Shown here: positions 1-44,581 of the stretch, in pieces
How positions within the stretch are numbered: position 1 is the first letter of the stretch
Layout of the letters: every line of letters begins with the position of its first letter
Sequence record: PZ445532.1
Source of the DNA: a phage
Direction: 5' to 3' (one strand)
DNA length: 44,581 nt
The notes under the pieces: model-generated
What the model was told of the DNA's origin: nothing
Databases searched by the model: none
The model's input: the letters and a program-made list of their open reading frames with translations, nothing else
Made by a program: the position numbers and the translations under genes

Positions 1-1386
1 ATGCGTAACTATGCGGCGGAACACCGCGCACTTGAACGAGAGATCGCAAAGCGCAACCGACCTCCACGCCCAACGCGCGTTGCGCAGGCCGTCCGCCTGT
101 ACCAGCCTGATTGCCTTCCGCACCAAGTGGAACTACTGCGGGACACGAAGACTAAAATCCTCGGCCTGTGTTCTGGCTTCGGTGGTGGAAAGTCATGGGT
201 CGCGGCGCGTAAGGTCATCCAGCTTCTGACACTGAACCCTGGGCATGACGGCATCGTGACCGAGCCGACTATCCCACTCCTGGTTAAAATCATGTATCCG
301 GAATTGGAGAAGGCTTTCGACGAGGCTGGCTTCCGGTGGAAGTTCAACAAGCAGGACAAGATCTATAGCGTTCTGGTGAAAGGCAAATGGACCCGCGTTA
401 TCTGCGAGTCAATGGAGAACTACACCCGCCTAATCGGGGTTAACGCCGCGTGGATTGTTGCCGACGAGTTCGACACCACGAAGCAAGACGTCGCAATGGC
501 GGCTTATCACAAATTGCTCGGTCGTCTGCGTGCGGGCTTCGTCCGCCAGTTCGTCATAGTATCCACGCCTGAAGGCTTCCGGGCGATGTATCAAATTTTC
601 GAGGTGGAGAAGGATAGCCAAAAGCGCCTGATCCGGGCGAAGACCACCGACAACCACCATTTACCGGCAGACTTTATCGACACGCTGCGCAGTCAGTACC
701 CGGCTAACCTGATCGACGCGTACCTGAACGGCCTATTTGTTAACCTTACGTCGGGCGCGGTGTATAAGATGTTCAACCGAGAGGAGAACGCCAGCACCGA
801 AGAAGTACAACCGGAAGACACGCTGATTATCGGAATGGACTTTAACGTCACGAAAATGGCGGCGGTCGTGTACGTCAGACGGCAGCGAGTCGCCGAGAAC
901 AAGGAGTTCCGCGACGAGATTCACGCGGTGGATGAATTTGTGGACCTGTTTGATACCCCGGCTATGATTGAGGCGATCGAGGAGCGCTACCCCGATCATT
1001 GTGCTGCCGGTCGTGTTGTCGTTTACCCGGATAGCAGCGGAAAATCCCGCAAAACGGTCAACGCGTCGTCGTCCGATATCGCGCAACTGGAAGATGCGGG
1101 CTTCGAGGTGGAGTATGACAGTGTTAACCCGCCTGTGAAAGACCGATTGATCGCGATGAATACGATGATGTGCAACTCGAAGGGTGTGCGCCAGTATTTT
1201 GTCAACCTGGATAAATGCCCTACACTAGCGAAATGTCTGGAACAGCAGGTGTACGACCTGAAGAAAGGCGAGCCGGATAAAACTGCCGGTGTGGACCACA
1301 TGAATGACGCAGCGGGCTACCCTATTGCGCACTTGTTCCCTGTGATTCGTCCGATCGCCGTTGTTCCTACCGTAGATTTCTACTAA
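1..1386 (+). CDS. terminase large subunit
   Basis: 461-aa ORF. Walker A-like GFGGGKSW and Walker B-like WIVADEFD motifs. Lies between the small-terminase candidate (which wraps across the window end) and the portal gene. Confidence 0.88.
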   Translation: MRNYAAEHRALEREIAKRNRPPRPTRVAQAVRLYQPDCLPHQVELLRDTKTKILGLCSGFGGGKSWVAARKVIQLLTLNPGHDGIVTEPTIPLLVKIMYPELEKAFDEAGFRWKFNKQDKIYSVLVKGKWTRVICESMENYTRLIGVNAAWIVADEFDTTKQDVAMAAYHKLLGRLRAGFVRQFVIVSTPEGFRAMYQIFEVEKDSQKRLIRAKTTDNHHLPADFIDTLRSQYPANLIDAYLNGLFVNLTSGAVYKMFNREENASTEEVQPEDTLIIGMDFNVTKMAAVVYVRRQRVAENKEFRDEIHAVDEFVDLFDTPAMIEAIEERYPDHCAAGRVVVYPDSSGKSRKTVNASSSDIAQLEDAGFEVEYDSVNPPVKDRLIAMNTMMCNSKGVRQYFVNLDKCPTLAKCLEQQVYDLKKGEPDKTAGVDHMNDAAGYPIAHLFPVIRPIAVVPTVDFY

Positions 1387-1397
1387 GGAAACCGACC

Positions 1398-2918
1398 ATG
1401 ACCGTTAACGTTGACAACCAGCACCCGCTCTATGCGCGCATCGCGCCAGAGTGGAAAATGATCCGTGACTGCGTAGCAGGGGAGCGCGCCGTGAAGGCGT
1501 GCGGCCCCTTGTACCTGCCACACCCCGCAAGCGGCGACACCACCGACCCGAAATCACGGGCACGGTATAAGGCATATAAGCAACGTGCTGTATTCCTGAA
1601 CGCCACCGCCCGCACACTGAATGCGCTGTTAGGGGTCGCCTTCGCCAAACCGGTGAGTATGGACCTTTCCGGGGCAATGGCTGACCTTATTGATGACGTT
1701 GACGGCAGCGGTATGCCGCTGGCGCAACTCCTGCGCGGTGCTATGTCTGAAGTTCTGCAATCAGGCCGTGCCGGGTTTATGGTCGACTACGACCGCCAGG
1801 CGCATTTTGACGAACTGGGTAACGTAGTACCGCAGACAGCCGCTGAAATGGCAGCACACCGCCCGCTTATCCGCCTGTATACGGCTGAACAGATCATTAA
1901 CTGGCGGCAGACCCACGGGGTCGACACGCTAATCGTGCTGAAGGAAACGGACGAAATCAGCACCGAAGACCCGGACGACTTCGCAAACCACGAGGTGACC
2001 ATCTGGACCGAGCTTCGCATGATTGAAGGCAAGGCACACGCCCGCCGCTGGTTTTACAATGCGGACACGTCAGAAGTGCAAATGGACTTGCCGCGGGGAT
2101 TCACCCGCACCGATCTTGTACCACTGGTGGATGCCTCCGGTAATGCGCTTACTCAACTGCCATTTTGCTGGTGTGGCGCGGTGGACAACAACGCGACACC
2201 GGACGCCGCACCACTGGCGGATATTGCATCCATCAACATTAAGCACTACAACGCCGAAGCAGACGTCGCCGAGATTGCGCACATCGTGGGTCAACCTACC
2301 CTCATTGCGACCGGCCTTACCCAGTCATGGGCGGACAAGAACCTGAAAGGCGGCATCGCGCTCGGGGCAACTAAGGGCGTTATCCTGGGCCAGAACATGG
2401 ACGCCAAACTGCTTCAGGCCGAAGAACGAAACCTATCGGTCGCACTGTGTGAACGCCGAGAGTTGCAAATGGCTAAACTGGGCGCGGCCCTTGTCGAGAA
2501 AGGGACCGCACCTAAGACGGCAACCGAGGCGGCTTATGATGCGCAGACTGATAACAGTATCCTGTCTCTGATTGCCGGTAACGTTGAGAAGGCTTTCAAC
2601 CGTGCGCTGCAAATTGTCCAGCTATTCACTGGTGACACCGCCGATCAGCGCGTAACGCTGAACAAGTTCTACACCGAAATCACGGTTGACGCGCAGCTTA
2701 TGACCGCAATGATGGCTGGTGTGCAGACCGGTACGGTCCGTCTGGCGGACTTTATCAAGTGGATGATGGCCCAGGGCGTTATTGACGACTCGCAAACCGT
2801 TGAGCAGGTGGAAGACGAATTGCGAAATCAGAATCCATTGCCTCAAATGTCCCCGGATGCGGTAGAATCTACCGAAGAAGACCCGGACAAGGTAGCGGAC
2901 AATGGCGAAGACAATTAA
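1398..2918 (+). CDS. portal protein
   Basis: 506-aa ORF directly after the large terminase. RBS AAGGAAA 6 nt upstream. Acidic C-terminus. Call rests on size and gene order. Confidence 0.8.
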   Translation: MTVNVDNQHPLYARIAPEWKMIRDCVAGERAVKACGPLYLPHPASGDTTDPKSRARYKAYKQRAVFLNATARTLNALLGVAFAKPVSMDLSGAMADLIDDVDGSGMPLAQLLRGAMSEVLQSGRAGFMVDYDRQAHFDELGNVVPQTAAEMAAHRPLIRLYTAEQIINWRQTHGVDTLIVLKETDEISTEDPDDFANHEVTIWTELRMIEGKAHARRWFYNADTSEVQMDLPRGFTRTDLVPLVDASGNALTQLPFCWCGAVDNNATPDAAPLADIASINIKHYNAEADVAEIAHIVGQPTLIATGLTQSWADKNLKGGIALGATKGVILGQNMDAKLLQAEERNLSVALCERRELQMAKLGAALVEKGTAPKTATEAAYDAQTDNSILSLIAGNVEKAFNRALQIVQLFTGDTADQRVTLNKFYTEITVDAQLMTAMMAGVQTGTVRLADFIKWMMAQGVIDDSQTVEQVEDELRNQNPLPQMSPDAVESTEEDPDKVADNGEDN

Positions 2919-4005
2919 TCAATATATGGCGGATCGAATGATCCGCCGACACATCTTCACCCAGCGCCTGAGCAATGACCAGGCGCGAAGGGTGCTGGCT
3001 ATGTGGGAGAAGTTCCGGCCTACGTTACTGGGAAAGCTGACTGAGTTGCTTGATGGCAAATCGTCAATGAACAACAAGGCACTTTCAACCCTGCTAACGC
3101 AACTCGACAAGACCGTTAAAACAGAACTGCGCACCGAGTTTAAGGCGTTGGCTGAAAGCCTTCAGGAGTTTGCCGACACCGAGGCCGATTATCTCGCCGA
3201 CACATTAACGGCAGCGATCCAGCCGGTGGTCGCCGTACCGGCGGTCGAGGTGGTTGGCGTAGTGACCGGTGCGCAGATCGCAGCGACGGCAATTAAAAAC
3301 CCGTTCCAGGGTAATACGATGATGCAATGGCCTGACTCACTTTCTGAGTGGACCAGGACGCAGATCGGCAATCAGGTGCGCGCCGGATTCATCCAGGGCA
3401 AGCCGACTATGGAAATTATTGCGGACGTGAGGCGCGCGCTCGGCGGTCGTAGTGCGCAAGCTATCTCGAGCGTTGTTAAATCCGCAGTAAACCACTATGC
3501 GGCGACTGCCCGCGAACTAATGGTAAAAGCAAATGACGATATTCTCGAAGGTCGCCAATGGTTATCTACATTGGACACGCATACTTCTCCCATGTGCCAG
3601 CTACGCGATCGCCTGTTTTATCCGGTTGATGTTACTCCCGACACCAAAGGAAAGCGCGGCGGGAAAGTGGTGGCTGGATCACAATATGGCGCTGGTCCAG
3701 GCAAGCTACATTATTGCTGCCGTTCGACGGAGACGTGGAAAGTCAAAGGTATGGAAGATTGGCCCAGTGGTAAGCGTCCGGCACTGAAGGCTGACGCGGG
3801 GCGATTGCTGAGTGAGCAGGTCGACGCGCAGACTGATTTCTTCTCATGGGTGCAGCGCCAGCCGCGCCATATCCTGGAGGAATTATACGGGGTGCAACGC
3901 GCCGACCAGATTATGCGCGGCGTGAAAGTCCCGAAGATGTTCACCGATTCCGGCGAACTAATGACTATCGCACAGCTTAAAAACCGGGGGTTATGGCGTG
4001 ATTAA
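2902..4005 (+). CDS. head morphogenesis protein (minor head protein, SPP1 gp7 / Mu F-like)
   Basis: 367-aa ORF overlapping the portal stop. Typical position after the portal gene. Confidence 0.6.
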   Translation: MAKTINQYMADRMIRRHIFTQRLSNDQARRVLAMWEKFRPTLLGKLTELLDGKSSMNNKALSTLLTQLDKTVKTELRTEFKALAESLQEFADTEADYLADTLTAAIQPVVAVPAVEVVGVVTGAQIAATAIKNPFQGNTMMQWPDSLSEWTRTQIGNQVRAGFIQGKPTMEIIADVRRALGGRSAQAISSVVKSAVNHYAATARELMVKANDDILEGRQWLSTLDTHTSPMCQLRDRLFYPVDVTPDTKGKRGGKVVAGSQYGAGPGKLHYCCRSTETWKVKGMEDWPSGKRPALKADAGRLLSEQVDAQTDFFSWVQRQPRHILEELYGVQRADQIMRGVKVPKMFTDSGELMTIAQLKNRGLWRD

Positions 4006-4327
4006 ATATGCGGCTATTGGACTGGTTATGGGTCTGGCGGTAGGATTCTGGCTAGGTGACTCCTACCGCGCTGGCGTAGTGGCGAAGGCGGCGCAAGAAG
4101 CGCAATCCCAAGCCCAACGGCAGCAAACTAAAGTAATTGAGCGCTCCGTGCAGGCAGAACAAGCCCGCGACGTGGAATACCGGACTATCACAAAAGAGGT
4201 TGTTAAATATGTTACGCGCCCTAACCGCCCTGATTGTAGTTTTGACGCTGAGCGCGTGCGGATCAAGCAGCGTGCCGTTGATGCCGCTAACGGAATCGGC
4301 ACTGCGACCGCCGTGCAAGTTCGATAA
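3998..4327 (+). CDS. i-spanin (Rz-like inner-membrane spanin component)
   Basis: GTG start. N-terminal transmembrane helix IGLVMGLAVGFWLG followed by a charged Gln/Ala-rich coiled-coil-like region. Overlapped in the +1 frame by a lipoprotein ORF. Confidence 0.6.
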   Translation: MIKYAAIGLVMGLAVGFWLGDSYRAGVVAKAAQEAQSQAQRQQTKVIERSVQAEQARDVEYRTITKEVVKYVTRPNRPDCSFDAERVRIKQRAVDAANGIGTATAVQVR

Positions 4328-4439
4328 CCCGTCTGCGGACCCCGACGAAGATTTGATGATTGACGTGAAAAATATGGAATGCGGGGCGAAGCTAAGGGCG
4401 CAGGTGCTGGAGTTGCAGCAAATAATTAAGGGGCCATAA
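4209..4439 (+). CDS. o-spanin (Rz1-like outer-membrane lipoprotein)
   Basis: 76-aa ORF in the +1 frame relative to the i-spanin. Signal peptide with lipobox LTLSAC|GSS, proline-rich mature part. RBS AAGAGG upstream. Confidence 0.62.
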   Translation: MLRALTALIVVLTLSACGSSSVPLMPLTESALRPPCKFDNPSADPDEDLMIDVKNMECGAKLRAQVLELQQIIKGP

Positions 4440-4451
4440 TGGCCCCTTTTT
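4430..4451. terminator. bidirectional rho-independent terminator
   Basis: GGGGCC-ATAAT-GGCCCC followed by TTTTT. The reverse complement is also followed by a T-rich tract. Sits between convergent genes. Confidence 0.7.
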
Positions 4452-4453
4452 CG

Positions 4454-5218
4454 TTAGCGCGGAATGCCGCAAATCTCGTTGAGTGTTTTCACATCCAGCG
4501 CCACCGCCGTGGATTTTGGCTTGTCCGGGTATGGGATGAATTGCTCAACTTCAGGCCATGCTTTAATCAGCTTCTTGTCAGTATTGTGCAGGTCCAGCAC
4601 ACCGGTAACGGTGAGTTTGAACGCGTCATACTTAGCACGCAACTCACGGCGGGCCTGGTCGTTACGGTCCAGGCGCTTACAGAAGTCATGGTCCGCAGGG
4701 TAATCTGCGCGACCGCGTGGGAGATATATCGGCAGCGCTTTCCCGTCCTCGTCCACTTCGCACACTGACGCGAGCATAACTGTCTCGAACCCCGGAACGA
4801 TATCGCCGAGATCAGGCGCGAGCTTATTCATATATTTCTCTTCCCAGTATCCGCGATGTACGCGGTATTGGTGACCGTCACCGCTCAAGGACAAGGTGCG
4901 AACATTTCCGCCTGCGTTGATTTCGAAAGTGGCGTCGTAAACGCTGCCGATACCTTTCGGGCGGTCGGTGTTATAACTATATGTCGCCTTGTTGGTATAT
5001 ACACTGACGCCGTACATCTGCGACGGGTCATCGACGATTGCGGCAATGCGCTCTAGTAGCTTGGCGAACGTGCGAATGCCTTCCGGCATACAGTCCAGCG
5101 TAATGGCATAAGCCAGGTCGCGCGAGTCCGTCATGATTTGTTTGGCTTCGGTTGCGATTTCGTGGTCGCGCAGGATGTTAGCCAGAATCTGATTTTTAAT
5201 GTCTTTAGTCAGTCTCAT
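4454..5218 (-). CDS. hypothetical protein (second gene of antisense cassette)
   Basis: 254-aa ORF. RBS GAGGA 7 nt upstream of the ATG. No recognisable motif. Co-oriented with the DnaN-like gene. Confidence 0.6.
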   Translation of the reverse strand: MRLTKDIKNQILANILRDHEIATEAKQIMTDSRDLAYAITLDCMPEGIRTFAKLLERIAAIVDDPSQMYGVSVYTNKATYSYNTDRPKGIGSVYDATFEINAGGNVRTLSLSGDGHQYRVHRGYWEEKYMNKLAPDLGDIVPGFETVMLASVCEVDEDGKALPIYLPRGRADYPADHDFCKRLDRNDQARRELRAKYDAFKLTVTGVLDLHNTDKKLIKAWPEVEQFIPYPDKPKSTAVALDVKTLNEICGIPR

Positions 5219-5299
5219 TTTTGTGTCCTCGTTGTTGGGGCTTTCGCCCCGTTTGGTTTAGTTAAACTTGATGTTGCCGCCAATAGGGTGCTTTGTTAG

Positions 5300-5818
5300 C
5301 TACAAACGCATCGGCATGATAACAAGGAAGGCACCGCCTTTGAACAGCACACGTGTCGCCTTGTCTACTCCCTGAAATTCCAGTTTTAAGCTATCAAACT
5401 TACGGTCGAACAATTTAGCAATTTTGCAGGCGTCGGACAGGTATACCCCGGCAAACCCTATAGCCTCCACTTTAGCGCTGTCGAAAGACGTAACACGACG
5501 CCAGTCTGGGAATCTGCCGTCTATGATCTCTACGGGTATGGTACCGATTAATACGTCTTTACTATCAAAGAACGCAGCGGATGTGCCGTCTATGTTGCAG
5601 TATTCGAATTTTGTAGGTAAGCGGCCTTTAATTGCTACTATTTTACTTTCACCTTCGGGAACAACCGCGGACCCGCAGAACAAACGATGACCGTCGGTGG
5701 CCACGATGAATCCTTTCTCGTCGAAAAATACACCATTCAGATAGTACCGCACGTCATTAGTTGCGGCGCACATCATAGCGGCTTTAAGATCGGCATAGTT
5801 AACTTTAATCATTGTCAT
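5300..5818 (-). CDS. truncated beta-sliding-clamp (DnaN) homologue, domain II plus C-terminal segment
   Basis: 172 aa from MTMIKVNY (internal start of the 5300..6259 ORF, RBS GAGGAA). Contains DVRYYLNGVFF, ATDGHRL, DGRFPDWRRV and C-terminal VIMPMRL. These match the conserved E. coli DnaN blocks DVRYYLNGMLF, ATDGHRLA, DGRFPDYRRV and C-terminal VVMPMRL (recalled from memory). Confidence 0.7.
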   Translation of the reverse strand: MTMIKVNYADLKAAMMCAATNDVRYYLNGVFFDEKGFIVATDGHRLFCGSAVVPEGESKIVAIKGRLPTKFEYCNIDGTSAAFFDSKDVLIGTIPVEIIDGRFPDWRRVTSFDSAKVEAIGFAGVYLSDACKIAKLFDRKFDSLKLEFQGVDKATRVLFKGGAFLVIMPMRL

Positions 5819-5960
5819 TTCCTCATGTTGGTGTGCAACCAATATACTGCAACCAACATACGCAATGCAAGCGAATTTTGCGATTATTTTTATCACTGAT
5901 AATATTAGAGGCGTGAAGTCGAGCGGGTGGCCCGCTCTGCCACAATCCCAGGGGGATAGC

Positions 5961-6662
5961 ATGAAACTTACTAAAGCAGAATATGACGCGTTGCCGGAAG
6001 GTATGAAGGCGCTTTTTGTCGCCGATGGTGATGGGTATAAATCAACGTTCATGACCGCCGAAGAAGTACAGGCGGAGATCAAGGGTCTGAAAGACAACAA
6101 CGCGAAGCTGGTTAGCGAGAAGAAAGCAGAAGCCGAACGCCGCGCCGAAGCTGAGCGCCTTGCGAAAGAGAAAGAGGAAGCCGCCGCGCGCAAAAATGGC
6201 GACCTCGAAGCGATCGACAAGTCCTGGAAAGATAAGTTTGCAAAACACGAAGCAGACACATCGGGAAAAATCGAAGCCTACCGCAAGCAGATCCACGATC
6301 TAACCATCGGCAGCGCTGCCAAAGACCTGGCGTCGAAGCTATTCGGTAAGAATGCGGGCATCATGCAACGCCACGTTATGGACCGCCTGACGCTGGAGGA
6401 CGGCGAAGACGGCAGCTTGAAGGTGCGCGTCCTGCAGGATGGCAAACCGTCCGCGCTAACTATGGAAGAGCTTGAAAAAGAGTTCCGTAATAACGCCGAT
6501 TTTGCATCCGTCCTGGCTGGCACGCCAGCCGGTGGTGCGCCGAGCAAACCGACGCATGTTGTCGAAGATGTGAAGTCGAAAATCTCTATGGGCCACAGCT
6601 TCGGCATCACCGATCTGACGAAACAGGCTGGTGAAATCATCGCTAAAATGGGCGACGAGTAA
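5961..6662 (+). CDS. head scaffolding protein (putative)
   Basis: 233 aa from MKLTKAEYD (RBS GGGGGA). Charged, Ala/Glu/Lys-rich coiled-coil-like sequence directly upstream of the major capsid gene. Confidence 0.55.
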   Translation: MKLTKAEYDALPEGMKALFVADGDGYKSTFMTAEEVQAEIKGLKDNNAKLVSEKKAEAERRAEAERLAKEKEEAAARKNGDLEAIDKSWKDKFAKHEADTSGKIEAYRKQIHDLTIGSAAKDLASKLFGKNAGIMQRHVMDRLTLEDGEDGSLKVRVLQDGKPSALTMEELEKEFRNNADFASVLAGTPAGGAPSKPTHVVEDVKSKISMGHSFGITDLTKQAGEIIAKMGDE

Positions 6663-6666
6663 GCAA

Positions 6667-6691
6667 ATTGCCCGCGAAAGCGGGCAATTTT
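6667..6691 (+). terminator. hairpin, possible attenuator between scaffold and capsid genes
   Basis: ATTGCCCGC-GAAA-GCGGGCAAT followed by TTTTG. Confidence 0.4.
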
Positions 6692-6759
6692 GCGAGCGCG
6701 TAAATCTAAGGTAACATTAACGGTACTGGGCGAATGCTCACAACTCAAAGGATTTCGAT

Positions 6760-7860
6760 ATGTCTTTAACAGTGTTCCAGCGTAAACTCGTCACCGCGGT
6801 TACGCAAATGATCCCCGACAACCTGAACGTGTTCAACGCTGCCGCTAACGGCGCTGTTGTTCTCGGCACGGGTGAAGTGCTGAAGGACGTTGTAGAAAAA
6901 ATGTCCGTAGGCTTGATCGCCAACCTCGTTACCGACCGTAACGCCTATGCCCCCGTCGGTACTCCGGCGACAGCAAAAGTGCTGGCGCGTATGCTGACCA
7001 ACTCCGTTAACCTGTCCGCGAAAGTGGGTCCGGTAGCAATCACTAAGGCTATGATGGCTAAAATCGAAACCAACGTTAACAGCGTTGCGGCTGAGATTGC
7101 GGCACAGGCTACTCAAGCGATTATGCTGCATTACCTGAAGGCTGGCATCGGCGCAAGTAAAGCGGCGATCGAGAGCAACGCAGCGGCAAAATACACCCAA
7201 CCGGCGCGCGTTGACGGCGTTGGCGGTCGTACCTTCCCGACCCTGGCAGACTTCCCGCTGGCGGCTTCTAAGTTCGGCGATCAGGCGTCTTTGATTAAGT
7301 CCTGGTTTATGGACGGCGTCACCTGGGCAAACTTCATTGCGTACCAGGCACTCCCTTCCGCTGAACAGGTATTCGCAATTGGCGATCTCCAGGTAATGGG
7401 TGATGGCCTGGGCCGTCGCTTCATTATCTCCGATGCCGCTGCCGATGCTATGGGCACGGGTAACATGCTGGGTCTGGTCCCTGGCGCGGTTGCAGTTACC
7501 ACCAACGGTCTTGATATGCTGGCGCAGGAGAAAGGCGGTAACGAGAACATCGAACGTTGGTGGCAGGGCGAGTTCGACTTCAACGTGGCGGTTAAAGGCT
7601 ATCGTCTGAAGGCGTCCGCACGTACTCCGGTCGAAGGTGTTCGCTCGTTCAAACTGTCCGACATCACCACTTCCGCTAACTGGGAACTGGACCAGGGCCA
7701 GGTAGACAACGCCCCTGCAACCGTGCAGGACGTTGGCGCTGTTGGTGATGGCGATACTAAAGGCCGTCGTAAGACCCAGGCCGCACAGGAAGTGCCGACC
7801 CGTCACATCAAGGAAACGGCGGGCGTACTGGTTACGCTGACTGCGACCAAAGCGTCCTGA
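6760..7860 (+). CDS. major capsid protein
   Basis: 366-aa ORF after the scaffold gene, followed by a strong terminator. RBS AAAGGA. Confidence 0.7.
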   Translation: MSLTVFQRKLVTAVTQMIPDNLNVFNAAANGAVVLGTGEVLKDVVEKMSVGLIANLVTDRNAYAPVGTPATAKVLARMLTNSVNLSAKVGPVAITKAMMAKIETNVNSVAAEIAAQATQAIMLHYLKAGIGASKAAIESNAAAKYTQPARVDGVGGRTFPTLADFPLAASKFGDQASLIKSWFMDGVTWANFIAYQALPSAEQVFAIGDLQVMGDGLGRRFIISDAAADAMGTGNMLGLVPGAVAVTTNGLDMLAQEKGGNENIERWWQGEFDFNVAVKGYRLKASARTPVEGVRSFKLSDITTSANWELDQGQVDNAPATVQDVGAVGDGDTKGRRKTQAAQEVPTRHIKETAGVLVTLTATKAS

Positions 7861-7878
7861 TCTACGCACATCCCAAAT

Positions 7879-7903
7879 GGGCGGGCTTATGCCCGCCTTT
7901 TTT
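7879..7903 (+). terminator. rho-independent terminator
   Basis: GGGCGGGC-TTAT-GCCCGCC followed by TTTTTT. Confidence 0.8.
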
Positions 7904-7918
7904 ATAGGAGCAAATAAG

Positions 7919-8419
7919 ATGTATGGCGACCCGCAAACATTTGTTGTTTATGCCGCGGCGCGAGGCGTTGAAATTACGCAGAGCGACGCAACGCGACACC
8001 TTACCATTGTTAATGACTTCCTTAACGGCATCGACTGGATCGGCGAACAAGCGGACCCGACCGGAATTGACGCATGGCCCCGCGTCAACTACCCGTCAGA
8101 CGGTAAGCCGGTGCAAAACACACTTACTGAAGATTTGACAGTAGTTCCGGCGGGGCAGATTGTAGACTTCGCATCAATCCCTGTTGCCGTTGAGCAAGCA
8201 GTTTACCGGCTGGCAATGTTGGTGGCGGACGATGTTGATATTTCTCCGGTCAGCGATGGTAAGGAGACTATCCGTGAAACGGTAGGCCCGATCACGATGG
8301 AGTATGACGCCGCGACGATTGGTAGCGGTGTATCTTTCCCGTGGTGGGATGGCTTGCTGGGCTACTGGGTGAATGTAGACGGCAACGCAGCGGGTAATTT
8401 TGACGTATTCCGGGGGTGA
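7919..8419 (+). CDS. structural protein, possible head-tail connector/adaptor
   Basis: 166 aa from MYGDPQTF (RBS AGGAG). The ORF-track start at 7877 lies inside the terminator. Function from position only. Confidence 0.5.
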   Translation: MYGDPQTFVVYAAARGVEITQSDATRHLTIVNDFLNGIDWIGEQADPTGIDAWPRVNYPSDGKPVQNTLTEDLTVVPAGQIVDFASIPVAVEQAVYRLAMLVADDVDISPVSDGKETIRETVGPITMEYDAATIGSGVSFPWWDGLLGYWVNVDGNAAGNFDVFRG

Positions 8420-8523
8420 TATGAATCCTGCATTACTGGCGGCTATTATCGCCGCAAATACTAAACGCCAACAAGAACCTGAACCAGCGCCAGAACCGGA
8501 ACCACCGGTGCAGGAGGATGAAA

Positions 8524-8877
8524 ATGGCGGGCATTAATTACGCGGGCTTAAAGCGGAAAGTCAATCAGCTGATTAAAAAGTACGGCATGACGACTAAGGT
8601 GATGCGTCCTGGTACAGTCGACCGCGTAGACGGCGACGAAGTGGTCACCCCGCCGACCTCGTTTGACGTCATCGGTCTTCGCGAGGAGTACAAGCCTAGC
8701 GAGATCGACGGAACGCGTATCGTTGCCGGTGATGTGAAGTTTTTATGTCGGGCGGTTGAGCAATTGCGGGTGGGCGACCTGGTTAACCTGAACGGCACTG
8801 ACTACCGGGTCATCAACCCTAACCCACTGCAACCGGCGGGAACTACCATGCTGTTTCAACTACAGCTAAGGGGCTAA
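8524..8877 (+). CDS. structural protein, possible head completion protein
   Basis: ORF 8518..8877. The second ATG at 8524 has better spacing from RBS AGGAGG. Confidence 0.5.
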   Translation: MAGINYAGLKRKVNQLIKKYGMTTKVMRPGTVDRVDGDEVVTPPTSFDVIGLREEYKPSEIDGTRIVAGDVKFLCRAVEQLRVGDLVNLNGTDYRVINPNPLQPAGTTMLFQLQLRG

Positions 8878-8878
8878 C

Positions 8879-9472
8879 GTGGCTGAAGTCTACTCATTCG
8901 CCGCCACTATTGCTACGTGGGTGGATAAGACGAAGGAGAACAACGACAAGGCGGTGCGGGCGTACGGTATGCAAATACTCGGACGCCTGATCGAGATCTC
9001 CCCGGTGGGGGATCCCCGCCGGTGGAAAATTAACAGGGCTTACGCGCTTGCCCGCCAGCACGCAAACAAGGTGAACGCCGCACAGCGTCGCAAGAATGGT
9101 GGCAAACTGAAGCGCGGGCAGAAGAAGCACGCCAGCGTGCTGGTATCATTCAAGACTAAAAACGGCAATGTGACATTCCGCCAGCGTGGCTGGGCCGCGA
9201 AGAATTACACCGGCGGACGCTTCCGGGGAAACTGGCAGGTTACGTTCGACCGACCGGCGGTTGGCGCTATAGACCGCGTGGACAAGGCCGGAACGGCAAC
9301 ATTAGCCGCGGGGCGTGAAGTGCTGGCGCATTACGATTCCAGTGAATACGGGTCGATCTGGTTTACTAACAACGTGCCATACGCGCAGCGACTTGAGTAT
9401 GGCTGGAGTAAACAAGCGCCCGCGGGGATTGTTCGCGTCGTAGCGGCAGAAATTAATTCGAAGGTGAAATAA
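8879..9472 (+). CDS. structural protein, possible neck / head-tail joining protein
   Basis: 197-aa ORF with GTG start, tightly packed in the head-to-tail joining region. Confidence 0.5.
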   Translation: MAEVYSFAATIATWVDKTKENNDKAVRAYGMQILGRLIEISPVGDPRRWKINRAYALARQHANKVNAAQRRKNGGKLKRGQKKHASVLVSFKTKNGNVTFRQRGWAAKNYTGGRFRGNWQVTFDRPAVGAIDRVDKAGTATLAAGREVLAHYDSSEYGSIWFTNNVPYAQRLEYGWSKQAPAGIVRVVAAEINSKVK

Positions 9473-9894
9473 TGAGCAATACCGCAATCCGCAAAGCGCT
9501 TAACAGCGTGGTTGATGAGTTATCGGCAAGCCTGAGCACAAGCCAGCGTCCGATTAGGGTTAACTGGGAGAACGTGAGCGGCGACCACGCAAACGGCAGC
9601 GGTGTCTACCTGGAGCCGTACCTGCTACCGGCCCCGACCCAGTTTGTGGGCTTACAGCAGAAGGGCCGGATCTATGCTGGCGTATATCAAGTTGCCGTGG
9701 TGTTCCCGGCTGGCACTGGCACACAGTACGCGAGCGAACTGGCGGACGCCATCGCTACGTCGGATAAGTGGTCGGCGGTGAAGATTTCCGGCGCGTCATT
9801 TCAGCTTCAGGACGCGCCATACACCAGTTCAGTGATTGAAGACGTTGATCGCGCCCGCATCGTGGTTACAGTCCCCTACACCTGTGGCGCCTGA
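9472..9894 (+). CDS. structural protein, possible tail completion/terminator protein
   Basis: 140-aa ORF. Its ATG overlaps the upstream stop (translational coupling). Confidence 0.5.
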   Translation: MSNTAIRKALNSVVDELSASLSTSQRPIRVNWENVSGDHANGSGVYLEPYLLPAPTQFVGLQQKGRIYAGVYQVAVVFPAGTGTQYASELADAIATSDKWSAVKISGASFQLQDAPYTSSVIEDVDRARIVVTVPYTCGA

Positions 9895-9955
9895 TTTGGC
9901 GCAATTCTGCGCGTGCTGTATCATTAAACCGTATATCTAAACAGGAGCTTTCATT

Positions 9956-10681
9956 ATGGGTTATCAACTTCCTAACGGATCAAGCGTCCAGATTGGGTCC
10001 GTACTGGGCAACGGCATCGCTGTTACGGCAGCTACCAACGCCGCCGCGTCGATCTCTGATCTTACGAAAGGTTGCGTTATCACCTGCGCGGCTTCTCATG
10101 GCCTGCGAGTTGGTGACGTGGTTATGTTCACTAAAACCCCGTGGGTCCGTGCGTTGAACCGCGCGTTTATCGTGGGTAAAGTGGCGACTAACGACGTTAC
10201 ACTGGCGCGCTTCGATACTAAAGACGTCACCAAATACCCTACCGGCGCTTTCAGCGTAGGCACACCGGGTGAGGTGGTGAAGGTGTCGAGCTTTGTCGAC
10301 TTCCCGTATATCACTAACGTTGCTGTGTCGGGTGGCGATCAGCAGACTACTACCTTCCAGCCGTTGCAGGTGAATACCGCGATTAGTCTGAACACCACGA
10401 AAAACCCGTTGGTCCAGACCTACACTTTCACCCACGACGAAGAAGACCCGATCCGCCCGATTCTGGAAGACCTGGACGACACACAGAAAACCACTGTGAT
10501 TAAGTTCACTAACCCGGCAGCGGCGAGCGGCAAAGGTGAGATCCGCATTTACCCGGCTAAGGTGTCTTTCCGGAAGATTCCATCGTCTGAAGTAAACAAC
10601 GTGGAAACGGTGGAGTCCACTCTGACCATGCAGTCTGATATGGTTATCTACCGTAAGGATCTGGTCGAGGCATTGTCTTGA
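9956..10681 (+). CDS. major tail (tube) protein
   Basis: 241-aa ORF followed by a strong terminator and then the chaperone and tape-measure genes. Candidate promoter upstream (TTGGCG-17-TATCAT, about 9901..9930). Confidence 0.65.
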   Translation: MGYQLPNGSSVQIGSVLGNGIAVTAATNAAASISDLTKGCVITCAASHGLRVGDVVMFTKTPWVRALNRAFIVGKVATNDVTLARFDTKDVTKYPTGAFSVGTPGEVVKVSSFVDFPYITNVAVSGGDQQTTTFQPLQVNTAISLNTTKNPLVQTYTFTHDEEDPIRPILEDLDDTQKTTVIKFTNPAAASGKGEIRIYPAKVSFRKIPSSEVNNVETVESTLTMQSDMVIYRKDLVEALS

Positions 10682-10711
10682 TTTGGTCGCTTAAATAGCG
10701 AGTGATAATAT

Positions 10712-10734
10712 GGGGCCAGCACGGCCCCTTTTTT
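10712..10734 (+). terminator. rho-independent terminator
   Basis: GGGGCC-AGCAC-GGCCCC followed by TTTTTT. Confidence 0.8.
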
Positions 10735-10735
10735 A

Positions 10736-11113
10736 TTGGAGAATACTACAATGGCTAAAGCACCACTCTTTACACTTGACCCTAAGCCTACCTTTAAGCT
10801 GCCGATTGAGATCCCGCGCCCAGGCGAAAACGAACCGGGCAAAATGACGTTTACCGTGCGCCACCGTCCGATCGACGAGTTTTCGCAGACCATGCAGGAT
10901 ACTGAGCGCAAGCTGTCGGAATATGACGACAACGACCCGGAAGGCTTTAACGTTATGGTCGAGGCCATAATGCACGTCGCTGAAGGCTGGAATCTGCCAG
11001 ATGAATTTAACGCGGAGAACGTCCGCCGCCTGGTGGTTAACTACCCTCGAGCGTTCGGTGTGTTCCACACGTCGTACTATCTCGAATTGATGGGGTTGCG
11101 TGAAAAAAACTAA
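10736..11113 (+). CDS. tail assembly chaperone (gpG-like)
   Basis: 125-aa acidic ORF two genes upstream of the tape measure. Ends REKN* on the slippery run GAAAAAAAC. Confidence 0.7.
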   Translation: MENTTMAKAPLFTLDPKPTFKLPIEIPRPGENEPGKMTFTVRHRPIDEFSQTMQDTERKLSEYDDNDPEGFNVMVEAIMHVAEGWNLPDEFNAENVRRLVVNYPRAFGVFHTSYYLELMGLREKN

Positions 11114-11427
11114 TTGAGGCGGCGCGACGCTTTTATGGCCCGCCGCCACCCTCCGAAGATTTAGCCGCGAGTTTATGGGGAGCGACCCCTGAAGACGTTT
11201 GCCCCCCGGTTGCACTATGGCCCGACAACGCGAAGGTAGTCGCAGTCTTCACAGATTGCTCCACGCAATGGCGCACCGGATTCGGTGGCGCATACGGCAT
11301 CGACTACGGCGTACTGGAATGGCTATTTAAGATGCACGGCATCGAAAACGCACAACGTGCGTTTAAAGATATCAAGCTAATGGAACGCGTTGCGCTGGAT
11401 GAAATGGCGCGGCAGAACCCCGCATAA
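10736..11427 (+). CDS. tail assembly chaperone, -1 frameshift fusion product (gpGT-like)
   Basis: Heptamer A_AAA_AAC at 11104..11110 sits just before the zero-frame stop. The -1 frame is open for 108 codons (LIEAARRFYGPPPP...ARQNPA*) to 11427 and has no start codon of its own. Confidence 0.6.
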
Positions 11428-11429
11428 CG

Positions 11430-11742
11430 AAGCGGGACAGGCGGGACGTCCCGTTTTGTCCCGCACCTCTAAAACTGCATATTTACCCACTTACATTGCA
11501 TAAATTAAAAGCGGGACAGGGTGCTGTCCCGATCTATCCCACCCTCAAAATGTGAATATCTATTCTGTTTTCGTGCATAAAGTAAGCGGGACAAAAAGCG
11601 GGACAAACAGGAGGCGGGACAAAGCGGGACAGCACCCTGTCCCCGCCAGTGCTGCCGCGGGTTTTAGCCGATCGGGACAGGCGGGACAAAGCCCAGTCTT
11701 TCAGACTAGACGGGGGTCAATGGCCCCCCTCGTCTGAGACTG
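11430..11742. repeat. non-coding module: GCGGGACA(G) repeat array, inverted repeats and 51-bp conserved hairpin element (copy A)
   Basis: At least 8 copies of GCGGGACA in a 380-bp gap, several paired with CTGTCCC as hairpins. Ends with a 51-bp sequence (11692..11742) identical to 39840..39890. Confidence 0.85.
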
Positions 11743-11810
11743 AATAAGGTTTGTTTTAAATTCGCTGATACAATAACCGACGGCAACTGCATAAAAAGGG
11801 GGACTGCATA

Positions 11811-14453
11811 ATGGCAGATCAGGCAGCGGGCATCACGCTCAAGGCGGATGTTGCACAAATCAGAACGGCGAATACTGTACTTGATTCATTCGCACAGAAA
11901 TCTGAGAACACAGAACAGAAAGTAAAGAAATTAAACGACACCCTCGGCAAGTCGAAAAAGGTTACTGGCGACGCCGCGGGCGGAATGGAAAAGTTAGCGA
12001 CTGAATCGCAGCGTGCCGCCGATGGCATGACGAAACAAGAGCGACTCGCCAGCCGACTAGGCATGTCAACCAAAAACCTGGGATTCGCATCGCGGAACGC
12101 GGCATTCCAGTTACAGGATATCGCGGTTACGCTTGAGATGGGTATGCCGGTGCACCGCGTTATGCTTCAGCAGCTACCACAGCTAACCGGCGCATTTGGC
12201 GGACTGGGTAACACGCTGCGATATGTTGCAGGCTTCCTCGGCCCAGTAGGGATCGGACTTGCTGCCGTAACGGCGACGTTAGGCGTGGGTGTGGCAATTA
12301 CGTCACGGGCAGAGAACCAAGTAGCCGCGCTTAATAAGACGCTGGCGCTGTCCGGTAATATCTCCGGCCTCACAGCTAACCAGATCCTGGTGCTGTCCGA
12401 GAACGCCGAGCGCATGGGCGGGTCTTTTCGCAAGACGCGTGACACAATCCAGGCACTGGCGGCGGCTGGTGTGAAAGCGGGTGGTGACTTCGGCGCATTG
12501 GCTAAGGTAGTTAATGACTTTGCGAAGGTGTCCAGCCAGCCGATCGAGGATGTGGTGGCGGCGGTGGCTAAGCTGTCAACCGACCCCGTTGGCGGACTGC
12601 GTGCGCTGGCGGATAAGTATCACGTCGTAAACGAAGCGCAGATCCAGCAGGTACAGTCGCTCGTTGATGCGGGTCGTGAGACAGACGCAGTTGCGTTGGC
12701 TAACAAAACAGCCGCTGCGTCGTTCACCAGCATGACCAATGAAATCAAGTCCAACATGGGTACGCTTGAGCGGTCGATGAACGTCGTCACATCGGCAGCT
12801 AAATCTATGTGGGATGCAATCCTGGATGTGGGCCGCGCGCAGTCCTCGAATGAGTCAGAGATGAAAGCGCGTGAGTCATTGCAGCGCATGACCACGGCTT
12901 ATTATGCCGAGATGAAAGCGGTAAACGCTGCCGGTGGGGTAATGACTGAAGCGCAGAAAGCACGTATTAACATGCTTTACAGCGAACTGGTCGCCCAGGA
13001 AAAAGTGGTGGCGTCGCTCACCCTGCGCAACCGCGCCGAGCGTGACAACGCCCGCGCCGCGGATGAATCAGCAAAGGCGAACGAGGAGGCCAACCGCACT
13101 GCCCGTGACCGCGCCGCGTTCGAGAAGGAATACGCCACCAACGCTAAGAAGCGCGCCGACGAGATCGCCCGCCTCAATTTGCTGAATAAGCGCGGCGTTA
13201 TTGATGAGAAAGAACTAGCCGAGGCGGTTAAGCAGGTCAACGAGCGCTACAAAGACCCCGCCCCGAAGAAGGCCGCGGCTGTTCGCGTGGATGCCGGTAT
13301 GAAAATGCTGGAAGTCGCACGGAGCGAACTGGCCCAGCTTCGAGAATCCGGCAAGCAGATCGAAGCCAACGCGTCTACGCAGACCCGCACGCAACGCGCT
13401 CAAGCGGCCTTAAACAAGCTGATCGCCGACAATGAGCAGTTAATCGCTGCGAGCAAAGAAAGAGCGCTAACGGCAGCAGAAAAGCAGCAATTAGTCGAGT
13501 TCGGGCGCGTGAAGGAAGTCCGCGAGCAGATCGTCGAAGAAGCCAAATTGCTGGATGCGAAAGAGCAGCAGGTTAAGGCGCACGCGCAGATCGATGCCTT
13601 CGTTAAGAACCAGAACGCCGAACTAAAAGCCACCGCCGCGGGGTATGCGCTTTCCACTCGCGAAGCGGCAAACCTGCGCGAAGAATTGCAGCTAATTGAC
13701 CGCCTGAAGCGGGTTGGCGCTAACGATACCGATATTGACAAGGCGGTGTCTAAGCTGCGCGAAGTGCAGGAAGCACAGACCGGCGCTAACGCCTCGCTAT
13801 GGGATGGCTTCAGCCGCGGGCTTAAGGATAGCGTGGATGAAATGGGTAACGGATATACGCAGATGGCGACGCTAACGAAATTCACGTTCAGCGCTATGCA
13901 AGACACGATGAACGAGTTTTTCGAGACTGGCAAGCTGAACGCAAAGGATATGGTTAAATCCATCCTGAGCGAACTAATCAAGCTGGCTACCTCGCAGGCG
14001 TTCAAGTCCATCGTTAGCGCTTTCGGTGGCGACGGCGGCAAAAACGGATTGTTCGGCGCTATCTTCTCTGGCCTCACTAAGAATGCGGACGGCGGAGCGT
14101 ACGCAGGAGGCAATCTCGCGGCCTATTCGGGTAAAGTGGTAAGCCAGCCTACCTTTTTCAGTTATGGCGTCCAGGCGTTCGCTAAGGGCGCAGGATTGAT
14201 GGGGGAGGCCGGACCCGAGGCCATCATGCCACTGAAGCGCGGGCCGGACGGGAAACTGGGCGTTGCCGCGTCTGGCGCAGGTGGTGGTATGGTCGTGACG
14301 ACTAACGTTTACACGGGGACCGGTAAAACGGATACCAGTGTCAGCGGGCCGGACCCCCGTACTGCGCAGGCGTTCGGCAAGCAAATCACCGAGGCGGTGA
14401 AATCCGAGATCGTGAAGGCGACGAAACCGGGTGGTGTACTTTACAAACGATGA
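11811..14453 (+). CDS. tail tape measure protein
   Basis: 880-aa ORF, Ala/Gln/Lys-rich with long predicted helical segments and a glycine-rich C-terminal part. Canonical position. Confidence 0.9.
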   Translation: MADQAAGITLKADVAQIRTANTVLDSFAQKSENTEQKVKKLNDTLGKSKKVTGDAAGGMEKLATESQRAADGMTKQERLASRLGMSTKNLGFASRNAAFQLQDIAVTLEMGMPVHRVMLQQLPQLTGAFGGLGNTLRYVAGFLGPVGIGLAAVTATLGVGVAITSRAENQVAALNKTLALSGNISGLTANQILVLSENAERMGGSFRKTRDTIQALAAAGVKAGGDFGALAKVVNDFAKVSSQPIEDVVAAVAKLSTDPVGGLRALADKYHVVNEAQIQQVQSLVDAGRETDAVALANKTAAASFTSMTNEIKSNMGTLERSMNVVTSAAKSMWDAILDVGRAQSSNESEMKARESLQRMTTAYYAEMKAVNAAGGVMTEAQKARINMLYSELVAQEKVVASLTLRNRAERDNARAADESAKANEEANRTARDRAAFEKEYATNAKKRADEIARLNLLNKRGVIDEKELAEAVKQVNERYKDPAPKKAAAVRVDAGMKMLEVARSELAQLRESGKQIEANASTQTRTQRAQAALNKLIADNEQLIAASKERALTAAEKQQLVEFGRVKEVREQIVEEAKLLDAKEQQVKAHAQIDAFVKNQNAELKATAAGYALSTREAANLREELQLIDRLKRVGANDTDIDKAVSKLREVQEAQTGANASLWDGFSRGLKDSVDEMGNGYTQMATLTKFTFSAMQDTMNEFFETGKLNAKDMVKSILSELIKLATSQAFKSIVSAFGGDGGKNGLFGAIFSGLTKNADGGAYAGGNLAAYSGKVVSQPTFFSYGVQAFAKGAGLMGEAGPEAIMPLKRGPDGKLGVAASGAGGGMVVTTNVYTGTGKTDTSVSGPDPRTAQAFGKQITEAVKSEIVKATKPGGVLYKR

Positions 14454-14460
14454 TAAAATG

Positions 14461-14489
14461 GCCCTCACATCCATCGTGGGGGCTTTTTT
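14461..14489 (+). terminator. putative terminator/attenuator
   Basis: GCCCTCAC-ATCCATC-GTGGGGGC (one mismatch) followed by TTTTTT immediately before the next ATG. Confidence 0.45.
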
Positions 14490-15089
14490 ATGTCACAAGG
14501 TACAATCACATTAACTAAGGGGAGTAAGACCGTTACGGGCGTGGGGACGGCGTTCCTTAGCGAGATCGGGAAGGTACGTGTATTCACCCGCATCGACGGC
14601 AACGACTACACCGGCAAAATTGCAGCATTCAACTCGAACACGGTCATTACACTGAAAGATAACTGGGCCGGTCCGACGAAATCCGGTGCGGCATATGAGC
14701 TAATCGAAGCACACGACCCGCGATCAAACGAATGGCCCTATTACTGGCACATGCAATTGCAGGGCGGTGGCGACGTGCAGTTGGCTTTCCGGTCCGAGGA
14801 ATTGCAATTCGGTAATGGCTACGGGCAGAACATCGCGGACGGCCCGAACGCCGAAACGAAACAATTCCCCGTGCAATTCGTCGGGCTAACTACTGATAAG
14901 TGGTGCGACCCCAAACTGGTTTATAACTTCCTTCGCGGGCACTTCGTCAAGCCGTTTGTCGTCACCGCGCCGGATGGCGAAACAGGTTTATTCGTGGTCG
15001 AGCGTTCGAGCTTGTCATACACGGACAACGGGCACTACACGGCAACGGTATCCGCCACCCTGAAAACTGCTATTGGATTCGTAAGATGA
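14490..15089 (+). CDS. minor tail protein (gpM position; shares N-terminal motif with side tail fiber)
   Basis: 199-aa ORF. N-terminus TLTKGSKTVTGVGTAF resembles the N-terminus of the 21974 tail fiber (SVTNNSKAVVGVGTTF). Confidence 0.55.
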   Translation: MSQGTITLTKGSKTVTGVGTAFLSEIGKVRVFTRIDGNDYTGKIAAFNSNTVITLKDNWAGPTKSGAAYELIEAHDPRSNEWPYYWHMQLQGGGDVQLAFRSEELQFGNGYGQNIADGPNAETKQFPVQFVGLTTDKWCDPKLVYNFLRGHFVKPFVVTAPDGETGLFVVERSSLSYTDNGHYTATVSATLKTAIGFVR

Positions 15090-15874
15090 ATAAACTCTAT
15101 CGTGAAGCGACGCGCTTTGACCCCTCTGGACGCGTTCGCCTGATTCACATTGACGCGCAGGACGTGGAACCCGGAGACGGCGCGATCGGCGCGGGCCACC
15201 ACTATTTTCATTACTGCTTCATCCCACACACTGCGGAGGATATCGCTGCCGCGGGTGGTGACGAGGATAAGCTAAAACCCAAATCAATCTTCTTCGGTGG
15301 GCAGGAGTTCGAATTTTGGCCCTTCGATTTGTCCGGCCTTAACTTTTCCACATCGACGGCAGCAGAACCGCAACTAACAATCGTCGATATTGGCGGCATA
15401 ATAACCCGGCTGTCACTGAATCACGACCAGCTACTGGGCGCGAAGGTTGAAATAATCGACACATTCGCGAAGTTCCTGGACAACGGGTCAGATCCAGACC
15501 CGACGCAGAAACGAGTTCAGGAGTATTACATCGACTCGCAGGTCGGGCGCAATCCAGGCAAGCAAATCACCTTCGCACTATCCTCCCCCGCGGATATGGA
15601 AGGGCAGGTCGTCCCCCGTCGCCAAATCATGAATATGTGCGAATGGGCGCTCAACGGGAAGTACGCCAGCGGGGACGGATGCACTTGGAACCGTGCGAAG
15701 CCTGGGATCAAGTATTACGACGAGCGAGGTAATGAAGTCATTGCGATGAATATGGACCGATGCGGCGGATGTTTGTCCGACTGCTATCTTCGTTTTGGGC
15801 AAGGGCTTGCGGACCCTAAAGCGGCGGTGCTGGACTTCGGCGGCTTTCCGGGGTCCAGATTAATTAAGGGGTAG
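15086..15874 (+). CDS. minor tail protein (lambda gpL-like)
   Basis: 262-aa ORF; cysteine cluster CGGCLSDC near the C-terminus. Gene order M-L-K-I-J. Confidence 0.6.
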   Translation: MNKLYREATRFDPSGRVRLIHIDAQDVEPGDGAIGAGHHYFHYCFIPHTAEDIAAAGGDEDKLKPKSIFFGGQEFEFWPFDLSGLNFSTSTAAEPQLTIVDIGGIITRLSLNHDQLLGAKVEIIDTFAKFLDNGSDPDPTQKRVQEYYIDSQVGRNPGKQITFALSSPADMEGQVVPRRQIMNMCEWALNGKYASGDGCTWNRAKPGIKYYDERGNEVIAMNMDRCGGCLSDCYLRFGQGLADPKAAVLDFGGFPGSRLIKG

Positions 15875-15876
15875 TT

Positions 15877-16617
15877 ATGTTAACGAAGAAGGTTAAAAGC
15901 GATATCGCCGCACACGTCGCGGCCTGTCTGCCGGAAGAAGCCTGTGGCCTGGTTGTCATGGCGGGTCGCAAGCAAGTGTTCGTCCCATGTATGAACGTAT
16001 TCGAAGACCCTACCGGCGTGCGCTCACGCAAAGACGCGTTTACCATTAGCGACACAGCCTGGATGGATGCCGAGGATATGGGCGACGTCGTTCGCGTAGT
16101 CCACTCACACCCGGGTCAGCGCGAGTTAACCCCCTCACTGGGCGACGTTAACGGATGCAACGGCAGCGGCGTCGTCTGGACCATCACTAACGAATATGGC
16201 GACTTTATCGAGATAGACCCGGAAGACCCGCCGCTGGTAGGCCGCCGATTTGTTCTCGGAATTACGGATTGTTATGGCCTCGTCATGGACTGGCACAAAA
16301 AGCAGGGAGTAAATTTGCCAGACTTCCGCGTGCCGTATAACTGGTGGGAGACAGGCGAAAATCTGTATATGGATAATTGGTACGGTGCTGGCTTCAGGGA
16401 ATGCGAGGAGAATACGCCGGGGGCGATGGTTATCATGCAGATCAGCGCGCCAGTACCTAACCATGCCGGGATATTCCTTCCGGGCAACCAACTACTCCAC
16501 CATATCTACGGCAGCCTGTCGAGCGTGATACCCTTCCGGTCAGGATTTTTCCGGGACAATGTGGTTAAATGGGTACGTCATAAAGACCTACCGGGGAATA
16601 TAACAGAATGGCAATGA
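15877..16617 (+). CDS. tail assembly protein (lambda gpK-like, JAMM/MPN plus NlpC/P60)
   Basis: EEACG...HSHPGQRELTPSLGD matches the JAMM motif (E, HxH, S, D). Downstream Cys/His region DCYGLV...H is consistent with NlpC/P60. Confidence 0.75.
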   Translation: MLTKKVKSDIAAHVAACLPEEACGLVVMAGRKQVFVPCMNVFEDPTGVRSRKDAFTISDTAWMDAEDMGDVVRVVHSHPGQRELTPSLGDVNGCNGSGVVWTITNEYGDFIEIDPEDPPLVGRRFVLGITDCYGLVMDWHKKQGVNLPDFRVPYNWWETGENLYMDNWYGAGFRECEENTPGAMVIMQISAPVPNHAGIFLPGNQLLHHIYGSLSSVIPFRSGFFRDNVVKWVRHKDLPGNITEWQ

Positions 16618-17225
16618 CCACATTTAAATTATACGGCGTTTTAGGGCGTCGATTCGGTAAAGTGCATAAGCTGGACTGCTTCACTCCGGGCGAGGGTATC
16701 ACCGGCCTGTGCGTGAAGTTACCCGGCTTACAGGACTTTCTAATGTCGGCCCACCTGAACAATATGATGTTCAAGGTGCGCAAAGGCGACCACACGATGA
16801 CCGGCTATGATGAGCTGGGCGAGTTCCACGGCAACCGCGTAGTTACCATCGCGCCGGTTATGACGGGCGCAAAAAGAGGGTTGGGACAATTGCTGGCGGG
16901 TGTCGCGATCGTTGTGGCGTCGTTCTATACGGGCGGACTTGCTACTGCCGCTTTCGGGGCTTCGGCGGCGACCGCTGCCGCTATCGGGACGGCGACGTTT
17001 TCGTTCGGGATGTCGATGGCGCTGGGTGGCGTTATGCAATTGCTGTCGCCACAACCGAAAGGATTGCAGACAAGGCAGGACGTGGATAACAAGGCGTCGT
17101 ATGCGTTCGGCGGGCCTGTAAACACGACCGCGCAAGGTACAGCACTTGGTGTATTATGGGGTGAGCGTGAGATCGGCGGCGCTATTATTTCAGCCGGAAT
17201 CGTAACCGAGGACTTGAACGAATGA
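16608..17225 (+). CDS. tail assembly protein (lambda gpI-like)
   Basis: 205-aa ORF with a hydrophobic Gly/Ala-rich C-terminal half, between the K-like and J-like genes. Confidence 0.6.
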   Translation: MAMTTFKLYGVLGRRFGKVHKLDCFTPGEGITGLCVKLPGLQDFLMSAHLNNMMFKVRKGDHTMTGYDELGEFHGNRVVTIAPVMTGAKRGLGQLLAGVAIVVASFYTGGLATAAFGASAATAAAIGTATFSFGMSMALGGVMQLLSPQPKGLQTRQDVDNKASYAFGGPVNTTAQGTALGVLWGEREIGGAIISAGIVTEDLNE

Positions 17226-20200
17226 CGATTATCTACGACGTCACAGGGCATAAAGGCGGCGGCGGCAAACAGCACACCCCACAGGAGACGCCAGACAGCC
17301 TGCATTCGCTGGCTAAAATCCGCATCTTGCTTGCGCTGGGGGAAGGGGAATTCGAAAGTATTACCAGCGCCAGCGAATTGCGGCAGCGTGTTTACTTGGA
17401 TGGAACGCCGATCCAGAACGCTGACCTGTCCGAAAACTTCCCTGGCGCGCGTGTGGAGTTCCGCCCCGGCACACAGCACCAGGATGTGATCCACGGATTT
17501 TCAGCGGTGGAAAGTGAGCAATCTGTCGGCGTAAAACTGGAAAACGGCACGCCGTGGGTGCGCCAGATTAACGACACCAGTTTGGACGCCGTGCGCATCC
17601 GAGTCGGCATACCAGCCCTGTACACTAACGAAGATAATGGCGACCTGGTGGGCGGGCGCATCGACTATAAAATCGTTGTGTATACGGATAATGCCGACCC
17701 GCGTGAGTTCAGATTCGCCGCCGTTGGTAAAACAATGTCGCTGTATGAGCGCGACCACCGCATCGAATTACCGCCGAACGTGAATACCGGCTGGCGAGTG
17801 GAGGTGCACCGCATAACGGCGGACTCCACATCGGCGAAAGTGGTTAATGATATCCGGGTGCAGTCCATCACTGAGATTATTGACGCCCGTCTGCGTTACC
17901 CGCTAACCGCGCTGTTGTTTGTGGAGTTCGACGCCAAAGCGTTCCAGAACATCCCGCGCGTGTCCATCAAGTGCAAAGGCCGCAAAGTTCTAATACCGAA
18001 CAACTACGACCCGATTAACCATACCTATTCCGGGGACTGGGACGGCACGTTTAAACGCGCATGGACGGATAACCCTGCGTGGCACTGGTACGATATTTGT
18101 ATTACTGAGCGCTTCGGCCTCGGTCGGCGTATCAAACCGCAAATGTTGAACCGGTACGCGCTCTACCAGATTGCGCAGCGCTGTGATCAGTTGGTCAGCG
18201 ACGGCAACGGTGGGCAAGAAATCCGCTTTAAGAATGATATGTACATCCAGTCGCAGACAGACGCCTGGACCGTGCTTAAGGATTTAGCCGCCATCTTCGC
18301 CGGAATGACCTGGTGGGGCAACCAGATGTTGAATATCGTCAGTGACCAACCGGTCGCAGCGGTGTCCCACACTATCACCAACGCATCGGTTATTGATGGG
18401 CGCTTCGACTACGCGTCCGGTAGCCAGAAAACTCGATACTCCACGTTCGCGGTAGCATACGGCAACCCGAAGAACCACTATGAAGATGCCATCGCAACGG
18501 GGCAACGTGTCGAACTGGTACGCCGCCATAAGATTAACCGTCTTGATATTACGGCGATCGGCTGTACGCGTGAATCTGAAGCGCAACGCCGCGGGCACTG
18601 GGCGTTAATTTCCAACCAGCTTGACCAGCAAGTTAGCTTTAAAGTTGGCATGGAAGGGTTATTCTTTATTCCTGGTAGCGTAGTCGCGATCGCAGATACT
18701 AATATTTCTGGCGGATTCGAGACTCGTGGCGGTCGACTGTTGTCAGACCCCGGAACGCGTACCGTGCTGAACACGGACAGCGAAATCACGTTCCGCCCTG
18801 GCGATAAGTTCCTGGTGCGCACCGATAGCGGTAATGTGGAGACTCGCGAGATCGCCAGCGTCAACGGCAACAAGGTTACGCTAAAAACTGCACTGGATGC
18901 CGACCCGATTCCAGACCAGCCGTTTTGCGTTGATGGCAACGATATCCAGTTGCAGAAGTTCCGCATAACCGACCTGGAATATGACGACTCTACCAGCACT
19001 TTTTCGGTGCGCGGGATTGAATACAACGATAGCAAATATGATGCCGTTGATAATGGCGCGCGCCTTGACCCAGGCATCTTTACGCAAGTGCCTGACGGCG
19101 TAATGAAGGGGCCGGAATCCGTGACCATAACCCCGTCGCAGATTTCATCGCAAGGCCAGCTAATCACCAACGTGGATATTGTTTTCCCGCCGGTGAAGGA
19201 CGCCGTGGTGTATGAAATACAGTGGCGGCGCACCAGCTTACAGAATATGGAAATCCAGTGGGGTAACGACTGGGTGAATATCCCACGCACGGCGTCGAAT
19301 GGGGCGCACATCCCCAACGTGTTCTCCGGTAACTATCAGGCACGCGTCCGCGCAATCGGTATGGGTGAAATCTCGTCCCCGTGGGTGTCATCCGCAATCA
19401 CGCCGGTGGAAGGTCGCCTCGGTGGGCTTAACGCACCAATCATCACCAACGCGATTTCGGGCCTACACCAAATTTTGTGGAAGTGGAACCACAACAACGC
19501 CGCTACTGATATCTCTTACACCGAGCTTGAAGTGCGCAAGACTGGTGAGACTGAATGGAAATTCCTTACCAACGTTCCATATCCGGGCGCGGAGTACGCG
19601 CAAACGTCGCTTGAGTTCGGCATCTACCAGCAGTTGCGCGCCCGTGTAGCAGATAAAATCGGCAACCTGTCGGACTGGTCGGCCCCGTTTGAAGGGCAGG
19701 TAAGTGACAACGTTGACGAGTACATGAAGGGGCTTGATAACGAGTTCTTGACTTCCGAGGATGGTAAACACTTCCAGGAAGCTATTAACACGATCCCGCA
19801 AGGCATTTATGAGTCAATGCTCACCGACGCCCAGCAGCTATTCAACGCCCGCGCCGAGTACAAAGGGATTTATGCGGAAATCAAGGTGGCGTATAACGTG
19901 GCGGCAGACGCCAACAAGGCGGTAGCACAACTGGAAACGTTGATCGGCACGCGCCTTGATGACGCTGAAGCATCAATCCACACGTTGCAGACTGCGCAAA
20001 GCACACATGAAAAAGCGTTCGCCCAGTACCAGCAGACTGTTGCCGCTAAGTTTTCGGAACAGGAAGCCGCCATCCAGCAGGTACAAACGGCAACGGCGGA
20101 CGTGGCTGGCGCACTGGCGGAGTACAAGACCCAGGTCGCGGCGCAGTTCGGTCAGCAGTCCGCCGCGATCGAGCAGAAGATGACGTCTTCGTTTAACCAT

Positions 20201-20641
20201 GCGGGTGGCAGCGCCACGTACAGTCTTAAGGCTGGCGTGACGTATAACGGGACTTACTATGACGCCGGTATGCAGCTTTCCGTCGTGACGTCGGGCAACG
20301 CGGTTAAATCCCGCATCGCATTCAAGGCGGATCAGTTCTACATTATGCACCCATCTAATGGGTCGCTTTCTTCCGCTTTTATCGTGGATGGCGGGCAGGT
20401 GTATATTGACACGGCACGCATCAAGGACGCGTCAATCAACTTTGCACAGATCACGGACACGCTGCAATCGAATAACTACGACGGCAGTACGCGTGGTTGG
20501 CGCTTAGGGAAAGACGGAACGTTTATCAACCTGGGGACTGGAAGCGGTGGTGGTACAAAGCAGACCAACACCAACTACAGCGTTAAAGACGAGAACGGTG
20601 TTTTACGCGTGCAAATTGGCGAGCTTACTGGTCGCTGGTAG
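17222..20641 (+). CDS. central tail fiber / host specificity protein (lambda gpJ-like)
   Basis: 1139-aa ORF, similar in size to lambda J (about 1130 aa). Follows the I-like gene and is followed by a terminator. Confidence 0.85.
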   Translation: MTIIYDVTGHKGGGGKQHTPQETPDSLHSLAKIRILLALGEGEFESITSASELRQRVYLDGTPIQNADLSENFPGARVEFRPGTQHQDVIHGFSAVESEQSVGVKLENGTPWVRQINDTSLDAVRIRVGIPALYTNEDNGDLVGGRIDYKIVVYTDNADPREFRFAAVGKTMSLYERDHRIELPPNVNTGWRVEVHRITADSTSAKVVNDIRVQSITEIIDARLRYPLTALLFVEFDAKAFQNIPRVSIKCKGRKVLIPNNYDPINHTYSGDWDGTFKRAWTDNPAWHWYDICITERFGLGRRIKPQMLNRYALYQIAQRCDQLVSDGNGGQEIRFKNDMYIQSQTDAWTVLKDLAAIFAGMTWWGNQMLNIVSDQPVAAVSHTITNASVIDGRFDYASGSQKTRYSTFAVAYGNPKNHYEDAIATGQRVELVRRHKINRLDITAIGCTRESEAQRRGHWALISNQLDQQVSFKVGMEGLFFIPGSVVAIADTNISGGFETRGGRLLSDPGTRTVLNTDSEITFRPGDKFLVRTDSGNVETREIASVNGNKVTLKTALDADPIPDQPFCVDGNDIQLQKFRITDLEYDDSTSTFSVRGIEYNDSKYDAVDNGARLDPGIFTQVPDGVMKGPESVTITPSQISSQGQLITNVDIVFPPVKDAVVYEIQWRRTSLQNMEIQWGNDWVNIPRTASNGAHIPNVFSGNYQARVRAIGMGEISSPWVSSAITPVEGRLGGLNAPIITNAISGLHQILWKWNHNNAATDISYTELEVRKTGETEWKFLTNVPYPGAEYAQTSLEFGIYQQLRARVADKIGNLSDWSAPFEGQVSDNVDEYMKGLDNEFLTSEDGKHFQEAINTIPQGIYESMLTDAQQLFNARAEYKGIYAEIKVAYNVAADANKAVAQLETLIGTRLDDAEASIHTLQTAQSTHEKAFAQYQQTVAAKFSEQEAAIQQVQTATADVAGALAEYKTQVAAQFGQQSAAIEQKMTSSFNHAGGSATYSLKAGVTYNGTYYDAGMQLSVVTSGNAVKSRIAFKADQFYIMHPSNGSLSSAFIVDGGQVYIDTARIKDASINFAQITDTLQSNNYDGSTRGWRLGKDGTFINLGTGSGGGTKQTNTNYSVKDENGVLRVQIGELTGRW

Positions 20642-20644
20642 TAT

Positions 20645-20664
20645 GGGGGCTTCGGCCCCTTTTT
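20645..20664 (+). terminator. rho-independent terminator
   Basis: GGGGGC-TTCG-GCCCC followed by TTTTT. Confidence 0.8.
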
Positions 20665-20677
20665 AACGAGGTTATTT

Positions 20678-20980
20678 ATGGCATTCGGTATCGCAACGTG
20701 GGACGCGCAAGGACGCCCAAACAACTACGGCATTAAACCGGTAAGCGTGATCGGAAGGATTCATCTTGCGGAAGGACAAAAATCAGGCGCATGGTCATTC
20801 CCTGTACCGGCGGGGATGAAGGTCGGATACGTGGTCGCACTGGATAAAGGCGCGGTCGGGCCAGGACGCAGAATAACCGCCAGCGGGAACACTATCACGG
20901 TTTCCGCGGCAAGTGAGGTTGGGGGCGGGGTTTACTCCGCATCTGAATGTGACGTTATTGTTTTTGTGGAGCGAGCATAA
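20678..20980 (+). CDS. hypothetical protein
   Basis: 100-aa ORF after the J-like gene. Confidence 0.5.
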   Translation: MAFGIATWDAQGRPNNYGIKPVSVIGRIHLAEGQKSGAWSFPVPAGMKVGYVVALDKGAVGPGRRITASGNTITVSAASEVGGGVYSASECDVIVFVERA

Positions 20981-21654
20981 TGGCTAATTACGGCGCGTTG
21001 ATTGACTTACCAAACGGCAACCCGTTTATCACGCCAGAATCGACGCCGTTTTGTCTATTCCGCCGTGTGGTTGTTGGGTCTTCGGCTAACGGCACTGCGC
21101 AGTCGGCGGCTGCCGATATTAATTTGGGCGGTGACTACCCTGCAATAGCGTTTGTGAAAACTACGCACACCGCCCAGCCGACCGTCGTAGGGTCTTCTCG
21201 CGTTGGTAATGTGGTGAAGGTGAGCGCCAGCAATCCATTCGGGCAAGGCTTCACGATGACGGCTTACATCTTTGCCATATTCCCACAGACCCTTCCGCGG
21301 TGGGGCTTCGCTATTTGGGATAAGACGGGGAAGCTAGTGCTTACTAATGAGAGTCGCGTACTAAGCGATTTAGTTACCGTCGGATCGCCAGGCGCTAACG
21401 GGGGGATTAACATTGACCAGACGCTAAATGGCAGCTACGCCGTCGCTCCTGGCATATTGGGGTCTACGCTGATCAGGTTTTTTGTGCAGGGCCAGCCGCA
21501 AGTAATATCGGTAACGGCGTACACGGGGGCCAGATTCGATGGGTCGCGAACGCGTATATCGGCAGCGTCGTCGGGGAACGCCACGGGGGATGTGGTGGGG
21601 TATACTAACAACGGCAACGCGATTATGGCGATTAACACTGCCAATTATGATTGA
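20980..21654 (+). CDS. hypothetical protein (tail-associated by position)
   Basis: 224-aa ORF. Its ATG overlaps the upstream stop. Confidence 0.5.
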   Translation: MANYGALIDLPNGNPFITPESTPFCLFRRVVVGSSANGTAQSAAADINLGGDYPAIAFVKTTHTAQPTVVGSSRVGNVVKVSASNPFGQGFTMTAYIFAIFPQTLPRWGFAIWDKTGKLVLTNESRVLSDLVTVGSPGANGGINIDQTLNGSYAVAPGILGSTLIRFFVQGQPQVISVTAYTGARFDGSRTRISAASSGNATGDVVGYTNNGNAIMAINTANYD

Positions 21655-21680
21655 AGAAAGCCCCTTTCGGGGCTTATTTA
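21655..21680. terminator. hairpin shared by convergent genes (weak terminator)
   Basis: AAGCCCC-TTTC-GGGGCTT. Modest T-tracts on both sides. Confidence 0.45.
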
Positions 21681-21892
21681 CAGGTTGTGCTTTTGAAGTG
21701 GTCAACCGACACATACTGGAAGTTGAAGGGGTATCCCGCCCGTAACATTTTATGACCGCTAACGTCTGCAACCCCAAACACAGGGACGGAATACTCCATA
21801 CCACTATTCATGTATGTTGCGTCGCAGATTTTAGACGGCATGTCGGCACAACCCGCCAACAGAACCGCACAAATCATAATTAAAGTTTTCAT
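21674..21892 (-). CDS. small lipoprotein, candidate superinfection-exclusion protein (Cor/Llp-like)
   Basis: 72 aa from MKTLIMICAVLLAGCADMP (RBS AGGAG). Lipobox LLAGC. Antisense between tail genes. Confidence 0.6.
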   Translation of the reverse strand: MKTLIMICAVLLAGCADMPSKICDATYMNSGMEYSVPVFGVADVSGHKMLRAGYPFNFQYVSVDHFKSTTCK

Positions 21893-21973
21893 GGTATCAT
21901 CTCCTATATTTGGTTGGGTTTTAGTATTGCACCGCTCAACCAAGAATGCAACCAATTTTATGAGGATTCAGCT

Positions 21974-23734
21974 ATGGCAGCGGGTACACTATCCGTAACG
22001 AATAACAGCAAGGCGGTTGTCGGGGTAGGCACGACGTTTACCGCATTTAAAGCTGGCGACTTCTTAACGCTGGTGGTGGGGCAAGTCCCTTACACTGTTG
22101 CTATCGCGTCCGTCGAAAGCGACACCGCGCTTACGCTGGTGCTGCCGTTCGACGGCCCCACGGCAACCGGCCTTGCCTGGGATGGCGTTGCGCGCGATAC
22201 CATGTCGCTGGCAACGATGGGCGTAACAGTCCAGGCCCAAAAAGCATTGCGCTTGCTGATTGCAGATGAAAACAACTGGCGTGCAATCTTCGGCGACGCT
22301 GAAGAAATCACAGTGACTTTACCTAACGGGCAAGTTATGCAGGGTATGTCTTGGGGATACCTGTCGTCTTTGCTGAAGGAAGTCGACCCCGTTGAGATGC
22401 GCAACCTGCAACAACAAGCCGCCGCATCTGAAGACGCCGCGCAAGGATTTCGCAATGAGGCCGAAGGATTCAAGAATGAGACGGCTGGTATTCGCGACGC
22501 CACCAATCAGATTAAGGCGGATACGCAGGCGATCCACGACGCCACCGATGCGATCAAGACGCAAACCAACCAGATTAAGACTGATACGCAGGCTATAAAA
22601 GACCAGACCAACCAGATTAAGACGGATACTGGCGCTATTCGAGATCAGGCCAATACGGCGAAGACGGAAGCGCAAGCTGCCCGTGACGCCGCGCAGGGGT
22701 ATCGGAACGAGGCCGAACAATTTAAGAATGAGATTGACCCGTCGAAATTTCTGGCTAAGTCCAGCAACCTTAGCGACGTTGCTGACCCGGCGGCAGCGCG
22801 CGGGCACTTAGGCATCGGGACGACGGACACCCTTAACGTGGGCGGTCTGGTAACGTCCGGCGGTATCTCCGCGGGTCGTAACTCATGGGATGGATCTAAC
22901 TGGGGCAGTAAGAGTATTCTCGCCTCATTCGCTATCATATCCCCCGACGGAATCTCAACCCCTGGCTTATACGTGCGTAAATCCAATGGCGAGGCCGGTT
23001 ATGCCTCTGACTGGTTGTATTTTGAAAGCACGAATGCATGGGCCACTAAATCCAGTATTATTGGCGATCAGTTCCGATCCACTAAAGGCGCGATGGGATA
23101 TAACCAACTATGGTCGGAGGCTGTTGTACGAGCGGACCCATACACCGCGCAGGCCTACGCGGAAAACTTTCAGTCGTTAATCGCCGGTGCGTGTAAAACA
23201 CAAGGCATAGGCTACGAGGGCGGTGTTTCGTTTGGGATGATGACCACCGGTAACGACAACTGGCCCTGGGCACAGATCTCGATCGGCACAGCGGACCGTG
23301 ACTACGCGGGGAATATGGCTTCGTATATGCACTTCCGCTTTGACGACCAGGGGCGGATTTCTTACAGCGGGCCTGCGGGTGTTGGGTCGTTCCAGAAAGT
23401 ACCTGCGTCGGATCGCAACCTGAAACATGATATTGAAGATGACTCCAGCAGCACCGCCTACGACAATATCAAGGCTTTGCGGTTCCGTACGTTCGTATTC
23501 AACAACGATGAACAGGAACGGCAGCGTCGCGGTATTATTGCGCAGGAAGCGGAAGAAATAGACCCGCTGTACGTGAAGCATCGCGTGTATAACAACCAGG
23601 AATTAAATGGGCCACTAGTGCACCAGTTAGAACTAGACCCGACGCCGCTGTTACTTGATACTATGCGCGCATTGCAAGATACGATTAAGCAGGTGGAGGC
23701 GTTGAAAGCCGAGATCGCGGCGCTGAAGCAATAA
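21974..23734 (+). CDS. side tail fiber with C-terminal intramolecular chaperone (peptidase S74-like) domain
   Basis: 586 aa from MAAGTLSV (RBS TGAGGA). Repeats of the type IRDATNQIKADTQAIHDATDAIKTQTNQIKTDTQAIKDQTNQIKTDT. C-terminal SDRNLKHDI block resembles the self-cleaving chaperone domain of T5 pb1 / endosialidases. Confidence 0.8.
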   Translation: MAAGTLSVTNNSKAVVGVGTTFTAFKAGDFLTLVVGQVPYTVAIASVESDTALTLVLPFDGPTATGLAWDGVARDTMSLATMGVTVQAQKALRLLIADENNWRAIFGDAEEITVTLPNGQVMQGMSWGYLSSLLKEVDPVEMRNLQQQAAASEDAAQGFRNEAEGFKNETAGIRDATNQIKADTQAIHDATDAIKTQTNQIKTDTQAIKDQTNQIKTDTGAIRDQANTAKTEAQAARDAAQGYRNEAEQFKNEIDPSKFLAKSSNLSDVADPAAARGHLGIGTTDTLNVGGLVTSGGISAGRNSWDGSNWGSKSILASFAIISPDGISTPGLYVRKSNGEAGYASDWLYFESTNAWATKSSIIGDQFRSTKGAMGYNQLWSEAVVRADPYTAQAYAENFQSLIAGACKTQGIGYEGGVSFGMMTTGNDNWPWAQISIGTADRDYAGNMASYMHFRFDDQGRISYSGPAGVGSFQKVPASDRNLKHDIEDDSSSTAYDNIKALRFRTFVFNNDEQERQRRGIIAQEAEEIDPLYVKHRVYNNQELNGPLVHQLELDPTPLLLDTMRALQDTIKQVEALKAEIAALKQ

Positions 23735-23740
23735 GGCTAA

Positions 23741-23761
23741 GGGGCCATACGGCCCCTTTTT
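23741..23761. terminator. rho-independent terminator between convergent genes
   Basis: GGGGCC-ATAC-GGCCCC followed by TTTTT. Confidence 0.8.
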
Positions 23762-24335
23762 AGTTTGAGTTTTCCCAGTCCATTTTGCGCCGCACCAGCG
23801 GGCTTTCGTAATATTCCTTCCCATCCACCTCCACTAAGGGCCAGTCATTAACGATGACGTAAGGCTCTGCGATATCCTCGATCACGCCGTGCGCGCTATG
23901 TTGTCCGAAATCTACGCCCACCAGGATAACCCCGGCAACGCGACGAGTGAGATACTCGCGAGCGCAACGTGCCTCGACCAGTCCTCGACGTATGCCGCTA
24001 GTGGCTTTAACCTCGTAGGTCCATACGGCATCGATCACATGCTCGCGGAAGTCGGGGCCGGATTTAGCCTTACGCTTTCCAACCATGATAATATCGCCGC
24101 GGTCGATAGTGTTAGCGCTAAACAGGCCGGTACGCATTAGCAAACCTTGCGGGATGCAACTACGCCCGCCTGCCTGCCCTTCGAGGTACATTCCTGCAAA
24201 CATTTCGCCCAGCACACCGACAAGGCGACTTTGCTTGCAAGCGTCGGACTTATACCTCCACTGGTCAAACTCGATGCTTGCGATCATTGCCGCAAGGTGG
24301 AATTGTTTACCGGTTATTTCATATTCGCCGTACAT
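23760..24335 (-). CDS. hypothetical protein (possible PD-(D/E)xK-like motif)
   Basis: 191-aa ORF, RBS GAGGGA. GDIIMVG ... TYEVKAT could be a D...ExK nuclease motif. Weak. Confidence 0.5.
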   Translation of the reverse strand: MYGEYEITGKQFHLAAMIASIEFDQWRYKSDACKQSRLVGVLGEMFAGMYLEGQAGGRSCIPQGLLMRTGLFSANTIDRGDIIMVGKRKAKSGPDFREHVIDAVWTYEVKATSGIRRGLVEARCAREYLTRRVAGVILVGVDFGQHSAHGVIEDIAEPYVIVNDWPLVEVDGKEYYESPLVRRKMDWENSN

Positions 24336-24377
24336 TGTGGGTCCCTCATTGCTGCGGGCCGAAGCCCGCGATTAGAA

Positions 24378-24932
24378 TTATTTAAGTGCGCCAGTCACCA
24401 GTGTTTTTTCCATGTTGCGGAAATCTTCCTGCGTCATGCAGATTTTCGATCCGTCTTCGCCGGTGAGCACGACCGTAGGCTGGAATTCTTGGCCTGCAAT
24501 GCCGAACTTAGCGGCTTTAACCATCTTGCCGAACGAGGCCACCGTATCTTCTGCAACGCGAATTGCGCTGTTATACGCATTAATCTCGCCGTCAAGACGC
24601 ACGGACAGATCTTTTAGGCTTTCAAACTGTTCTGCCGTTGTATCGATCTGAATCTCGTCATGCACGGTCATGTAAGACTCGCCCAGCAGGGCGGCATACG
24701 CTACCAGGTCAACGATGTTATCTTCCTGGTGCTTACGGTGCTGGCGCACCAGCTTCAGGCAGATCAGGAAGGTCCAGGCTTCTTGCTCGGACAGGTCGCG
24801 CCCGGTAAGCGCGTTAAACACGGCGGCGATCTGTTTAGCGCTGCGTTCTTCTTTCGCGTTGTCATAGCCGTTTTCTTTCCCGCGCTGTTCCATAGTGGTA
24901 GCGGCGTTTTTGCAGTATTCGTATGCTTTCAT
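24378..24932 (-). CDS. hypothetical protein
   Basis: 184-aa ORF. N-terminal block RGKENGY...IAAVFNALTGRDL...LKLVRQHR looks like a conserved phage domain of unknown function. Confidence 0.55.
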   Translation of the reverse strand: MKAYEYCKNAATTMEQRGKENGYDNAKEERSAKQIAAVFNALTGRDLSEQEAWTFLICLKLVRQHRKHQEDNIVDLVAYAALLGESYMTVHDEIQIDTTAEQFESLKDLSVRLDGEINAYNSAIRVAEDTVASFGKMVKAAKFGIAGQEFQPTVVLTGEDGSKICMTQEDFRNMEKTLVTGALK

Positions 24933-24996
24933 GATGTTTTCCTTTTTAGTGGGAGGCGGTATTGCCTCCCGATGTGGTTAAGATACTGCAACCAAC

Positions 24997-25467
24997 CTAT
25001 TGGTTGCAAGTGAATTTTGCAACGTTTATTGCGTAAATTTTCGGGACTAAATCGCCGCACGCCCGACGAATTGCCGCGATGTTCTTCGGACAGTCTTCAA
25101 TGATGACCAGTTCCGATACGTCCGCATAGCAGACCATTTTGAACACAGCGCACGCCTTAAACTCTGGCGGCGGGGTATCGTCCAGCATGTGGCGCATAAA
25201 CAACCGGCCTGTAGGGAATACTTCCAGTTGTTCGGCGGTGGTGTCCCAACATTCTCGCTGCCGGTTGGTCAGATACGCGATCTCGAAGCCTTGCTCTTTG
25301 TACATGGTCAGCAGCAGCAGCATATCCATGTTAAGGTCTTCGCGGACGTGCGCCTTGTGCCACTTCGCCCAGAAGGTGGATTTAGTTTTTATACCCGGCA
25401 CCAGGTCGGCACGCGCATCGCTTGAACCGTTAATAACTCCATCCAAATCGCAAATCAGTAATTTCAT
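24997..25467 (-). CDS. HAD-superfamily hydrolase (putative phosphatase/nucleotidase)
   Basis: N-terminal LICDLDGVI matches HAD motif I (DxDG). Confidence 0.55.
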   Translation of the reverse strand: MKLLICDLDGVINGSSDARADLVPGIKTKSTFWAKWHKAHVREDLNMDMLLLLTMYKEQGFEIAYLTNRQRECWDTTAEQLEVFPTGRLFMRHMLDDTPPPEFKACAVFKMVCYADVSELVIIEDCPKNIAAIRRACGDLVPKIYAINVAKFTCNQ

Positions 25468-25688
25468 TTTAGGCTCTCAATAAGGGTGGCTCGGGCGCTA
25501 CGCGCGGTGTAAGAGTTGCACACGAAATGACAACGTCGGGTCATGACAAGCCAACCGGTGAGGTCAAGGCCCAGGATGTATTCGGGGCGAGACGCGCGCA
25601 CCACACGATCGCGGCGTGGGTCGATGTTATAGTCTTTTTGCATTTGGTCTACGACCGCGTGGTTGCGGTCAACGATTAAGATATTCAC
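25464..25688 (-). CDS. hypothetical protein
   Basis: 74-aa ORF with overlapping start and stop relative to its neighbours. Confidence 0.45.
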   Translation of the reverse strand: MNILIVDRNHAVVDQMQKDYNIDPRRDRVVRASRPEYILGLDLTGWLVMTRRCHFVCNSYTARSARATLIESLK

Positions 25689-26154
25689 GTAGTTCTCCTT
25701 CGCTCATTATTTCAATTTGTGCGCTGCCGATGGGCGGCGCTTCGTCAAATATTATTAATTGCTGGCACTTGTTATTGCTCGGCCCGACTTCGCCGGTGAC
25801 GGCGTGAATGAATCTAATCCGCCAGTCCAGAAGAATTATCAGGTTTGCAGTCTTCCGGGCCAGCCTCGCCCACTTCGTCGACGTATCCTGATTCAGTAGC
25901 ATGACAGTCCGGCGTCCGTGCGCTGCGCACTCGACCCACGGCAGCGGATCGGAATACGGCGGGTTGCACCACTTCCACCCTTTCAACTCTGACCAGTCCA
26001 CCTCAAGCGCGCTGTGCTCTGCCGTGAAGTAACGCGGTAGCAGATGGTTGGCGTCGCTCGCCGCCATGTCGTAACGGAATCGGTACTTCCGACGAAGCGG
26101 TTTAAATAAAGCTGGCGGCGTGCACCAGCTATCCTTTTGCTCACTCTTCTGCAT
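25669..26154 (-). CDS. DNA N6-adenine methyltransferase (phage Dam family)
   Basis: WCTPP near the N-terminus and the catalytic NPPY motif (KWCNPPYSD). Confidence 0.8.
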   Translation of the reverse strand: MQKSEQKDSWCTPPALFKPLRRKYRFRYDMAASDANHLLPRYFTAEHSALEVDWSELKGWKWCNPPYSDPLPWVECAAHGRRTVMLLNQDTSTKWARLARKTANLIILLDWRIRFIHAVTGEVGPSNNKCQQLIIFDEAPPIGSAQIEIMSEGELREYLNR

Positions 26155-26599
26155 GATCTGGGTCTATCGCGTACAGGGCAATCTTTTTATTACTGTTTAG
26201 AACGCGTTGCACGCGCTTTGATTCCTCGGTGCCAAGCGGTCGGCAGTCGGAGTAGTAAGACCCGTTTGCACGCCACGCTATACGCACCAGTCCTTCCCGC
26301 GGGATCGAAGACTGGCGGCCTTTGGGGCGCACGTACTCCTCGGCGCGTTTACAATGTTCACGCAGACCTTCGGCAGTGATGCGGTTTAGTGCAACGCTGG
26401 TGGTGTATCCGGTGCGCTGCATAATCCCCATCAACTCGAAAAGCAGTTCGAAGCGTTCCTCTAACTCCATGCGACGCTTTTCTTCCGTTTCATAGCTTGA
26501 CAGGTAGGTATCTGCCAGCGCGTTCGCACGTTCGGCCTTTTCACGGGCTTCGAGGCATTGCGCGGCCCAGTATGCTTTTTCTTCTTGTAAAATTTTCAT
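26141..26599 (-). CDS. hypothetical protein
   Basis: 152-aa ORF, RBS GGAGA. Charged, coiled-coil-like N-terminus. Confidence 0.5.
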   Translation of the reverse strand: MKILQEEKAYWAAQCLEAREKAERANALADTYLSSYETEEKRRMELEERFELLFELMGIMQRTGYTTSVALNRITAEGLREHCKRAEEYVRPKGRQSSIPREGLVRIAWRANGSYYSDCRPLGTEESKRVQRVLNSNKKIALYAIDPDHAEE

Positions 26600-26680
26600 C
26601 GTGTCGTCTCCAGGTATTAAAAAGGGCGTCCAAACCGGACACCCTCAATATAATGCGACCAAGCCTATTATGCAACCAAA

Positions 26681-27493
26681 CTATTCATAGTGGCTAAACG
26701 CCTCGCACGACTCCGTACACGATCCGGTTTCATATTGTTTCATCGACCGCATTCGTGAGGCCAACTCGTCACGGCCTACTCCGTCGAATAAGGCTATAAC
26801 CTCGTTCAGTGTGTGCTTCCCTCGGTACATAGTTTGCACTTTCAGCCGGTTGTTGTTAGTGATTAACATGTTGATAAATTGGTCTTTTAGTGCCGGCTCG
26901 TCCATGCAAGCCAGCGCCACTTTCGGCAGCGACTTCTTAATACAGAACACGCAGTTGCCGAGGTGTTCTTGTATTCCTAAGTCGAACGGCTGGCCCGCCC
27001 ACCAGTCAAGAATATCTTGCTTTTCATAATCGCTAATGTCGGCCAGGTAGTGGAATCCATCCCGCGGCTTAATTCTTTTAGGCTCGTCCGCGCGCATACC
27101 TAACCAAGTTTCATAATTACCTTTGCCGTATCGCTCCTCGCAGTATTTAGTAAACGGGACGGTTTTCATGCGGTCGGTGCAGAACGCGCCCCCGACGTAT
27201 GGGTGCCCGTATTTGCGAACCATGCGCCGCCACGGCTCTAAATCTGGCCCGATTTGCTCCTCCGTTAGTACCTCATACCGCCCGGGCTTGCCCATTTCGG
27301 GGTCTGGCACTGCGCGTAGGAATGTTATGCGCCACCCCCAATGTTTGATTATGTCGCGCACAAACTGATATGTGGCAGGGTGTTCTGCGCCCGTATCCAT
27401 GAAAATAATTTCAGCGTGGGGATGGAGTTTAAGCACCTGTTTTGTCATGTAGGCGGATGTACGTCCGCCTGAAAAACTTATAATCTGTTTCAT
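26681..27493 (-). CDS. PAPS reductase-like / PP-loop ATP pyrophosphatase family protein
   Basis: N-terminal PP-loop ISFSGGRTSAYM (SGGxxS). C-terminal cysteines ETGSCTESCEAF. 270 aa. Confidence 0.7.
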   Translation of the reverse strand: MKQIISFSGGRTSAYMTKQVLKLHPHAEIIFMDTGAEHPATYQFVRDIIKHWGWRITFLRAVPDPEMGKPGRYEVLTEEQIGPDLEPWRRMVRKYGHPYVGGAFCTDRMKTVPFTKYCEERYGKGNYETWLGMRADEPKRIKPRDGFHYLADISDYEKQDILDWWAGQPFDLGIQEHLGNCVFCIKKSLPKVALACMDEPALKDQFINMLITNNNRLKVQTMYRGKHTLNEVIALFDGVGRDELASRMRSMKQYETGSCTESCEAFSHYE

Positions 27494-27500
27494 TATTGAT

Positions 27501-27824
27501 TTATCCGTAAAAATTCGGGTCGCGTGCGACGTCTACCAGATACAGGTTACTCATGCGATTGCCGTAGTGACCCGGTGTGCGCTGGCGGCACACAACGGCG
27601 AAGCCTGGAGGGATTGTATTGCCCGTCTCGATAATCCACGCCACGCGTGCGCCGGATAGCGTCTTGCCGTTGTATTCGATACGTGTTCCACCATCGGCAG
27701 TGTTAAGGTTGCCAATCTTGCATCCGGTGGACTTCAGACGGACGACTCCGGTTTTGCTGTCGTAGGTGAATAGCTGGTTAGTCATTGCGACCGAAAAATC
27801 GATTGGTTCGTATATAGCGTTCAT
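27501..27824 (-). CDS. hypothetical protein
   Basis: 107-aa ORF. Confidence 0.5.
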   Translation of the reverse strand: MNAIYEPIDFSVAMTNQLFTYDSKTGVVRLKSTGCKIGNLNTADGGTRIEYNGKTLSGARVAWIIETGNTIPPGFAVVCRQRTPGHYGNRMSNLYLVDVARDPNFYG

Positions 27825-28051
27825 TTTAAATTTTCCTCGTTAACCGCTATCGCGAAGCCGCGCGGAGTGAGCGACCGGATTAATTTTGTGCGGGCGGATT
27901 TGCCTCCGAGGCGACTATACTGTTTCGAGTACCCTTTTTCAACGAAAACAGGTTTCTTCTCTGGCATACGGGAGCCGTAGCACTTATGCCCCATCTCGGC
28001 AGCACGCTCAATCATCAAGCCGCTGCCGTCAAATAATGACCAGATAATCAT
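27821..28051 (-). CDS. hypothetical protein
   Basis: 76-aa ORF. Its ATG overlaps the helicase stop (ATGA). Confidence 0.45.
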   Translation of the reverse strand: MIIWSLFDGSGLMIERAAEMGHKCYGSRMPEKKPVFVEKGYSKQYSRLGGKSARTKLIRSLTPRGFAIAVNEENLK

Positions 28052-29472
28052 TTGCGCGCCTTTTTAGCTTTCATGTATTCCATCAAGTCGTCCTGAATAT
28101 CGCGCTTACTGTCGCGACGCTCGGCGACCAATTCATCCAGTGTGCCACGCGCCTGGATAATGTAGACGAATACCGGACGAGGGTGTCCGGCTTGCATCTG
28201 GCGAACCGGCCCGATACGCTCCACAATCTGCGAAAAATGCTCATAGTTCCAGGTGTCGGAGAAGATGGCAAGGTGGTGTCCGCCATCCTGCAAGTTAAGG
28301 CCGTGACCCGCCGATGCCGGGTGCGCGAACATGATGGGGATCTCGCCCCTGTTCCACGCCTCCATGTCTTTATTGCCCTGCTTACCTTTACCCAACGCAA
28401 CGCCGTGCGGAAATTTCTTCTTGAGACGCGCAAGATCATGCTTGTACTGGTACGCGACGAGCAACGGTGCGCCGTTCAACTCCTCCACGATACTTTCCAG
28501 CGCGTCCAGCTTAGCGTCGTGAATCTTCACCCATTCGTCGGTGCGCTCACCGTCTTCGTCCACCTTATACACGGCCCCGGAAGCAAGCTGAAGGCACTTG
28601 ATAGTCTTCGACGCAGCGTTCGCCGCCTCCACTGTTCCGCTTTCCAGTTCCGCAAATAGCTCCGCTTCGAACTGGTCATAAATCTTGCGGGCTTTCTTCG
28701 GCAGGTCCACAACAACCGGCGTATATATTGGCTTGTCACATCCGAAATATTCAGCCGCATCAACGGTTAGCGACACGTCTGACAGGCGTTGTTGTATTTC
28801 TTTCTCGGAGTTTTTTAGCGGGGCGTGCTGCATAGTGAAGCTACCAGGCTTAACAGGCTTGCTAATAAACCAGCGGTCTGTGAATGCCTTATAGCTACTG
28901 CCGAGGCGTTCGCCACCGTCGATAAACCACGTCTGACCCCATAGGTCTTTCAGTCCGTTTGGTGCGGGTGTGCCAGTTAGGTTAATCCAGCGCTTTACGC
29001 GCTTGTGTGCGATCGCGGCCAGGGCGCGGGCGCGCTTACTGCCCTGCTTGCTGCGGTAGCCTTTCAGCTTAGTGGATTCATCGGCAACAACGACCGTAAA
29101 GGGCCACTCGTCGCCGCAATACTCGACAAGCCACTCAACCACATCATAGTTAACGCAAACCACGTTAGCGTCGCTCTCGAGCGCCGCGATGCGGTCCTTC
29201 TCTGGCCCAGTGCCGTCTACTACCAGCAGGGCTGGGAAACGCCATTTCTCCTGCTCCGGGGGCCATGTACCGGACGCAACGCGAAGCGGGGCCAGCACCA
29301 GTACGCGGTCCTCCTGGCTGGACAGGATACCAGTCTGGAACATTTTATTCAGCGCCCACATAGTCGCGCCGGTTTTACCCGACCCCATTGTCGCCCATAT
29401 ATTGCATCGCTTATGCTTGAGTATGAACGCGGTTATCAACTTCTGATATTCGCGACGTCGGAAACGTGCCAT
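28048..29472 (-). CDS. SNF2/superfamily II DNA helicase
   Basis: 474 aa from MARFRRREYQ. Walker A ATMGSGKTG, DExx box VVVADESTKLK, C-terminal helicase-domain-like motifs. VRR-NUC gene close by, as is common in phages. Confidence 0.8.
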   Translation of the reverse strand: MARFRRREYQKLITAFILKHKRCNIWATMGSGKTGATMWALNKMFQTGILSSQEDRVLVLAPLRVASGTWPPEQEKWRFPALLVVDGTGPEKDRIAALESDANVVCVNYDVVEWLVEYCGDEWPFTVVVADESTKLKGYRSKQGSKRARALAAIAHKRVKRWINLTGTPAPNGLKDLWGQTWFIDGGERLGSSYKAFTDRWFISKPVKPGSFTMQHAPLKNSEKEIQQRLSDVSLTVDAAEYFGCDKPIYTPVVVDLPKKARKIYDQFEAELFAELESGTVEAANAASKTIKCLQLASGAVYKVDEDGERTDEWVKIHDAKLDALESIVEELNGAPLLVAYQYKHDLARLKKKFPHGVALGKGKQGNKDMEAWNRGEIPIMFAHPASAGHGLNLQDGGHHLAIFSDTWNYEHFSQIVERIGPVRQMQAGHPRPVFVYIIQARGTLDELVAERRDSKRDIQDDLMEYMKAKKARK

Positions 29473-29476
29473 ATCT

Positions 29477-29710
29477 TTATTCCGCCTTTTTCCAGACTTC
29501 GGTTTCACTGTTCCAGTTCCTTTTTGTGGCGTCGTAGTTGGTGCTGTGCCCGATGTGCACACCTGTCGCCCGGAAGCGCTTAAACTTCTGCCAGCACACC
29601 GTCAACGGCAGCGGGGAATTAATGCCAGCAATAAACCATACGCGATCGCCTGGTTTACATTCGCCCAGCTTGGTGAGTCGGTAATGTTCTTTCATCGTCA
29701 TGTCTCCCAA
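29477..29710 (-). CDS. hypothetical protein
   Basis: 77-aa ORF preceded by hairpin GGCGGG-ACAAG-CCCGCC. Confidence 0.45.
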   Translation of the reverse strand: MGDMTMKEHYRLTKLGECKPGDRVWFIAGINSPLPLTVCWQKFKRFRATGVHIGHSTNYDATKRNWNSETEVWKKAE

Positions 29711-29738
29711 AAATGGCGGGACAAGCCCGCCGTATTAA

Positions 29739-29912
29739 TTACTTTTGCTCTGCGCGGTAGCGGCGCTGCCGTTCGCGCTCTTTTTTATTGCGGCACGATT
29801 TGCACTCTGCCCGATACCCATCCGGGCTTCGCGCAGTCTTGCCGGTGTATTTGTGGAACTGGGATAGCGGTTTAACGCAGCCGCAATTACTGCAACGTTT
29901 TTCTTCAATCAT
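29739..29912 (-). CDS. small zinc-ribbon protein
   Basis: 57 aa from MIEEKRCSNCGC...CKSC (RBS GAGGA 9 nt upstream). Two CxxC pairs. Confidence 0.4.
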   Translation of the reverse strand: MIEEKRCSNCGCVKPLSQFHKYTGKTARSPDGYRAECKSCRNKKERERQRRYRAEQK

Positions 29913-29952
29913 TTCTAAAATCCTCGGTAGAGCTAACCTGCTCACTATACTG

Positions 29953-30231
29953 TTAAGCGACCAATTCAGCAACCAATAAATCACAGTCGGCTATGTTGTC
30001 GATGACGCGAACGTCAGCACCACGGCGGGCCATTCGCTCATGTTCTCGTACCTGGTGCGGCTTCGGTTTGCCACCAGGGCGCTTAACTTCGACGAAAACT
30101 ATCTTGCCGTTGATGATGATAATAAGATCGGGCGCACCTGCGCGCCCCTCCCAAGCCACTTTACGGCAGAATCCGCCGACGGCTTTCACCCGTCTCATCA
30201 AGAGACTTTGAATCTTGCCTTCTGGTGTCAT
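29953..30231 (-). CDS. VRR-NUC domain nuclease
   Basis: 92 aa. GAPDLIIIINGKIVFVEVKRPGGKPKPHQ matches the VRR-NUC PD-(D/E)xK core. Confidence 0.75.
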   Translation of the reverse strand: MTPEGKIQSLLMRRVKAVGGFCRKVAWEGRAGAPDLIIIINGKIVFVEVKRPGGKPKPHQVREHERMARRGADVRVIDNIADCDLLVAELVA

Positions 30232-30560
30232 TGTGCGTGCCTCATACGGACTATCTCACCTACGATATACCCGATTAAATACGTCATAACCTCTTGGTTG
30301 TTGAGGTCCGGCGCAATCCCACGATCCCGCATAAGATTCAGCGCGACGTGGGTAGCCTCATGCGCCACCGTGCTAATGCCCGCCGTGTGTGGCATCCAGA
30401 CGAGGCACGTACCTTTACCAAAAACGACGAAAGCATCTGCAATAAAGTCTTCGGGGCAAGGCTGATATCCGGTTATCCGCTTGCATTTAGCCGCCACCTC
30501 GTCAGCGCACGGTGAAACGAAAAACTCATAATTATAAACGTCTACTTTTACTTTTTTCAT
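30228..30560 (-). CDS. small HExxH-motif protein (putative zinc metallopeptidase-like)
   Basis: 110 aa with VAHEATHVAL (HExxH). Confidence 0.5.
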   Translation of the reverse strand: MKKVKVDVYNYEFFVSPCADEVAAKCKRITGYQPCPEDFIADAFVVFGKGTCLVWMPHTAGISTVAHEATHVALNLMRDRGIAPDLNNQEVMTYLIGYIVGEIVRMRHAQ

Positions 30561-30564
30561 AATA

Positions 30565-32856
30565 TTATTTCCTATACCTCATCATGCAATCTCCTTCCGC
30601 GGCAAGCGGGAAGCCTTTCGCCCAAACCGGCAGGTCGCACATCAGCGCGCACAACTCCTCGGTTGTGTAGTCGTCGGTATCCGGCACTTCGGTTATCAGT
30701 TCATCGTGTACGGACAGTACGATCTCATACCCTGCAGCTTCAACGCCCGGCATGGACCACGCGAGGATATCGCGACACAGCGCCTGTACGATGTTTTCCG
30801 TTAGTTTGCCGCCGTAGGTATACTGGAAGCCCCACTGGCGCGTAGTCTGATTCTCGCCCTGGTATTTGATGCGGGTGCTGGTGCGCTTCTTACCGGTGTC
30901 TTCGTCGATCTCGGTCGTGACAGACAGCGCGATGCCGGGATAGCTCATGATGCGCCCTGAAGGCAACTCAATTTTAAGCCACCACCCCGCCGCGTTCGGA
31001 TCGTCGCGCTCCTCGTCGAAGGTTGGGTCATGCTTCGCCTTCGTTCGCACTATCTTGAGCGCTTTCCTGCCATCCTGGCGAACGTTCGCGCCAGCCCAGT
31101 ATGCTTTGCCCGGATTGCGGATCGCGCAGAGCACCGCGTCTTCCAGTTCAGCCCAAAATGCTACCGTCTTCGGGTGAGCCTCACGCCACATACGTTTGAT
31201 CGCATCGCACGTCAGCCATACGTTTTTCGGCAGTATGTAAGTTGGGCGCTCGTCTTTCTTGCCAGGCTTCGGCGGGCGCTTAGCTTCGTTAATGCGGGCG
31301 TATTCATAGCCCCGTTTCGCCGCTGCCCAAATATGATCGGGGAATGTGCCCTTCATGACGTCCGCCATCGCATACAGGTCGAGGCCCAGGTTTTTAGCAA
31401 ACTGCAGGAACGCGGCAACGCCGCCACCATAACCCAGCCCCAATTCGCACGCCTTACCAATCTGGCGTAAGTCTTTGCGGTTGGCTTTGATGTATTCCGG
31501 GTCGAGGCCAAACATCTTACCGGCAGTTTCACAATAGATATCGCGACCCGCCCTAAACACCATTAGCGCGGTTTTCTCGCCAGCGATCCAGGCGAGGCCA
31601 CGCCCTTCCACGTTGGAATAGTCCGCTACGACAAACTTCTTGCCCTTAGCCGGAATAATGCACCCGCGAACGGTCGAGGCTGTTAACTTCGATATGTCAT
31701 ACGCCCAGTGTGCCGTCCCGCGTAACAGGGAATTGATGCCGTTGGTGAGCATGTGCGACCGGACCCAAAAAGAAACGTCGCTCTCGCCATCCCGGCGCTT
31801 AATCTTCCCTTCGTGGTCGTCGCTATACTCGCCGCGTGCCAGGTTTTGCGGCTGGAAGCCCTTACCGGCCCAGCGTAGCGTGCGCTTTGCCCCACCATAC
31901 TGAAGACAACCACGGCGGCGACCATCGGCAGACAGCCCATTTACGAGCGGATTGTACTTAGTCGATGCCGTTGATGACGCACCGAGGCGCATCTCGATAA
32001 GCACTTTGCCTTCGTCGGGGAAGTCCGGGTCTTCCAGCAGGTCGTTAAGTGTGGATTTCTGCGCGTTGTGGATTGTGAACGCAGGCGCAAGGTCGCGCAG
32101 CGCTGGCAGGAAGTCATTGCCGGTCAGCTTACCGCCGAAGCGCTCCCAGGCTTCTTCCTTCAGCTCTTCTTTATGCGCCTGCACCGCTTTGATCGCGGCG
32201 TTCGCCAGGTCAACGTCCACATAGAAGCCGCGGTCATTGATCAACTGGTCTATACGCAGGATTTCGTCTTCCTTCGGCGTGTTACCCCAGTCCGGTATGC
32301 GCCAGTAGACTTCCCTCATAGCTATAATATCCAGCGCGGCATAGCGCAGGAATTTAGCCCACTCCTCGGGGTGCGTCTCGCGCGTGTAGCGGCGGATTTT
32401 GTAGGTCTTAGGGGTTGGCTTACAGAATCGTTTGATCAGCGCCTTGCCCGCCTTATCCTTCGCGTGCTCTGCGTCAACGCCCAGCACCTGGCATTGCATA
32501 TCGAGGCTACCCGGCAGCGCGTGCCGAAAGGCCATAATCATGGTATCTTCGATCTGGCCTACCGGCAGGTCAATGCCCCACTTCTCGCGAATAACCAGGC
32601 GGTCAAACAGAAGGCCGTTAGCCATCACGATTTTTGCTTTCTTGCGGGATACCTGGCGGAGCGCCTTGCGCAGTTCACGCGGCATTGTAGGGGACTCGGT
32701 GCAATCCCATGTCTGCACGCGCCCCTCGTCGATGGCGTAGGTGCAAATCATAATCTCGGTTGTCGGGTGCTCCGCGTAGGCGTATGCGCCAACTTTCTTC
32801 AGGTCCACCCCGCTAAATGTCTCGGTATCGAGAAAAAGGCGTTCGAAGTCTTTCAT
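30565..32856 (-). CDS. DNA polymerase, family A, with N-terminal 3'-5' exonuclease
   Basis: 763 aa. Exo I motif FLDTET. Pol motif A VVADYSNVEGR, motif B RQIGKACELGLGYGGG, motif C LSVHDELITEV. Confidence 0.95.
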   Translation of the reverse strand: MKDFERLFLDTETFSGVDLKKVGAYAYAEHPTTEIMICTYAIDEGRVQTWDCTESPTMPRELRKALRQVSRKKAKIVMANGLLFDRLVIREKWGIDLPVGQIEDTMIMAFRHALPGSLDMQCQVLGVDAEHAKDKAGKALIKRFCKPTPKTYKIRRYTRETHPEEWAKFLRYAALDIIAMREVYWRIPDWGNTPKEDEILRIDQLINDRGFYVDVDLANAAIKAVQAHKEELKEEAWERFGGKLTGNDFLPALRDLAPAFTIHNAQKSTLNDLLEDPDFPDEGKVLIEMRLGASSTASTKYNPLVNGLSADGRRRGCLQYGGAKRTLRWAGKGFQPQNLARGEYSDDHEGKIKRRDGESDVSFWVRSHMLTNGINSLLRGTAHWAYDISKLTASTVRGCIIPAKGKKFVVADYSNVEGRGLAWIAGEKTALMVFRAGRDIYCETAGKMFGLDPEYIKANRKDLRQIGKACELGLGYGGGVAAFLQFAKNLGLDLYAMADVMKGTFPDHIWAAAKRGYEYARINEAKRPPKPGKKDERPTYILPKNVWLTCDAIKRMWREAHPKTVAFWAELEDAVLCAIRNPGKAYWAGANVRQDGRKALKIVRTKAKHDPTFDEERDDPNAAGWWLKIELPSGRIMSYPGIALSVTTEIDEDTGKKRTSTRIKYQGENQTTRQWGFQYTYGGKLTENIVQALCRDILAWSMPGVEAAGYEIVLSVHDELITEVPDTDDYTTEELCALMCDLPVWAKGFPLAAEGDCMMRYRK

Positions 32857-33023
32857 TGCTTAATCCTCACTACGGCGTCAGCGCTGCCGATCATGGAGAA
32901 TATACCGTCGGAAAGGGCTATCTCCTCGCCGTTGTTGCGGATCTCGGCAACTGTGAAATATTCCCCCAGTAGCTTGGACCATACTCGCATTCCGACTTTT
33001 ACTTCGCTGGCTTTAATGCGCAT
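32853..33023 (-). CDS. small hypothetical ORF translationally coupled to the DNA polymerase gene
   Basis: 56 codons (MRIKASEVKVGMRVW...VVRIKQ*). Its stop overlaps the polymerase ATG (ATGA). Not in the ORF track (below 60 aa). Confidence 0.3.
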   Translation of the reverse strand: MRIKASEVKVGMRVWSKLLGEYFTVAEIRNNGEEIALSDGIFSMIGSADAVVRIKQ

Positions 33024-33034
33024 TTTTCATTGTC

Positions 33035-33058
33035 CTATTAAAAAGCCCGCATTAAGCG
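33035..33058 (-). terminator. rho-independent terminator (minus strand)
   Basis: On the minus strand AGCCCGC-TTAAT-GCGGGCT followed by TTTTTAAT, directly after the SSB gene stop. Confidence 0.6.
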
Positions 33059-33081
33059 GGCTTGAATAGTGGGCTTTGCCC

Positions 33082-33807
33082 TTAGCGGCGGCGACGTTTG
33101 CGAGGTTTGTCGTCGTCGTCGTCGTCGTCCTCATCTTCGTCATCGCGTGGCTTACGACGTTTACGAGGTTTTTTATCTTCATCATCGTCATCGCGACGTT
33201 TTGACTTTTTGGACTTGCGCGGGCTTTCATCTTCGTCATCGTCGCCCAGGTCCTCGTCTGAGCAAGAAGATCCGCCACCGCCGAAGGCTTCGCCGTCGTC
33301 ACGGAATCGCAGACCCAGCAAGCCAGCCCCTAGACCCTTGCCGTTGGTATTGTTCCACGCCCAGATATCGAGGGACACGTTGCAATAACAACCTGAGTAG
33401 ATCTCCTGGCCTTCGATCTCGTCGCCTTCTACGGTCAGACCCTGTTCGGTCTGCTTCTCGCCTAGTGACGTTTGAATGTTTGGCTGTTTGAACGATTTAG
33501 CGTTGATGTACAACATGCCTTCGAATTCTTCGGTTACTTCGTCGCGCTCGTCACCGTCACGAACTGCGCATTCCTTAGAATCCTGGGCGTAGTGGCGGTC
33601 CATCCACTTATCGGCATTCTTCTCAGATTTCAGCTTGTCGGTGAGCACTGCGCGCGCTGCCGCTTCCACTTTGTCCACCTGCGGATCTTCTTTATCAAGA
33701 AGAATCACGGCGCGGTATGCCGGTTTTTGTCCATCCTGTTTAGGGGTATCACGTTCCCAAATTTTAAGGAAACATACACGCACATTTTTCAGGTTGACTT
33801 TAGCCAT
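33082..33807 (-). CDS. ssDNA-binding protein (T7 gp2.5-like) with mixed-charge low-complexity C-terminal tail
   Basis: 241 aa from MAKVNLKNVR (RBS GAGGAA). Core ...DIWAWNN...GLLGLRF...GEAFGGGG resembles the gp2.5 ...LQLESVMLVELATFGGG block. C-terminus alternates poly-Asp/Glu and Lys/Arg blocks, encoded by GAC/GTC triplet repeats. Confidence 0.65.
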   Translation of the reverse strand: MAKVNLKNVRVCFLKIWERDTPKQDGQKPAYRAVILLDKEDPQVDKVEAAARAVLTDKLKSEKNADKWMDRHYAQDSKECAVRDGDERDEVTEEFEGMLYINAKSFKQPNIQTSLGEKQTEQGLTVEGDEIEGQEIYSGCYCNVSLDIWAWNNTNGKGLGAGLLGLRFRDDGEAFGGGGSSCSDEDLGDDDEDESPRKSKKSKRRDDDDEDKKPRKRRKPRDDEDEDDDDDDDKPRKRRRR

Positions 33808-33897
33808 TTTCCAATTCCTCATTTTCACATGTATCGGGGTTATTGGAAGCCACCCCGTTCGGCTTGGTTGCTAATCTACTTGGTTGCGCCTGAGCGG

Positions 33898-34140
33898 TCA
33901 AGCATTTTCATTAAAAAGATTTCGGGTCACGTAGTTGGAGGCGTTCTCAATCCAGCTTAACGGCGGGCGATCGATGTTCTTACCCACCCAGTCGACGGCA
34001 GCTTCGCTATACCCGTTATCCAGCCAGCGGGTCGGATGGCGAATCATCCAGGCCACCATTAACACGCCTTGCACGCAATGCAGGATAAAGCCCAGCGCGC
34101 CGAGCAAAAACATCAATAAGATTGCGAATACTTTATTCAT
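33898..34140 (-). CDS. small membrane protein
   Basis: 80 aa. Hydrophobic helices AILLMFLLGALGFIL and VLMVAWMI. Confidence 0.5.
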   Translation of the reverse strand: MNKVFAILLMFLLGALGFILHCVQGVLMVAWMIRHPTRWLDNGYSEAAVDWVGKNIDRPPLSWIENASNYVTRNLFNENA

Positions 34141-35563
34141 TGCTTAAGTCCTCGTCAGTGGCCTCCGACCACGCAGGGCGCGGGTCGTCGATTGGGGCTA
34201 ACACCGGTTTGGCAGGTGCGCGCGTGATTTTATCACACAGCTTCGCCCACACTTTCGGTTTTTCGTCCTTCAGTACCTTTTCGGCATCTGTCGGGCTGAG
34301 CAATGTTTCTTTGTACATCACATCGCGCTTGATCCGGGCCTTCGTGAAGATTTCAATCACTTCGCTCTCGTCCGCCCACTTGCGGATTCCTTCCTTACCG
34401 GCAACCATCTTGAGGCCCAGCGATTCGCCATCGCCAGCCATAACCGCCTTGAATACCGCGGACTCGATAGCCTTGATGTGCTGGCGCATTGCGTCCAGGC
34501 CTTCATAAGCCTTGCGCAGTTCCGCCGCGCTCATAGCACCGGGGGCCGCTTCTTCCTTACCACGCTTCGCACGTCGTGCCGCCTTCCTGGCTTCGCGGGC
34601 CATATTGCGGTCATGGTTGGCGCATTCTTCCTCTGTCGCAATACTCACGTCGTCGCCCAGGTCTTCGTCGGTTGCCGTTGGGGGTGTCATCGTGTCGATT
34701 GCGGCCTTAGCGCGGACACTACACTGATCCGCAAATCGGCACCACTGGCACGCATCAACGCTGGGACGGAAGTCGGCACGGGTAAGTCCCTTCTTGCCTC
34801 GGGAATACGCCTCCAGTGCGGCAATAGCGCGCTTGGATGCAAACTTCGCGAATATCTCCAGCGCTTCTACCGAAATATCCCACTCCGACGCCCCGCCGCA
34901 ATACGGCTGGAAGATAACCAGGCGAACGGTAGTAATGTCGTACATGGTTTGCAGCTTGCGCAGCAGGCCGAGCGCGTACAACATAAGCTGTTTGTTTTCT
35001 TTCGCCTCGACCTTATGCCGCCCGGTCTTCAGGTCGCCAACAATCAGCATGTACGTCCCATCGGTCTTTTTCATGACCATGACCATATCGGCAGTACCGA
35101 ACGTTTTAATCCTGTTGCCGTCGATCTCGTAGCCTGAGTGAAGGACGCGGGTCAGATCGGCGCGCATCTCAAGCTGGACAAACTCCGCCACTTCGAGGAG
35201 CGGTCGCCAGTGGTCGATGTACGCGTCGCACTGTTTCACCATGTCGTCGTTGACCAGCACGCCGCCTTTCGGTGCTTTAGGGTGTGCCTTTACTGGCCCC
35301 TTGCCTTCGTTCTCGACGTAGCACCCTTTATACGTCTTCGCGGTTATCAGCTTCTCACCGGCGATAATGCGGTTTAGCACCACCTCAGATACTGTGTGCA
35401 TACTCGTACCGTTAATCGCGGCTTGCCCGGATTCGTTCGGGATATCTTTTTCCACCACCAGGGCAGCAGGGCAACCCATCCATTTTTTAGCACCGGATGG
35501 ACCAAGTAATGAGTGTTCCGTATTGCTACCGGATTGCGTTTTACGTTTTGGTTTAATCGCCAT
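34133..35563 (-). CDS. RecB-family / Cas4-like PD-(D/E)xK exonuclease with Fe-S cysteine cluster
   Basis: 476 aa. Nuclease core ...IVGDLKTG...QLMLYALGL. C-terminal cysteines CQWCRFADQC. Confidence 0.7.
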   Translation of the reverse strand: MAIKPKRKTQSGSNTEHSLLGPSGAKKWMGCPAALVVEKDIPNESGQAAINGTSMHTVSEVVLNRIIAGEKLITAKTYKGCYVENEGKGPVKAHPKAPKGGVLVNDDMVKQCDAYIDHWRPLLEVAEFVQLEMRADLTRVLHSGYEIDGNRIKTFGTADMVMVMKKTDGTYMLIVGDLKTGRHKVEAKENKQLMLYALGLLRKLQTMYDITTVRLVIFQPYCGGASEWDISVEALEIFAKFASKRAIAALEAYSRGKKGLTRADFRPSVDACQWCRFADQCSVRAKAAIDTMTPPTATDEDLGDDVSIATEEECANHDRNMAREARKAARRAKRGKEEAAPGAMSAAELRKAYEGLDAMRQHIKAIESAVFKAVMAGDGESLGLKMVAGKEGIRKWADESEVIEIFTKARIKRDVMYKETLLSPTDAEKVLKDEKPKVWAKLCDKITRAPAKPVLAPIDDPRPAWSEATDEDLSNE

Positions 35564-35751
35564 TATTCCACCCTTGAAAACTGAGCAATGTAATATTCAT
35601 GTTTAACCCCAGCCCGCTTCGCGGCTTCGTTCATGGTAGCCGCCAAACCTCTGGCTTGAGTCCAGCAGCAATTCCAGTTCTGATTCATAACGATTTCCGG
35701 TTGCTCATCGCCGGTAATACGGCAACGAAATAAAACAAAGAATATAGCCAT
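35563..35751 (-). CDS. hypothetical protein
   Basis: 62-aa ORF. Its stop overlaps the downstream start. Confidence 0.4.
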   Translation of the reverse strand: MAIFFVLFRCRITGDEQPEIVMNQNWNCCWTQARGLAATMNEAAKRAGVKHEYYIAQFSRVE

Positions 35752-36003
35752 TTATTTTGTCTCCCAGCGGTCAATAGTTCTTGCTTCGGACGCAACGGCG
35801 AAGCGAACATATTCCAGATTGGAGTCCGCCCAAATATAAAAGTCGGGGTTAGTAAAGGTGGTGCGCTTAATTTGCGCGGGGGTGTTACGTCGTTTATCTA
35901 TTACGGCAACTCGTGACTGAAAGCTGCCGATGCGTTCGAATAGCCAATAGTACGGGCGCTGGTCGCGGGAATCCACCGCCTCGATTAGCGTGAAGCGTGC
36001 CAT
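35752..36003 (-). CDS. hypothetical protein
   Basis: 83-aa ORF, RBS GAGGA, directly after a minus-strand terminator. Confidence 0.5.
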   Translation of the reverse strand: MARFTLIEAVDSRDQRPYYWLFERIGSFQSRVAVIDKRRNTPAQIKRTTFTNPDFYIWADSNLEYVRFAVASEARTIDRWETK

Positions 36004-36015
36004 TGTCTCGTCCTC

Positions 36016-36043
36016 TAAAAAGAGGCCCGCAGATTAGCGGGCC
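36016..36043 (-). terminator. rho-independent terminator (minus strand)
   Basis: On the minus strand GGCCCGC-TAATCT-GCGGGCC followed by TCTTTTT, directly after the stop of the acidic first gene. Confidence 0.6.
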
Positions 36044-36051
36044 GGATAATA

Positions 36052-36567
36052 TTAATCTTCCAGTTCGAAATAAGTTTCGACGATTTCTTTAAGATCTTTG
36101 TGGAAGTCTTCGACGTCTTCATCTTCCAGCTTGGCGATTGATTTGATCTCGAACGATTCCAGCAGGTCGTCAAATTCGTCGTTCGCGTCGTCGTCGTCAC
36201 CACCAGCGATAATAGCGGCATATTGTTTGATTTCGTCGCGCATCTCCGCCAGCGGATCGGCATCTTTCTTGCCTTTGCCTTTCGCCGGAGCTTTTTTACC
36301 CTTCGCTGGTTTTTCGTCTTCGGCTTCATCGTCGTCATCTTCTACGATTTCTTTTTTTGCCTTACCTTTCGCCGGTGCTTTTTTGGTTTTCGCCGGTTTT
36401 TCGTCTTCGGTTTCATCGTCGTCATCTTCTACGACTTCTTTTTTGGCCTTAGACGGCTTCTTGTCTTCCTGCTTACCAACGGCAGCGCCAACGGTTTCAT
36501 AATGTTTAGCGATGATTTCCAGTGCTACTACGCCGCGAGTGATCAGGTTTACGATTTGTTCAAACAT
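36052..36567 (-). CDS. highly acidic tandem-repeat protein, first gene of leftward operon
   Basis: 172 aa from MFEQIVNL (RBS GGAGA). Two near-identical units of about 30 aa (KKE[VI]VEDDDDE[TA]EDEKPAK[TG]KKAPAKGK). Acidic C-terminus. Confidence 0.65.
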   Translation of the reverse strand: MFEQIVNLITRGVVALEIIAKHYETVGAAVGKQEDKKPSKAKKEVVEDDDDETEDEKPAKTKKAPAKGKAKKEIVEDDDDEAEDEKPAKGKKAPAKGKGKKDADPLAEMRDEIKQYAAIIAGGDDDDANDEFDDLLESFEIKSIAKLEDEDVEDFHKDLKEIVETYFELED

Positions 36568-36908
36568 GGTATATCTCCGATTGGTTAAGTTTAGGTGTCG
36601 GCAGTTAACTTCGTCGGTGGCCTTAACATAGTGCCTGGTTACGCGTTCTCCCGTTCGGGTAGTGGACCAGGTTATATAATCACGGTTGGGAATCCTGACA
36701 CTTCGATCCGGCCCCTGCGTTGCCCCTCTCCAGTTTGCGTCCTGCATCCTGTCGACGGAGTGAATAATAGATTGGTTGCAGAAGGGAGTCAACAACTAAT
36801 TTAAAAAAAAAGCGCCGAGGCAAAATGCAACGGCGCTAACCAATAAGAGACAATGAGACGGGATTTATTATTACACGCGTGCGCGCCCGTTTCAATATTC
36901 CAGAGGAG

Positions 36909-36954
36909 TTGACACCCCGCGGTTTTAGGTGTAGTTTCGTTGGTCATTAACCAA
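36909..36954 (+). promoter_or_regulatory. sigma70-like promoter with palindromic operator in front of the HTH gene
   Basis: TTGACA (36909..36914), 17-bp spacer, TAGTTT (36932..36937). Palindrome TTGGT-CATTA-ACCAA (36940..36954) just upstream of SD GAGGG. Confidence 0.45.
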
Positions 36955-36968
36955 CTGAGGGCAGGGCA

Positions 36969-37298
36969 ATGAATATCAACGACGCAATCGAAATGTTAAC
37001 GAAGACTGTTTGCAGTGAGACAAGCCGGTCATGGGCGTATACCGATGCCGTGGGGGCGGTGCTATTTGAGATTGAACGTCTGCGCAGTGTAGAAAAAGAA
37101 TTACGCGCCAGGCTGGAATTGCTCAACGGTACGGCGGCGAGCAAGCTGCAGAAGCACAATGAAGAAATGGAAGAATACAAAAAGCAGGTTATACGTTTGC
37201 GCGCCGAGGGAAAATCCTGGGCGATGATTGCCGAGTTGACTGGGATTAATCAGAGCACAGTGCGCTCCTGGGTACGCAATAATAAAACTTCTAAGTAA
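36969..37298 (+). CDS. HTH DNA-binding protein (putative transcriptional regulator)
   Basis: 109 aa. C-terminal helix-turn-helix-like KSWAMIAELTGINQSTVRSWVRN. Confidence 0.6.
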   Translation: MNINDAIEMLTKTVCSETSRSWAYTDAVGAVLFEIERLRSVEKELRARLELLNGTAASKLQKHNEEMEEYKKQVIRLRAEGKSWAMIAELTGINQSTVRSWVRNNKTSK

Positions 37299-37308
37299 GG
37301 CCACGGCA

Positions 37309-39573
37309 ATGAGCTTAATTAAATTCGCTGTAACAAGGCCCGCTAAAAAAGGCGAAAAAGCCAGGGCGGAAAACTTCCAGATGACCACCGATGAATTTTT
37401 CGAATTTATCAAAGATGCGAAAGAAATATCCTCGGTGCACATCAACAAGACGGAAGATAAAGCCGAGTATGCGCGCCGCAAGCGTAAGGCCGACGGCATC
37501 GTGGCGTATACCAGTGACGGATTGCGTCGTAAGACCAGTGCGGTGGACCGCTCGATCCTGTTCTTCGATATTGACCGCACCGACACCCGCACCCTACGCC
37601 GCTGCCGTAAGGCGTTCACTGACGCGGGGCTGGAACACGTATTCCACACCACAACCGGCGACCGTCACCCATTGAAAGGCGGCACGCGTTGCGCTCGATT
37701 CCTGGTGCTCACTGACAAGCCTGTACCGGCTGAAGACCTGGGCCGCGTCCAGTATGCACTATTACACCAACTGGGTCTGTCAGATGTGGACTTCGACGAT
37801 TGCACGAAAGACACAAACCGCCTGATGTACCTGCCACACCAGCAGTCTGTTATTAAGTGCCACTATGGCAAGCGCGCACGCGTACGTCGTCTGCTCCGCC
37901 TGGCTGACAAGCTGGGAGTTGAGAAAGAGGAAGTCCGTCGCGAACTGACCCCGGGCGACGACGCAGTGGCAGACGGCATTCTGGACTGGTGCTTCCAGGC
38001 AGGATTCGAGGAGTTATCTTCCGGGCGGGGCTATGAAGTGCCGTGCCCGAACGAACATCTGCACAGCGGCGAAGGGTCCACCGCTATTATGGTCAAGGAT
38101 GGCGAGATCCGTTTCAAGTGTATGCACACCGGCAACGAGTGTTGCTCGGAACTGAATAGACACCAGCACCTGGCGCTGCGTCTTATCGGGATCCCGGACC
38201 ACCTGAACGTCGAGCCACACAATATGTCCCGTAAGCAAATCGCCGCCATCCTTCCGGGGCTGGACGACGAGGAAGTCGAATCCTTATATGAACATATTGT
38301 TGATGCGGTTGGCGACGGCGAAGAATACGGCGTGTGCACCGATGCGGATCTGGATAACGAGCCGGTTGCGCTGTTCAGTAAGCACGACCCGATTATCGAG
38401 GGGTTGATTAACTTTAAATCGACCTGGTACATGGCGGGTGAGTCGAATATCGGTAAGTCTTTCTACGTGCTGGGCCAGATGGGCGCGGTTGCCGCGGGTA
38501 TTCCGTTTGGTGGCGCGAAGGTCGTCCAGTCTCATTGCTTCTATTTCGACGCGGAAGGTGGCGAAGCCTCCAACCAGCGTAAAGAAGCATTGCAGATTAA
38601 ATATGAGCACGACCTGGACAAGCTGCACATTATCGATCTGCAGTCACGCGGCTGGGATATCACCAGCAAATCGGGCTTGCGCGAAGTTATCAGCTTTATC
38701 AACCGCACCGCTAACGGCGAACCGGTTGGCCTGGTGGCGTTCGACTCACTAAACCAGACTGTTGCGTTGCGGTCCGCCGAGGCTAAACCGTTCGACGAGA
38801 ACAACGCCAGCGATATGGGTGAAGTGGTCAAAGCGCTGAAGGCCATCGCGGAAAATACAGGTGGCAGTGCGGGCGTCATCCACCACCCGGCTAAAGGTGC
38901 AAACGGCAGCAGAACGCCACGCGGGTCCGGCGCGCTGCATGGTGCTGTCGATTCTGCGTTCTTCCTGGAACAGCCGGACGACAACCAGCCCGGACAATTG
39001 AACCTGTATCACGAAAAGTCACGTAACGGCATCAAGCAAGCGCCGCGCGGCTTCGTCCTGCTCAAGTGCAAGGTGAAGGTGGATCTCCGCAAGTCAGAAG
39101 CGTTCGAGGCGCACCAGTCCACCAGCACCGGGCCAGACTTCGGCGACGTGGTTGCCGGATGGGACGTCAAGCCGATTGCCTCCACGCCACGCGACGAGAC
39201 TCTCTACCTCGTACCGGTTGCCCTGGCACCGTTCGCTATTGAACAGGCGAAGGCGGCGGGCAAGGCCGCGGTTAAGGAAGAGAACACCGCCGGACCGCGC
39301 AACGAAAAAGAGAAAGTGCTTTATGCGGCACTGGAAAAACTGATGGAAGATAACCCGTACCATACTGGATTCAGTAAATCGGCAATTGTCCGCCAGGCGG
39401 GACTCGCAAAAGGTGGCACTTCGACGAAGGCAATCGACGATATGGTGGAGCGCGGGGTAATAGGTTTTTATACAGATCCGCACACCGGGGCCATCTATGG
39501 GTCTTCTAATTTGGTCATCAAATCGGATATCCCTATCACGCTTTCCGCGACCGATGACGATTTAAAAGATTAA
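37309..39573 (+). CDS. DNA primase-helicase (primase domain fused to RecA-like NTPase)
   Basis: 754 aa. Cys/His-rich segment CPNEHLHSGEG...FKCMHTGNECC. Walker A GESNIGKS and Walker B-like LVAFDSLNQ in the C-terminal half. Confidence 0.8.
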   Translation: MSLIKFAVTRPAKKGEKARAENFQMTTDEFFEFIKDAKEISSVHINKTEDKAEYARRKRKADGIVAYTSDGLRRKTSAVDRSILFFDIDRTDTRTLRRCRKAFTDAGLEHVFHTTTGDRHPLKGGTRCARFLVLTDKPVPAEDLGRVQYALLHQLGLSDVDFDDCTKDTNRLMYLPHQQSVIKCHYGKRARVRRLLRLADKLGVEKEEVRRELTPGDDAVADGILDWCFQAGFEELSSGRGYEVPCPNEHLHSGEGSTAIMVKDGEIRFKCMHTGNECCSELNRHQHLALRLIGIPDHLNVEPHNMSRKQIAAILPGLDDEEVESLYEHIVDAVGDGEEYGVCTDADLDNEPVALFSKHDPIIEGLINFKSTWYMAGESNIGKSFYVLGQMGAVAAGIPFGGAKVVQSHCFYFDAEGGEASNQRKEALQIKYEHDLDKLHIIDLQSRGWDITSKSGLREVISFINRTANGEPVGLVAFDSLNQTVALRSAEAKPFDENNASDMGEVVKALKAIAENTGGSAGVIHHPAKGANGSRTPRGSGALHGAVDSAFFLEQPDDNQPGQLNLYHEKSRNGIKQAPRGFVLLKCKVKVDLRKSEAFEAHQSTSTGPDFGDVVAGWDVKPIASTPRDETLYLVPVALAPFAIEQAKAAGKAAVKEENTAGPRNEKEKVLYAALEKLMEDNPYHTGFSKSAIVRQAGLAKGGTSTKAIDDMVERGVIGFYTDPHTGAIYGSSNLVIKSDIPITLSATDDDLKD

Positions 39574-39690
39574 ATTCTGCGCGCATTGGTTGCCGATATG
39601 GTAATTCCCATATCGGTGAATGATTAAATTTTGCGCGCATTGGTTGCCATTTTGAGTGTTTTTACCTGGTCGTATTGGTTGCCGTGTAGT
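39574..39690. repeat. three direct repeats of GCGCATTGGTTGCC plus a perfect 9-bp inverted repeat
   Basis: TTGGTTGCC at 39586, 39640 and 39675. The first two copies sit in a 23-bp direct repeat TAAATT[CT]TGCGCGCATTGGTTGCC. Inverted repeat CCGATATGG-TAATTC-CCATATCGG at 39593..39616. Confidence 0.8.
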
Positions 39691-39724
39691 GTAAATATAG
39701 TGAATAGTTATGCAATAAAACTGC

Positions 39725-39890
39725 ATAAAGTAAGCGGGACAGAAAGCGGGACAGACCAGGGGCGGGACAAAGCGGGACAGCACCCCTGTCCCGCCCCGGA
39801 TGACGCGGCCTGGCGAGGAGCGGGACAGCGGGACAGCACCCCAGTCTTTCAGACTAGACGGGGGTCAATGGCCCCCCTCGTCTGAGACTG
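39725..39890. repeat. non-coding module: GCGGGACA(G) repeat array and 51-bp conserved hairpin element (copy B)
   Basis: AGCGGGACAG repeated at least 6 times. Hairpin GGGACAG-CACC-CCTGTCCC. The terminal 51 bp (39840..39890) are identical to 11692..11742. Confidence 0.85.
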
Positions 39891-40105
39891 CATAAAATCC
39901 AGGATGCACGACGCACGGCAGCATGATGCAAATTGCGGTCGTCGATGAACTAGGCAACCAATGCGAGTTGCAGAATGGTGGGTGGAAAATGCAGTTTGCA
40001 GTCACAGCAGATAGCGATCGACTTTTTCATGCGCGTGATTAATATTGGTTGCATTCGCCCTGGCACACTGCTATATTGGTTGCACACCAACATGAGGACT
40101 GAACA

Positions 40106-40411
40106 ATGAAAGCATTAATCTGGAATTACACAATGGCGGTGGCGAAGCTGTACGAAGCGAAGCACACAAACGGCAACGCAGACGACGCGCGCCAGGTTGT
40201 TATCCTGGCCCAGCAGGGAATCATGAACGCGTTCGACGATATGTTTGCCAGCCTGGACGAACTGGAACCGCTGCGCGTGGCAATCTGCGAATATGCGATG
40301 GCTTTTGCCCGCGAGCGCCTGGCGTATCGCTTCGGGATCGGTGAGACGGCAGTGACAAACGTCGCTCGTATTAAAGCCCAGCGCGAACTATTCGCCCAGC
40401 TTGCAAAATAA
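40106..40411 (+). CDS. hypothetical protein
   Basis: 101-aa ORF preceded by the 27-bp leader shared with the DnaN-like gene. Confidence 0.55.
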   Translation: MKALIWNYTMAVAKLYEAKHTNGNADDARQVVILAQQGIMNAFDDMFASLDELEPLRVAICEYAMAFARERLAYRFGIGETAVTNVARIKAQRELFAQLAK

Positions 40412-40420
40412 GGGGCCAAA

Positions 40421-40690
40421 ATGGACCGCAGACGCGCAAAACGCCTTTCGTGGAGCATCCCACTGCATTGCATACGAATATGGGCTAAGAATGCGAATGA
40501 GGGCGATTCTGTGTTCTGGTGCTACCGCGATGATGTGAAGCCATTAACGCAGACTCGATACTTGCACCAGTTCGCAGCACAACATGATTTCAGGGTGCGG
40601 ACTTCCTTGCAACCAATGGGAATACGTATTACATTACGCCGGAAGCCCGCCGTTGAGCGGGTAGGCAAACACTGGAGACTGAGCAAATGA
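40421..40690 (+). CDS. hypothetical protein
   Basis: 89-aa basic ORF. Confidence 0.5.
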   Translation: MDRRRAKRLSWSIPLHCIRIWAKNANEGDSVFWCYRDDVKPLTQTRYLHQFAAQHDFRVRTSLQPMGIRITLRRKPAVERVGKHWRLSK

Positions 40691-40829
40691 CACCAGCACT
40701 AATGGCAGGATTCTCGCAGAAGTTTATTTCTGTCGATGCCTGCTTAGCAGATTATGAGATTGACGGCATAGCTACGGTATGCGATGGCGACACGAAAACT
40801 GCCGATGAGATCGAGGAGACAGAGCAATG
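40687..40829 (+). CDS. small hypothetical ORF (47 aa)
   Basis: Start overlaps the upstream stop and its stop overlaps the downstream ATG. Acidic. Confidence 0.3.
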
Positions 40830-41450
40830 AAATTACTATTCCGCCGCAACCACGACGGCTGTATCGTGGATCCGGTCCAGGTAAGGGCCTTGACTAAGAA
40901 CGTGCTCCTATGCCGCCAGGCAAGCGGCAAAGTATTCAGCACGCTGCCGCAGTTCTTCACAGTCCACACCCACGATATTGAGCGCGGCGATGTGCTGCGT
41001 GATATTCGCGACGGGCAACTGTGGGTAGTCGAGTACACCTCCAAGCACGGCTTGCGTATGCAGACCCGCAAGGGCGGCGTAGTGGGTAGCGTTCAGAGGG
41101 GTATGACGTACTTCGGGCTGGTCAACTACGAGCGCGTAGGCCGCAAATACTGCCTGCGCGACCGCCAGCCGCATGAGCGCGCGATCGCCATAGCGGATGC
41201 CGTTAACCGCGTAACGCATGATGTGGCGCAGAAGTGCGCGGAGTTCCGCAAGTCACAGCCCGCCTATGCGACCTACGACGCGAGCAAAGTGATGGATCCG
41301 ATACGCCAGGCGACGCATGAGATTATTAATCGCTTCGATGCCGTGACGATCGCCCAGCGCCAGGCTAAGGAGTACGGCGTGGGCTTCATCCGGGTCGAAC
41401 CAGACGGCAACATGACCGCCATCGACCCGCGCTCGGTAATACTGAAATGA
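40827..41450 (+). CDS. hypothetical protein
   Basis: 207-aa ORF. Confidence 0.55.
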   Translation: MKLLFRRNHDGCIVDPVQVRALTKNVLLCRQASGKVFSTLPQFFTVHTHDIERGDVLRDIRDGQLWVVEYTSKHGLRMQTRKGGVVGSVQRGMTYFGLVNYERVGRKYCLRDRQPHERAIAIADAVNRVTHDVAQKCAEFRKSQPAYATYDASKVMDPIRQATHEIINRFDAVTIAQRQAKEYGVGFIRVEPDGNMTAIDPRSVILK

Positions 41451-41593
41451 GCGCAACTATCCGCGATATGCTCATGCATAACCGCTTTGAGATAGGCGGG
41501 CGAGTATTCCGCAATTACTTCGTGGCGCGTGCATGGGCGCGCCATATTGGCAAACCGGAAGGGGCAATTCGATGCTATACGTCTTCGCGGTAG
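41447..41593 (+). CDS. small hypothetical ORF (48 aa)
   Basis: ATG overlaps the upstream stop (ATGA). Overlaps the 41572 peptide ORF in another frame, so only one of the two may be real. Confidence 0.25.
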   Translation: MSATIRDMLMHNRFEIGGRVFRNYFVARAWARHIGKPEGAIRCYTSSR

Positions 41594-41673
41594 TATGTGG
41601 CGGTAGTCTGGCGGCCCTGGTGCTGTTGGCGTCGGTTATTAGTCTGGTTAAATACCTATGGGGCAGATTATGA
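41572..41673 (+). CDS. hydrophobic micropeptide (33 aa, single predicted TM helix)
   Basis: MLYVFAVVCGGSLAALVLLASVISLVKYLWGRL. RBS GGAAGGGG 8 nt upstream. Stop overlaps the next ATG. Confidence 0.35.
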   Translation: MLYVFAVVCGGSLAALVLLASVISLVKYLWGRL

Positions 41674-41957
41674 TTCATGATGTGATTTATTGGTTTGGTA
41701 TGGCAAGCATATTATGCCTGGTTACGGGAGCGCTGGGCGCGATATGGGTATTCCTGGTATGGCCCGCCGTGGAAGCCGCCAGCATTACCCGCATGACGTT
41801 CGAGGTATACAAGCGCCGTGGAATCACGGAGCACCCGACCAGGTTGCGCATGTGGTGGCTGTGGTATCGGGATATGATTGGGGGCCGGATGTTCGAGGCC
41901 GTCAGATCGGAAGGATGGGAGTGGAAAGGCGTCGGCAAGTGGTCCGTTTTCGATTAA
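41670..41957 (+). CDS. membrane protein
   Basis: 95 aa from MIHDVIYWFGMASILCLVTGALGAIWVFLVW. One N-terminal TM helix, Trp/Arg-rich tail. Confidence 0.5.
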   Translation: MIHDVIYWFGMASILCLVTGALGAIWVFLVWPAVEAASITRMTFEVYKRRGITEHPTRLRMWWLWYRDMIGGRMFEAVRSEGWEWKGVGKWSVFD

Positions 41958-41974
41958 TTATGCAAGCGTGATAT

Positions 41975-42009
41975 AGTCCCAGTGAGATAAAACTTACTGG
42001 GACTTTTTT
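41975..42009 (+). terminator. rho-independent terminator
   Basis: AGTCCCAGT-(12-nt loop)-ACTGGGACT followed by TTTTT. Confidence 0.7.
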
Positions 42010-42300
42010 ATGGATAAGCTAAACGAGTGGTTATTCGCCCTTGCGTGTCTTGCTGGTGGCTTCGTCGGCGCACGCATTCATGGCGAGGCAACGAAAGGGC
42101 CGTTGAACTTCGTTTTATATATCGTGGTTGGCTTCCTGTGTGCCATATTTGGTGCGCCAGCTATTGCCGAGTGGTCTGGTTTGTCTGGTGAGCGCACTGT
42201 TGCCGGTTTGGGCTTCGTAACTGCCATCTTCTGGATGCCAATAGCGGACCGGATCCGGGAGACTATTGCGTCGTTCCGACTTCCAGGGGGTGCAAAATGA
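42010..42300 (+). CDS. holin-like membrane protein
   Basis: 96 aa with 2-3 hydrophobic helices, immediately upstream of the endolysin block. Confidence 0.6.
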   Translation: MDKLNEWLFALACLAGGFVGARIHGEATKGPLNFVLYIVVGFLCAIFGAPAIAEWSGLSGERTVAGLGFVTAIFWMPIADRIRETIASFRLPGGAK

Positions 42301-42542
42301 TTATCTCCGTCCTGTTGTTTGTTATCATAGGGGCTTCGTCCCTGTTTAACGTGTATGCGCCGTCCGTTCAGGATGGCATCTTAGGCCGGGTGCTGTATCT
42401 GTTAACGGCAATGATCTGTCTTATCGGATTGCTGCAAACAGGAGACGTATCGGATACCACCTGGACCGCGTTAATCTGGCTGTTTGCATTGCGCACACTG
42501 CGTAATGCTGTTTTAAATGGGGTAAAACATGCGATTCAGTGA
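42297..42542 (+). CDS. second holin/antiholin-like membrane protein
   Basis: 81 aa with hydrophobic helices. Start and stop overlap the neighbouring genes. Confidence 0.5.
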   Translation: MIISVLLFVIIGASSLFNVYAPSVQDGILGRVLYLLTAMICLIGLLQTGDVSDTTWTALIWLFALRTLRNAVLNGVKHAIQ

Positions 42543-43020
42543 TAACGGTCTACGATTTACGGCAGCATGGGAGGCTTTCAGCCCAGTGCCGTATTTCGCG
42601 ACCAAGAAAGAGCAGGCCCGCGGCCTGTACACCTGGGGTTATGGGCACACCGGCACTAATCCGCCACGAAGCATTACCCGTGCGGAAGCGCTGGAACTGC
42701 TCAAGCGAGATGTGGCGTATGCCGAGGACTGGGTGAACAAATACGCACATCCGAGCATTAACCAGGCGCAATTCGACGCGCTGGTGGACCTGGTAATCAA
42801 TGCCGGTCAGGGTCCGATCGTACCGGATGACGTCGCGAATGATTTCGACGATGCGGTCCGCCTGGGCGACTGGGCGAAGGTCCGTGCTACACTGCCGCAG
42901 TTCCGCAAGCAAGGCGGGGAAGTGCTTAAGGGTCTGGTGCGCCGTGCAATCGGTAGACAGGCGTTGTTTGATGGTAAGCAGTGGGACGTTGCCGAGAAAA
43001 TCGGGCGTAACGCAGCATAA
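42529..43020 (+). CDS. endolysin (GH24 lysozyme-like)
   Basis: 163 aa with the lysozyme-like block YTWGYGHTG and surrounding conserved acidic residues. Confidence 0.85.
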   Translation: MRFSDNGLRFTAAWEAFSPVPYFATKKEQARGLYTWGYGHTGTNPPRSITRAEALELLKRDVAYAEDWVNKYAHPSINQAQFDALVDLVINAGQGPIVPDDVANDFDDAVRLGDWAKVRATLPQFRKQGGEVLKGLVRRAIGRQALFDGKQWDVAEKIGRNAA

Positions 43021-43035
43021 TACGAGGAACACAAT

Positions 43036-43449
43036 ATGTTAAAAAGCATTCTTGATCATAACGCCGACGCACTTGCTGCACTGGCTAAAACCGAAGACCC
43101 TGGCGCACGCGCTATCATCGCGGACACTATCAGCCATGCAGGCGTCTTTGACGCGAAGCTGCCGAGTGTGCCGGAAAGAAAGCCCGTGGCAAGTGCGACC
43201 GTAACCATCACCCCAGTGTCAGCCGCAGTTGGTGCGAAGGCCACCGCTTCTGTTGCCGTCCTGCCATCCGACGCAACTAACAAGGCCGGGAAGTGGGTGT
43301 CCGCAAACCCTGACTGCGCGGCAGTCAACCAGACTACCGGCGAAATCACAGCAAAATCGGAGGGTGGCGTCCACATCTTTTGGGTGGCATCCGATGGAGG
43401 CGGGGCGATGGCGTCCGCCATCTTCACCGTAACGGGAGCAGGAAAATAA
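43036..43449 (+). CDS. Ig-like (Big_2-like) domain protein
   Basis: 137 aa. C-terminal half resembles bacterial Ig-like domains (...ITAKSEGGVHIFWVASDGGG...FTVT). Confidence 0.55.
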   Translation: MLKSILDHNADALAALAKTEDPGARAIIADTISHAGVFDAKLPSVPERKPVASATVTITPVSAAVGAKATASVAVLPSDATNKAGKWVSANPDCAAVNQTTGEITAKSEGGVHIFWVASDGGGAMASAIFTVTGAGK

Positions 43450-43455
43450 AACCAC

Positions 43456-43481
43456 AAGCCCGGTTAATTCCGGGCTTTTTA
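43456..43481 (+). terminator. rho-independent terminator
   Basis: AAGCCCGG-TTAATT-CCGGGCTT followed by TTTTTA. Confidence 0.75.
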
Positions 43482-43545
43482 TTGCTTGACTTGCAACCAA
43501 CTATCAGACCATACTGCTACCAATCGACGAGAGGAGTATTACACT

Positions 43546-43632
43546 ATGGCACGTAATGATATTTTGGTGTTGGCAATATGGTCCACTGCGGCATTCATTG
43601 GTATGGTTATTTGTCAGGTGATAAATGGCTGA
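43546..43632 (+). CDS. hydrophobic micropeptide (28 aa)
   Basis: MARNDILVLAIWSTAAFIGMVICQVING. Strong RBS GAGAGGAG 7 nt upstream. TGCAACCAA motif at 43492. Not in the ORF track (below 60 aa). Confidence 0.35.
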   Translation: MARNDILVLAIWSTAAFIGMVICQVING

Positions 43633-43700
43633 GTTAATCCGCCTTATGGCGCGAGATGAACACGTAAAAGTCACATTCTACGATGGTGGGAAGTGTTGAG

Positions 43701-43913
43701 ATGATTAGACAAGTATTCATGAGCACGCAGGCCACACGCCTGAAAGAGCTACGCAAACAACTCGAAGGCTTGCGCCGATTCGAACGAACGGCAACGGCAA
43801 TAGGCATGTCAATCAGTGAGCGGATCGAGATACTATCTCAAATACGCTACACAGAAGGCGCCATACGCGAAGTAGAAAGCATGTTAACCCGATACTACGG
43901 TCGTGCCGTTTAA
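43701..43913 (+). CDS. hypothetical protein
   Basis: ORF track 43683..43913. The internal ATG at 43701 (MIRQVF...) has better RBS spacing. Charged, helical-looking. Confidence 0.45.
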   Translation: MIRQVFMSTQATRLKELRKQLEGLRRFERTATAIGMSISERIEILSQIRYTEGAIREVESMLTRYYGRAV

Positions 43914-43940
43914 CCCTCCCAGCCCGCCGATTTGGTGGGC

Positions 43941-43966
43941 TTTTTTGTGCCTGTTATAATCCCCCT
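43941..43966 (+). terminator. rho-independent terminator
   Basis: AGCCCGCC-GATTT-GGTGGGCT (one G-U pair) followed by TTTTTT. Confidence 0.6.
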
Positions 43967-43971
43967 TAGAT

Positions 43972-43980
43972 GGCAGGGCC
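43972..43980 (+). promoter_or_regulatory. extended -10 promoter element upstream of the small-terminase candidate
   Basis: TGtTATAAT is a perfect extended -10, about 50 bp upstream of the ATG at 44031. Confidence 0.45.
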
Positions 43981-44030
43981 GTCTCCTATGTTGCCGATGG
44001 TCGGCGCATATGCACAAAAGGGCTTAAATC

Positions 44031-44581
44031 ATGGCAGAAATCAAAGTTAAGGGCCGTCGCGCCAAACTGGACGGTAGAGTGGCAGTTACCCCGCGCCGTA
44101 AACCAGGCGAGCAAACCGAACATACCAATCTCGGACCTGAGATCGAATATGGCAAGCGTCGTAAAGGCGGCAAATGTGGGCGCCCGACAGACTACCGCAC
44201 TGTGTATTGTGACCAGCTTCGTCGCTATTTCGCCGATGCCGTAGCCTGGCAGATCAACTACTCCGACAAGGGGGCTGCGCAGGTAATCCCTCGCAACAAA
44301 ATGCCAACCTTCGGCAGATTTGCCGCGGAAATCGGTGTGGGCGTCGCTTGCCTGTATCGCTGGGCGCGCGCACATGAGGAGTTCGCCGAGGCGATGGCGG
44401 ACGCTATGGAATTGCAGAAAACTTTCCTGATGGAAGCTGGCGGCGTAACCATCGCGGCGGGCTTCGCTACGTTCCTGCTTAAAGCCAACCACGGAGTCCG
44501 CGACGATATCCCACTGGATGACGACGAAGATGATAACGGCGACGTCGTTGTTGAGCCTACCGGCAAAGGTCAGGGTGAGTA
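44031..44581 (+). CDS. terminase small subunit (putative), 3' end runs off the window
   Basis: ATG at 44031 with RBS AAAAGGG. 183 codons open to the last base, acidic C-terminus. Final bases ...GAG TA plus window base 1 (A) make a TAA stop overlapping the large-terminase ATG. Missing from the ORF track. Confidence 0.65.
   Translation, partial: MAEIKVKGRRAKLDGRVAVTPRRKPGEQTEHTNLGPEIEYGKRRKGGKCGRPTDYRTVYCDQLRRYFADAVAWQINYSDKGAAQVIPRNKMPTFGRFAAEIGVGVACLYRWARAHEEFAEAMADAMELQKTFLMEAGGVTIAAGFATFLLKANHGVRDDIPLDDDEDDNGDVVVEPTGKGQGE

What the first reader, a model, noticed from the sequence alone, without database searches (positions are those of the whole stretch)
11104..11427. Programmed -1 ribosomal frameshift in the tail assembly chaperone gene
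The heptamer A_AAA_AAC (11104..11110) lies exactly at the end of the 125-aa chaperone ORF. The -1 frame has a stop at 11101..11103 just before the heptamer and is then open for 108 codons, with no start codon of its own. This matches the conserved G/GT frameshift of tailed phages, and the ORF track misses the extension.
Basis: partly seen in the sequence, partly recalled or inferred. Interest (0 to 1): 0.45.

Follow-up and report, generated by a model that had tools for sequence, protein, structure and literature searches.

The report
Unannotated tail-chaperone -1 frameshift site
This E. coli phage makes a second, longer version of its tail-assembly helper protein by letting a few ribosomes slip back one base at the end of the gene; this is a well-known phage trick, but public records of this phage group do not annotate it.

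Summary
The window is a Dhillonvirus (HK578-like E. coli siphophage). The chaperone gene G (10751..11113, Pfam Phage_TAC_4) ends ...AAA AAC TAA, with A_AAA_AAC at 11104..11110. The -1 frame has TGA at 11101..11103, then 107 sense codons to TAA at 11425..11427. Its first start-type codon is at codon 77. It encodes a DUF1799 domain (E=3e-21). The pair lies between the tail-tube and tape-measure genes.

In 18 distinct Dhillonvirus sequences the -1 ORF varies mostly at third codon positions (22/9/69 variable sites), like G (10/6/77). Among about 175 related loci, grouped into 37 clusters at 70% identity, the T ORF is always in the -1 frame. The zero frame almost always ends in A_AAA_AAC or G_GGA_AAC, usually directly followed by the stop.

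A hairpin (11118..11147) starts 7 nt downstream. It coincides with a stretch where synonymous variation is suppressed.

Verdict: this is a genuine G/GT-type programmed -1 frameshift, producing G (14.0 kDa) and GT (25.6 kDa). It is a new, unannotated member of a well-known kind. No protein evidence exists.

The parts
10712..10728 (+). Terminator-like GC hairpin plus T-run between the tail-tube gene and G (context; may lower chaperone and tape-measure transcription relative to the tube gene)
   Evidence: Consensus scan, (GGGGCCAGCACGGCCCC TTTTTTATTG). Function not tested.
10751..11113 (+). Gene G: short tail assembly chaperone, 120 aa, 13.97 kDa. ATG 10751 is preceded by GGAG at 10739-42. The alternative TTG 10736 gives 125 aa.
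   Evidence: Pfam PF08748 Phage_TAC_4, E=9e-24. The same 363-nt CDS is annotated in relatives. Variable sites per codon position are 10/6/77.
11101..11103 (+). TGA stop in the -1 frame immediately 5' of the heptamer. It limits the G/T overlap to the heptamer itself, so the shift can only happen there.
11104..11110 (+). Slippery heptamer A_AAA_AAC (zero-frame codons AAA Lys, AAC Asn)
   Evidence: Invariant in all Dhillonvirus loci fetched. The same position holds A_AAA_AAC or G_GGA_AAC in 37 of 37 T-protein clusters at 70% identity; one of them also contains the Rogunavirus A_AAG variant.
11111..11113 (+). Zero-frame TAA stop directly abutting the heptamer (possible 'shifty stop' stimulator)
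   Evidence: The stop is immediately adjacent in 125 of 158 related loci and one codon away in 22 more.
11110..11427 (+). T extension read in the -1 frame after the slip. The first new codon is CTA at 11110-12, followed by 104 more sense codons (105 in all) and TAA at 11425-27. The DUF1799 domain lies here. The GT CDS is join(10751..11110,11110..11427): 225 aa, 25.61 kDa.
   Evidence: Pfam PF08809, E=3e-21, and phrog_680, 3e-31. Variable sites per codon position in this frame are 22/9/69. No start-type codon occurs before 11332.
11118..11147 (+). Candidate stimulatory hairpin, 7 nt 3' of the heptamer. A 7-bp G/C stem (11118-24 with 11141-47) is extended by an inner stem. Free energy is -15.6 kcal/mol alone and -17.1 in a 48-nt context.
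   Evidence: It falls in the 7th percentile of local 48-nt windows. Only 2 variable sites occur in 11099-11147, both at unpaired positions, and 1 of 12 third-codon positions varies against 68 of 93 elsewhere, Fisher p=2e-5. Two pairs change on both sides against T1-like phages. The stimulatory role is not tested.
9956..10681 (+). Tail tube (major tail) protein gene, upstream synteny anchor
   Evidence: PF08813, E=5.9e-33.
11811..14453 (+). Tape measure protein gene, downstream synteny anchor and the presumed client of G and GT
   Evidence: PF06791, E=2.6e-43, and PF09718.

Best explanation
Genes G and T of this Dhillonvirus are decoded as in the lambda G/GT system.

Most ribosomes translate G (10751..11113) and terminate at TAA 11111, giving the 120-aa chaperone. 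A small fraction slip one base backwards. This happens when Lys-tRNA and Asn-tRNA occupy AAA AAC, or when peptidyl-tRNA-Asn waits with the stop codon in the A site. The tRNAs re-pair on AAA AAA, the ribosome then reads CTA (Leu, 11110-12) and continues for 105 codons. The product is a 225-aa GT fusion whose C-terminal half is a DUF1799 domain.

The adjacent stop codon and a hairpin starting 7 nt downstream probably pause the ribosome on the heptamer and set the low, fixed G:GT ratio.

By analogy with lambda (inferred, not shown here), many G copies and a few GT copies coat the tape measure protein. The T domain then recruits the tail tube protein, and neither G nor GT ends up in the virion.

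Shown here: the sequence anatomy, the homology, the synteny, purifying selection in the -1 frame and family-wide conservation of the signal.

Inferred: that the slip occurs, its efficiency, and the roles of the stop codon and the hairpin.
For: 1. Anatomy is exact. The overlap of the two open frames is precisely the heptamer.
2. G is PF08748 and T is PF08809. A single PHROG profile spans both halves.
3. The pair lies between the tube and tape measure genes.
4. T has no start-type codon for 76 codons. Its protein conservation nevertheless begins at the first post-slip residue: Leu1 is invariant in an alignment of 9 diverse T domains.
5. In 18 distinct Dhillonvirus sequences, third-position variation dominates in the -1 frame (22/9/69). 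The downstream 383-nt gap shows no periodicity (49/50/52) and carries indels.
6. Across Dhillonvirus, Drexlerviridae, Ralstonia, Pseudomonas and Xanthomonas phages, a cyanophage and IMG/VR contigs, T is in the -1 frame and the zero frame ends in A_AAA_AAC or G_GGA_AAC(/T). The stop is adjacent in 125 of 158 loci and one codon away in 22. This holds in all 37 clusters at 70% identity.
7. The hairpin coincides with a stretch of suppressed synonymous variation whose 3' edge (11147) is the 3' end of the stem. Pairs 20-39 and 21-38 covary.
8. Half of 98 distinct downstream contexts have a hairpin in the lowest 10% of local windows, mostly starting 6-7 nt after the heptamer.
9. Literature: the G/GT frameshift is conserved in tailed phages, with a lambda ratio of about 30:1 (PMC5009743). 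AAAAAAC abutting the chaperone stop was proposed as the shift site in Acinetobacter phage Loki (PMC5313236). Sharma et al. list an IS cluster with A_AAA_AAC as a proven case of -1 frameshifting in E. coli (PMC4066793).
Against: - There is no protein-level evidence for GT in this phage or any Dhillonvirus. Literature searches found none.
- In E. coli, A_AAA_AAC is a much weaker shifter than A_AAA_AAG, and AAC-to-AAA re-pairing is poorly tolerated. Efficiency may therefore be very low.
- The hairpin is not significant against dinucleotide shuffles of a 97-nt segment (z=-0.85).
- The hairpin is absent or weak in about half of the family, for example the Rogunavirinae-like loci.
- Covariation rests on 2-3 pairs, essentially between two clades. 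The stem is built from conserved Ala-Ala and Pro-Pro codons, so protein constraint may explain part of its conservation.
- None of the 12 GenBank records inspected annotates a joined CDS. A fusion-protein search found no full-length homologue.
Confidence: 0.9

Rival explanations
1. Transcriptional slippage. RNA polymerase occasionally adds one extra A in the A7 run (11103..11109). A minority of mRNAs then carry G and T in one frame, and GT is made without ribosomal slippage.
For: The window has a run of 7 A. Homopolymeric A/T runs are known slippage sites (review PMC5009743). The protein product would be nearly the same as the frameshift product.
Against: About half of the related clusters carry G_GGA_AAC at the homologous position, with only 3 G and 3 A. 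That is a classic tandem-tRNA slip site and offers no homopolymer run for polymerase slippage. T1-like relatives have only A6. The conserved 0-frame phasing X_XXY_YYZ and the adjacent stop codon are features of ribosomal signals, not polymerase signals. From my own knowledge, efficient slippage in E. coli generally needs runs of about 9 or more.
Confidence: 0.05
2. T is made as a separate protein by independent or re-initiated translation, for example from the in-frame ATT at 11113 or by termination-reinitiation at TAA 11111. No fusion to G is made.
For: Many GenBank records annotate separate short ORFs in this region. ATT at 11113-15 is in the T frame.
Against: No ATG, GTG or TTG occurs in the first 76 codons. 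No Shine-Dalgarno sequence precedes 11113. The annotated 31-38-aa fragments remove most of the DUF1799 domain, which spans residues 25-101 of the extension. Conservation of the protein and of codon periodicity begins right at the heptamer. Family-wide, the median position of the first start-type codon in the T frame is codon 23 and it is not conserved. A separate T would not need an in-phase slippery heptamer conserved in all 37 clusters.
Confidence: 0.03
3. The extension is a decaying remnant, or the frame break is an assembly error, and there is no recoding.
For: Four of about 175 related loci (L027, L036, L074, L092) have a disrupted or one-base-shorter A run. This shows that this site is prone to homopolymer errors.
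Against: The same -1 arrangement appears in more than 150 independently sequenced genomes and contigs. The third-position bias of substitutions (22/9/69) shows purifying selection on the -1 frame. The Pfam match has E=3e-21.
Confidence: 0.01

Closest known systems
Phage lambda G / GT tail assembly chaperones (programmed -1 frameshift at G_GGA_AAG; Levin et al. 1993, Xu et al. 2004, as summarised in PMC5009743)
   Same: The position between the tail tube and tape measure genes is the same. So is the layout: a short upstream ORF plus a -1 ORF with no start, a canonical X_XXY_YYZ heptamer at the very end of the upstream ORF, and an expected low-ratio fusion product.
   Different: There is no detectable sequence relationship. 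G here is PF08748 and T is PF08809, and the Pfam scan at E<=1 returned no other families, so no lambda G or T family matched. The A-site codon is AAC, not AAG. The zero-frame stop directly abuts the heptamer, and a conserved hairpin follows. By my recollection lambda needs no downstream stimulator. A 383-nt non-coding gap separates T from the tape measure gene.
T1-like phages (Drexlerviridae) 'tape measure chaperone' gene pair
   Same: These are true homologues. The T domains are 31-36% identical and belong to the same Pfam families. The zero frame also ends ...AAA AAC TAA. The hairpin sits in the same register (stem columns 15-21 with 38-44), with two pairs showing changes on both sides. They are likewise not annotated as a fusion.
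   Different: The A run is 6 rather than 7. The stem sequence is GGGCGGTT/AACCGCCC rather than GGCGGCG/CGCCGCC. T ends about 40 nt before the tape measure gene. The Rogunavirus branch has replaced the heptamer by GCA_AAG_GTC_TAA, an A_AAG tetramer.
Acinetobacter phage Loki gp12/gp13 (PMC5313236)
   Same: The published prediction is the same signal: AAAAAAC immediately adjacent to the chaperone stop codon, proposed to fuse gp12 and gp13 by a -1 shift.
   Different: It is a different phage and host. Homology to this pair was not tested here, and that prediction also has no experimental support.
Proven A_AAA_AAC -1 frameshift in an E. coli IS element (cluster A_AAA_AAC_1 in Sharma et al. 2014, PMC4066793; from memory this is IS1 insA-insB')
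   Same: The heptamer and the host translation apparatus are the same. It is a proven low-efficiency -1 ribosomal frameshift with no established stimulator.
   Different: It makes a transposase rather than a virion assembly factor. There is no homology, and the stop-codon and hairpin context differs.

Membership tests
G/GT-type tail assembly chaperone pair with programmed frameshift (Xu et al. 2004 class) | Two ORFs located between the major tail (tube) gene and the tape measure gene | tested here: met
   Tube gene PF08813 at 9956-10681; G at 10751-11113; T to 11427; tape measure gene PF06791 at 11811-14453.
G/GT-type tail assembly chaperone pair with programmed frameshift (Xu et al. 2004 class) | The downstream ORF overlaps the end of the upstream ORF in the -1 frame and lacks its own initiation signals | tested here: met
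   The -1 frame is open from 11104. The first start-type codon is at 11332, and no Shine-Dalgarno sequence is present.
G/GT-type tail assembly chaperone pair with programmed frameshift (Xu et al. 2004 class) | Canonical slippery heptamer X_XXY_YYZ, phased to the upstream frame, inside the overlap | tested here: met
   A_AAA_AAC at 11104-11110. It is the whole overlap.
G/GT-type tail assembly chaperone pair with programmed frameshift (Xu et al. 2004 class) | Arrangement and slip site conserved among diverged relatives; downstream ORF under purifying selection | tested here: met
   All 37 clusters at 70% identity keep the arrangement, and 147 of 158 loci have the heptamer 0-1 codon from the stop. 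Codon-position variation is 22/9/69.
G/GT-type tail assembly chaperone pair with programmed frameshift (Xu et al. 2004 class) | Two protein products, G and GT, made in a fixed ratio; both needed for tail assembly; neither present in virions | not testable with these tools
   This needs a western blot, mass spectrometry and genetics.
Pfam PF08748 (Phage_TAC_4) / PF08809 (DUF1799) | Score above the Pfam gathering threshold | tested here: met
   84.5 bits against a cutoff of 21.1, and 75.9 bits against a cutoff of 26.
Lambda gpG / gpT sequence families | Sequence match to the lambda-type chaperone and T families | tested here: not met
   The Pfam scan at E<=1 returned only PF08748 and PF08809. 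A PDB sequence search returned nothing. The pair is therefore an analogue, or a homologue too remote to detect, not a sequence-family member.
Stimulated bacterial -1 PRF cassette (dnaX / IS3 type) | Downstream hairpin or pseudoknot 5-9 nt from the heptamer | tested here: inconclusive
   A hairpin with a 7-nt spacer and -15.6 to -17.1 kcal/mol is present, with synonymous suppression (p=2e-5) and 2-3 covarying pairs. It is not significant against shuffles and is missing in about half of the family.
Stimulated bacterial -1 PRF cassette (dnaX / IS3 type) | Upstream Shine-Dalgarno-like stimulator about 10 nt 5' of the heptamer | tested here: not met
   The only G-rich element, GGGG at 11093-96, includes positions that vary among Dhillonviruses (11095, 11096, 11098). 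It has no counterpart in distant relatives.
Transcriptional slippage site | Long homopolymeric A/T run conserved at the shift position | tested here: not met
   The run is A7 here and A6 in T1-like phages. About half of the clusters have GGGAAAC, which has no run.

The most novel reading that the evidence does not exclude
The DUF1799-type chaperone family may carry a distinct, strictly conserved bacterial -1 signal: X_XXA_AAC fused directly to the zero-frame stop codon, often with a hairpin 6-7 nt downstream.

AAC-to-AAA re-pairing is disfavoured on E. coli ribosomes. The near-universal AAC (never AAG) together with the abutting stop suggests a different route from the textbook one. The shift may occur mainly by P-site slippage of peptidyl-tRNA-Asn while release factor is awaited, a 'shifty stop', rather than by tandem slippage. 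In that case termination kinetics would set the G:GT ratio.

The invariant first residue of T would then be a by-product of the overlapping stop. It is Leu, encoded by CTA or CTG in the loci where the stop abuts the heptamer, and is followed by a codon starting with A.
Probability: 0.3. Interest if true: 0.4.

Novelty: new member of a known kind. Interest (0 to 1): 0.25.

Why it matters
Practical value. About 155 Dhillonvirus records, and by extension several hundred T1-like and other records among the 1154 phage records with a T homologue, either leave the T domain unannotated or call a 31-38-aa fragment. G is often mislabelled 'tail length tape measure protein'. The correct annotation is join(10751..11110,11110..11427) with ribosomal_slippage. 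It restores a 225-aa essential assembly protein. This is relevant to phage engineering, to proteomics databases, and to studies in which tail assembly chaperones act as triggers of bacterial immune sensors (PMC13581612).

Scientific value. This is a clean, deeply conserved natural example of A_AAA_AAC or G_GGA_AAC used with an abutting stop codon in bacteria, where that A-site codon is considered poor. It offers a natural system to test how stop codons and hairpins tune very low frameshift ratios. It does not reveal a new kind of mechanism.

Tried and rejected
- Searching 5.8 billion proteins with the conceptual GT fusion returned only 3 partial hits and no full-length fusion, probably because of word-index sensitivity. 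It was uninformative.
- A PDB sequence search found no hit.
- Rfam at E<=1 gave nothing at the slip site. It gave only sub-threshold miRNA-like hits that reflect a long inverted repeat at 11510-11647.
- The 9-sequence T alignment was too diverse for pattern-based locus retrieval. I split it into two sub-alignments, which worked.
- My first automatic frame assignment called 12 loci '+1'. Inspection showed that most were artefacts: in GC-rich genomes it picked the longest spurious open frame, and the real G frame ends ...[KG]N* in the -1 relation. Two (L074, L092) instead have a one-base-shorter A run. The analysis was redone.
- An upstream Shine-Dalgarno stimulator was considered and rejected because it is not conserved.
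- A whole-segment MFE z-score was not significant as a test of the hairpin. I replaced it with local-window percentiles, synonymous-site suppression and pair counts.
- Xu et al. 2004 (Mol Cell) could not be read. I therefore cannot say whether T1-type phages were already in their table.
- Literature searches for Dhillonvirus or HK578 plus frameshift, and for T1-like plus chaperone plus frameshift, found no specific prior description.

Full report
**1. Identity of the window**

A megablast of 10700-11830 against 50,697 phage records found 159 records at 80-97% identity. Nearly all are Escherichia or Shigella phages of the genus Dhillonvirus (HK578, SSL-2009a, JL1, EP23 and others). The window is therefore a Dhillonvirus genome of about 44.6 kb.

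**2. The observation**

- The chaperone ORF ends ...CGT GAA AAA AAC TAA. AAAAAAC lies at 11104..11110, phased A_AAA_AAC, and TAA lies at 11111..11113.
- The -1 frame has TGA at 11101..11103. It is then open for 107 sense codons to TAA at 11425..11427.
- The overlap of the two open frames is exactly the heptamer.
- The first ATG, GTG or TTG in the -1 frame is ATG 11332, codon index 76. This is why ORF listing does not report the extension.

There is one small correction. The 125-aa reading starts at TTG 10736. ATG 10751, with GGAG 8 nt upstream, gives 120 aa, and that is the CDS annotated in relatives.

**3. Is the pattern more than chance?**

The heptamer alone is not: there are 5 copies in the window against 8.3 expected. 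The bare pattern is also not unique. I looked for an in-frame X_XXY_YYZ in the last 30 codons with the -1 frame open for at least 80 codons beyond. This occurs 3 times (4 heptamer hits) among 203 open stretches. The other two cases are ordinary ATGA-type overlaps with a downstream gene that has its own ATG. The G/T case is the only one without a start codon. What makes it real is the evidence in sections 4 to 6.

**4. What the two ORFs encode**

- G matches Pfam PF08748 Phage_TAC_4 over its full length (E=9e-24).
- The extension matches PF08809 DUF1799 (E=3e-21, residues 25-101).
- In PHROGs, one 213-position profile (phrog_17368) is matched by G at positions 1-107 and by the extension at 147-212. 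A family therefore exists in which both halves lie on one polypeptide or model.
- Upstream lie a tail terminator gene (PF13554) and the tail tube gene (PF08813, 9956-10681). Downstream lies the tape measure gene (PF06791 and PF09718, 11811-14453).

This is the canonical position of the G/GT pair.

**5. Selection on the -1 frame**

I aligned 18 distinct Dhillonvirus sequences (the window, 3 GenBank loci and 14 IMG/VR loci). The number of variable sites at codon positions 1, 2 and 3 was as follows.

| Region | Position 1 | Position 2 | Position 3 |
|---|---|---|---|
| G | 10 | 6 | 77 |
| Extension, read in the -1 frame | 22 | 9 | 69 |
| 383-nt region after it | 49 | 50 | 52 |

The region after the extension also carries many indels. 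The extension is therefore a translated, constrained coding sequence, and the gap behind it is not.

**6. Family-wide conservation**

tblastn with the T domain found 1154 phage records. Besides Dhillonvirus these are mainly Drexlerviridae (T1-like phages of E. coli, Klebsiella and others), Ralstonia, Pseudomonas and Xanthomonas phages, and a cyanophage. I fetched diverse GenBank loci and 165 IMG/VR loci.

- In every interpretable locus the T-homologous frame is -1 relative to a chaperone-like ORF ending ...[K/G]-N-stop.
- The table gives the last seven zero-frame bases and the stop in the 158 non-Dhillonvirus loci.

| Zero-frame ending | Loci |
|---|---|
| AAAAAAC + stop | 84 (72 TAA, 11 TGA, 1 TAG) |
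| GGGAAAC/T + stop | 42 |
| GGGAAAC-NNN-stop | 22 |
| Rogunavirus group, GCA_AAG_GTC_TAA (A_AAG tetramer slip site in the same position) | 6 |
| Damaged or unclear | 4 |

  In 125 of the 158 loci the stop directly abuts the heptamer at the standard position relative to the start of the T homology.
- I clustered 173 T proteins by single linkage at 70% identity, which gave 37 clusters. All 37 carry one of these signals: 16 have AAAAAAC plus an adjacent stop, 17 have GGGAAAC/T plus an adjacent stop, 3 have GGGAAAC with the stop one codon later, and 1 mixes AAAAAAC with the A_AAG variant.
- T domains in this set are only 30-42% identical to the window's, yet Leu1, the first residue read after the slip, is invariant. 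Where the stop abuts the heptamer, that Leu is CTA or CTG and the next codon starts with A. This is the footprint of the overlapping TAA or TGA.

**7. Mechanism: ribosomal, not transcriptional**

The interchange of A_AAA_AAC with G_GGA_AAC at the homologous position argues for tRNA re-pairing on a phased heptamer. It argues against polymerase slippage on a homopolymer, which GGGAAAC does not offer.

[quoted passage not shown] They also list an IS element with A_AAA_AAC as a proven low-level case (PMC5009743; PMC4066793). A weak heptamer fits a chaperone pair that in lambda is needed at about 30:1.

The conserved abutting stop codon suggests that slow termination contributes to the shift (a 'shifty stop'). 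This is an inference.

**8. Downstream hairpin**

- Seven nucleotides after the heptamer, GGCGGCG (11118-24) can pair with CGCCGCC (11141-47), extended by an inner stem. The free energy is -15.6 kcal/mol for the 30-mer and -17.1 in a 48-nt context. That is the 7th percentile of 48-nt windows within 900 nt on either side.
- Among Dhillonviruses the stretch 11099-11147 has only two variable sites, 11125 and 11127, and both are at unpaired positions. Variation resumes at 11148, one base past the stem.
- In T-frame third-codon positions across 11110-11147, 1 of 12 varies, against 68 of 93 in the rest of the extension (Fisher p=2e-5).
- T1-like phages have a hairpin in the same register with a different sequence (GGGCGGTT/AACCGCCC). 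On a 30-sequence ungapped alignment, 80% of cells pair, against 34-57% when the 3' partner is slid by 1-3 columns. Pairs 20-39 (UA, UG, CG) and 21-38 (UA, GC) change on both sides.

Caveats:
- A 97-nt fold is not better than shuffles (z=-0.85).
- About half of 98 distinct family contexts lack a strong hairpin, including the Rogunavirinae-like phages.
- The stem is made of conserved Ala-Ala and Pro-Pro codons.

I rate the hairpin as a probable, untested stimulator. An upstream Shine-Dalgarno-like stimulator is not supported.

**9. Products**

G is 120 aa and 13.97 kDa. GT is 225 aa and 25.61 kDa, with the junction ...GLREKN|LIEAARR....

**10. Prior knowledge and annotation status**

The G/GT frameshift is textbook knowledge for tailed phages. 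[quoted passage not shown]

For Dhillonvirus and its T1-like relatives I found no description in the searchable literature. None of the 12 annotated records I opened has a joined CDS. T is either missing or reduced to a 31-38-aa 'hypothetical' or 'DUF1799' ORF. G is often labelled 'tail length tape measure protein'. I could not read Xu et al. 2004.

The finding is therefore a correct, well-supported but unsurprising instance: a new member of a known kind and a widespread annotation gap.

**11. Verdict**

A programmed -1 ribosomal frameshift at 11104-11110 producing GT is the best explanation (confidence 0.9). The residual alternatives are transcriptional slippage (0.05), independent translation of T (0.03), and an artefact or remnant (0.01).

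Interest is 0.25. The most novel reading still open is that this family uses a distinct stop-codon-dependent, P-site slippage cassette built on a heptamer that is 'poor' in bacteria (probability about 0.3, interest 0.4 if true).

Noticed in passing
window 11432-11688 and 39734-39835 (also 138 and 29716); module 11574-11746 vs 39721-39893: The octamer GCGGGACA occurs 17 times against 2.1 expected. Almost all copies are on the + strand and sit in two clusters. One cluster fills the 383-nt non-coding gap between T and the tape measure gene. A module of about 175 nt is duplicated at roughly 85-90% identity between the two sites. It holds 4-6 octamers and the hairpin AGACGGGGGTCAATGGCCCCCCTCGTCT, followed by GAGACTG(C/A)ATAA. 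The gap and its octamer array are conserved in other Dhillonviruses (380-396 nt, 4-7 copies), whereas T1-like phages have only about 40 nt there. It may be a regulator-binding or promoter array, or a GGA-rich RNA. Its function is unknown.
   Followed up: partly
window 11510-11647: A long inverted repeat (AGCGGGACAGGGTGCTGTCCCG ... CGGGACAGCACCCTGTCCCCGC) gives sub-threshold Rfam hits to plant miRNA precursor models. These hits simply reflect a long hairpin.
   Followed up: no
window 10712-10728: An intrinsic-terminator-like hairpin plus T-run lies between the tail tube gene and G. A similar terminator is annotated at the same place in Rogunavirus AKS96. It may reduce chaperone and tape-measure transcription relative to the tube gene.
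   Followed up: no
L026, L091, L093-L096 (Rogunavirus-type Drexlerviridae), junction about 1170-1183 of each locus: These relatives lack the heptamer. G ends ...CGC GCA AAG GTC TAA, and T continues in the -1 frame from AAA GGT. The likely slip site is the tetramer A_AAG, the most shift-prone tetramer in E. coli according to PMC4066793. The weak heptamer appears to have been replaced in evolution by a strong tetramer. These loci also lack the hairpin.
   Followed up: partly
L027 (Enterobacter phage N5822), L036, L074, L092: In three of these records (L027, L074, L092) the A run at the slip site is one base shorter (TAAAAAC), which puts T out of the -1 relation; the L036 junction is disrupted in another way. 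These are probably homopolymer sequencing errors, since N5822 also has several fragmented tail genes. They could also be genuine variants.
   Followed up: no
GenBank/RefSeq Dhillonvirus and Drexlerviridae records: There is systematic mislabelling. The chaperone G, and fragments of T, are named 'tail length tape measure protein' in many RefSeq and Pharokka-style annotations, following the PHROG labels of phrog_569 and phrog_680.
   Followed up: partly
one search hit list: Records named Acinetobacter phage NJ01, a Campylobacter phage and a Salmonella phage match this E. coli Dhillonvirus region (NJ01 at 94% identity). Either the host labels are questionable or the samples were contaminated.
   Followed up: no

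What the first reader, a model, noticed from the sequence alone, without database searches (positions are those of the whole stretch)
11430..11742. Non-coding module of GCGGGACA repeats ending in a 51-bp element (copy A, inside the late tail operon)
A 380-bp gap between the tail chaperone and tape-measure genes holds at least 8 GCGGGACA(G) units. Several are paired with CTGTCCC as hairpins (GGGACAG-GGTG-CTGTCCC, GGGACAG-CACC-CTGTCCC), and one is a terminator-like CGGGAC/GTCCCG stem followed by TTTT. The gap ends with CCCAGTCTTTCAGACTAGACGGGGGTCAATGGCCCCCCTCGTCTGAGACTG, a 51-bp imperfect hairpin that is identical to 39840..39890. A duplicated structured element with iteron-like arrays is not explained by any coding feature. 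Candidates are a replication origin, an RNA processing or antitermination element, or a protein-loading site.
Basis: seen in the sequence. Interest (0 to 1): 0.8.

Follow-up and report, generated by a model that had tools for sequence, protein, structure and literature searches.

The report
Duplicated phage replication-origin module
The repeat-rich gap in front of the tape-measure gene is most likely a second copy of this phage's replication origin: short binding repeats plus a DNA hairpin, recognised by the phage's own primase-helicase. This is a familiar kind of element in an uncharacterised phage group.

Summary
GCGGGACA occurs 17 times in the window against 2 expected. Fifteen copies lie in two non-coding regions: A (11428-11810) and B (39574-40105).

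The duplication is a module of about 175 bp, not just 51 bp. It runs AT-rich box, four direct repeats, an inverted pair, two more repeats, then a compound hairpin.

The window is a Dhillonvirus, the HK578/SSL-2009a/SO-1 group of E. coli phages. All 159 or so sequenced relatives carry both copies. The SO-1 GenBank record already flags "region A" and "region B".

Copy B lies directly downstream of the 754-aa helicase-primase. That protein combines an archaeo-eukaryotic-type (AEP) primase, a RepA-like helicase and a C-terminal winged helix. Relatives at 37-48% identity keep the same module in the same place, with a different repeat sequence. Their hairpins differ in sequence but still pair.

In one lineage both A and B switched together to GTGTGGCA, and the winged-helix region diverged at the same time.

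I conclude that A and B are iteron-type origin modules bound by the helicase-primase. Copy A is a second origin or an auxiliary origin site. The closest precedents are SPP1 oriL/oriR, P4 ori/crr and RSF1010 oriV. RNA-based readings have little support. None of this has been tested experimentally.

The parts
10736..11113 (+). Tail assembly chaperone gene (G-like), upstream neighbour of region A
   Evidence: Pfam Phage_TAC_4, E 1e-23
11113..11427 (+). Chaperone extension ORF (DUF1799). It has no start codon of its own, so it is probably read by a -1 frameshift (GT-like). Its stop is the left edge of the gap.
   Evidence: Translation is open from 11113, but the first ATG is at 11332. Pfam DUF1799, E 3e-21.
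11428..11810 (.). Region A: the 383-bp non-coding gap holding 13 iteron cores and the hairpin
   Evidence: Conserved in 11 diverse Dhillonviruses, with repeats kept and spacers varying. Two places per genome in 159 phage records.
11432..11464 (.). A-left repeat cluster 1: GCGGGACA, GCGGGAC|GTCCCG head-to-head palindrome, TTTT, then an inverted TGTCCCGC. HK578 annotates this as a rho-independent terminator.
   Evidence: The scan found no + strand terminator here.
11511..11531 (.). A-left repeat cluster 2: inverted pair GCGGGACAG-GGTG-CTGTCCCG. In other genomes it has the same form as cluster 1, so A-left is a tandem pair of units of about 75 bp.
11546..11585 (.). AT-rich conserved box (GTGAATA...TGCATAAAGTAA) just 5' of the iteron block of module A; a candidate DNA-unwinding element
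   Evidence: GC 0.35-0.40 against 0.54 for the genome. The box is conserved in A and B and, as TGAATAGTTATGCA, in other genera.
11574..11747 (+). Module A: the copy of about 175 bp that is duplicated at 39722-39895
   Evidence: Alignment and blastn, about 86% identity over 174-176 bp
11586..11631 (+). Four direct GCGGGACA iterons of module A (starts 11586, 11598, 11614, 11624; spacing 12, 16, 10)
   Evidence: The spacing is the same in module B and nearly constant across Dhillonviruses, with single-base indels in one spacer of some genomes.
11624..11646 (.). Fourth iteron plus an inverted, degenerate iteron (GGGACAG-CACC-CTGTCCC)
   Evidence: HK578 has CGGGACGTCCCG at this position instead.
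11672..11688 (+). Last two iterons of module A (TCGGGACA, GCGGGACA)
   Evidence: Two allelic forms are shared between A and B among genomes.
11692..11742 (.). 51-bp compound hairpin of module A: helices CAGTCT/AGACTG, CAGAC/GTCTG and GGGGG/CCCCC, with a 7-nt loop
   Evidence: Identical to 39840-39890. DNA fold -13.3 kcal/mol, z -4.3. Stems are invariant and the loop varies among Dhillonviruses. Other genera have different sequences that still pair.
11765..11774 (+). Invariant CTGATACAAT (extended -10-like, TGnTACAAT) 37 nt before the tape-measure ATG; a candidate promoter for the downstream tail genes
   Evidence: Invariant in 11 Dhillonviruses. Consensus reasoning only, not tested.
11811..14453 (+). 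Tape measure protein gene, right neighbour of region A
   Evidence: Pfam TMP_2 and Tape_meas_lam_C in homologues
36969..37298 (+). Small helix-turn-helix protein gene just upstream of the helicase-primase; an alternative candidate DNA binder and probable regulator
   Evidence: Pfam HTH_23 and Sigma70_r4_2. An equivalent small HTH gene precedes the helicase-primase in relatives.
37309..39573 (+). Helicase-primase (754 aa), the proposed initiator. Parts: AEP primase (about residues 1-205), Cys/His motif (residues 246-287), RepA-like AAA_25 helicase (357-531), C-terminal winged helix (666-739 = 39304-39525).
   Evidence: Pfam AAA_25, E 2e-19. PHROG 3228 'replicative helicase-primase'. N-terminal model (pLDDT 84.7) matches S-2L PrimPol (E 2e-5) and RSF1010 RepB' (E 2e-3). 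The C-terminal model is a winged helix.
39574..40105 (.). Region B: the 532-bp non-coding region after the helicase-primase gene
   Evidence: SO-1 'region B'
39690..39733 (.). AT-rich conserved box of module B (GTGAATAGTTATGCAATAAAACTGCATAAAGTAA)
   Evidence: GC 0.30-0.35; conserved across genera
39722..39895 (+). Module B. Iterons start at 39734, 39746, 39762, 39772; inverted iteron at 39787-39794; last two iterons at 39820 and 39828.
39840..39890 (.). 51-bp compound hairpin of module B
40049..40077 (+). Sigma-70-like promoter (TTGCAT, 17 nt, TATATT) downstream of module B. It would drive the operon starting at 40106 and is embedded in TTGGTTGC motifs.
   Evidence: The same arrangement recurs at other operon starts. 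Consensus reasoning only, and the stricter scan did not list it.

Best explanation
Regions A and B are two copies of an iteron-type replication-origin module. The phage's own 754-aa helicase-primase recognises both.

Proposed mechanism, all steps inferred:
1. The protein's C-terminal winged helix binds the GCGGGACA repeats and concentrates the protein on the DNA.
2. The adjacent AT-rich box melts.
3. The RepA-like helicase domain unwinds into the neighbouring compound palindrome, which folds out as a hairpin.
4. The RepB'-like AEP primase domain uses the hairpin as its start site.
5. The phage DNA polymerase I extends the primer.

Copy B, directly downstream of the helicase-primase gene, is the ancestral position. 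Copy A, inserted between the tail chaperone and tape-measure genes, is a second origin kept by selection.

What is shown: the anatomy, its conservation, the link to the helicase-primase gene, the protein's domain folds, and the joint change of repeat sequence and C-terminal region.

What is inferred: binding, melting, priming at the hairpin, and whether A actually fires.
For: 1. Enrichment and clustering. GCGGGACA occurs 17 times against 2.1 expected, confined to A and B.

2. Link to the helicase-primase gene.
- B starts right after the helicase-primase stop codon.
- A motif-first scan of viral contigs found 37 non-Dhillonvirus loci with CGGGACA arrays. In 17 of them the array abuts the 3' end of a helicase(-primase) gene (from -221 to +96 bp, plus one locus where the array lies inside the ORF).
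- In those loci, that gene is the only window protein with a homologue.

3. A protein-first search reaches the same place. Relatives at 37-48% identity carry the same ordered module directly after the gene: AT-rich TGAATAGTTATGCA box, direct repeats, an inverted pair, two more repeats, a compound hairpin. These include L145, L148, L151, L406 and L408, Hafnia TS33, Salmonella FSL SP-031 and Shemara, and Pantoea AH01. Each has its own repeat sequence: TCCGACA, AGGGATA, GGGGATG, CTCGCAA, TTGCGA, AAGGGAT, GGGGAGA or CGGACAA.

4. Repeat sequence and C-terminal region change together.
- Rhizobium phage 16-3 uses GCGTGACA where three relatives use GCGGGACA. The proteins differ mainly in the last 110 aa or so.
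- L435 uses GTGTGGCA and L405 uses GCGGGACA. Their helicase cores reach 96-98% identity but the C-terminal region only 46-56%.
- Recognition-helix residues group by repeat type.

5. A and B switched together. In the GTGTGGCA lineage both the copy before the tape-measure gene and the copy after the helicase carry the new repeat.

6. Protein folds. The N-terminus matches AEP primases, including RSF1010 RepB' bound to its hairpin DNA. The middle is AAA_25, the RepA type. The C-terminus is a winged helix.

7. Hairpin. A stable DNA fold is present at the same position in 10 lineages (z from -1.7 to -4.3). There are 6-10 both-side pair changes between Dhillonvirus and three other lineages (TS33, L148, L145, L151) and none against the near-identical Pantoea AH01. 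Within the genus the stems are invariant and the loop is free to vary.

8. Copy A is under selection. It is present in all 159 or so Dhillonvirus records. It is also present in the sister group (L432) and in a phage whose helicase is only 46% identical (L433).

9. AT-rich stretches flank the repeat blocks.

10. The downstream operons have promoter-like sites of their own, so the modules are not needed as promoters.

11. HK578 mutants that escape the OLD defence map to this helicase-primase and its operon's promoter. The authors read these as replication-initiation mutations (bioRxiv 10.64898/2026.07.10.737580).
Against: - There is no experimental evidence of any kind: no origin mapping, no binding data, no transcript data.
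- Covariation between repeats and the C-terminal region is confounded with phylogeny, and the number of independent switches is small (about three).
- A small HTH protein is encoded just upstream of the helicase-primase in this family and could bind the repeats instead.
- The association is not universal. Six related loci (L142, L143, L144, L146, L147, L149) have a terminator and a converging gene after the helicase and no adjacent array. Twenty of the 37 CGGGACA-array loci had no detectable helicase beside them.
- The winged-helix matches are weak as homology (E 0.02-0.4).
- The cumulative GC-skew minimum lies near 36.5 kb, not at A or B, but skew here follows transcription direction.
- Guernseyvirinae such as TS33 manage with one copy, so A need not be a firing origin.
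- The hairpin helices were aligned by hand.
Confidence: 0.65

Rival explanations
1. Both regions bind the helicase-primase, but copy A does not fire. It is an auxiliary site. It could be an enhancer needed in cis, like the P4 crr region. It could be a pairing ('handcuffing') partner that limits initiation. Or it could be a tightly bound barrier that stalls forks coming from B and triggers the switch from circle to concatemer replication, as proposed for SPP1 oriR.
For: - Guernseyvirinae (TS33) have only the copy after the helicase gene, so one module is enough for replication in that relative.
- A has nearly twice as many repeat cores as B (13 against 7), including extra clusters. That would suit a high-occupancy binding site.
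- For SPP1, a review describes two similar origins about 13 kb apart on the circular map, one interrupting the late genes. It describes fork stalling at initiator-bound oriR as the proposed trigger of the switch (PMC6316719).
- A and B are about 16 kb apart on the circular map of this 44.6-kb genome.
Against: - A keeps every part of the module, including the AT-rich box and the hairpin, with the stems invariant. A pure binding site would not need those.
- In the L433/L407 phage the canonical module is the copy before the tape-measure gene, while the region after the helicase is a variant. That suggests the A position can carry the main function.
Confidence: 0.2
2. The repeats are operator arrays for the small HTH protein encoded upstream of the helicase-primase (window 36969-37298), or for another regulator. 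The modules would then control transcription, acting as roadblock, attenuator or promoter. In A this would tune expression of the tape-measure gene relative to the upstream tail genes.
For: - A small HTH gene precedes the helicase-primase throughout the family.
- HK578 annotators called a terminator at the left edge of A.
- A conserved extended -10-like site lies between module A and the tape-measure gene.
- The tape-measure protein is needed in far fewer copies than the tail tube protein (general knowledge).
Against: - A second, different motif (TTGGTTGC, 19 copies against 2 expected) is the one spread over operon starts and overlapping promoters. It is the better candidate operator for that regulator.
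- In the distant array-bearing loci the helicase-primase is the only protein shared with the window. The 16-3 regulator p099 has no homologue next to the arrays of L024, L065 and L068.
- No + strand terminator passes the scan in A or B.
Confidence: 0.08
3. The module acts as RNA: a structured leader, a small RNA, a processing site or a cis-acting antiterminator. It would be transcribed from the + strand at two points of the rightward transcription unit.
For: - Both copies have the same orientation as the surrounding genes.
- The RNA folds are somewhat more stable than shuffles (z -2.2 and -2.8).
- The G-run is always on the 5' arm of the hairpin in all lineages.
- A TTGGTTGC-type promoter-like site lies just upstream of module B.
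Against: - No Rfam family matches at gathering threshold.
- The repeats occur in both orientations, and in mixed orientation in distant relatives.
- The repeat sequence tracks a DNA-binding domain.
- Position is tied to the helicase gene's 3' end in phages with unrelated downstream genes.
- HK578 replaces a looped inverted pair with a loop-less palindrome, which makes sense for duplex DNA but not for an RNA hairpin.
Confidence: 0.05
4. Copy A is a passive duplicate, or a small mobile or selfish repeat that landed in the tail operon and has no function of its own.
For: A and B exchange sequence: both carry the same rare alleles in some genomes. Metagenome assemblies break at the shared repeat.
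Against: - A is retained in every one of about 159 genomes, with the repeats and hairpin conserved while the spacers drift.
- It is present at the same position in lineages as distant as 46% helicase identity, with lineage-specific repeats.
- There are no copies elsewhere in the genome, in E. coli genomes or in plasmids.
- No terminal inverted repeats or target duplications were seen.
Confidence: 0.02

Closest known systems
Bacillus phage SPP1 oriL / oriR (initiator gp38)
   Same: A lytic siphophage of about 44 kb with two similar origin regions (direct repeats plus an AT-rich unwinding element), both bound by the same phage initiator. One is at the replication genes and the other interrupts the late structural genes. 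They are about 13 kb apart on the circular map (PMC6316719). Here A and B are about 16 kb apart, and A interrupts the tail genes.
   Different: The SPP1 initiator is a separate origin-binding protein that works with a loader and a DnaB-type helicase. oriL lies inside the initiator gene. No hairpin element is described. No sequence relationship was found or expected.
Satellite phage P4 ori and crr with the alpha protein
   Same: One multifunctional protein (primase, helicase, C-terminal winged helix) binds the repeats at the origin (as summarised in PMC4234260). From my own knowledge, P4 has octamer repeats in two separate cis regions, ori and crr, both needed for replication.
   Different: The P4 alpha primase is of the bacterial Toprim type and its helicase is superfamily 3. 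The window protein has an AEP-type primase fold and a RepA/RecA-type AAA_25 helicase. P4 has no compound hairpin next to its repeats, as far as I know.
IncQ plasmid RSF1010 oriV (RepC iterons; RepA helicase; RepB' primase with ssiA/ssiB hairpins)
   Same: The origin combines repeats with hairpins that serve as primase start sites. The helicase is of the RepA type and the primase is RepB'-like (summary in PMC4234260). The window protein's N-terminus matches RepB' bound to its initiator DNA (3h25, E 2e-3, prob 1.0), and its helicase is AAA_25 with a faint direct hit to RepA 1g8y.
   Different: RSF1010 uses three separate proteins; here the three functions sit in one polypeptide. Its repeats are about 20 bp rather than 8 bp. 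It has two hairpins on opposite strands, whereas here there is one compound palindrome per module. It has a single origin.
Archaeal plasmid pRN1 (orf56 repressor, ORF904 primase-helicase with winged helix; stem-loop origin downstream of its own gene)
   Same: The gene order is the same: small DNA-binding regulator, then a multifunctional AEP primase-helicase with a C-terminal winged helix, then a structured origin directly downstream of that gene. The stem-loop still works when moved elsewhere on the plasmid. The authors noted similar stem-loops after related phage genes (PMC4234260).
   Different: The pRN1 helicase is superfamily 3. Its origin is a 100-nt stem-loop without repeats. It has a single copy.
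Sodalis phage SO-1 'region A' and 'region B' (GenBank NC_013600 annotation)
   Same: These are the same two regions in a member of the same genus. They are annotated as repeat regions 'of direct, inverted and palindromic repeat sequences' with similarity to each other and a 'possible ...' function.
   Different: This is annotation only.

Membership tests
Iteron-type replication origin (plasmid or phage) | Cluster of several short direct repeats, far above chance | tested here: met
   GCGGGACA occurs 17 times against 2.1 expected. There are 13 cores in A and 7 in B, with near-constant spacing of 12, 16 and 10.
Iteron-type replication origin (plasmid or phage) | Located next to the gene of its initiator protein | tested here: met
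   B begins after the helicase-primase stop codon. The same adjacency holds in relatives and in 17 of 37 unrelated array loci. A is not adjacent; it is 16 kb away.
Iteron-type replication origin (plasmid or phage) | AT-rich unwinding region beside the repeats | tested here: met
   GC is 0.30-0.40 in the 40-60 bp 5' of each repeat block, against 0.54 for the genome. Composition only; melting was not tested.
Iteron-type replication origin (plasmid or phage) | The initiator binds the repeats sequence-specifically | not testable with these tools
   Indirect support only: a winged-helix C-terminal domain, and joint change of repeat sequence and that domain.
Iteron-type replication origin (plasmid or phage) | The element supports initiation of replication | not testable with these tools
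   No experimental data were found. The GC skew is uninformative because it follows transcription direction.
RSF1010/IncQ-type origin system | RepB'-type (AEP-like) primase | tested here: met
   The N-terminal model (pLDDT 84.7) matches S-2L PrimPol 6zp9 (E 2e-5) and RepB' 3h25 (E 2e-3, prob 1.0). This is similarity of fold, not of sequence.
RSF1010/IncQ-type origin system | RepA-type hexameric helicase | tested here: met
   Pfam AAA_25, E 2e-19. The direct sequence hit to RepA 1g8y is only E 0.47.
RSF1010/IncQ-type origin system | Separate RepC initiator and two hairpins (ssiA, ssiB) on opposite strands | tested here: not met
   The winged helix is fused to the helicase-primase. Each module has one compound palindrome.
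P4 alpha / ori-crr system | Toprim primase plus superfamily 3 helicase plus C-terminal winged helix | tested here: not met
   The winged helix is present. The primase fold is AEP and the helicase is AAA_25/RepA-type.
P4 alpha / ori-crr system | The same short repeats in two separate cis regions | tested here: met
   A and B share the octamer repeats. The P4 details come from my own knowledge and from the summary in PMC4234260.
SPP1-type dual origin | Two similarly organised origin regions, one within the late genes | tested here: met
   A lies between the chaperone and tape-measure genes and B lies at the replication genes. The SPP1 description is in PMC6316719. This is a resemblance of pattern only; there is no homology to gp38.
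   The scan lists no + strand site in 11000-12100 or in 39300-40400. CGGGACGTCCCG has no loop, and only a 4-bp stem with a 4-nt loop can form ahead of TTTT.
Any curated RNA family (Rfam 15) | Match at the gathering threshold | tested here: not met
   No match anywhere in the window.

The most novel reading that the evidence does not exclude
Copy A may not be just a spare origin. It could be an initiator-occupied site placed deliberately inside the tail operon to couple replication to late events. It might stall forks to trigger the switch to concatemer synthesis, or gate tape-measure expression by initiator occupancy. The extruded origin hairpins, present twice per genome, might also be the DNA structures that defence systems such as OLD or Lamassu sense in Dhillonviruses.
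Probability: 0.2. Interest if true: 0.7.

Novelty: new variant of a known kind. Interest (0 to 1): 0.5.

Why it matters
Dhillonviruses and Guernseyvirinae are common coliphage and Salmonella phage groups. They are used in therapy collections and as model phages in defence studies (HK578, the SECphi phages, the BASEL collection). I found no description of their replication origin.

This analysis gives a concrete, testable origin: short binding repeats plus a hairpin, matched to a single protein that combines primase, helicase and a DNA-binding domain. It also identifies natural specificity switches (GCGGGACA to GTGTGGCA, GCGTGACA and others) that could be used to prove who binds what.

It shows that the two-site layout known from SPP1 and P4 also occurs in an enterobacterial phage lineage.

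It also bears on a live question. A 2026 preprint reports that HK578 escapes the OLD defence through mutations in this helicase-primase and its promoter, and proposes that OLD senses hairpins at phage origins. The hairpins described here are the obvious candidates.

For annotators, the small ORFs called in these gaps are probably spurious.

Tried and rejected
- Rfam scan of the whole window at gathering threshold: nothing.
- Promoter and terminator consensus scans of both regions: no + strand site.
- A fuzzy-regex search for the 51-bp element timed out; I used blastn instead.
A single-protein query worked.
- Two exact-pattern scans of viral contigs, meant to find second copies in the L148 and L145 phages, returned almost only chance matches. 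They did not settle whether those phages have a copy A.
- A protein search with the C-terminal 165 aa alone returned a single partial hit. The full-length search worked.
- IHF consensus: present inside the arrays of some relatives but absent from A and B in this window.
- GC skew: follows transcription direction, so it says nothing about the origin.
- Pfam on genes flanking helicase-less CGGGACA arrays gave no coherent picture; one DnaB-type helicase, otherwise unknowns.
- Searches of E. coli genomes and plasmids for the module, looking for satellites or plasmids that borrow the origin: no match.
- Coding potential of the gap. The 61-aa and 84-aa ORFs across the modules are translations of the repeats, and A and B differ by indels. 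I rejected them as genes.
- MITE or mobile-element reading: rejected (see rival explanations).
- Literature searches for a described Dhillonvirus or Guernseyvirinae origin found none.
Full report
**What is there**

The window is a complete or near-complete genome of a Dhillonvirus, the HK578 / SSL-2009a / Sodalis SO-1 group of E. coli siphophages. About 160 phage records match it at 80-95% identity.

The finding sits in the 383-bp gap between two tail genes. On the left is the tail assembly chaperone pair: 10736-11113, Pfam Phage_TAC_4, and its frameshift extension 11113-11427, DUF1799. On the right is the tape-measure gene, 11811-14453.

GCGGGACA occurs 17 times in the window against 2.1 expected, and no shuffle reaches 17. 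Fifteen of these lie in two places: region A (11428-11810) and region B (39574-40105).

**Anatomy**

The duplication is larger than the 51 bp reported. A module of about 175 bp, 11574-11747, matches 39722-39895 at about 86% identity. In order, the module consists of:

- an AT-rich box ending in TGCATAAAGTAA (GC 0.30-0.40 against 0.54 for the genome);
- four direct GCGGGACA repeats spaced 12, 16 and 10 bp apart;
- an inverted copy that pairs with the fourth repeat;
- a variable stretch of about 35 bp;
- two more repeats;
- the 51-bp compound hairpin.

Region A also has two further repeat clusters to the left, 11432-11464 and 11511-11531. In other genomes these look like a tandem pair of units of about 75 bp. 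In total A has 13 repeat cores and B has 7.

The stem HK578 annotates as a terminator is CGGGAC|GTCCCG, two repeats head to head. The terminator scan found no + strand site in either region.

**Conservation**

Every Dhillonvirus record carries two copies: 159 records with 327 matching places. The exact 24-nt hairpin arm occurs in 28 loci from 15 viral contigs, all Dhillonvirus-like, and 12 contigs hold two copies each.

Across 11 diverse genomes the repeats and hairpin stems are conserved while the spacers and the hairpin loop vary.

The two copies exchange sequence. Two allelic forms of the last repeat pair, and several loop variants, occur in both A and B. Some genomes have the same rare allele in both copies while the 20 bp upstream stay specific to each position.

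The module is absent from E. coli genomes and from plasmids. I found no paper that analyses them.

**Link to the helicase-primase gene**

Region B begins at the stop codon of a 754-aa protein (37309-39573). It belongs to PHROG 3228, 'replicative helicase-primase', and has a Pfam AAA_25 domain at residues 357-531. Two independent routes tie the repeats to this gene.

*Route 1, starting from the motif.* A scan of IMG/VR for pairs of GCGGGACA returned many unrelated contigs with dense arrays. Of 37 non-Dhillonvirus array loci, 17 have a helicase(-primase) ORF beside the array. In 16 of them its 3' end lies within -221 to +96 bp of the array, and in one (L109) the array lies inside the ORF. In those loci that gene is the only window protein with a homologue. 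They include relatives of Rhizobium phage 16-3 and of Roseobacter phages.

*Route 2, starting from the protein.* Relatives at 37-48% identity carry the same ordered module immediately after the gene, each with its own repeat:

- TCCGACA (L145), AGGGATA (L148), GGGGATG (L151);
- CTCGCAA (L406), TTGCGA (L408);
- AAGGGAT (Hafnia TS33), GGGGAGA (Salmonella FSL SP-031 and Shemara), CGGACAA (Pantoea AH01)

. A 68%-identical sister group (L405, L095) keeps GCGGGACA and the same hairpin.

The association is not universal. Six related loci have a terminator and a converging gene after the helicase instead of an adjacent array.

**Who binds the repeats**

The protein's parts were modelled.

- The N-terminal 350 aa (pLDDT 84.7) match AEP-type primases. 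The best hits are cyanophage S-2L PrimPol (E 2e-5) and RSF1010 RepB' in complex with its initiator hairpin DNA (E 2e-3, probability 1.0).
- An invariant Cys/His motif follows.
- Next comes the RepA-like helicase domain.
- The last 75 residues or so fold as a winged helix (pLDDT 80-90). The best matches are MarR/ArsR-type regulators and ORC winged helices, which is weak as evidence of homology.

The repeat sequence tracks this C-terminal region in three settings:

1. Phage 16-3 uses GCGTGACA at every site where three relatives use GCGGGACA. The proteins, 59-69% identical overall, diverge mainly in the last 110 aa or so.
2. L435 uses GTGTGGCA while L405 uses GCGGGACA. Their helicase cores reach 96-98% identity but the C-terminal region only 46-56%.
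3. Across genera, recognition-helix residues group by repeat type.

A small helix-turn-helix protein encoded just upstream (36969-37298) is an alternative binder. However, a different motif, TTGGTTGC, is the one scattered over operon starts, where it overlaps sigma-70-like promoters: 19 copies against 2 expected. The 16-3 regulator p099 also has no counterpart beside the arrays of its relatives.

**The hairpin**

The 51-bp element folds as DNA at -13.3 kcal/mol (z -4.3). Equivalent positions in nine other lineages also fold (z from -1.7 to -4.3).

The shared design is three helices, of about 6, 5 and 5-6 base pairs, with the last a G-run pairing with a C-run. Because the outer parts are themselves small palindromes, some versions fold as three small hairpins instead.

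In a hand-made alignment, Dhillonvirus differs from TS33, L148, L145 and L151 by 6-10 pair changes on both sides, with pairing kept. It shows none against Pantoea AH01, whose hairpin is nearly the same as the Dhillonvirus one.

**Copy A**

Guernseyvirinae such as TS33 have no gap between the chaperone and tape-measure genes. Even so, copy A is older than the genus:

- The sister group has it directly before the tape-measure gene, even with two inserted reverse-strand genes in between (L432).
- A phage whose helicase is only 46% identical has a full module, with its own AAGGGAT repeats and its own hairpin, in a 237-bp gap at the same position (L433).
- In the GTGTGGCA lineage both A and B carry the new repeat. 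The metagenome contig breaks exactly at the shared repeat, with a 27-bp overlap between its end and its start.

A joint switch at both sites is hard to explain unless one specificity determinant reads both.

Neither module is needed as a promoter for the genes that follow. TTGCAT, 17 nt, TATATT lies at 40049-40077 ahead of the 40106 operon. An invariant CTGATACAAT lies at 11765-11774 ahead of the tape-measure gene.

**Interpretation**

The best reading is that A and B are iteron-type origin modules served by the helicase-primase. The winged helix binds the repeats. The AT-rich box melts. The helicase exposes the palindrome as a hairpin. The RepB'-like primase starts there. The phage DNA polymerase I extends; relatives show DNA_pol_A in the same gene cluster.

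The anatomy, conservation, gene linkage, domain folds and covariation are shown. Binding, melting, priming and firing are inferred.

The main uncertainty is whether A fires or is an auxiliary initiator-bound site.

**Comparison with known systems**

- *SPP1* has two similarly organised origins about 13 kb apart, one interrupting the late genes. Fork stalling at the initiator-bound second origin is proposed to trigger the switch to concatemer replication (PMC6316719).
- *P4 alpha* is a primase-helicase with a winged helix that binds origin repeats.
- *RSF1010* combines repeats with primase-recognised hairpins, a RepA helicase and a RepB' primase.
- *pRN1* has a small regulator, an AEP primase-helicase with a winged helix, and a stem-loop origin downstream of its own gene (PMC4234260).

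The present system mixes these features. It fuses an AEP primase, a RepA-type helicase and a winged helix, and pairs them with repeats plus a hairpin, in two copies. It is not a member of any one of these families by the protein criteria tested.

**Relevance**

A 2026 preprint reports HK578 mutants that escape the OLD defence. They carry changes in this helicase-primase and in the promoter of its operon. The authors propose that OLD senses hairpins at phage origins. The origin of HK578 was not mapped there, and the modules described here are the natural candidates.

**Verdict**

Noticed in passing
window 5835-5856(-), 21948(-), 24988/25000, 26672(-), 29969(-), 33864/33880, 36772, 39586, 39640, 39675, 39954(-), 40045, 40076, 40609(-), 43493(-): A second over-represented motif, TTGGTTGC (19 copies against 2 expected), lies in intergenic regions. 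At several operon starts it forms TTGGTTGCAT, 17 nt, TATATT promoters, with a second copy as the palindrome TTGGTtgcacACCAA over the likely transcript start. This is probably the operator or promoter code of a phage regulator, perhaps the small HTH protein at 36969-37298. Relatives have lineage-specific versions (GTTGGCAGC, GTTGGCCGC, ATGTTGGCTG) flanking their origin modules.
   Followed up: partly
window 11113-11427: The DUF1799 ORF after the tail chaperone is open from 11113 but has no start codon until 11332. This fits a GT-type chaperone made by a -1 frameshift from 10736-11113.
   Followed up: partly
window 11765-11774: CTGATACAAT (extended -10-like) is invariant in 11 diverse Dhillonviruses, 37 nt upstream of the tape-measure start. 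It is a candidate internal promoter for the distal tail genes.
   Followed up: partly
window 11672-11742 and 39820-39890; loci L409-L428: The 3' half of modules A and B shows signs of gene conversion. The same alternative alleles of the last repeat pair and of the hairpin loop occur in both copies, and some genomes carry the same rare allele in A and B.
   Followed up: partly
L024, L065, L068, L126 (Rhizobium phage 16-3 group); L011, L032, L048, L049, L051, L057, L088 and others: The very same 7-mer, CGGGACA, forms dense arrays after helicase-primase genes of phages unrelated to Dhillonvirus (alphaproteobacterial, Roseobacter-type and high-GC contigs). Their C-terminal domains are not obviously similar to the window's. 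I cannot tell whether this is shared ancestry of the DNA-binding domain or convergence.
   Followed up: partly
L148 about 4880-4900, L404 (TS33) about 10965-10985, L433 about 1345-1360, L024/L065/L068 arrays: A consensus or near-consensus IHF site (ATCAAnnnnTTA) lies inside the origin modules of several relatives. There is none in regions A or B of this window.
   Followed up: partly
L145 hairpin loop; L430 (Pantoea AH01) hairpin loop: In two lineages an inverted copy of the lineage's own repeat sits in the loop of the compound hairpin (TGTCGGA, TTGTCC). Dhillonvirus loops have none.
   Followed up: no
L432 353-1101: In the sister group two small reverse-strand genes of unknown function are inserted between the tail chaperone and module A. 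This gap therefore also acts as an insertion spot for extra genes.
   Followed up: no
window 11552-11737 and 39631-39885: ORFs of 61 and 84 aa run across the modules and are annotated as hypothetical proteins in several GenBank records. They are translations of the repeats and are not conserved in frame between A and B, so they are probably spurious.
   Followed up: partly
L142, L143, L144, L146, L147, L149: A group of helicase-primase relatives (43-45% identity) has a terminator hairpin and a converging gene directly after the gene instead of the module. L143 and L147 (AAGGCCC, 4-5 copies) and L149 (GGCAGCA, 7 copies) have a different clustered repeat about 1.5 kb downstream.
   Followed up: partly

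What the first reader, a model, noticed from the sequence alone, without database searches (positions are those of the whole stretch)
21674..21892. Antisense lipoprotein between receptor-binding genes: candidate superinfection-exclusion factor
A 72-aa lipoprotein (lipobox LLAGC) is encoded against the flow of the tail genes, between the J-like gene region and the side tail fiber. T5 Llp and T1/phi80 Cor are small lipoproteins that block the phage's own outer-membrane receptor and are encoded next to receptor-binding genes. This gene has the same size, lipid anchor and location.
Basis: inference. Interest (0 to 1): 0.55.

Follow-up and report, generated by a model that had tools for sequence, protein, structure and literature searches.

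The report
Cor receptor-blocking lipoprotein gene, already known

Summary
A 72-aa ORF lies at 21674-21892 (-), with an AGGAG ribosome site, a lipobox (LLAG|C) and a GC hairpin over its stop codon. It sits antisense between the J/100-aa/224-aa tail-tip genes and the side tail fibre.

It is a homologue of Cor, not just a look-alike:
- It scores 60.9 bits against the curated NCBIfam equivalog NF047972 "phage exclusion lipoprotein Cor" (cutoff 31).
- It matches PHROG 1119 at E=6.5e-28.
- It is 51/40/40% identical to the Cor proteins of T1, phi80 and N15.

Three cysteines are invariant: the lipid-anchor Cys plus mature Cys9 and Cys57. The last two parallel the Cys11-Cys58 disulphide of T5 Llp. Llp bound to FhuA (8a60_B) is the top PDB fold hit for the predicted structure.

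The gene order J-gp22-gp23-cor matches phi80, N15 and T1. The antisense orientation and the hairpin match T1.

The window is a Dhillonvirus genome. Its gp22/gp23 are 100% identical in protein to those of JLBYU60, an experimentally FhuA-dependent phage.

Many related records already annotate the gene as "super-infection exclusion protein cor", and a 2026 paper describes this cassette in Dhillonvirus. Verdict: interpretation supported, already known, low interest. Function in this genus is inferred, not tested.

The parts
21674..21892 (-). cor: 72-aa prolipoprotein (58-aa mature, about 6.4 kDa before lipidation). Stop codon included.
   Evidence: ORF and sequence. NCBIfam NF047972 at 60.9 bits against a cutoff of 31. 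PHROG 1119 at E=6.5e-28. dN/dS 0.06-0.14. Mature mass.
21851..21892 (-). Signal peptide, residues 1-14 (MKTLIMICAVLLAG). The lipobox L-A-G-C spans 21848-21859 and the lipidated Cys15 codon is 21848-21850.
   Evidence: Read directly from the sequence. Cys15 is invariant in 57 homologues. phi80 Cor is annotated with the same signal peptidase II site.
21680..21826 (-). Span bounded by the two other invariant cysteine codons: Cys23 (21824-21826) and Cys71 (21680-21682), i.e. mature Cys9 and Cys57. Probable disulphide tying the two termini together.
   Evidence: Both are invariant in alignments A1 and A2. T5 Llp has a Cys11-Cys58 disulphide reported as required for FhuA interaction (PMC9586334; bioRxiv 10.64898/2026.03.26.714494). 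That these cysteines form a disulphide in Cor is an inference.
21901..21905 (-). Ribosome-binding site AGGAG, 8 nt upstream of the ATG.
   Evidence: Sequence. Invariant in 4 Dhillonvirus genomes.
21923..21951 (-). Putative cor promoter: TTGCAT (21946-21951), 17-nt spacer, extended -10 TGcAATACT (-10 hexamer 21923-21928). Inferred only.
   Evidence: In 4 genomes TTGCA, TG and AATACT are invariant, while most substitutions fall in the spacer. The consensus scan did not call it, because the -35 matches only 3 of 6. phi80 cor is annotated with its own promoter.
21658..21675 (.). GC-rich hairpin AAGCCCC-TTTC-GGGGCTT between the convergent 224-aa gene and cor, overlapping the cor stop codon. Probable bidirectional terminator.
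   Evidence: Folds at about -13 kcal/mol on the cor strand, z=-2.1, and z=-2.35 on the + strand. T1 has an annotated terminator at the same junction. It was not called by the terminator scan because the T-tails are short.
20980..21654 (+). gp23-like 224-aa protein (PHROG 425, 'membrane associated protein'). It belongs to the FhuA-type allele of the receptor-binding locus downstream of J.
   Evidence: PHROG E=4.6e-70. 100% aa identity to JLBYU60, 64% to N15 gp23, 57% to phi80 gp23, 53% to T1 ST31. Locus interpretation from PMC8594841 and bioRxiv 10.64898/2026.04.02.716166.
20678..20980 (+). gp22-like 100-aa protein (PHROG 557, 'outer membrane protein'), first gene of the cassette.
   Evidence: PHROG E=9.9e-33. 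100% aa identity to JLBYU60, 73% to N15 gp22, 70% to phi80 gp22, 54% to T1 ST32.
17222..20641 (+). J-like central tail fibre / tail tip protein, 1139 aa.
   Evidence: NCBIfam lambda_TipJ E=5.5e-109, below the model's strict cutoff. 98% aa identity to JLBYU60 J.
21974..23734 (+). Side (lateral) tail fibre, 586 aa, with a C-terminal Peptidase_S74 chaperone domain. Its start codon lies back-to-back with the putative cor promoter.
   Evidence: Pfam PF13884 E=2.8e-12. PHROG 1980. The start matches the KarlBarth annotation.

Best explanation
The gene is cor, the Cor phage-exclusion lipoprotein of a virulent Dhillonvirus coliphage that uses FhuA as its terminal receptor. The proposed pathway is inferred from the sequence and from established E. 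coli lipoprotein biogenesis:
1. The precursor is exported by Sec.
2. It is diacylated at Cys15, cleaved by signal peptidase II and N-acylated.
3. [quoted passage not shown]

There the small beta-rich domain, clamped by a Cys9-Cys57 disulphide, is proposed to bind the periplasmic face of FhuA. By analogy with the solved T5 Llp-FhuA complex, it would lock the plug and extracellular loops in a state that the tail-tip receptor-binding proteins cannot use. FhuA-dependent phages could then neither adsorb to nor inject into an infected cell. Progeny would also not be wasted on FhuA in the debris of the lysed cell.

The gene is a separate transcription unit, antisense to the late tail operon, with its own RBS, a conserved putative promoter and a hairpin terminator. 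This is the same layout as in T1, and it would allow expression independent of the late genes.

Shown here: homology, lipobox, conserved cysteines, synteny, fold similarity, purifying selection, and the FhuA-type tail-tip module. Inferred: export, localisation, the disulphide, FhuA binding, timing of expression and the phenotype.
For: Family membership:
- NCBIfam equivalog NF047972 'phage exclusion lipoprotein Cor', 60.9 bits against a cutoff of 31, covering residues 2-71.
- PHROG 1119 'Cor superinfection exclusion protein', E=6.5e-28, full length.
- tblastn finds 245 phage records. They include phi80 cor (40%, 1e-9), N15 gene 24 (40%), HK-type lambdoid cor (about 44%) and T1-like cor (47-56%).
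- A profile search finds 212 proteins, many named 'phage exclusion lipoprotein Cor' by NCBI.

Conserved residues: Cys15, Cys23 and Cys71 are invariant.

Link to T5 Llp:
- The AF2 model has pLDDT 85.5. Its best hit among 350,542 PDB chains is 8a60_B, T5 Llp bound to FhuA (TM 0.54/0.61, rmsd 2.9 A over 59 columns, prob 1.00).
- In BFVD the next hits after a Dhillonvirus Cor are lipoproteins of phages I recognise as T5-like (my own knowledge), including one named 'Receptor-blocking protein'.
- The Cor profile's top PDB sequence hit is again 8a60_B, E=0.0044.

Genomic context:
- The order J, 100 aa, 224 aa, cor is identical in phi80, N15 and T1.
- The antisense orientation with a terminator between gp23 and cor is as in T1.

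Receptor: gp22/gp23 are 100% and J 98% identical in protein to JLBYU60, which is experimentally FhuA-dependent (PMC10373560).

Selection and assortment:
- dN/dS is 0.06-0.14.
- Cor stays 93% identical in phage mckay, whose gp22/gp23 are only 72%/52% identical. This fits a protein matched to the receptor rather than to a particular RBP allele.

Literature:
- Cor functionally inactivates FhuA (Uc-Mass 2004, as cited in bioRxiv 10.64898/2026.03.26.714494).
- The cor cassette was found in all FhuA-using Drexlerviridae and Dhillonvirus phages of the BASEL collection, and an AF3 model docks T1-like Cor on the periplasmic face of FhuA (PMC13164509).
Against: - I found no experiment on any Dhillonvirus Cor.
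- The allele is only 40-51% identical to the Cor proteins of phi80, N15 and T1. The papers read here cite exclusion experiments for the prophage Cor proteins (phi80, N15).
- The molecular mechanism of Cor itself is stated to be unresolved (bioRxiv 10.64898/2026.03.26.714494). One study, by its title, reports that Cor interacts with other outer-membrane proteins (Arguijo-Hernandez 2018, cited in PMC13164509; not read).
- The Foldseek E-value for Llp is 0.056. It is rank 1 but not significant on its own.
- The profile hit to Llp covers only the first ~43 residues, which include the signal peptide.
- There is no Pfam or PADLOC model hit.
- The promoter and the terminator both fall below the simple consensus scans.
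Confidence: 0.87

Rival explanations
1. It is a Cor-family lipoprotein, but in this genus it targets a different outer-membrane protein (another TonB-dependent transporter) or needs partner outer-membrane proteins. Its exclusion spectrum would then differ from that of phi80/T1 Cor.
For: It is only 40-51% identical to the Cor proteins of phi80, N15 and T1. Cor-like proteins accompany BtuB-using T5-like and Tempevirinae phages (PMC13164509). The title of Arguijo-Hernandez 2018 reports interaction with other outer-membrane proteins (cited in PMC13164509).
Against: The adjacent tail-tip module is identical to that of a FhuA-dependent phage (PMC10373560). In the BASEL set, Cor together with both upstream genes was found only in FhuA users (PMC13164509). 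The gene passes the NCBIfam equivalog cutoff.
Confidence: 0.07
2. It is a lysis protein: an outer-membrane spanin subunit (Rz1-like lipoprotein), not a receptor blocker.
For: Its size and lipobox resemble those of o-spanins.
Against: A spanin pair already exists elsewhere: Rz-like at 3998-4327 and an overlapping lipoprotein at 4209-4439, with PHROG spanin families at E=5e-36 and 2.5e-26. The holin and endolysin lie at 42-43 kb. The cor product matches no spanin family, has no adjacent i-spanin partner, and is not proline-rich.
Confidence: 0.02
3. It is a chance ORF or a decaying remnant with no function.
For: Short ORFs are abundant on both strands here. Some related records leave the gene as 'hypothetical protein'.
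Against: Selection is purifying at high synonymous divergence (dN/dS 0.06-0.14, dS 0.5-0.65). The RBS and start region are invariant. The ORF is intact and full-length in about 76 Dhillonvirus records at 80% aa identity or more. It gives strong family matches.
Confidence: 0.02

Closest known systems
Cor of phage T1 (ST30, YP_003915.1)
   Same: 51% aa identity over the full length. Same lipobox position and the same three cysteines. Same cassette of J, about 100 aa, about 225 aa, then cor. Same antisense orientation with a terminator hairpin between the 225-aa gene and cor. Both are virulent siphophages, and T1 uses FhuA.
   Different: Different phage lineage (Drexlerviridae versus Dhillonvirus). 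In T1 the gene downstream of cor is a recombination gene (exonuclease VIII), whereas here the side tail fibre follows directly.
Cor of temperate phages phi80 and N15 (and HK022/mEp lambdoids), which the papers read here cite for FhuA inactivation
   Same: 40% aa identity. Same NCBIfam family. Same J-gp22-gp23-cor-stf order. A lipoprotein with its own promoter and terminator ('moron'), annotated as blocking FhuA.
   Different: In phi80 and N15 cor is co-directional with the tail genes and is expressed from the prophage for lysogenic conversion. Here it is antisense, in a virulent phage. The phi80 and N15 proteins have a 3-residue insertion after the lipobox.
Llp of phage T5 (PDB 8A60 chain B with FhuA; NMR 7QJF)
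   Same: A small outer-membrane lipoprotein of about 60 mature residues with a beta-rich fold, and the best PDB fold match to the Cor model. A terminal disulphide sits at equivalent positions (Llp Cys11-Cys58, Cor Cys9-Cys57). It is encoded next to the receptor-binding gene and acts on FhuA (PMC9586334).
   Different: Sequence similarity is marginal: E=0.8 for the single sequence, 0.0044 for the profile, and 24% identity in the structural alignment. The partner RBP, pb5, is unrelated to gp22/gp23. This gene is therefore not an Llp orthologue. It is at most a distant relative within one Cor/Llp superfamily, as proposed in bioRxiv 10.64898/2026.03.26.714494.
Rtp45 of phage Rtp (PDB 9RPS chain D), the exclusion lipoprotein for LptD
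   Same: Same genomic slot (downstream of J and the RBP in small siphophages) and the same general strategy of a periplasmic lipoprotein disabling the phage's own receptor (PMC12685063).
   Different: No meaningful sequence match: E=3.5, signal-peptide region only. Its target (LptDE) and its mechanism (steric displacement) are both different.

Membership tests
Cor phage exclusion lipoprotein (NCBIfam NF047972 / PHROG 1119) | Sequence matches the curated family model above its trusted cutoff, over the full length | tested here: met
   NF047972 equivalog at 60.9 bits against a cutoff of 31, residues 2-71 of 72. PHROG 1119 at E=6.5e-28, residues 1-72.
Cor phage exclusion lipoprotein (NCBIfam NF047972 / PHROG 1119) | Lipoprotein signal peptide with a lipobox and an invariant +1 Cys; no inner-membrane retention signal | tested here: met
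   L-A-G-C15 follows a K-containing n-region and a hydrophobic core, and +2 is Ala. Cys15 is invariant in 57 sequences. Actual lipidation was not tested.
Cor phage exclusion lipoprotein (NCBIfam NF047972 / PHROG 1119) | Two further conserved cysteines near the mature N- and C-termini | tested here: met
   Cys23 and Cys71 are invariant in A1 (8 sequences) and A2 (57 sequences).
Cor phage exclusion lipoprotein (NCBIfam NF047972 / PHROG 1119) | Encoded directly after the J, about 100 aa, about 224 aa tail-tip cassette | tested here: met
   The order is the same in the window, phi80, N15, T1 and JLBYU60.
Cor phage exclusion lipoprotein (NCBIfam NF047972 / PHROG 1119) | The carrier phage uses FhuA as its terminal receptor | tested here: inconclusive
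   The evidence is indirect but strong. gp22/gp23 are 100% and J 98% identical in protein to JLBYU60, which was shown experimentally to need FhuA (PMC10373560). The receptor of this particular phage cannot be tested here.
Cor phage exclusion lipoprotein (NCBIfam NF047972 / PHROG 1119) | Expression excludes FhuA-dependent phages and inactivates FhuA functions | not testable with these tools
   This needs plating and adsorption assays. It is reported for prophage Cor proteins such as phi80 and N15 (reviewed in PMC11436027; Uc-Mass 2004 as cited in bioRxiv 10.64898/2026.03.26.714494).
T5 Llp family (lytic conversion lipoprotein) | Significant sequence similarity to Llp | tested here: inconclusive
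   phmmer against 8a60_B gives E=0.8. The Cor profile gives E=0.0044, but the match covers the signal peptide plus about 25 mature residues.
T5 Llp family (lytic conversion lipoprotein) | Llp-like beta-rich fold with a disulphide linking the termini | tested here: met
   8a60_B is rank 1 of 350,542 PDB chains, with TM 0.54/0.61 and rmsd 2.9 A, although E=0.056. The cysteines sit at equivalent mature positions (PMC9586334).
T5 Llp family (lytic conversion lipoprotein) | Adjacent to a pb5-type receptor-binding gene | tested here: not met
   The neighbours are gp22/gp23-type genes (PHROG 557 and 425), not pb5.
o-spanin (Rz1-like) | Outer-membrane lipoprotein paired with (overlapping or adjacent to) an i-spanin gene, matching spanin families | tested here: not met
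   There is no spanin family hit and no i-spanin neighbour. The genome's spanin pair is at 3998-4439.

The most novel reading that the evidence does not exclude
The antisense placement may be a regulatory device rather than a neutral inversion. cor would fire early from its own promoter. Once late transcription from the J operon reads through the weak bidirectional hairpin towards the side-tail-fibre gene, it would collide with cor transcription and produce antisense RNA, giving a timed switch. In addition, Dhillonvirus Cor stays constant while the gp22/gp23 receptor-binding alleles are swapped. It might therefore protect against a broader set of FhuA-binding modes than the phage's own. Neither idea was tested here.
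Probability: 0.12. Interest if true: 0.35.

Novelty: already known. Interest (0 to 1): 0.1.

Why it matters
The finding adds little. It confirms that reading the sequence alone can recognise a receptor-blocking lipoprotein from its size, lipobox and position. It also lets this phage be assigned in silico to the FhuA-using group of small siphophages. In practice a cor gene predicts two things. Cells infected by this phage should become refractory to T1, T5, phi80 and other FhuA phages, which matters when designing phage cocktails. FhuA-dependent uptake (ferrichrome, albomycin, colicin M) should also be impaired during infection. The mechanism of Cor, unlike that of Llp, still lacks an experimental structure. 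A well-expressed Dhillonvirus allele could serve for that work, but nothing about this allele is special.

Tried and rejected
- Pfam gave no hit for Cor, gp22 or gp23.
- PADLOC gave no hit.
- Rfam at gathering thresholds and the tRNA scan found nothing in the window.
- The single-sequence homologue search returned only 6 near-identical proteins because of its word index. Repeating it with an alignment of phage Cor proteins gave 212.
- The consensus promoter/terminator scan called neither the hairpin at 21658-21675 nor a cor promoter. Its one '-' strand promoter hit (21900-21873) overlaps the start codon, so I disregarded it. The hairpin and promoter I report rest on folding and on conservation in four genomes. 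They are marked as inferred.
- The spanin reading was rejected after locating the real spanin pair.
- The 93-aa TTG-initiated version of the ORF was rejected on the RBS and on homologue starts.
- + strand ORFs overlapping cor (21752-21883, 21810-21998) are short and were not pursued.
- The Rtp genome paper (PMC1367250) is not held in the library.

Full report
**Observation**

The - strand between 21892 and 21674 carries an ATG-initiated ORF of 72 codons: MKTLIMICAVLLAGCADMPSKICDATYMNSGMEYSVPVFGVADVSGHKMLRAGYPFNFQYVSVDHFKSTTCK.
- AGGAG lies 8 nt upstream of the ATG.
- The N-terminus has a Lys-containing n-region and a hydrophobic core, followed by the lipobox L-A-G-C15.
- Residue +2 is Ala. Under the E. 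coli sorting rule (established knowledge) this predicts transfer to the outer membrane.
- The gene is antisense to the J-like gene (17222-20641), a 100-aa gene (20678-20980), a 224-aa gene (20980-21654) and the side tail fibre (21974-23734).

Short ORFs are common here: 59 of 40 aa or more overlap the surrounding 6 kb. The ORF alone is therefore not evidence of a gene. The evidence is homology and selection, set out below.

**Identity**

- The protein passes the curated NCBIfam equivalog NF047972 "phage exclusion lipoprotein Cor" at 60.9 bits against a cutoff of 31.
- It matches PHROG 1119 "Cor superinfection exclusion protein" over its whole length at E=6.5e-28.
- tblastn against 50,697 phage records finds 245 records. 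About 76 are Dhillonvirus-type at 80-100% identity. T1-like phages are at 47-56%, lambdoid HK/mEp phages at about 44%, and phi80 and N15 at 40%.
- Direct blastp gives T1 51%, phi80 40%, N15 41% and SSU5 30%.
- A profile search of 5.8 billion proteins returns 212 relatives. Many are named "phage exclusion lipoprotein Cor" or "cor protein", and several sit on contigs of 2-5 Mb, i.e. bacterial chromosomes.
- In a 57-sequence alignment the lipobox Cys15 and two further cysteines, Cys23 and Cys71, are invariant.
- Pfam and PADLOC have no model for the family.

**Context**

The window is essentially a complete Dhillonvirus genome, about 93% identical in nucleotide sequence to JLBYU60 and EC115. Close relatives already annotate this gene as "super-infection exclusion protein (cor)".

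The order J, 100 aa, 224 aa, cor, tail fibre is the same as phi80 genes 21-22-23-cor-stf and N15 genes 21-25. T1 has ST33-ST32-ST31-cor.
- In phi80 and N15, cor is co-directional with the tail genes.
- In T1, as here, it is antisense, with a terminator annotated between the 225-aa gene and cor.

**Receptor**

The 100-aa and 224-aa proteins are 100% identical, and J 98% identical, to those of JLBYU60. JLBYU60 was shown experimentally to depend on FhuA (PMC10373560).

The BASEL study and a 2026 receptor-screen preprint both conclude that the locus downstream of J encodes the receptor-binding protein, accessory proteins and a cognate exclusion factor. They also conclude that its alleles predict the receptor (PMC8594841; bioRxiv 10.64898/2026.04.02.716166).

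A 2026 paper reports Cor plus both upstream genes in ten BASEL phages (Drexlerviridae and Dhillonvirus), all of them FhuA users (PMC13164509). This phage is therefore very probably FhuA-dependent, and its Cor is matched to its own receptor.

**Mechanism**

The AF2 model built on 57 homologues is confident for the mature domain, with mean pLDDT 85.5 and about 95 for residues 21-70. It shows four beta-strands.
- Its best match among 350,542 PDB chains is 8a60_B, T5 Llp bound to FhuA. The scores are TM 0.54/0.61, rmsd 2.9 A over 59 columns and 24% identity. E=0.056 is not significant alone.
- In the viral structure library, the hits after a Dhillonvirus Cor are lipoproteins of phages I recognise as T5-like (my own knowledge). 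One of them is named "Receptor-blocking protein".
- The Cor profile's best PDB sequence hit is also 8a60_B, at E=0.0044. Part of that match is signal peptide.
- Llp has a Cys11-Cys58 disulphide tying its termini, reported as required for FhuA interaction. [quoted passage not shown]
- The invariant cysteines of Cor fall at mature positions 9 and 57.

The same preprint concludes from predicted structures that Cor and Llp form one family. PMC13164509 reports an AF3 model of a T1-like Cor on the periplasmic face of FhuA.

The most likely mechanism for this gene is therefore an outer-membrane-anchored periplasmic lipoprotein that binds FhuA and makes it unusable for tail-tip binding. This step is inferred. 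The mechanism of Cor itself is stated to be unresolved, and I found no test of a Dhillonvirus allele.

**Expression signals**

A 7-bp GC-rich hairpin (21658-21675) overlaps the cor stop codon and lies 4 nt after the stop of the 224-aa gene. It folds at about -13 kcal/mol (z about -2.1 to -2.4) on either strand. Its T-tracts are too short for the consensus scan.

Upstream of cor, TTGCAT, a 17-nt spacer and TGcAATACT lie at 21951-21923. In four Dhillonvirus genomes, TTGCA, TG and AATACT are invariant, while most substitutions lie in the spacer. The -35 matches only 3 of 6, so the scan did not call it. Both signals are plausible but unproven.

**Selection and mosaicism**

Against JLBYU60 and KarlBarth, cor has dS 0.65 and 0.53 with dN/dS 0.14 and 0.06. 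It is a constrained coding gene.

The adjacent 100-aa and 224-aa genes are nearly identical in nucleotide sequence (dS 0.03-0.09), although J (dS 0.30-0.41) and cor are well diverged.

Conversely, phage mckay keeps Cor at 93% and J at 97.5% but has the two cassette proteins at 72% and 52%.

The receptor-binding cassette therefore recombines independently of cor, with one junction near the hairpin. This fits an exclusion factor matched to the receptor rather than to a given RBP allele.

**Rivals**

- A spanin role is excluded. The genome has a separate Rz-like/o-spanin pair at 3998-4439, with holin and endolysin at 42-43 kb.
- A chance ORF is excluded by selection and family matches.
- A different target protein remains possible at low probability.

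**Verdict**

The feature is a textbook cor gene in its usual cassette, already annotated in relatives and discussed in the literature, so interest is low.

Noticed in passing
window 20678-21654 compared with 17222-20641 and 21674-21892; loci L008, L002, L009: The 100-aa and 224-aa tail-tip genes are about 99% identical in nucleotide sequence to JLBYU60 and KarlBarth (dS 0.03-0.09). The flanking J (dS 0.30-0.41) and cor (dS 0.53-0.65) are much more diverged. Phage mckay shows the opposite pattern: Cor 93% and J 97.5%, but gp22 72%, gp23 52% and the last 40 aa of J 79%. The receptor-binding cassette is exchanged independently of cor, with a junction near the hairpin at 21658-21675.
   Followed up: partly
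window 3998-4439 (+): The spanin pair (Rz-like at 3998-4327, plus an overlapping o-spanin lipoprotein at 4209-4439 with lipobox LSAC) sits just after the head-morphogenesis gene. It is about 38 kb from the holin (42010-42300) and endolysin (42529-43020), so the lysis cassette is split.
   Followed up: partly
window 21974-23734 (+): The side tail fibre has a C-terminal Peptidase_S74 intramolecular chaperone domain and a 63-bp x 2 tandem repeat (22502-22624) in its coiled-coil part. It is mosaic compared with relatives: 55% identity to JLBYU60 overall, and only the N-terminal ~250 aa is shared with KarlBarth. This is typical of host-range (O-antigen) variation.
   Followed up: partly
window 21923-21976: The putative cor promoter (- strand) and the ribosome site and start codon of the side-tail-fibre gene (+ strand, GAGGA 21963-21967, ATG 21974) lie back-to-back within about 50 bp. 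If late transcription reaches the fibre gene by reading through the hairpin at 21658-21675, it must cross cor in antisense.
   Followed up: no
window 23739-23758 and 23760-24335 (-): A strong terminator-like hairpin (8 bp, 6 GC, T-run) follows the tail-fibre gene and faces a convergent 191-aa gene of unknown function (PHROG 10558, E=2.6e-119), which is also present in JLBYU60 and mckay.
   Followed up: no
window 1-1386 and the window ends: The window starts exactly at the ATG of the large terminase gene and has the length of a Dhillonvirus genome (44,581 bp). By synteny with JLBYU60, the small terminase gene would run off the 3' end. No tRNA genes and no Rfam matches were found in the whole window.
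   Followed up: partly
window 43036-43449 (+): A 137-aa ORF directly after the endolysin carries an Ig-like domain of the kind found on major tail or decoration proteins (PHROG 215 and 341). JLBYU60 annotates only a short 'major tail protein' there.
   Followed up: no

What the first reader, a model, noticed from the sequence alone, without database searches (positions are those of the whole stretch)
21974..23734. Side tail fiber with self-cleaving chaperone-like C-terminus, and an N-terminal motif shared with the 14490 gene
The C-terminal block SDRNLKHDIEDD...YDNIKALRFRTF resembles the intramolecular chaperone domain that is cleaved off after trimerisation in T5 pb1 and endosialidases. The central region holds repeats of the TDTQAIKDQTNQIK type. 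The N-terminus (SVTNNSKAVVGVGTTF) resembles that of the protein at 14490 (TLTKGSKTVTGVGTAF), suggesting a shared attachment domain or an old domain exchange.
Basis: partly seen in the sequence, partly recalled or inferred. Interest (0 to 1): 0.4.

Follow-up and report, generated by a model that had tools for sequence, protein, structure and literature searches.

The report
Dhillonvirus lateral tail fibre, self-cleaving chaperone
This gene encodes an ordinary, already described type of phage side tail fibre whose C-terminal folding domain very probably cuts itself off. Its N-terminal anchor is an old copy of a small, widespread domain that this phage also carries on its distal tail protein.

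Summary

- **Gene.** The ORF at 21974-23734 (586 aa) is the lateral tail fibre of a Dhillonvirus-type E. coli siphophage. It is 85% identical to Bas85 Gp29, a published fibre with a coiled coil, a T5-like tip and a C-terminal chaperone. Bas83-85, which carry this fibre type, use their lateral fibres on O16 O-antigen.
- **C-terminus.** Residues 479-586 match Peptidase_S74 (E = 2.8e-12). The Ser479/Lys484 pair is invariant in 65 homologues.
- **Centre.** The "repeats" are 15 heptads of a coiled coil.
- **N-terminus.** The similarity to the 14490 protein covers about 70 aa (E = 7e-8; shuffle z = 15.9). It is a beta-barrel domain found in more than 4,000 protein clusters. The 14490 protein is the distal tail protein (Dit), 97% identical in the printed PDB alignment to 23gd chain B.

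The two copies are old paralogues, 33-36% identical. They are probably not docking partners: sister phages whose Dit lacks the domain keep a 94%-identical fibre anchor. The anchor instead tracks the helical shaft of the central fibre, which is where the homologous F-pyocin side fibres dock.

Verdict: interpretation supported, biology already known, low interest.

The parts
21962..21966 (+). Shine-Dalgarno-like GAGGA, 7 nt upstream of the fibre ATG
   Evidence: Read directly from the sequence.
21974..23734 (+). Lateral tail fibre gene (586 aa plus stop)
   Evidence: ORF. phrog_1980 tail fiber, E = 1.8e-138. 85% aa identity to Bas85 Gp29.
21974..22189 (+). N-terminal beta-barrel anchor domain (aa 1-72)
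   Evidence: AlphaFold2 strands at aa 5-72, model pLDDT 85.7. The family profile hits 23gd_B at E = 2.8e-26 and the F2-pyocin side-fibre N-domain at E = 5.6e-5. Median identity among homologues is 97%.
22190..22387 (+). Stem: long helix (aa 74-105), beta-hairpin (112-124), short helix (127-135)
   Evidence: AlphaFold2 model. Median identity among homologues is 91%.
22388..22732 (+). Heptad coiled-coil shaft (aa 139-253), including a 63-bp x2 DNA repeat at 22502-22624
22733..22870 (+). Linker with the conserved NLSDVAD..AR..LG motif (aa 254-299); zone where similarity to other fibres breaks down
   Evidence: N265 and L266 are invariant. Median identity falls from 80% to 41% to 15% across this zone. 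Most DNA hits end at query nt 748-935. The motif also matches repeats in 9zd7 gp92.
22871..23407 (+). Variable distal receptor-binding tip (aa 300-478)
   Evidence: Median identity of 15% among homologues. phrog_5481 matches aa 365-586. The Bas85 homologue is described as having a T5-like tip (PMC11990801). The monomer AlphaFold2 model is poor here.
23408..23731 (+). Peptidase_S74 intramolecular chaperone domain (aa 479-586); predicted cleavage just before Ser479, with Lys484 as the second catalytic residue
   Evidence: Pfam. S479 and K484 are invariant in 65 sequences. Foldseek matches 7dc3 and 3gw6. phmmer hits 8hqz_d at E = 4e-11.
23739..23758 (+). Intrinsic-terminator-like hairpin between the fibre gene and the convergent gene at 23760-24335
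   Evidence: 8-bp stem with 6 GC pairs, followed by a T-run.
14490..14705 (+). Paralogous beta-barrel domain fused to the N-terminus of the distal tail protein (aa 1-72)
14739..15086 (+). gpM-like distal tail protein core (aa 84-199)
   Evidence: Pfam Phage_min_tail, 44.3 bits against a cut-off of 39. 193 of 199 residues match PDB 23gd_B, 'Distal tail protein gp20', in the printed alignment.
19769..20191 (+). Helical shaft of the J-like central fibre (gpJ aa ~850-990); candidate docking site for the fibre anchor (inferred)
   Evidence: Homologous to the central fibres of T1 and the F2 pyocin. Its divergence tracks that of the fibre anchor in L002 and L005.

Best explanation
The gene encodes the homotrimeric lateral (side) tail fibre of a Dhillonvirus-type coliphage. 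It is built from modules.

- **aa 1-138:** a beta-barrel and helical stem that anchor the fibre to the tail tip.
- **aa 139-253:** a trimeric heptad coiled coil that forms the shaft.
- **aa 254-299:** a conserved linker where recombination swaps the distal half.
- **aa 300-478:** a variable T5-like tip that binds a surface glycan. In the close relatives Bas83-85 the target is O16-type O-antigen. This lets the phage cross the O-antigen layer before the central fibre engages its porin.
- **aa 479-586:** a Peptidase_S74 intramolecular chaperone. It nucleates trimer folding and then removes itself by Ser479/Lys484 autoproteolysis, leaving a mature fibre of about 50.7 kDa.

The N-terminal beta-barrel belongs to a very large family of fibre-anchor domains. 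An old, diverged copy (33-36% identical) is fused to the N-terminus of this phage's distal tail protein, as a peripheral decoration. That copy is not needed for fibre attachment.

By homology with F-type pyocins, the fibre anchor most likely docks on the coiled-coil shaft of the J-like central fibre.

- **Shown here:** domain identities, conserved catalytic residues, homology statistics, the mosaic pattern and the comparison with sister phages.
- **Inferred:** trimer state, cleavage, glycan specificity and docking site.
For: **Identity.** phrog_1980 tail fiber, E = 1.8e-138. The window is 91-94% identical at DNA level to Dhillonvirus genomes. The fibre is 85% aa identical to Bas85 Gp29. PMC11990801 describes Gp29 as a coiled coil plus T5-like tip plus C-terminal chaperone domain, and reports that the lateral fibres of Bas83-85 target O16 O-antigen.

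**Chaperone domain.** Pfam S74, E = 2.8e-12. S479 and K484 are invariant in 65 homologues even though the domain itself has only 42% median identity. Foldseek hits the MyRF ICA domain 7dc3 (E = 1.3e-4, target TM-score 0.61-0.65) and the endosialidase chaperone 3gw6. phmmer hits a T5-like L-shaped fibre, 8hqz_d, at E = 4e-11.

**Coiled coil.**

**Modular exchange.** Median identities by segment are 97, 91, 80, 41, 15 and 42%.

**N-domain.**
- BLASTP E = 7e-8 and shuffle z = 15.9.
- The two-sequence profile finds 4,124 clusters among 1.84 billion representatives. Of the 145 top proteins my local re-scan scored, 115 carry a single copy at or near the extreme N-terminus (within the first ~30 residues). 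One of those 115 is the only Dit fusion seen.
- The AlphaFold2 model has pLDDT 85.7.
- The family profile hits the F2-pyocin side-fibre N-domain at E = 5.6e-5.

**Docking site.**
- Three F-pyocin cryo-EM studies show this domain binding the central-fibre coiled coil (PMC13455828, PMC12874032, 10.64898/2026.02.24.707460).
- The window's gpJ matches the F2-pyocin central fibre at E = 3e-225.
- L002-L004 have a 123-aa Dit without the domain, with a core 63% identical. Their fibre anchor is 94% identical and gpJ is 88-100% identical up to residue 1050.
- L005 has a 61%-identical anchor, and its gpJ shaft is 8-52% identical with deletions.
Against: - No protein-level data exist for this phage. Cleavage, trimer state and specificity are all inferred.
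- The tip (aa 300-478) is only about 72% identical to the tips of Bas83-85-like fibres, so O16 specificity may not carry over.
- The monomer AlphaFold2 model of the tip is unreliable, with pLDDT 30-50.
- The docking inference rests on homology plus only two comparator lineages.
- The L002-type phages carry a roughly 150-aa insertion in gpL that could compensate for the missing Dit domain.
- The pyocin attachment segment itself did not align with the window's gpJ. The alignment starts downstream, at central-fibre residue 977.
- The fibre N-domain is mildly acidic (net charge about -3). The pyocin anchor uses basic residues against an acidic shaft.
Confidence: 0.85

Rival explanations
1. The Dit-borne beta-barrel is the docking partner of the fibre's homologous beta-barrel. 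Six Dit copies and six fibre copies (two per trimer) would form a mixed 12-member collar at the tube-tip junction. This would resemble the dodecameric collars of Ur-lambda Stf and T5 p132.
For: - Both copies are strongly conserved within the genus: 92-97% for the Dit copy and about 97% for the fibre copy.
- Dodecameric collars at the Dit level are known (PMC12617516).
- In F-pyocins only two of the three N-domains of each trimer engage.
- The Dit copy is mildly basic (pI 9.2) and the fibre copy acidic (pI 4.3).
Against: - L002-L004 keep a 94%-identical anchor while their Dit lacks the domain.
- L005 has neither the Dit domain nor the gpL insertion, yet still has a fibre with this anchor.
- T1 and the F-pyocins have short Dits, and the pyocin fibres dock on the central fibre.
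- No fibre chain of this type is in the PDB. Entry 23gd holds the Dit, the hub protein and the J-like protein.
- The charge difference is small compared with the spread across the family.
Confidence: 0.12
2. The Dit N-domain is an independent peripheral decoration, for example a weak cell-surface or glycan contact or a structural brace. It would be interchangeable with other decorations such as the gpL insertion in L002-type phages, and unrelated in function to fibre anchoring.
For: - Alternative arrangements occur in otherwise near-identical tail modules: Dit with the domain plus a short gpL, or a short Dit plus gpL with a ~150-aa insertion.
- The gpL insertion matches a domain of the roseophage R4C Megatron protein at E = 1.6e-4.
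- The domain also occurs as tandem arrays in large repeat proteins that carry PKD or peptidase C25 domains.
Against: No ligand or binding site was identified. L005 has neither decoration, so it is dispensable in at least one lineage. This reading is compatible with the best explanation rather than opposed to it.
Confidence: 0.5
3. The C-terminal S74-like domain is retained in the mature fibre as a structural cap or as part of the receptor-binding tip, and is not cleaved.
For: No proteomic data exist for this phage. The retained-domain idea rests on my own general knowledge; no uncleaved S74 example was retrieved here.
Against: The Ser/Lys pair is invariant in 65 homologues although the domain has only 42% median identity. 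The Pfam match starts exactly at Ser479. The fold matches auto-processing domains.
Confidence: 0.1
4. The N-terminal similarity reflects a recent duplication or gene conversion within this genome, or is simply chance.
For: The two genes lie 7.5 kb apart in the same tail module.
Against: - Chance is excluded: z = 15.9 and E = 7e-8.
- Identity between the two copies is only 33-36%.
- The Dit copy is 45-50% identical to the fibre N-domains of Citrobacter-type prophages.
- The fibre copy is 55-61% identical to that same group.
Confidence: 0.03

Closest known systems
Lateral tail fibre Gp29 of Escherichia phage RuthEpting (Bas85) and the fibres of Gluttony, Lust and Pride (Dhillonvirus)
   Same: 85% aa identity over the full length. 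The gene sits in the same position, after the J-like gene and the receptor-binding locus. The architecture is the same: anchor, coiled coil, T5-like tip, C-terminal chaperone (PMC11990801).
   Different: The receptor-binding tip is only about 72-78% identical, so glycan specificity may differ. The adjacent central-fibre receptor module also differs: it is Cor/FhuA-type here, as in JLBYU60, and predicted LptD-type in Bas85.
L-shaped tail fibre pb1 of phage T5 and the DT57C/T5-like fibre (PDB 8hqz)
   Same: C-terminal S74 chaperone with an S-x4-K motif directly after the tip (E = 4e-11). Both are thought to bind O-antigen as a dispensable first receptor (PMC8594841).
   Different: T5 pb1 is much longer (my own knowledge; the 8hqz chain is 1,076 aa). 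It attaches through a separate dodecameric p132 collar, not through an N-terminal beta-barrel of this family (PMC12617516). No similarity was detected outside aa 457-584.
Endosialidase (endoNF) C-terminal intramolecular chaperone (PDB 3gw6) and the MyRF ICA domain (PDB 7dc3)
   Same: Same Pfam family (PF13884). Same fold by Foldseek. Same Ser-Lys catalytic pair at five-residue spacing (the endoNF residue numbering is from my own knowledge).
   Different: The upstream domains are different: a sialidase beta-propeller and stalk in one case, a eukaryotic transcription factor in the other. Sequence identity is only 12-19%.
F-type pyocin side fibres (PyoF13; PA0643 and PA0646; PDB 25ve)
   Same: Homologous N-terminal beta-barrel anchor of about 75 aa followed by a helical stem (profile E = 5.6e-5). 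The central fibre is homologous, with a coiled-coil shaft (E = 3e-225).
   Different: The pyocin fibres have R-pyocin-like tips and separate chaperone genes, with no S74 domain. The pyocin Dit has no N-terminal copy of the domain. Docking on the shaft is shown for pyocins and only inferred here.
Ur-lambda side tail fibre Stf
   Same: A side fibre anchored by an N-terminal beta domain plus helix. Both speed or enable adsorption ahead of central-fibre binding.
   Different: No detectable sequence relation to the Stf N-domain. Twelve Stf N-domains form a collar around the gpV/gpM junction. Folding needs a separate chaperone, Tfa, rather than an S74 domain (my own knowledge).

Membership tests
Peptidase_S74 / intramolecular chaperone auto-processing domain (PF13884) | Profile match above the curated threshold | tested here: met
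   47.1 bits against a cut-off of 22, E = 2.8e-12, aa 479-534 on profile positions 1-57 of 58.
Peptidase_S74 / intramolecular chaperone auto-processing domain (PF13884) | Catalytic Ser and Lys five residues apart at the start of the domain | tested here: met
   S479 and K484 (SDRNLK) are invariant in an alignment of 65 fibres.
Peptidase_S74 / intramolecular chaperone auto-processing domain (PF13884) | Fold of the solved chaperone domains | tested here: met
   Foldseek: 7dc3 at E = 1.3e-4 with target TM-score 0.61-0.65, and 3gw6 at E = 1e-3. pLDDT is 75-89 over aa 480-586.
Peptidase_S74 / intramolecular chaperone auto-processing domain (PF13884) | Autoproteolytic release after trimerisation | not testable with these tools
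   Needs virion mass spectrometry or S479A/K484A mutants.
Dhillonvirus lateral tail fibre (Bas85 Gp29 type) | Full-length sequence similarity and conserved gene position | tested here: met
   85% identity with no gaps. Same order of Dit, gpL, gpK, gpI, gpJ, receptor-binding locus and fibre, followed by a convergent gene.
Dhillonvirus lateral tail fibre (Bas85 Gp29 type) | O16-type O-antigen specificity | not testable with these tools
   The tip is about 72% identical to its relatives. Needs plating on K-12 with restored O16 antigen, with and without gtrS.
F-pyocin-type side-fibre N-terminal anchor domain | Sequence homology to the solved anchor domain | tested here: met
   Family profile against 25ve_A residues 5-75, E = 5.6e-5. 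Dit copy against 25ve_A, E = 7.9e-5.
F-pyocin-type side-fibre N-terminal anchor domain | Beta-barrel followed by a helical stem | tested here: met
F-pyocin-type side-fibre N-terminal anchor domain | Docks on the coiled-coil shaft of the central fibre | tested here: inconclusive
   Indirect only. The anchor stays conserved with gpJ and not with the Dit in L002, and it diverges together with the shaft in L005. The pyocin attachment segment did not align with the window's gpJ.
gpM-like distal tail protein (Phage_min_tail, PF05939), for the 14490 protein | Profile match above threshold and identity to a solved Dit | tested here: met
   44.3 bits against a cut-off of 39 over aa 86-187. 193 of 199 residues match 23gd_B 'Distal tail protein gp20' in the printed alignment, E = 6e-133.

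The most novel reading that the evidence does not exclude
The paralogous beta-barrels on the distal tail protein and on the fibre co-assemble in the virion into a mixed collar, with like binding like. In this reading the Dhillonvirus side fibres have moved from the central-fibre shaft, where pyocin fibres sit, to the Dit ring. The short-Dit sister phages would compensate through their gpL insertion.
Probability: 0.12. Interest if true: 0.4.

Novelty: already known. Interest (0 to 1): 0.15.

Why it matters
- **Annotation.** The gene can be labelled as a lateral tail fibre, with domain boundaries, a predicted maturation site (before Ser479) and a recombination-prone linker. These are useful for host-range engineering of Dhillonvirus phages.
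- **Uncatalogued domain.** The N-terminal beta-barrel anchor has more than 4,000 clusters but no Pfam or NCBIfam model.
- **Attachment site.** The comparison with short-Dit sister phages gives a cheap, testable argument for where these fibres attach.

None of this changes current understanding of phage tail fibres.

Tried and rejected
- **Word-indexed homologue search with the 80-aa N-domain.** It returned nothing. I replaced it with a full HMMER scan of representatives.
- **Full-length monomer AlphaFold2.** The model was poor (mean pLDDT 57) outside the coiled coil and the chaperone domain. I did not use it for the tip or the N-domain.
- **Paper behind PDB 23gd.** Literature searches found nothing, so I could not learn where its Dit N-domains sit.
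- **NCBIfam.** It gave only coiled-coil noise such as SMC and Rad50.
- **Charge complementarity between the Dit copy (pI 9.2) and the fibre copy (pI 4.3).** I considered it as evidence for pairing. The net charges are small (about +1 to +2 against -3) and fall within or near the family spread, so I set it aside.
- **The TTG start at 21914,** used in some database entries such as the 630-aa ZCEC10 protein. I rejected it in favour of the ATG at 21974.
Full report
**What the window is.** The first 25 kb of the window is 91-94% identical at DNA level to Dhillonvirus coliphages such as Lust, JLBYU60 and EC115. The tail module reads:

| Coordinates | Product |
|---|---|
| 11811-14453 | tape measure protein |
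| 14490-15089 | 199-aa gpM-like protein |
| 15086-15874 | gpL |
| 15877-16617 | gpK |
| 16608-17225 | gpI |
| 17222-20641 | J-like central fibre |
| 20678-21654 | two small proteins (100 aa and 224 aa) |
| 21674-21955, minus strand | Cor-like lipoprotein |
| 21974-23734 | the ORF in question |

A terminator-like hairpin (23739-23758) and a convergent gene follow.

**Checking the observation.** All three parts hold.

- *The ORF.* It runs from the ATG at 21974 to the stop at 23734 (586 aa), with GAGGA 7 nt upstream.
- *The C-terminal block.* It begins at Ser479 and matches Pfam Peptidase_S74 from the first profile position, E = 2.8e-12 and above the curated threshold.
- *The central repeats.* They are 15 uninterrupted heptads over aa 152-256. 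The core positions hold I/F/Y/A and T/A/I. A 63-bp unit is duplicated at DNA level. AlphaFold2 predicts one long helix over aa 139-253 at pLDDT 80-90.
- *The N-terminal similarity to the 14490 protein.* It covers 70 aa rather than 16. Identity is 36% with no gaps, E = 7e-8. The score lies 15.9 standard deviations above 5,000 shuffles. The two proteins also hit each other's PHROG families.

**What the fibre is.** PHROGs places it in a tail-fibre family at E = 1.8e-138. It is 85% identical, without gaps, to Gp29 of phage RuthEpting (Bas85), which occupies the same gene position.

The BASEL follow-up paper (PMC11990801) describes Gp29 as an N-terminal coiled coil joined to a T5-like receptor-binding tip with a C-terminal intramolecular chaperone. 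It also reports that the lateral fibres of Bas83-85 target O16-type O-antigen. Recognition fails when the antigen is glucosylated by GtrABS. The fibre is dispensable on rough strains. An earlier paper (PMC8594841) had already noted that the Dhillonvirus lateral-fibre locus is variable except at its far 5' end.

My alignment of 64 homologues quantifies that pattern:

| Segment | Median identity to the window fibre |
|---|---|
| anchor beta-barrel | 97% |
| stem | 91% |
| coiled coil | 80% |
| linker | 41% |
| tip | 15% |
| chaperone | 42% |

The breakpoint falls at a conserved NLSDVAD..AR..LG motif, where N265 and L266 are invariant. Most DNA-level hits stop at nt 748-935 of the gene.

**The chaperone domain.**

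- Ser479 and Lys484 are invariant in all 65 aligned fibres, although the rest of the domain diverges.
- The confident part of the full-length model (aa 480-586) matches the MyRF auto-processing domain 7dc3 (target TM-score 0.61-0.65). It also matches the endosialidase chaperone 3gw6.
- The sequence matches a T5-like L-shaped fibre, 8hqz, at E = 4e-11. The S-x4-K motif aligns.
- Cleavage before Ser479 would leave a 50.7 kDa mature fibre and release a 12.5 kDa fragment.

Cleavage is inferred. No proteomic data exist for this phage.

**The shared N-terminal domain.** The 14490 protein is the distal tail protein, Dit. Residues 86-187 match Phage_min_tail. The whole protein matches PDB 23gd chain B, "Distal tail protein gp20", at 193 of 199 residues in the printed alignment. 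Entry 23gd also holds near-identical copies of gpJ and gpL. No fibre of this type is in the PDB.

A two-sequence profile of the domain found 4,124 clusters at E <= 0.001 among 1.84 billion representatives. A local re-scan of the top hits scored 145 of them:

- 115 carry a single copy at or near the extreme N-terminus of the protein, within the first ~30 residues. Most of these proteins are 250-800 aa long, and many share the fibre's stem or S74 C-terminus.
- One of those 115 is the only Dit fusion. Its cluster has 461 members, and the named ones are E. coli phages or E. coli.
- 30 carry two to thirteen internal copies in large repeat proteins, some with PKD or peptidase C25 domains.

Neither Pfam nor NCBIfam has a model for the domain.

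With a deep alignment, AlphaFold2 gives a confident model of aa 1-145 (pLDDT 85.7). It has a beta-barrel at aa 5-72, a long helix at 74-105, a hairpin at 112-124 and a short helix at 127-135.

**How the anchor probably works.** Three independent cryo-EM studies of F-type pyocins show the homologous N-domain docking on a kinked segment of the central fibre's trimeric coiled-coil shaft. Two of the three protomers of each side-fibre trimer engage (PMC13455828, PMC12874032, 10.64898/2026.02.24.707460).

The window's gpJ is closer to the F2-pyocin central fibre (E = 3e-225) and to T1 gp33 (E = 7e-205) than to lambda J (E = 5e-87). It has a comparable helical shaft.

**Is the Dit copy the fibre's partner?** A natural comparison argues that it is not. 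The last homologue search found Dit relatives of 122-125 aa that lack the N-domain. Their contigs give the following picture:

| Contigs | Dit | gpL | gpJ vs window | Fibre anchor (aa 1-138) vs window |
|---|---|---|---|---|
| L002-L004 | 123 aa, no N-domain, core 63% identical | 415 aa, with a ~150-aa insertion | 88-100% up to residue 1050 (lower at the extreme C-terminus) | 94% (measured in L002) |
| L005 | 123 aa, core 53% identical | 264 aa | shaft (aa 801-1000) 8-52%, with deletions | 61% |

So the anchor is kept when the Dit domain is absent, and it diverges together with the gpJ shaft.

The two window copies are also not each other's closest relatives. The Dit copy is 45-50% identical to the fibre N-domains of Citrobacter-type prophages. 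The fibre copy is 55-61% identical to that same group. The two window copies are 33-36% identical to each other. This points to an old domain transfer onto the Dit. The Dit copy is best read as a peripheral decoration.

Three caveats apply:

- There are only two comparator lineages.
- The gpL insertion in L002-type phages might compensate for the missing domain. It matches a domain of the R4C Megatron protein at E = 1.6e-4.
- The pyocin attachment segment itself did not align with the window's gpJ.

**Comparison with known systems, and novelty.** Everything about the fibre has close precedent: its position, architecture, chaperone domain and mosaic evolution. It is an 85-89% identical allele of described proteins.

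I did not find the Dit-fibre paralogy stated in the searchable literature. The Dit structure is, however, already deposited, and the domain family is large. I rate the finding as already known in kind and of low interest.

The most novel reading not excluded is a mixed Dit-fibre collar. I give it about 12% probability.

Noticed in passing
window 20678-21955: The receptor-binding module downstream of gpJ holds a 100-aa ORF (20678-20980), a 224-aa protein (phrog_425, 'membrane associated protein') and a minus-strand Cor-like lipoprotein (phrog_1119, E = 1.4e-27). It resembles the FhuA-using phage JLBYU60 and differs from the predicted LptD-type module of Bas85. This phage therefore combines a JLBYU60-like central-fibre module with a Bas83-85/Gluttony-like lateral fibre.
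   Followed up: partly
P0121-P0125, P0137, P0140-P0149 and others (one search hits): The ~70-aa fibre-anchor beta-barrel also occurs as 2-13 tandem internal copies in large proteins of 600-2,900 aa. Sources name some of them 'PKD repeat protein', 'uncharacterized repeat protein (TIGR01451 family)' or 'putative baseplate assembly protein' (a cyanobacterial MAG). One carries peptidase C25 and SdrD_B domains. The domain has no Pfam or NCBIfam model.
   Followed up: partly
L002:10362-11609 (also L003, L004): Dhillonvirus-like contigs with a short (123 aa) Dit have a gpL of 415 aa rather than 262 aa. The extra ~150 aa (roughly aa 57-215) match a domain of the roseophage R4C 'Megatron' protein (8gtc_M, E = 1.6e-4) and no Pfam family. 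It looks like an alternative tail-tip decoration to the Dit N-domain.
   Followed up: partly
window 17222-20641: The J-like central fibre is much closer to the F2-pyocin central fibre (E = 3e-225) and to T1 gp33 (E = 7e-205) than to lambda J (E = 5e-87). It is nearly identical to 23gd_D over aa 1-1100 and diverges at the extreme C-terminus, where L002 is also only 28% identical.
   Followed up: partly
window 23739-23758: A GC-rich hairpin (AAGGGGCC-ATAC-GGCCCCTT) with a T-run lies in the 25-nt gap between the fibre stop codon and the stop of the convergent gene at 23760-24335. It is a likely bidirectional terminator marking the end of the structural gene block.
   Followed up: no
window 21914-21973: An in-frame TTG at 21914 extends the fibre ORF by 20 codons, and some database entries use such a start (for example the 630-aa ZCEC10 protein). 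It overlaps the 5' end of the Cor gene on the other strand and lacks the Shine-Dalgarno sequence that precedes the ATG at 21974. It is probably a mis-annotation.
   Followed up: partly
window 22733-22870 (fibre aa 254-299): The linker motif (K..NLSDVAD..AAR..LG) matches a motif repeated four times in PDB 9zd7 'short tail fiber gp92' (best stretch i-E = 0.013; whole-protein E = 2.8e-5). It coincides with the point where similarity among Dhillonvirus fibres collapses, so it may serve as a recombination joint shared across fibre families.
   Followed up: no

What the first reader, a model, noticed from the sequence alone, without database searches (positions are those of the whole stretch)
23760..27493. 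Candidate DNA-modification / nucleotide-metabolism cluster at the distal end of the early operon
A Dam-family N6-adenine methyltransferase (25669..26154), a PAPS-reductase-like PP-loop enzyme (26681..27493) and a HAD-family phosphatase (24997..25467) are interleaved with five proteins of unknown function. PP-loop enzymes of this family take part in base-modification pathways in other phages. The combination raises the possibility of a DNA modification beyond GATC methylation.
Basis: inference. Interest (0 to 1): 0.55.

Follow-up and report, generated by a model that had tools for sequence, protein, structure and literature searches.

The report
NinC-type anti-defence gene in Dhillonvirus
This is the accessory, host-defence-countering end of the early genes of an ordinary HK578-like coliphage; its one unusual feature is a recently acquired lambda-NinC-type 'PAPS-reductase-like' gene, whose relatives are implicated in phage escape from phosphorothioate-based (Dnd) restriction.

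Summary
The window is a complete Dhillonvirus (HK578-like coliphage) genome. The three named genes exist at the stated coordinates: Dam (Pfam 1e-34), a PP-loop PAPS-reductase-like protein, and a HAD/PNK-phosphatase-like protein. They are not one pathway. Region 23760-26679 is conserved at about 90% nt in about 159 Dhillonvirus isolates. The PP-loop gene (26681-27493) is an ORF-sized insertion absent from all of them and found only in a few metagenomic Dhillonvirus contigs.

The protein is a lambda NinC orthologue (49% identity). It is 52.5% identical to the PAPS domain of Vibrio phage 44E38.1 p0018, a PAPS-Dam fusion that with its neighbour confers escape from Dnd restriction. It keeps an invariant SGGRTS PP-loop and five invariant cysteines, and is under strong purifying selection (dN/dS 0.05). 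The cassette is 99.9% identical between backbones whose flanks are about 88% identical. The only recurrent fusion partners in the family are N6-adenine DNA methyltransferases.

Two 'unknowns' can be named: 26141-26599 is 79% identical to the validated anti-Tmn protein, and 23760-24335 has a PD-(D/E)xK nuclease fold. The adjacent Dcm gene carries an inactivating in-frame deletion.

Verdict: an anti-defence arm with a new member of a known gene family. DNA modification by NinC plus Dam is plausible but unproven.

The parts
26681..27493 (-). NinC-family PP-loop / PAPS-reductase-like protein (270 aa), the single unusual gene. It has an SGGRTS PP-loop, invariant C105, C181xxC184 and C259xxxC263, and a disordered C-terminal tail.
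26680..27498 (.). Insertion relative to standard Dhillonviruses: 819 bp replace 16 bp of the HNH-to-p152 intergenic region of Bas15 PaulFeyerabend.
   Evidence: blastn junctions against L001. No phage record covers this stretch. The cassette is present in metagenome contigs L002-L007.
26600..26680 (-). Conserved intergenic region with a terminator-like hairpin (GAGGGUGUCC-GGUUU-GGACGCCCUU followed by UUUUU). It travels with the PAPS cassette and is 100% identical in L004/L005.
   Evidence: Sequence; fold (z only -1.48); identity profile.
25669..26154 (-). Dam-family N6-adenine DNA methyltransferase (161 aa, NPPY at residue 64). It is a resident Dhillonvirus core gene and is homologous to the C-terminal domain of the p0018 fusion.
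   Evidence: Pfam PF05869 1.1e-34. 35.6% identity, E=1e-24 to p0018 residues 298-459. Annotated as Dam in relatives.
26141..26599 (-). Homologue of the Dhillonvirus anti-Tmn protein (152 aa). It overlaps the Dam start by 14 nt.
   Evidence: 79% identity, E=4e-88 to SM_S22 CDS0035. ORF35 of SM_S22 is the experimentally shown anti-Tmn and is absent in SM_A8 (PMC11846954). SM_A8 has no gene between Dam and HNH. The PHROG label 'DNA ligase' has no Pfam or PDB support.
25464..25688 (-). 74-aa protein of unknown function. It is hypervariable among PAPS-carrying contigs.
   Evidence: PHROG 10685 only. 60-65% nt identity to L002/L004/L005 while neighbouring genes are about 93%.
24997..25467 (-). HAD-superfamily phosphatase (156 aa) that matches the PHROG 'polynucleotide kinase' family. 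It is a resident core gene.
   Evidence: PHROG 415 1.9e-35. Pfam PF03767 at 22.9 bits, below the cut-off. DLDGV motif I. No PDB sequence match.
24378..24932 (-). DUF6378-domain protein (184 aa), function unknown. It is a resident core gene.
   Evidence: Pfam PF19905 1.5e-9. I regard the PHROG 'phosphofructokinase' label as unreliable.
23760..24335 (-). Probable PD-(D/E)xK nuclease-fold protein (191 aa). Homologues were found in only 7 clusters; those with a source name or inspected context (SECphi4, and the equivalent gene in Dhillonvirus loci) are Dhillonvirus.
27501..27824 (-). HNH (homing) endonuclease, resident in the genus. The PAPS gene starts 7 nt after its stop codon.
   Evidence: PHROG 99 8e-15; annotation in relatives; sequence.
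27821..28051 (-). Remnant of the Dcm-like C5-cytosine methyltransferase. An in-frame deletion of 155 codons removes the catalytic core, including the PPC motif.
   Evidence: Alignment to the Bas15 Dcm. Deletion alleles compared. 149 of 155 isolates carry at least 80% of the Dcm gene at the DNA level.
23739..23758 (.). G+C-rich hairpin between the convergent tail-fibre gene and the early array, detected by the scan on the + strand with its T-run (AAGGGGCC-ATAC-GGCCCCTT, then TTTAGTTT); I infer that the palindromic stem could serve both strands.
   Evidence: Consensus scan.

Best explanation
The interval is the anti-defence / accessory arm of a Dhillonvirus early operon, not a biosynthetic pathway. 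Most of its genes are resident genus genes: an orphan Dam, an anti-Tmn homologue, a HAD phosphatase, a DUF6378 protein and a PD-(D/E)xK-fold protein.

The PP-loop gene is a mobile single-gene cassette of the lambda NinC family. It has been dropped between the HNH gene and the anti-Tmn gene and is exchanged among Dhillonvirus backbones by recombination.

Most likely it is a counter-defence enzyme directed at phosphorothioate-based (Dnd/Ssp-type) or related restriction. The proposed mechanism is inferred, not shown:
1. The intact SGGRTS PP-loop binds ATP and adenylates a substrate.
2. Three invariant cysteines (C105, C181, C184) hold an Fe-S cluster, as in APS reductase, DndC or TtuA.
3. The flexible C-terminal CxxxC tail carries or relays sulfur.
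4. The enzyme acts on phage DNA in concert with a Dam-type N6-adenine methyltransferase. That partner is fused to it in some phages and encoded one gene away here.
5. The result is that phage DNA is marked or shielded.
For: Shown here:
- Orthology to lambda NinC.
- 52.5% identity to the PAPS domain of 44E38.1 p0018, and 35.6% identity of the window Dam to p0018's Dam domain.
- Insertion boundaries and absence from about 155-159 isolates.
- Presence in five independent metagenome contigs on Dhillonvirus backbones.
- dS about 0.5 with dN/dS 0.05 between the two alleles.
- 893/894 nt identity of the cassette plus intergenic region against about 88% for both flanks in L004/L005.
- Invariant PP-loop and five cysteines down to about 30% identity.
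- PAPS/APS-reductase and Fe-S PP-loop structural neighbours.
- SspD and BrxP profile hits.
- Fusion to PF05869 Dam in 16 of 26 IMG/VR loci, and to the unrelated PF02086 D12 methyltransferase in L009.
- These methyltransferases are the only recurrent fusion partners in 128 representatives.
- NinC-like genes sit as singletons in variable regions of unrelated phages.

From the literature:
- Transferring p0018 plus p0019 into a Dnd-sensitive vibriophage gave escape from Dnd (bioRxiv 10.1101/2021.05.05.442762).
- PAPS reductases cluster in anti-defence hotspots and in Aca-regulated operons (PMC13551039).
- ORF35 is the anti-Tmn protein (PMC11846954).
Against: - No biochemical activity or substrate is known for any NinC-family protein.
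- The anti-Dnd experiment moved two genes together, so the PAPS domain's own contribution is unresolved.
- The second gene (p0019, DUF6475) has no homologue here.
- Only 6 of 128 representatives are fused to a methyltransferase, and most NinC genes (lambda, P22-like, SBP) have no phage Dam nearby.
- The window Dam is a resident gene, so its proximity to the insert may be coincidental.
- DndC and SspD need partner ATPases and DNA-binding or nicking proteins, and none is encoded here.
- The SspD match covers only the N-terminal half.
- The Fe-S and sulfur-relay roles of the cysteines are inferred from pattern alone.
Confidence: 0.55

Rival explanations
1. Sulfur-assimilation auxiliary metabolic gene. 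The protein is a CysH-type PAPS/APS reductase that boosts host sulfite and cysteine supply during infection. This is the default database annotation ('moron, auxiliary metabolic gene').
For: PHROG and GenBank labels say so. The closest solved structures are APS/PAPS reductases.
Against: - Sequence similarity to CysH is confined to residues 4-81.
- NCBIfam CysH/APS models score 16-26 bits against cut-offs of 154-254.
- The family keeps a canonical ATP-type SGGRTS PP-loop. From my own knowledge, not tested here, CysH lacks a canonical PP-loop.
- The C-terminus reads SC(T/S)ESCE, not the ECG(L/I)H motif that I recall as the CysH catalytic motif (own knowledge, not tested here).
- Fusion partners are DNA methyltransferases.
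- Genetic evidence points to anti-Dnd.
Confidence: 0.05
2. HAD phosphatase, DUF6378 protein, Dam, the PP-loop enzyme and the unknowns form one pathway that builds a hypermodified base in phage DNA.
For: The genes are co-oriented and tightly packed. PP-loop enzymes (for example QueC) act in known phage base-modification pathways (general knowledge). A separate Nmad5 'nucleotide-modification-associated' gene exists elsewhere in the genome.
Against: - The PP-loop gene is absent from about 155-159 relatives that keep all the other genes, so the genes did not co-evolve as a set.
- One member is an anti-Tmn homologue and one has a nuclease fold.
- No QueC match was found for the PP-loop protein, and no transglycosylase or DpdA-like match in the 29 window ORFs scanned.
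- Dhillonviruses are comparatively RM-sensitive.
- NinC genes occur as singletons elsewhere.
Confidence: 0.07
3. The NinC-like enzyme acts on RNA or a small molecule rather than on DNA. Examples would be tRNA thiolation or lysidine-type modification, or destruction or synthesis of a nucleotide signal. The methyltransferase fusions would then be incidental gene-fusion events in compact phage genomes.
Against: Two unrelated N6-adenine DNA methyltransferase families were independently fused to it, and no RNA-binding domain is seen among 128 representatives. The genetic link is to a DNA-backbone-modification-dependent restriction system.
Confidence: 0.15
4. Non-catalytic or competitive inhibitor. 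The protein mimics DndC/SspD and poisons or sequesters host phosphorothioation / restriction complexes or the cysteine desulfurase, without modifying phage DNA.
For: Homology to SspD and BrxP. There is no phage-encoded DndD/E-type partner. Anti-defence proteins often act by mimicry (general knowledge).
Against: The ATP-binding PP-loop, the catalytic-type acidic residues and five cysteines are strictly invariant over more than 100 divergent clusters, and dN/dS is 0.05. Both argue for retained enzymatic chemistry.
Confidence: 0.15

Closest known systems
Bacteriophage lambda NinC (nin region; NP_040635) and P22-like NinC
   Same: Full-length homologue: 49% identity to lambda NinC and 63% to P22-like NinC. 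It has the same SGGRTS loop and the same cysteines, and it is a standalone, dispensable-region gene.
   Different: It sits in a virulent siphovirus (Dhillonvirus) early operon rather than a lambdoid nin region. NinC itself has no known function, so the homology names the family but not the activity.
Vibrio phage 44E38.1 p0018 (PAPS-reductase-Dam fusion, anti-Dnd; Piel et al.)
   Same: The PAPS domain is 52.5% identical. The window also encodes a Dam of the same Pfam family (35.6% identical) one gene away. Both lie in variable, recombination-exchanged accessory regions.
   Different: Here the two domains are separate genes with an anti-Tmn gene between them. The co-transferred partner p0019 (DUF6475) is absent. 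The host is E. coli, and no phenotype is known.
DndC / SspD / BrxP (PAPS-reductase-like sulfurtransferases of DNA phosphorothioation)
   Same: PP-loop ATP-pyrophosphatase fold with conserved cysteines. PADLOC SspD 3.8e-11 and BrxP 1e-6.
   Different: The match covers only the N-terminal half. No DndD/SspC ATPase, DndE/SspB or desulfurase gene is encoded. The protein is much smaller than BrxP. It was not detected by any DndC model at E<=0.01.
Assimilatory APS/PAPS reductase CysH (PDB 2GOY, 6VPU, 1SUR)
   Different: It fails all CysH family cut-offs. It has a canonical ATP PP-loop and a different C-terminal motif, and its fusion partners are DNA methyltransferases.
Dhillonvirus anti-Tmn (PhiSMS22 ORF35; PMC11846954), for ORF 26141-26599
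   Same: 79% identity over the full length, at the same position between Dam and HNH.
   Different: The paper reports that close homologues differ in potency against a given Tmn, so activity of this allele is not assured.

Membership tests
Lambda NinC family (PAPS-reductase-like phage proteins) | Full-length sequence homology to lambda NinC | tested here: met
   BLASTP gives 49% identity over 277 aa, E=3e-99.
Lambda NinC family (PAPS-reductase-like phage proteins) | Family-invariant SGGRTS PP-loop and cysteines C105, C181xxC184, C259xxxC263 | tested here: met
   All are present in the window protein and invariant in lambda NinC, p0018 and nine distant IMG/VR homologues.
CysH PAPS/APS reductase (sulfate assimilation) | Score above the curated cut-off of CysH / APS-reductase equivalog models | tested here: not met
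   16.5-26.5 bits against cut-offs of 154-254 bits.
CysH PAPS/APS reductase (sulfate assimilation) | PAPS-reductase alpha/beta fold | tested here: met
CysH PAPS/APS reductase (sulfate assimilation) | C-terminal ECG(L/I)H catalytic cysteine motif (motif recalled from my own knowledge) | tested here: not met
   The C-terminus reads GSCTESCEAF.
DndC / SspD phosphorothioation sulfurtransferase | Profile match to DndC/SspD models | tested here: inconclusive
   The SspD model matches at E=3.8e-11 but only over residues 2-140, against profile positions 1-121 of 277. BrxP matches at 1e-6. No DndC hit.
DndC / SspD phosphorothioation sulfurtransferase | Operon partners: DndD/SspC ATPase, DndE/SspB, cysteine desulfurase | tested here: not met
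   None of the neighbouring ORFs matches these in PADLOC, Pfam or NCBIfam.
DndC / SspD phosphorothioation sulfurtransferase | Phosphorothioate linkages in the DNA | not testable with these tools
   Needs LC-MS/MS or iodine cleavage of virion DNA.
Phage anti-Dnd PAPS-Dam module (44E38.1 p0018/p0019) | Homologous PAPS domain | tested here: met
   52.5% identity, E=4.6e-102.
Phage anti-Dnd PAPS-Dam module (44E38.1 p0018/p0019) | PAPS domain fused to a Dam domain in one polypeptide | tested here: not met
   They are separate genes (26681-27493 and 25669-26154) with ORF 26141-26599 between them.
Phage anti-Dnd PAPS-Dam module (44E38.1 p0018/p0019) | Presence of the co-transferred partner p0019 (DUF6475) | tested here: not met
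   No BLASTP similarity to any ORF of the interval. p0019 is DUF6475.
Phage anti-Dnd PAPS-Dam module (44E38.1 p0018/p0019) | Confers escape from DndFGH restriction | not testable with these tools
   Needs plating on Dnd+ hosts.
Dam family PF05869 (phage N6-adenine methyltransferase) | Profile match above cut-off and an (D/N)PPY motif | tested here: met
   120 bits against a 28.1-bit cut-off. NPPY at residue 64. The TIGR01712 equivalog scores 83 bits, below its 97-bit cut-off. GATC specificity was not tested.
HAD phosphatase superfamily | Profile match and DxDx(T/V) nucleophile motif | tested here: inconclusive
   Pfam scores 22.9 bits, below the 27-bit cut-off. PHROG 415 gives 1.9e-35. DLDGV is present at residues 7-11. 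No PDB sequence hit.
7-deazaguanine (QueC/DpdA) phage DNA modification | QueC-type PP-loop enzyme plus DpdA transglycosylase | tested here: not met
Dhillonvirus anti-Tmn (for ORF 26141-26599) | Orthology and synteny with PhiSMS22 ORF35 | tested here: met
   79% identity, in the same Dam-to-HNH slot. The slot is empty in SM_A8, as the paper states. Activity was not tested.

The most novel reading that the evidence does not exclude
NinC plus a Dam-type methyltransferase is a minimal two-component phage DNA-marking system. The Dam module supplies site recognition and base flipping at GATC-type sites. The NinC PP-loop / Fe-S enzyme installs a sulfur-containing (phosphorothioate-like) or other ATP-activated mark on phage DNA, making it look 'self' to Dnd/Ssp/BREX-4-type systems. 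This would give lambda NinC its first function. This phage, with natural PAPS-plus and PAPS-minus siblings and a split PAPS/Dam arrangement, would be the ideal test bed.
Probability: 0.15. Interest if true: 0.8.

Novelty: new member of a known kind. Interest (0 to 1): 0.4.

Why it matters
NinC has been an orphan lambda gene for decades. 'PAPS reductase' genes are routinely mis-filed as sulfur-metabolism AMGs in viromes. This phage shows a NinC-type gene behaving as a recombination-swapped, strongly constrained single-gene cassette inside an anti-defence arm, next to Dam, a dead Dcm and an anti-Tmn homologue, in a genus that is genetically tractable (in-vitro rebooting has been done for Dhillonviruses).

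It offers near-isogenic natural comparisons (with and without the PAPS gene, Dcm intact or deleted) for testing whether NinC enzymes modify DNA and which defence they defeat. For annotation practice, it argues for relabelling these genes as candidate counter-defence enzymes. For phage therapy, it flags a host-range determinant.

Tried and rejected
- QueC / 7-deazaguanine pathway: rejected. There is no QueC or DpdA signal.
- HNH plus PAPS as one mobile homing unit: rejected. The HNH gene is resident in all relatives. The endonuclease preceding the PAPS gene in Klebsiella phage SBP is unrelated.
- A homologue of the 44E38.1 partner p0019: none found.
- Donor of the cassette: none found. The best match is 71% aa in 50,697 phage records and 66% nt in 5,426 E. 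coli genomes.
- 'DNA ligase' and 'phosphofructokinase' PHROG labels for 26141-26599 and 24378-24932: no support from Pfam, NCBIfam or PDB.
- PDB sequence searches for the HAD, p191 and p152 proteins gave nothing usable.
- The AFDB50 fold library was unavailable.
- Idea that Dcm loss is caused by PAPS gain: two of three PAPS-plus haplotypes are Dcm-deleted, against 6 of 155 isolates (Fisher p=0.007). However, one allele (FDGSG|FRMPEK) is shared with the PAPS-minus phages Teewinot and Shigella 1b, and a PAPS-plus contig (L003) has intact Dcm. The link is therefore not established.
- GATC (166 observed, 171 expected) and CCWGG (148 observed, 111 expected) are not depleted.

Full report
IDENTITY OF THE WINDOW. 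Megablast of the finding interval hits 159 phage records. Nearly all are Escherichia/Shigella phages of the genus Dhillonvirus (HK578, EP23, SSL-2009a, BASEL Bas14-18), at 88-92% identity. The window length (44,581 bp) and gene order (terminase at position 1, structural genes on the plus strand, an early array on the minus strand from about 36.8 kb down to 23.76 kb) match a complete Dhillonvirus genome.

CHECK OF THE OBSERVATION.
- The Dam call is solid: PF05869 at 120 bits and NPPY at residue 64.
- The PP-loop protein matches Pfam PAPS_reduct only over residues 4-66 (E=4e-8). It matches PHROG 33262/424 ('phosphoadenosine phosphosulfate reductase') over its full length (2e-96).
- The HAD call is weaker. 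Pfam is below the cut-off. PHROG 415, the 'polynucleotide kinase' family, gives 2e-35, and the DLDGV nucleophile motif is present.
- There are four other ORFs in the interval, not five.
- A G+C-rich hairpin with a T-run at 23739-23758 separates the array from the convergent tail-fibre gene.

THE KEY COMPARATIVE RESULT. In all 159 relatives the match to the query stops at window position about 26,679-26,689. No record covers the PP-loop gene.
- In Bas15 PaulFeyerabend the order is Dam, a 154-aa ORF, a 98-nt spacer, HNH, Dcm (231 aa), then helicase.
- Pairwise blastn places the difference precisely: window 26680-27498 (819 bp, essentially the ORF alone) replaces 16 bp of that spacer.
- The gene starts 7 nt after the HNH stop codon. 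It is followed by the ancestral spacer with its terminator-like hairpin.
- tblastn finds no phage record above 71% amino-acid identity. The best E. coli genome match is 66% nt. The donor is therefore unknown.
- The exact protein, or a 96%-identical allele, does occur on metagenome contigs that are clearly Dhillonvirus. They show helicase, (Dcm), HNH, PAPS, 152-aa ORF, Dam, 74-aa ORF, HAD, DUF6378, 191-aa ORF and tail fibre.

THE GENE IS FUNCTIONAL AND MOBILE. The two Dhillonvirus alleles differ by dS of about 0.5 with dN/dS of 0.05. Against contigs L004/L005, the PAPS ORF plus the downstream spacer is 893/894 identical. The immediately flanking HNH and 152-aa genes are only 87.7% and 88.7% identical. 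That is the signature of recent cassette exchange by recombination between diverged backbones.

WHAT THE PROTEIN IS.
- It is a full-length homologue of lambda NinC (49% identity, E=3e-99) and of P22-like NinC (63%).
- It is not CysH. The CysH/APS equivalog models score 16-26 bits against cut-offs of 154-254.
- PADLOC's best hits are the phosphorothioation enzymes SspD (3.8e-11, N-terminal half only) and BrxP (1e-6).
- Across the family, down to about 30% identity, several features are invariant or nearly so: the SGGRTS PP-loop, C105, C181xxC184, and C259xxxC263 in the flexible tail.
- By analogy with APS reductase, DndC and TtuA, I infer the following, none of which is shown: ATP-dependent adenylation, an Fe-S cluster on three core cysteines, and a sulfur-relay tail.

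LINK TO DNA AND TO DAM.
- Of 26 IMG/VR loci encoding relatives, 16 have the PAPS domain fused in one ORF to a PF05869 Dam domain. One more has a Dam about 2.3 kb downstream.
- L009 is fused to the unrelated D12-class N6-adenine methyltransferase PF02086 (1e-56).
- In an exhaustive search of 1.84 billion representatives, the family has 105 clusters at E<=1e-30.
- Among 128 representatives scanned, the only recurrent extra domains are Dam (5) and D12 (1). The fusion is real and arose at least twice, but it is a minority architecture.
- One fused member, Vibrio phage 44E38.1 p0018, is 52.5% identical to the window protein. Its Dam domain is 35.6% identical to the window Dam.
- Piel et al. showed that moving p0018 together with p0019 into a Dnd-sensitive sibling phage gave full plating on a Dnd+ host. 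[quoted passage not shown]
- A 2026 survey likewise lists phage PAPS reductases as DndC/SspD homologues in anti-defence hotspots.
- The window therefore encodes a split version of that fusion. The caveats are that the Dam is a resident gene, that p0019 (DUF6475) has no counterpart here, and that lambda, P22-like, Jedunavirus and Tunavirus NinC genes are singletons without a phage Dam nearby.

THE REST OF THE 'CLUSTER'.
- ORF 26141-26599 is 79% identical to SM_S22 CDS0035. The Commun Biol 2025 paper identifies ORF35 of PhiSMS22, absent in PhiSMA8, as an anti-Tmn protein. SM_A8 indeed has nothing between Dam and HNH. This 'unknown' is therefore an anti-Tmn homologue, and its 'DNA ligase' label is unsupported.
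- ORF 24378-24932 carries DUF6378. ORF 25464-25688 remains unknown.
- All of these are conserved in relatives that lack the PP-loop gene. BASEL phenotyping describes Dhillonviruses as RM-sensitive relative to 7-deazaguanine phages.
- Together this argues against a resident hypermodification pathway. It argues for an accessory arm of independent counter-defence and DNA-handling genes.

DCM. The 76-aa ORF 27821-28051 is the Dcm-like methyltransferase with an in-frame loss of 155 codons, including the PPC catalytic motif.
- 149 of 155 isolates keep at least 80% of the Dcm gene at the DNA level.
- At least three different in-frame deletion alleles exist. The first is in the window, L004 and L005. 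The second is in Teewinot, Shigella 1b and L002. The third is in PS2.
- All three retain the start and the last ~51 codons. This retained stretch contains a promoter-like TTGAAA-17-TATAGT.
- Dcm loss is enriched among PAPS-plus haplotypes (2 of 3 against 6 of 155; p=0.007). However, a PAPS-plus contig has intact Dcm, and one allele is shared with PAPS-minus phages. I therefore treat any causal link as unproven.

VERDICT. The finding is a new member of a known kind: a NinC / PAPS-reductase-like counter-defence candidate, newly seen as a mobile cassette in Dhillonvirus. Its biochemical function remains an open and now readily testable question.

Noticed in passing
window 27821-28051 (-): The Dcm-like C5-cytosine methyltransferase is reduced to 76 aa by an in-frame 155-codon deletion. 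At least three independent in-frame deletion alleles of this gene exist in the genus. All keep the start and the last ~51 codons.
   Followed up: yes
window 26141-26599 (-): This ORF is 79% identical to the experimentally validated anti-Tmn protein (ORF35) of Dhillonvirus PhiSMS22. The database label 'DNA ligase' is unsupported.
   Followed up: yes
window 4454-5218 (-) and 5300-6259 (-): A minus-strand, lower-GC island lies inside the structural arm. It encodes an Nmad5 'nucleotide modification associated domain 5' protein (PF18757, 1e-57) and a clamp-like / RusA-like ORF. Only 8 of 159 relatives cover at least 80% of it. Nmad5 point mutants of Dhillonviruses escape Tmn (PMC11846954). This is the other candidate DNA-modification gene of the genome.
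   Followed up: partly
window 25464-25688 (-): The 74-aa ORF between HAD and Dam is only 60-65% nt identical to the PAPS-carrying contigs L002/L004/L005, while its neighbours are about 93% identical. This is a sharply hypervariable small gene, as expected of a defence-interaction protein.
   Followed up: no
window 26600-27493 vs L004/L005: The PAPS ORF plus downstream spacer is 893/894 identical to the metagenome contigs, while the flanking HNH and p152 genes are about 88% identical. This indicates recent recombinational exchange of the cassette.
   Followed up: yes
window 27914-27942 (-) and 26615-26645 (-): A promoter-like TTGAAA-17-TATAGT (10 of 12) lies inside the retained 3' part of the Dcm remnant, upstream of HNH. 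A terminator-like 10-bp hairpin plus U5 lies in the spacer between PAPS and the anti-Tmn homologue. These are consensus matches only.
   Followed up: partly
L002 3497-3739; L036 (Teewinot) 1874-2116: An 80-aa predicted membrane protein gene (98.8% identical between the two) occupies a slot just upstream of the anti-Tmn homologue in some Dhillonviruses. It is absent from the window. This is a second indel slot in the same arm.
   Followed up: partly
L009 5953-7698: A NinC-like domain is fused to a D12-class (PF02086) N6-adenine methyltransferase. This fusion is independent of the PF05869 Dam fusions common in vibriophages.
   Followed up: yes
window 29739-29912 (-) region: A short ORF lies upstream of the helicase. 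By position it may correspond to the 57-aa 'Lar-like restriction alleviation protein' annotated two genes upstream of the helicase in SM_S22. Neither its frame nor any sequence similarity was checked. If confirmed, it would fit the anti-defence character of this arm.
   Followed up: no
L041 (SM_A8) 25375-25731: In SM_A8 the HAD-phosphatase gene is annotated as shortened (118 aa) and the anti-Tmn gene is absent. This shows further natural variation in this arm.
   Followed up: no
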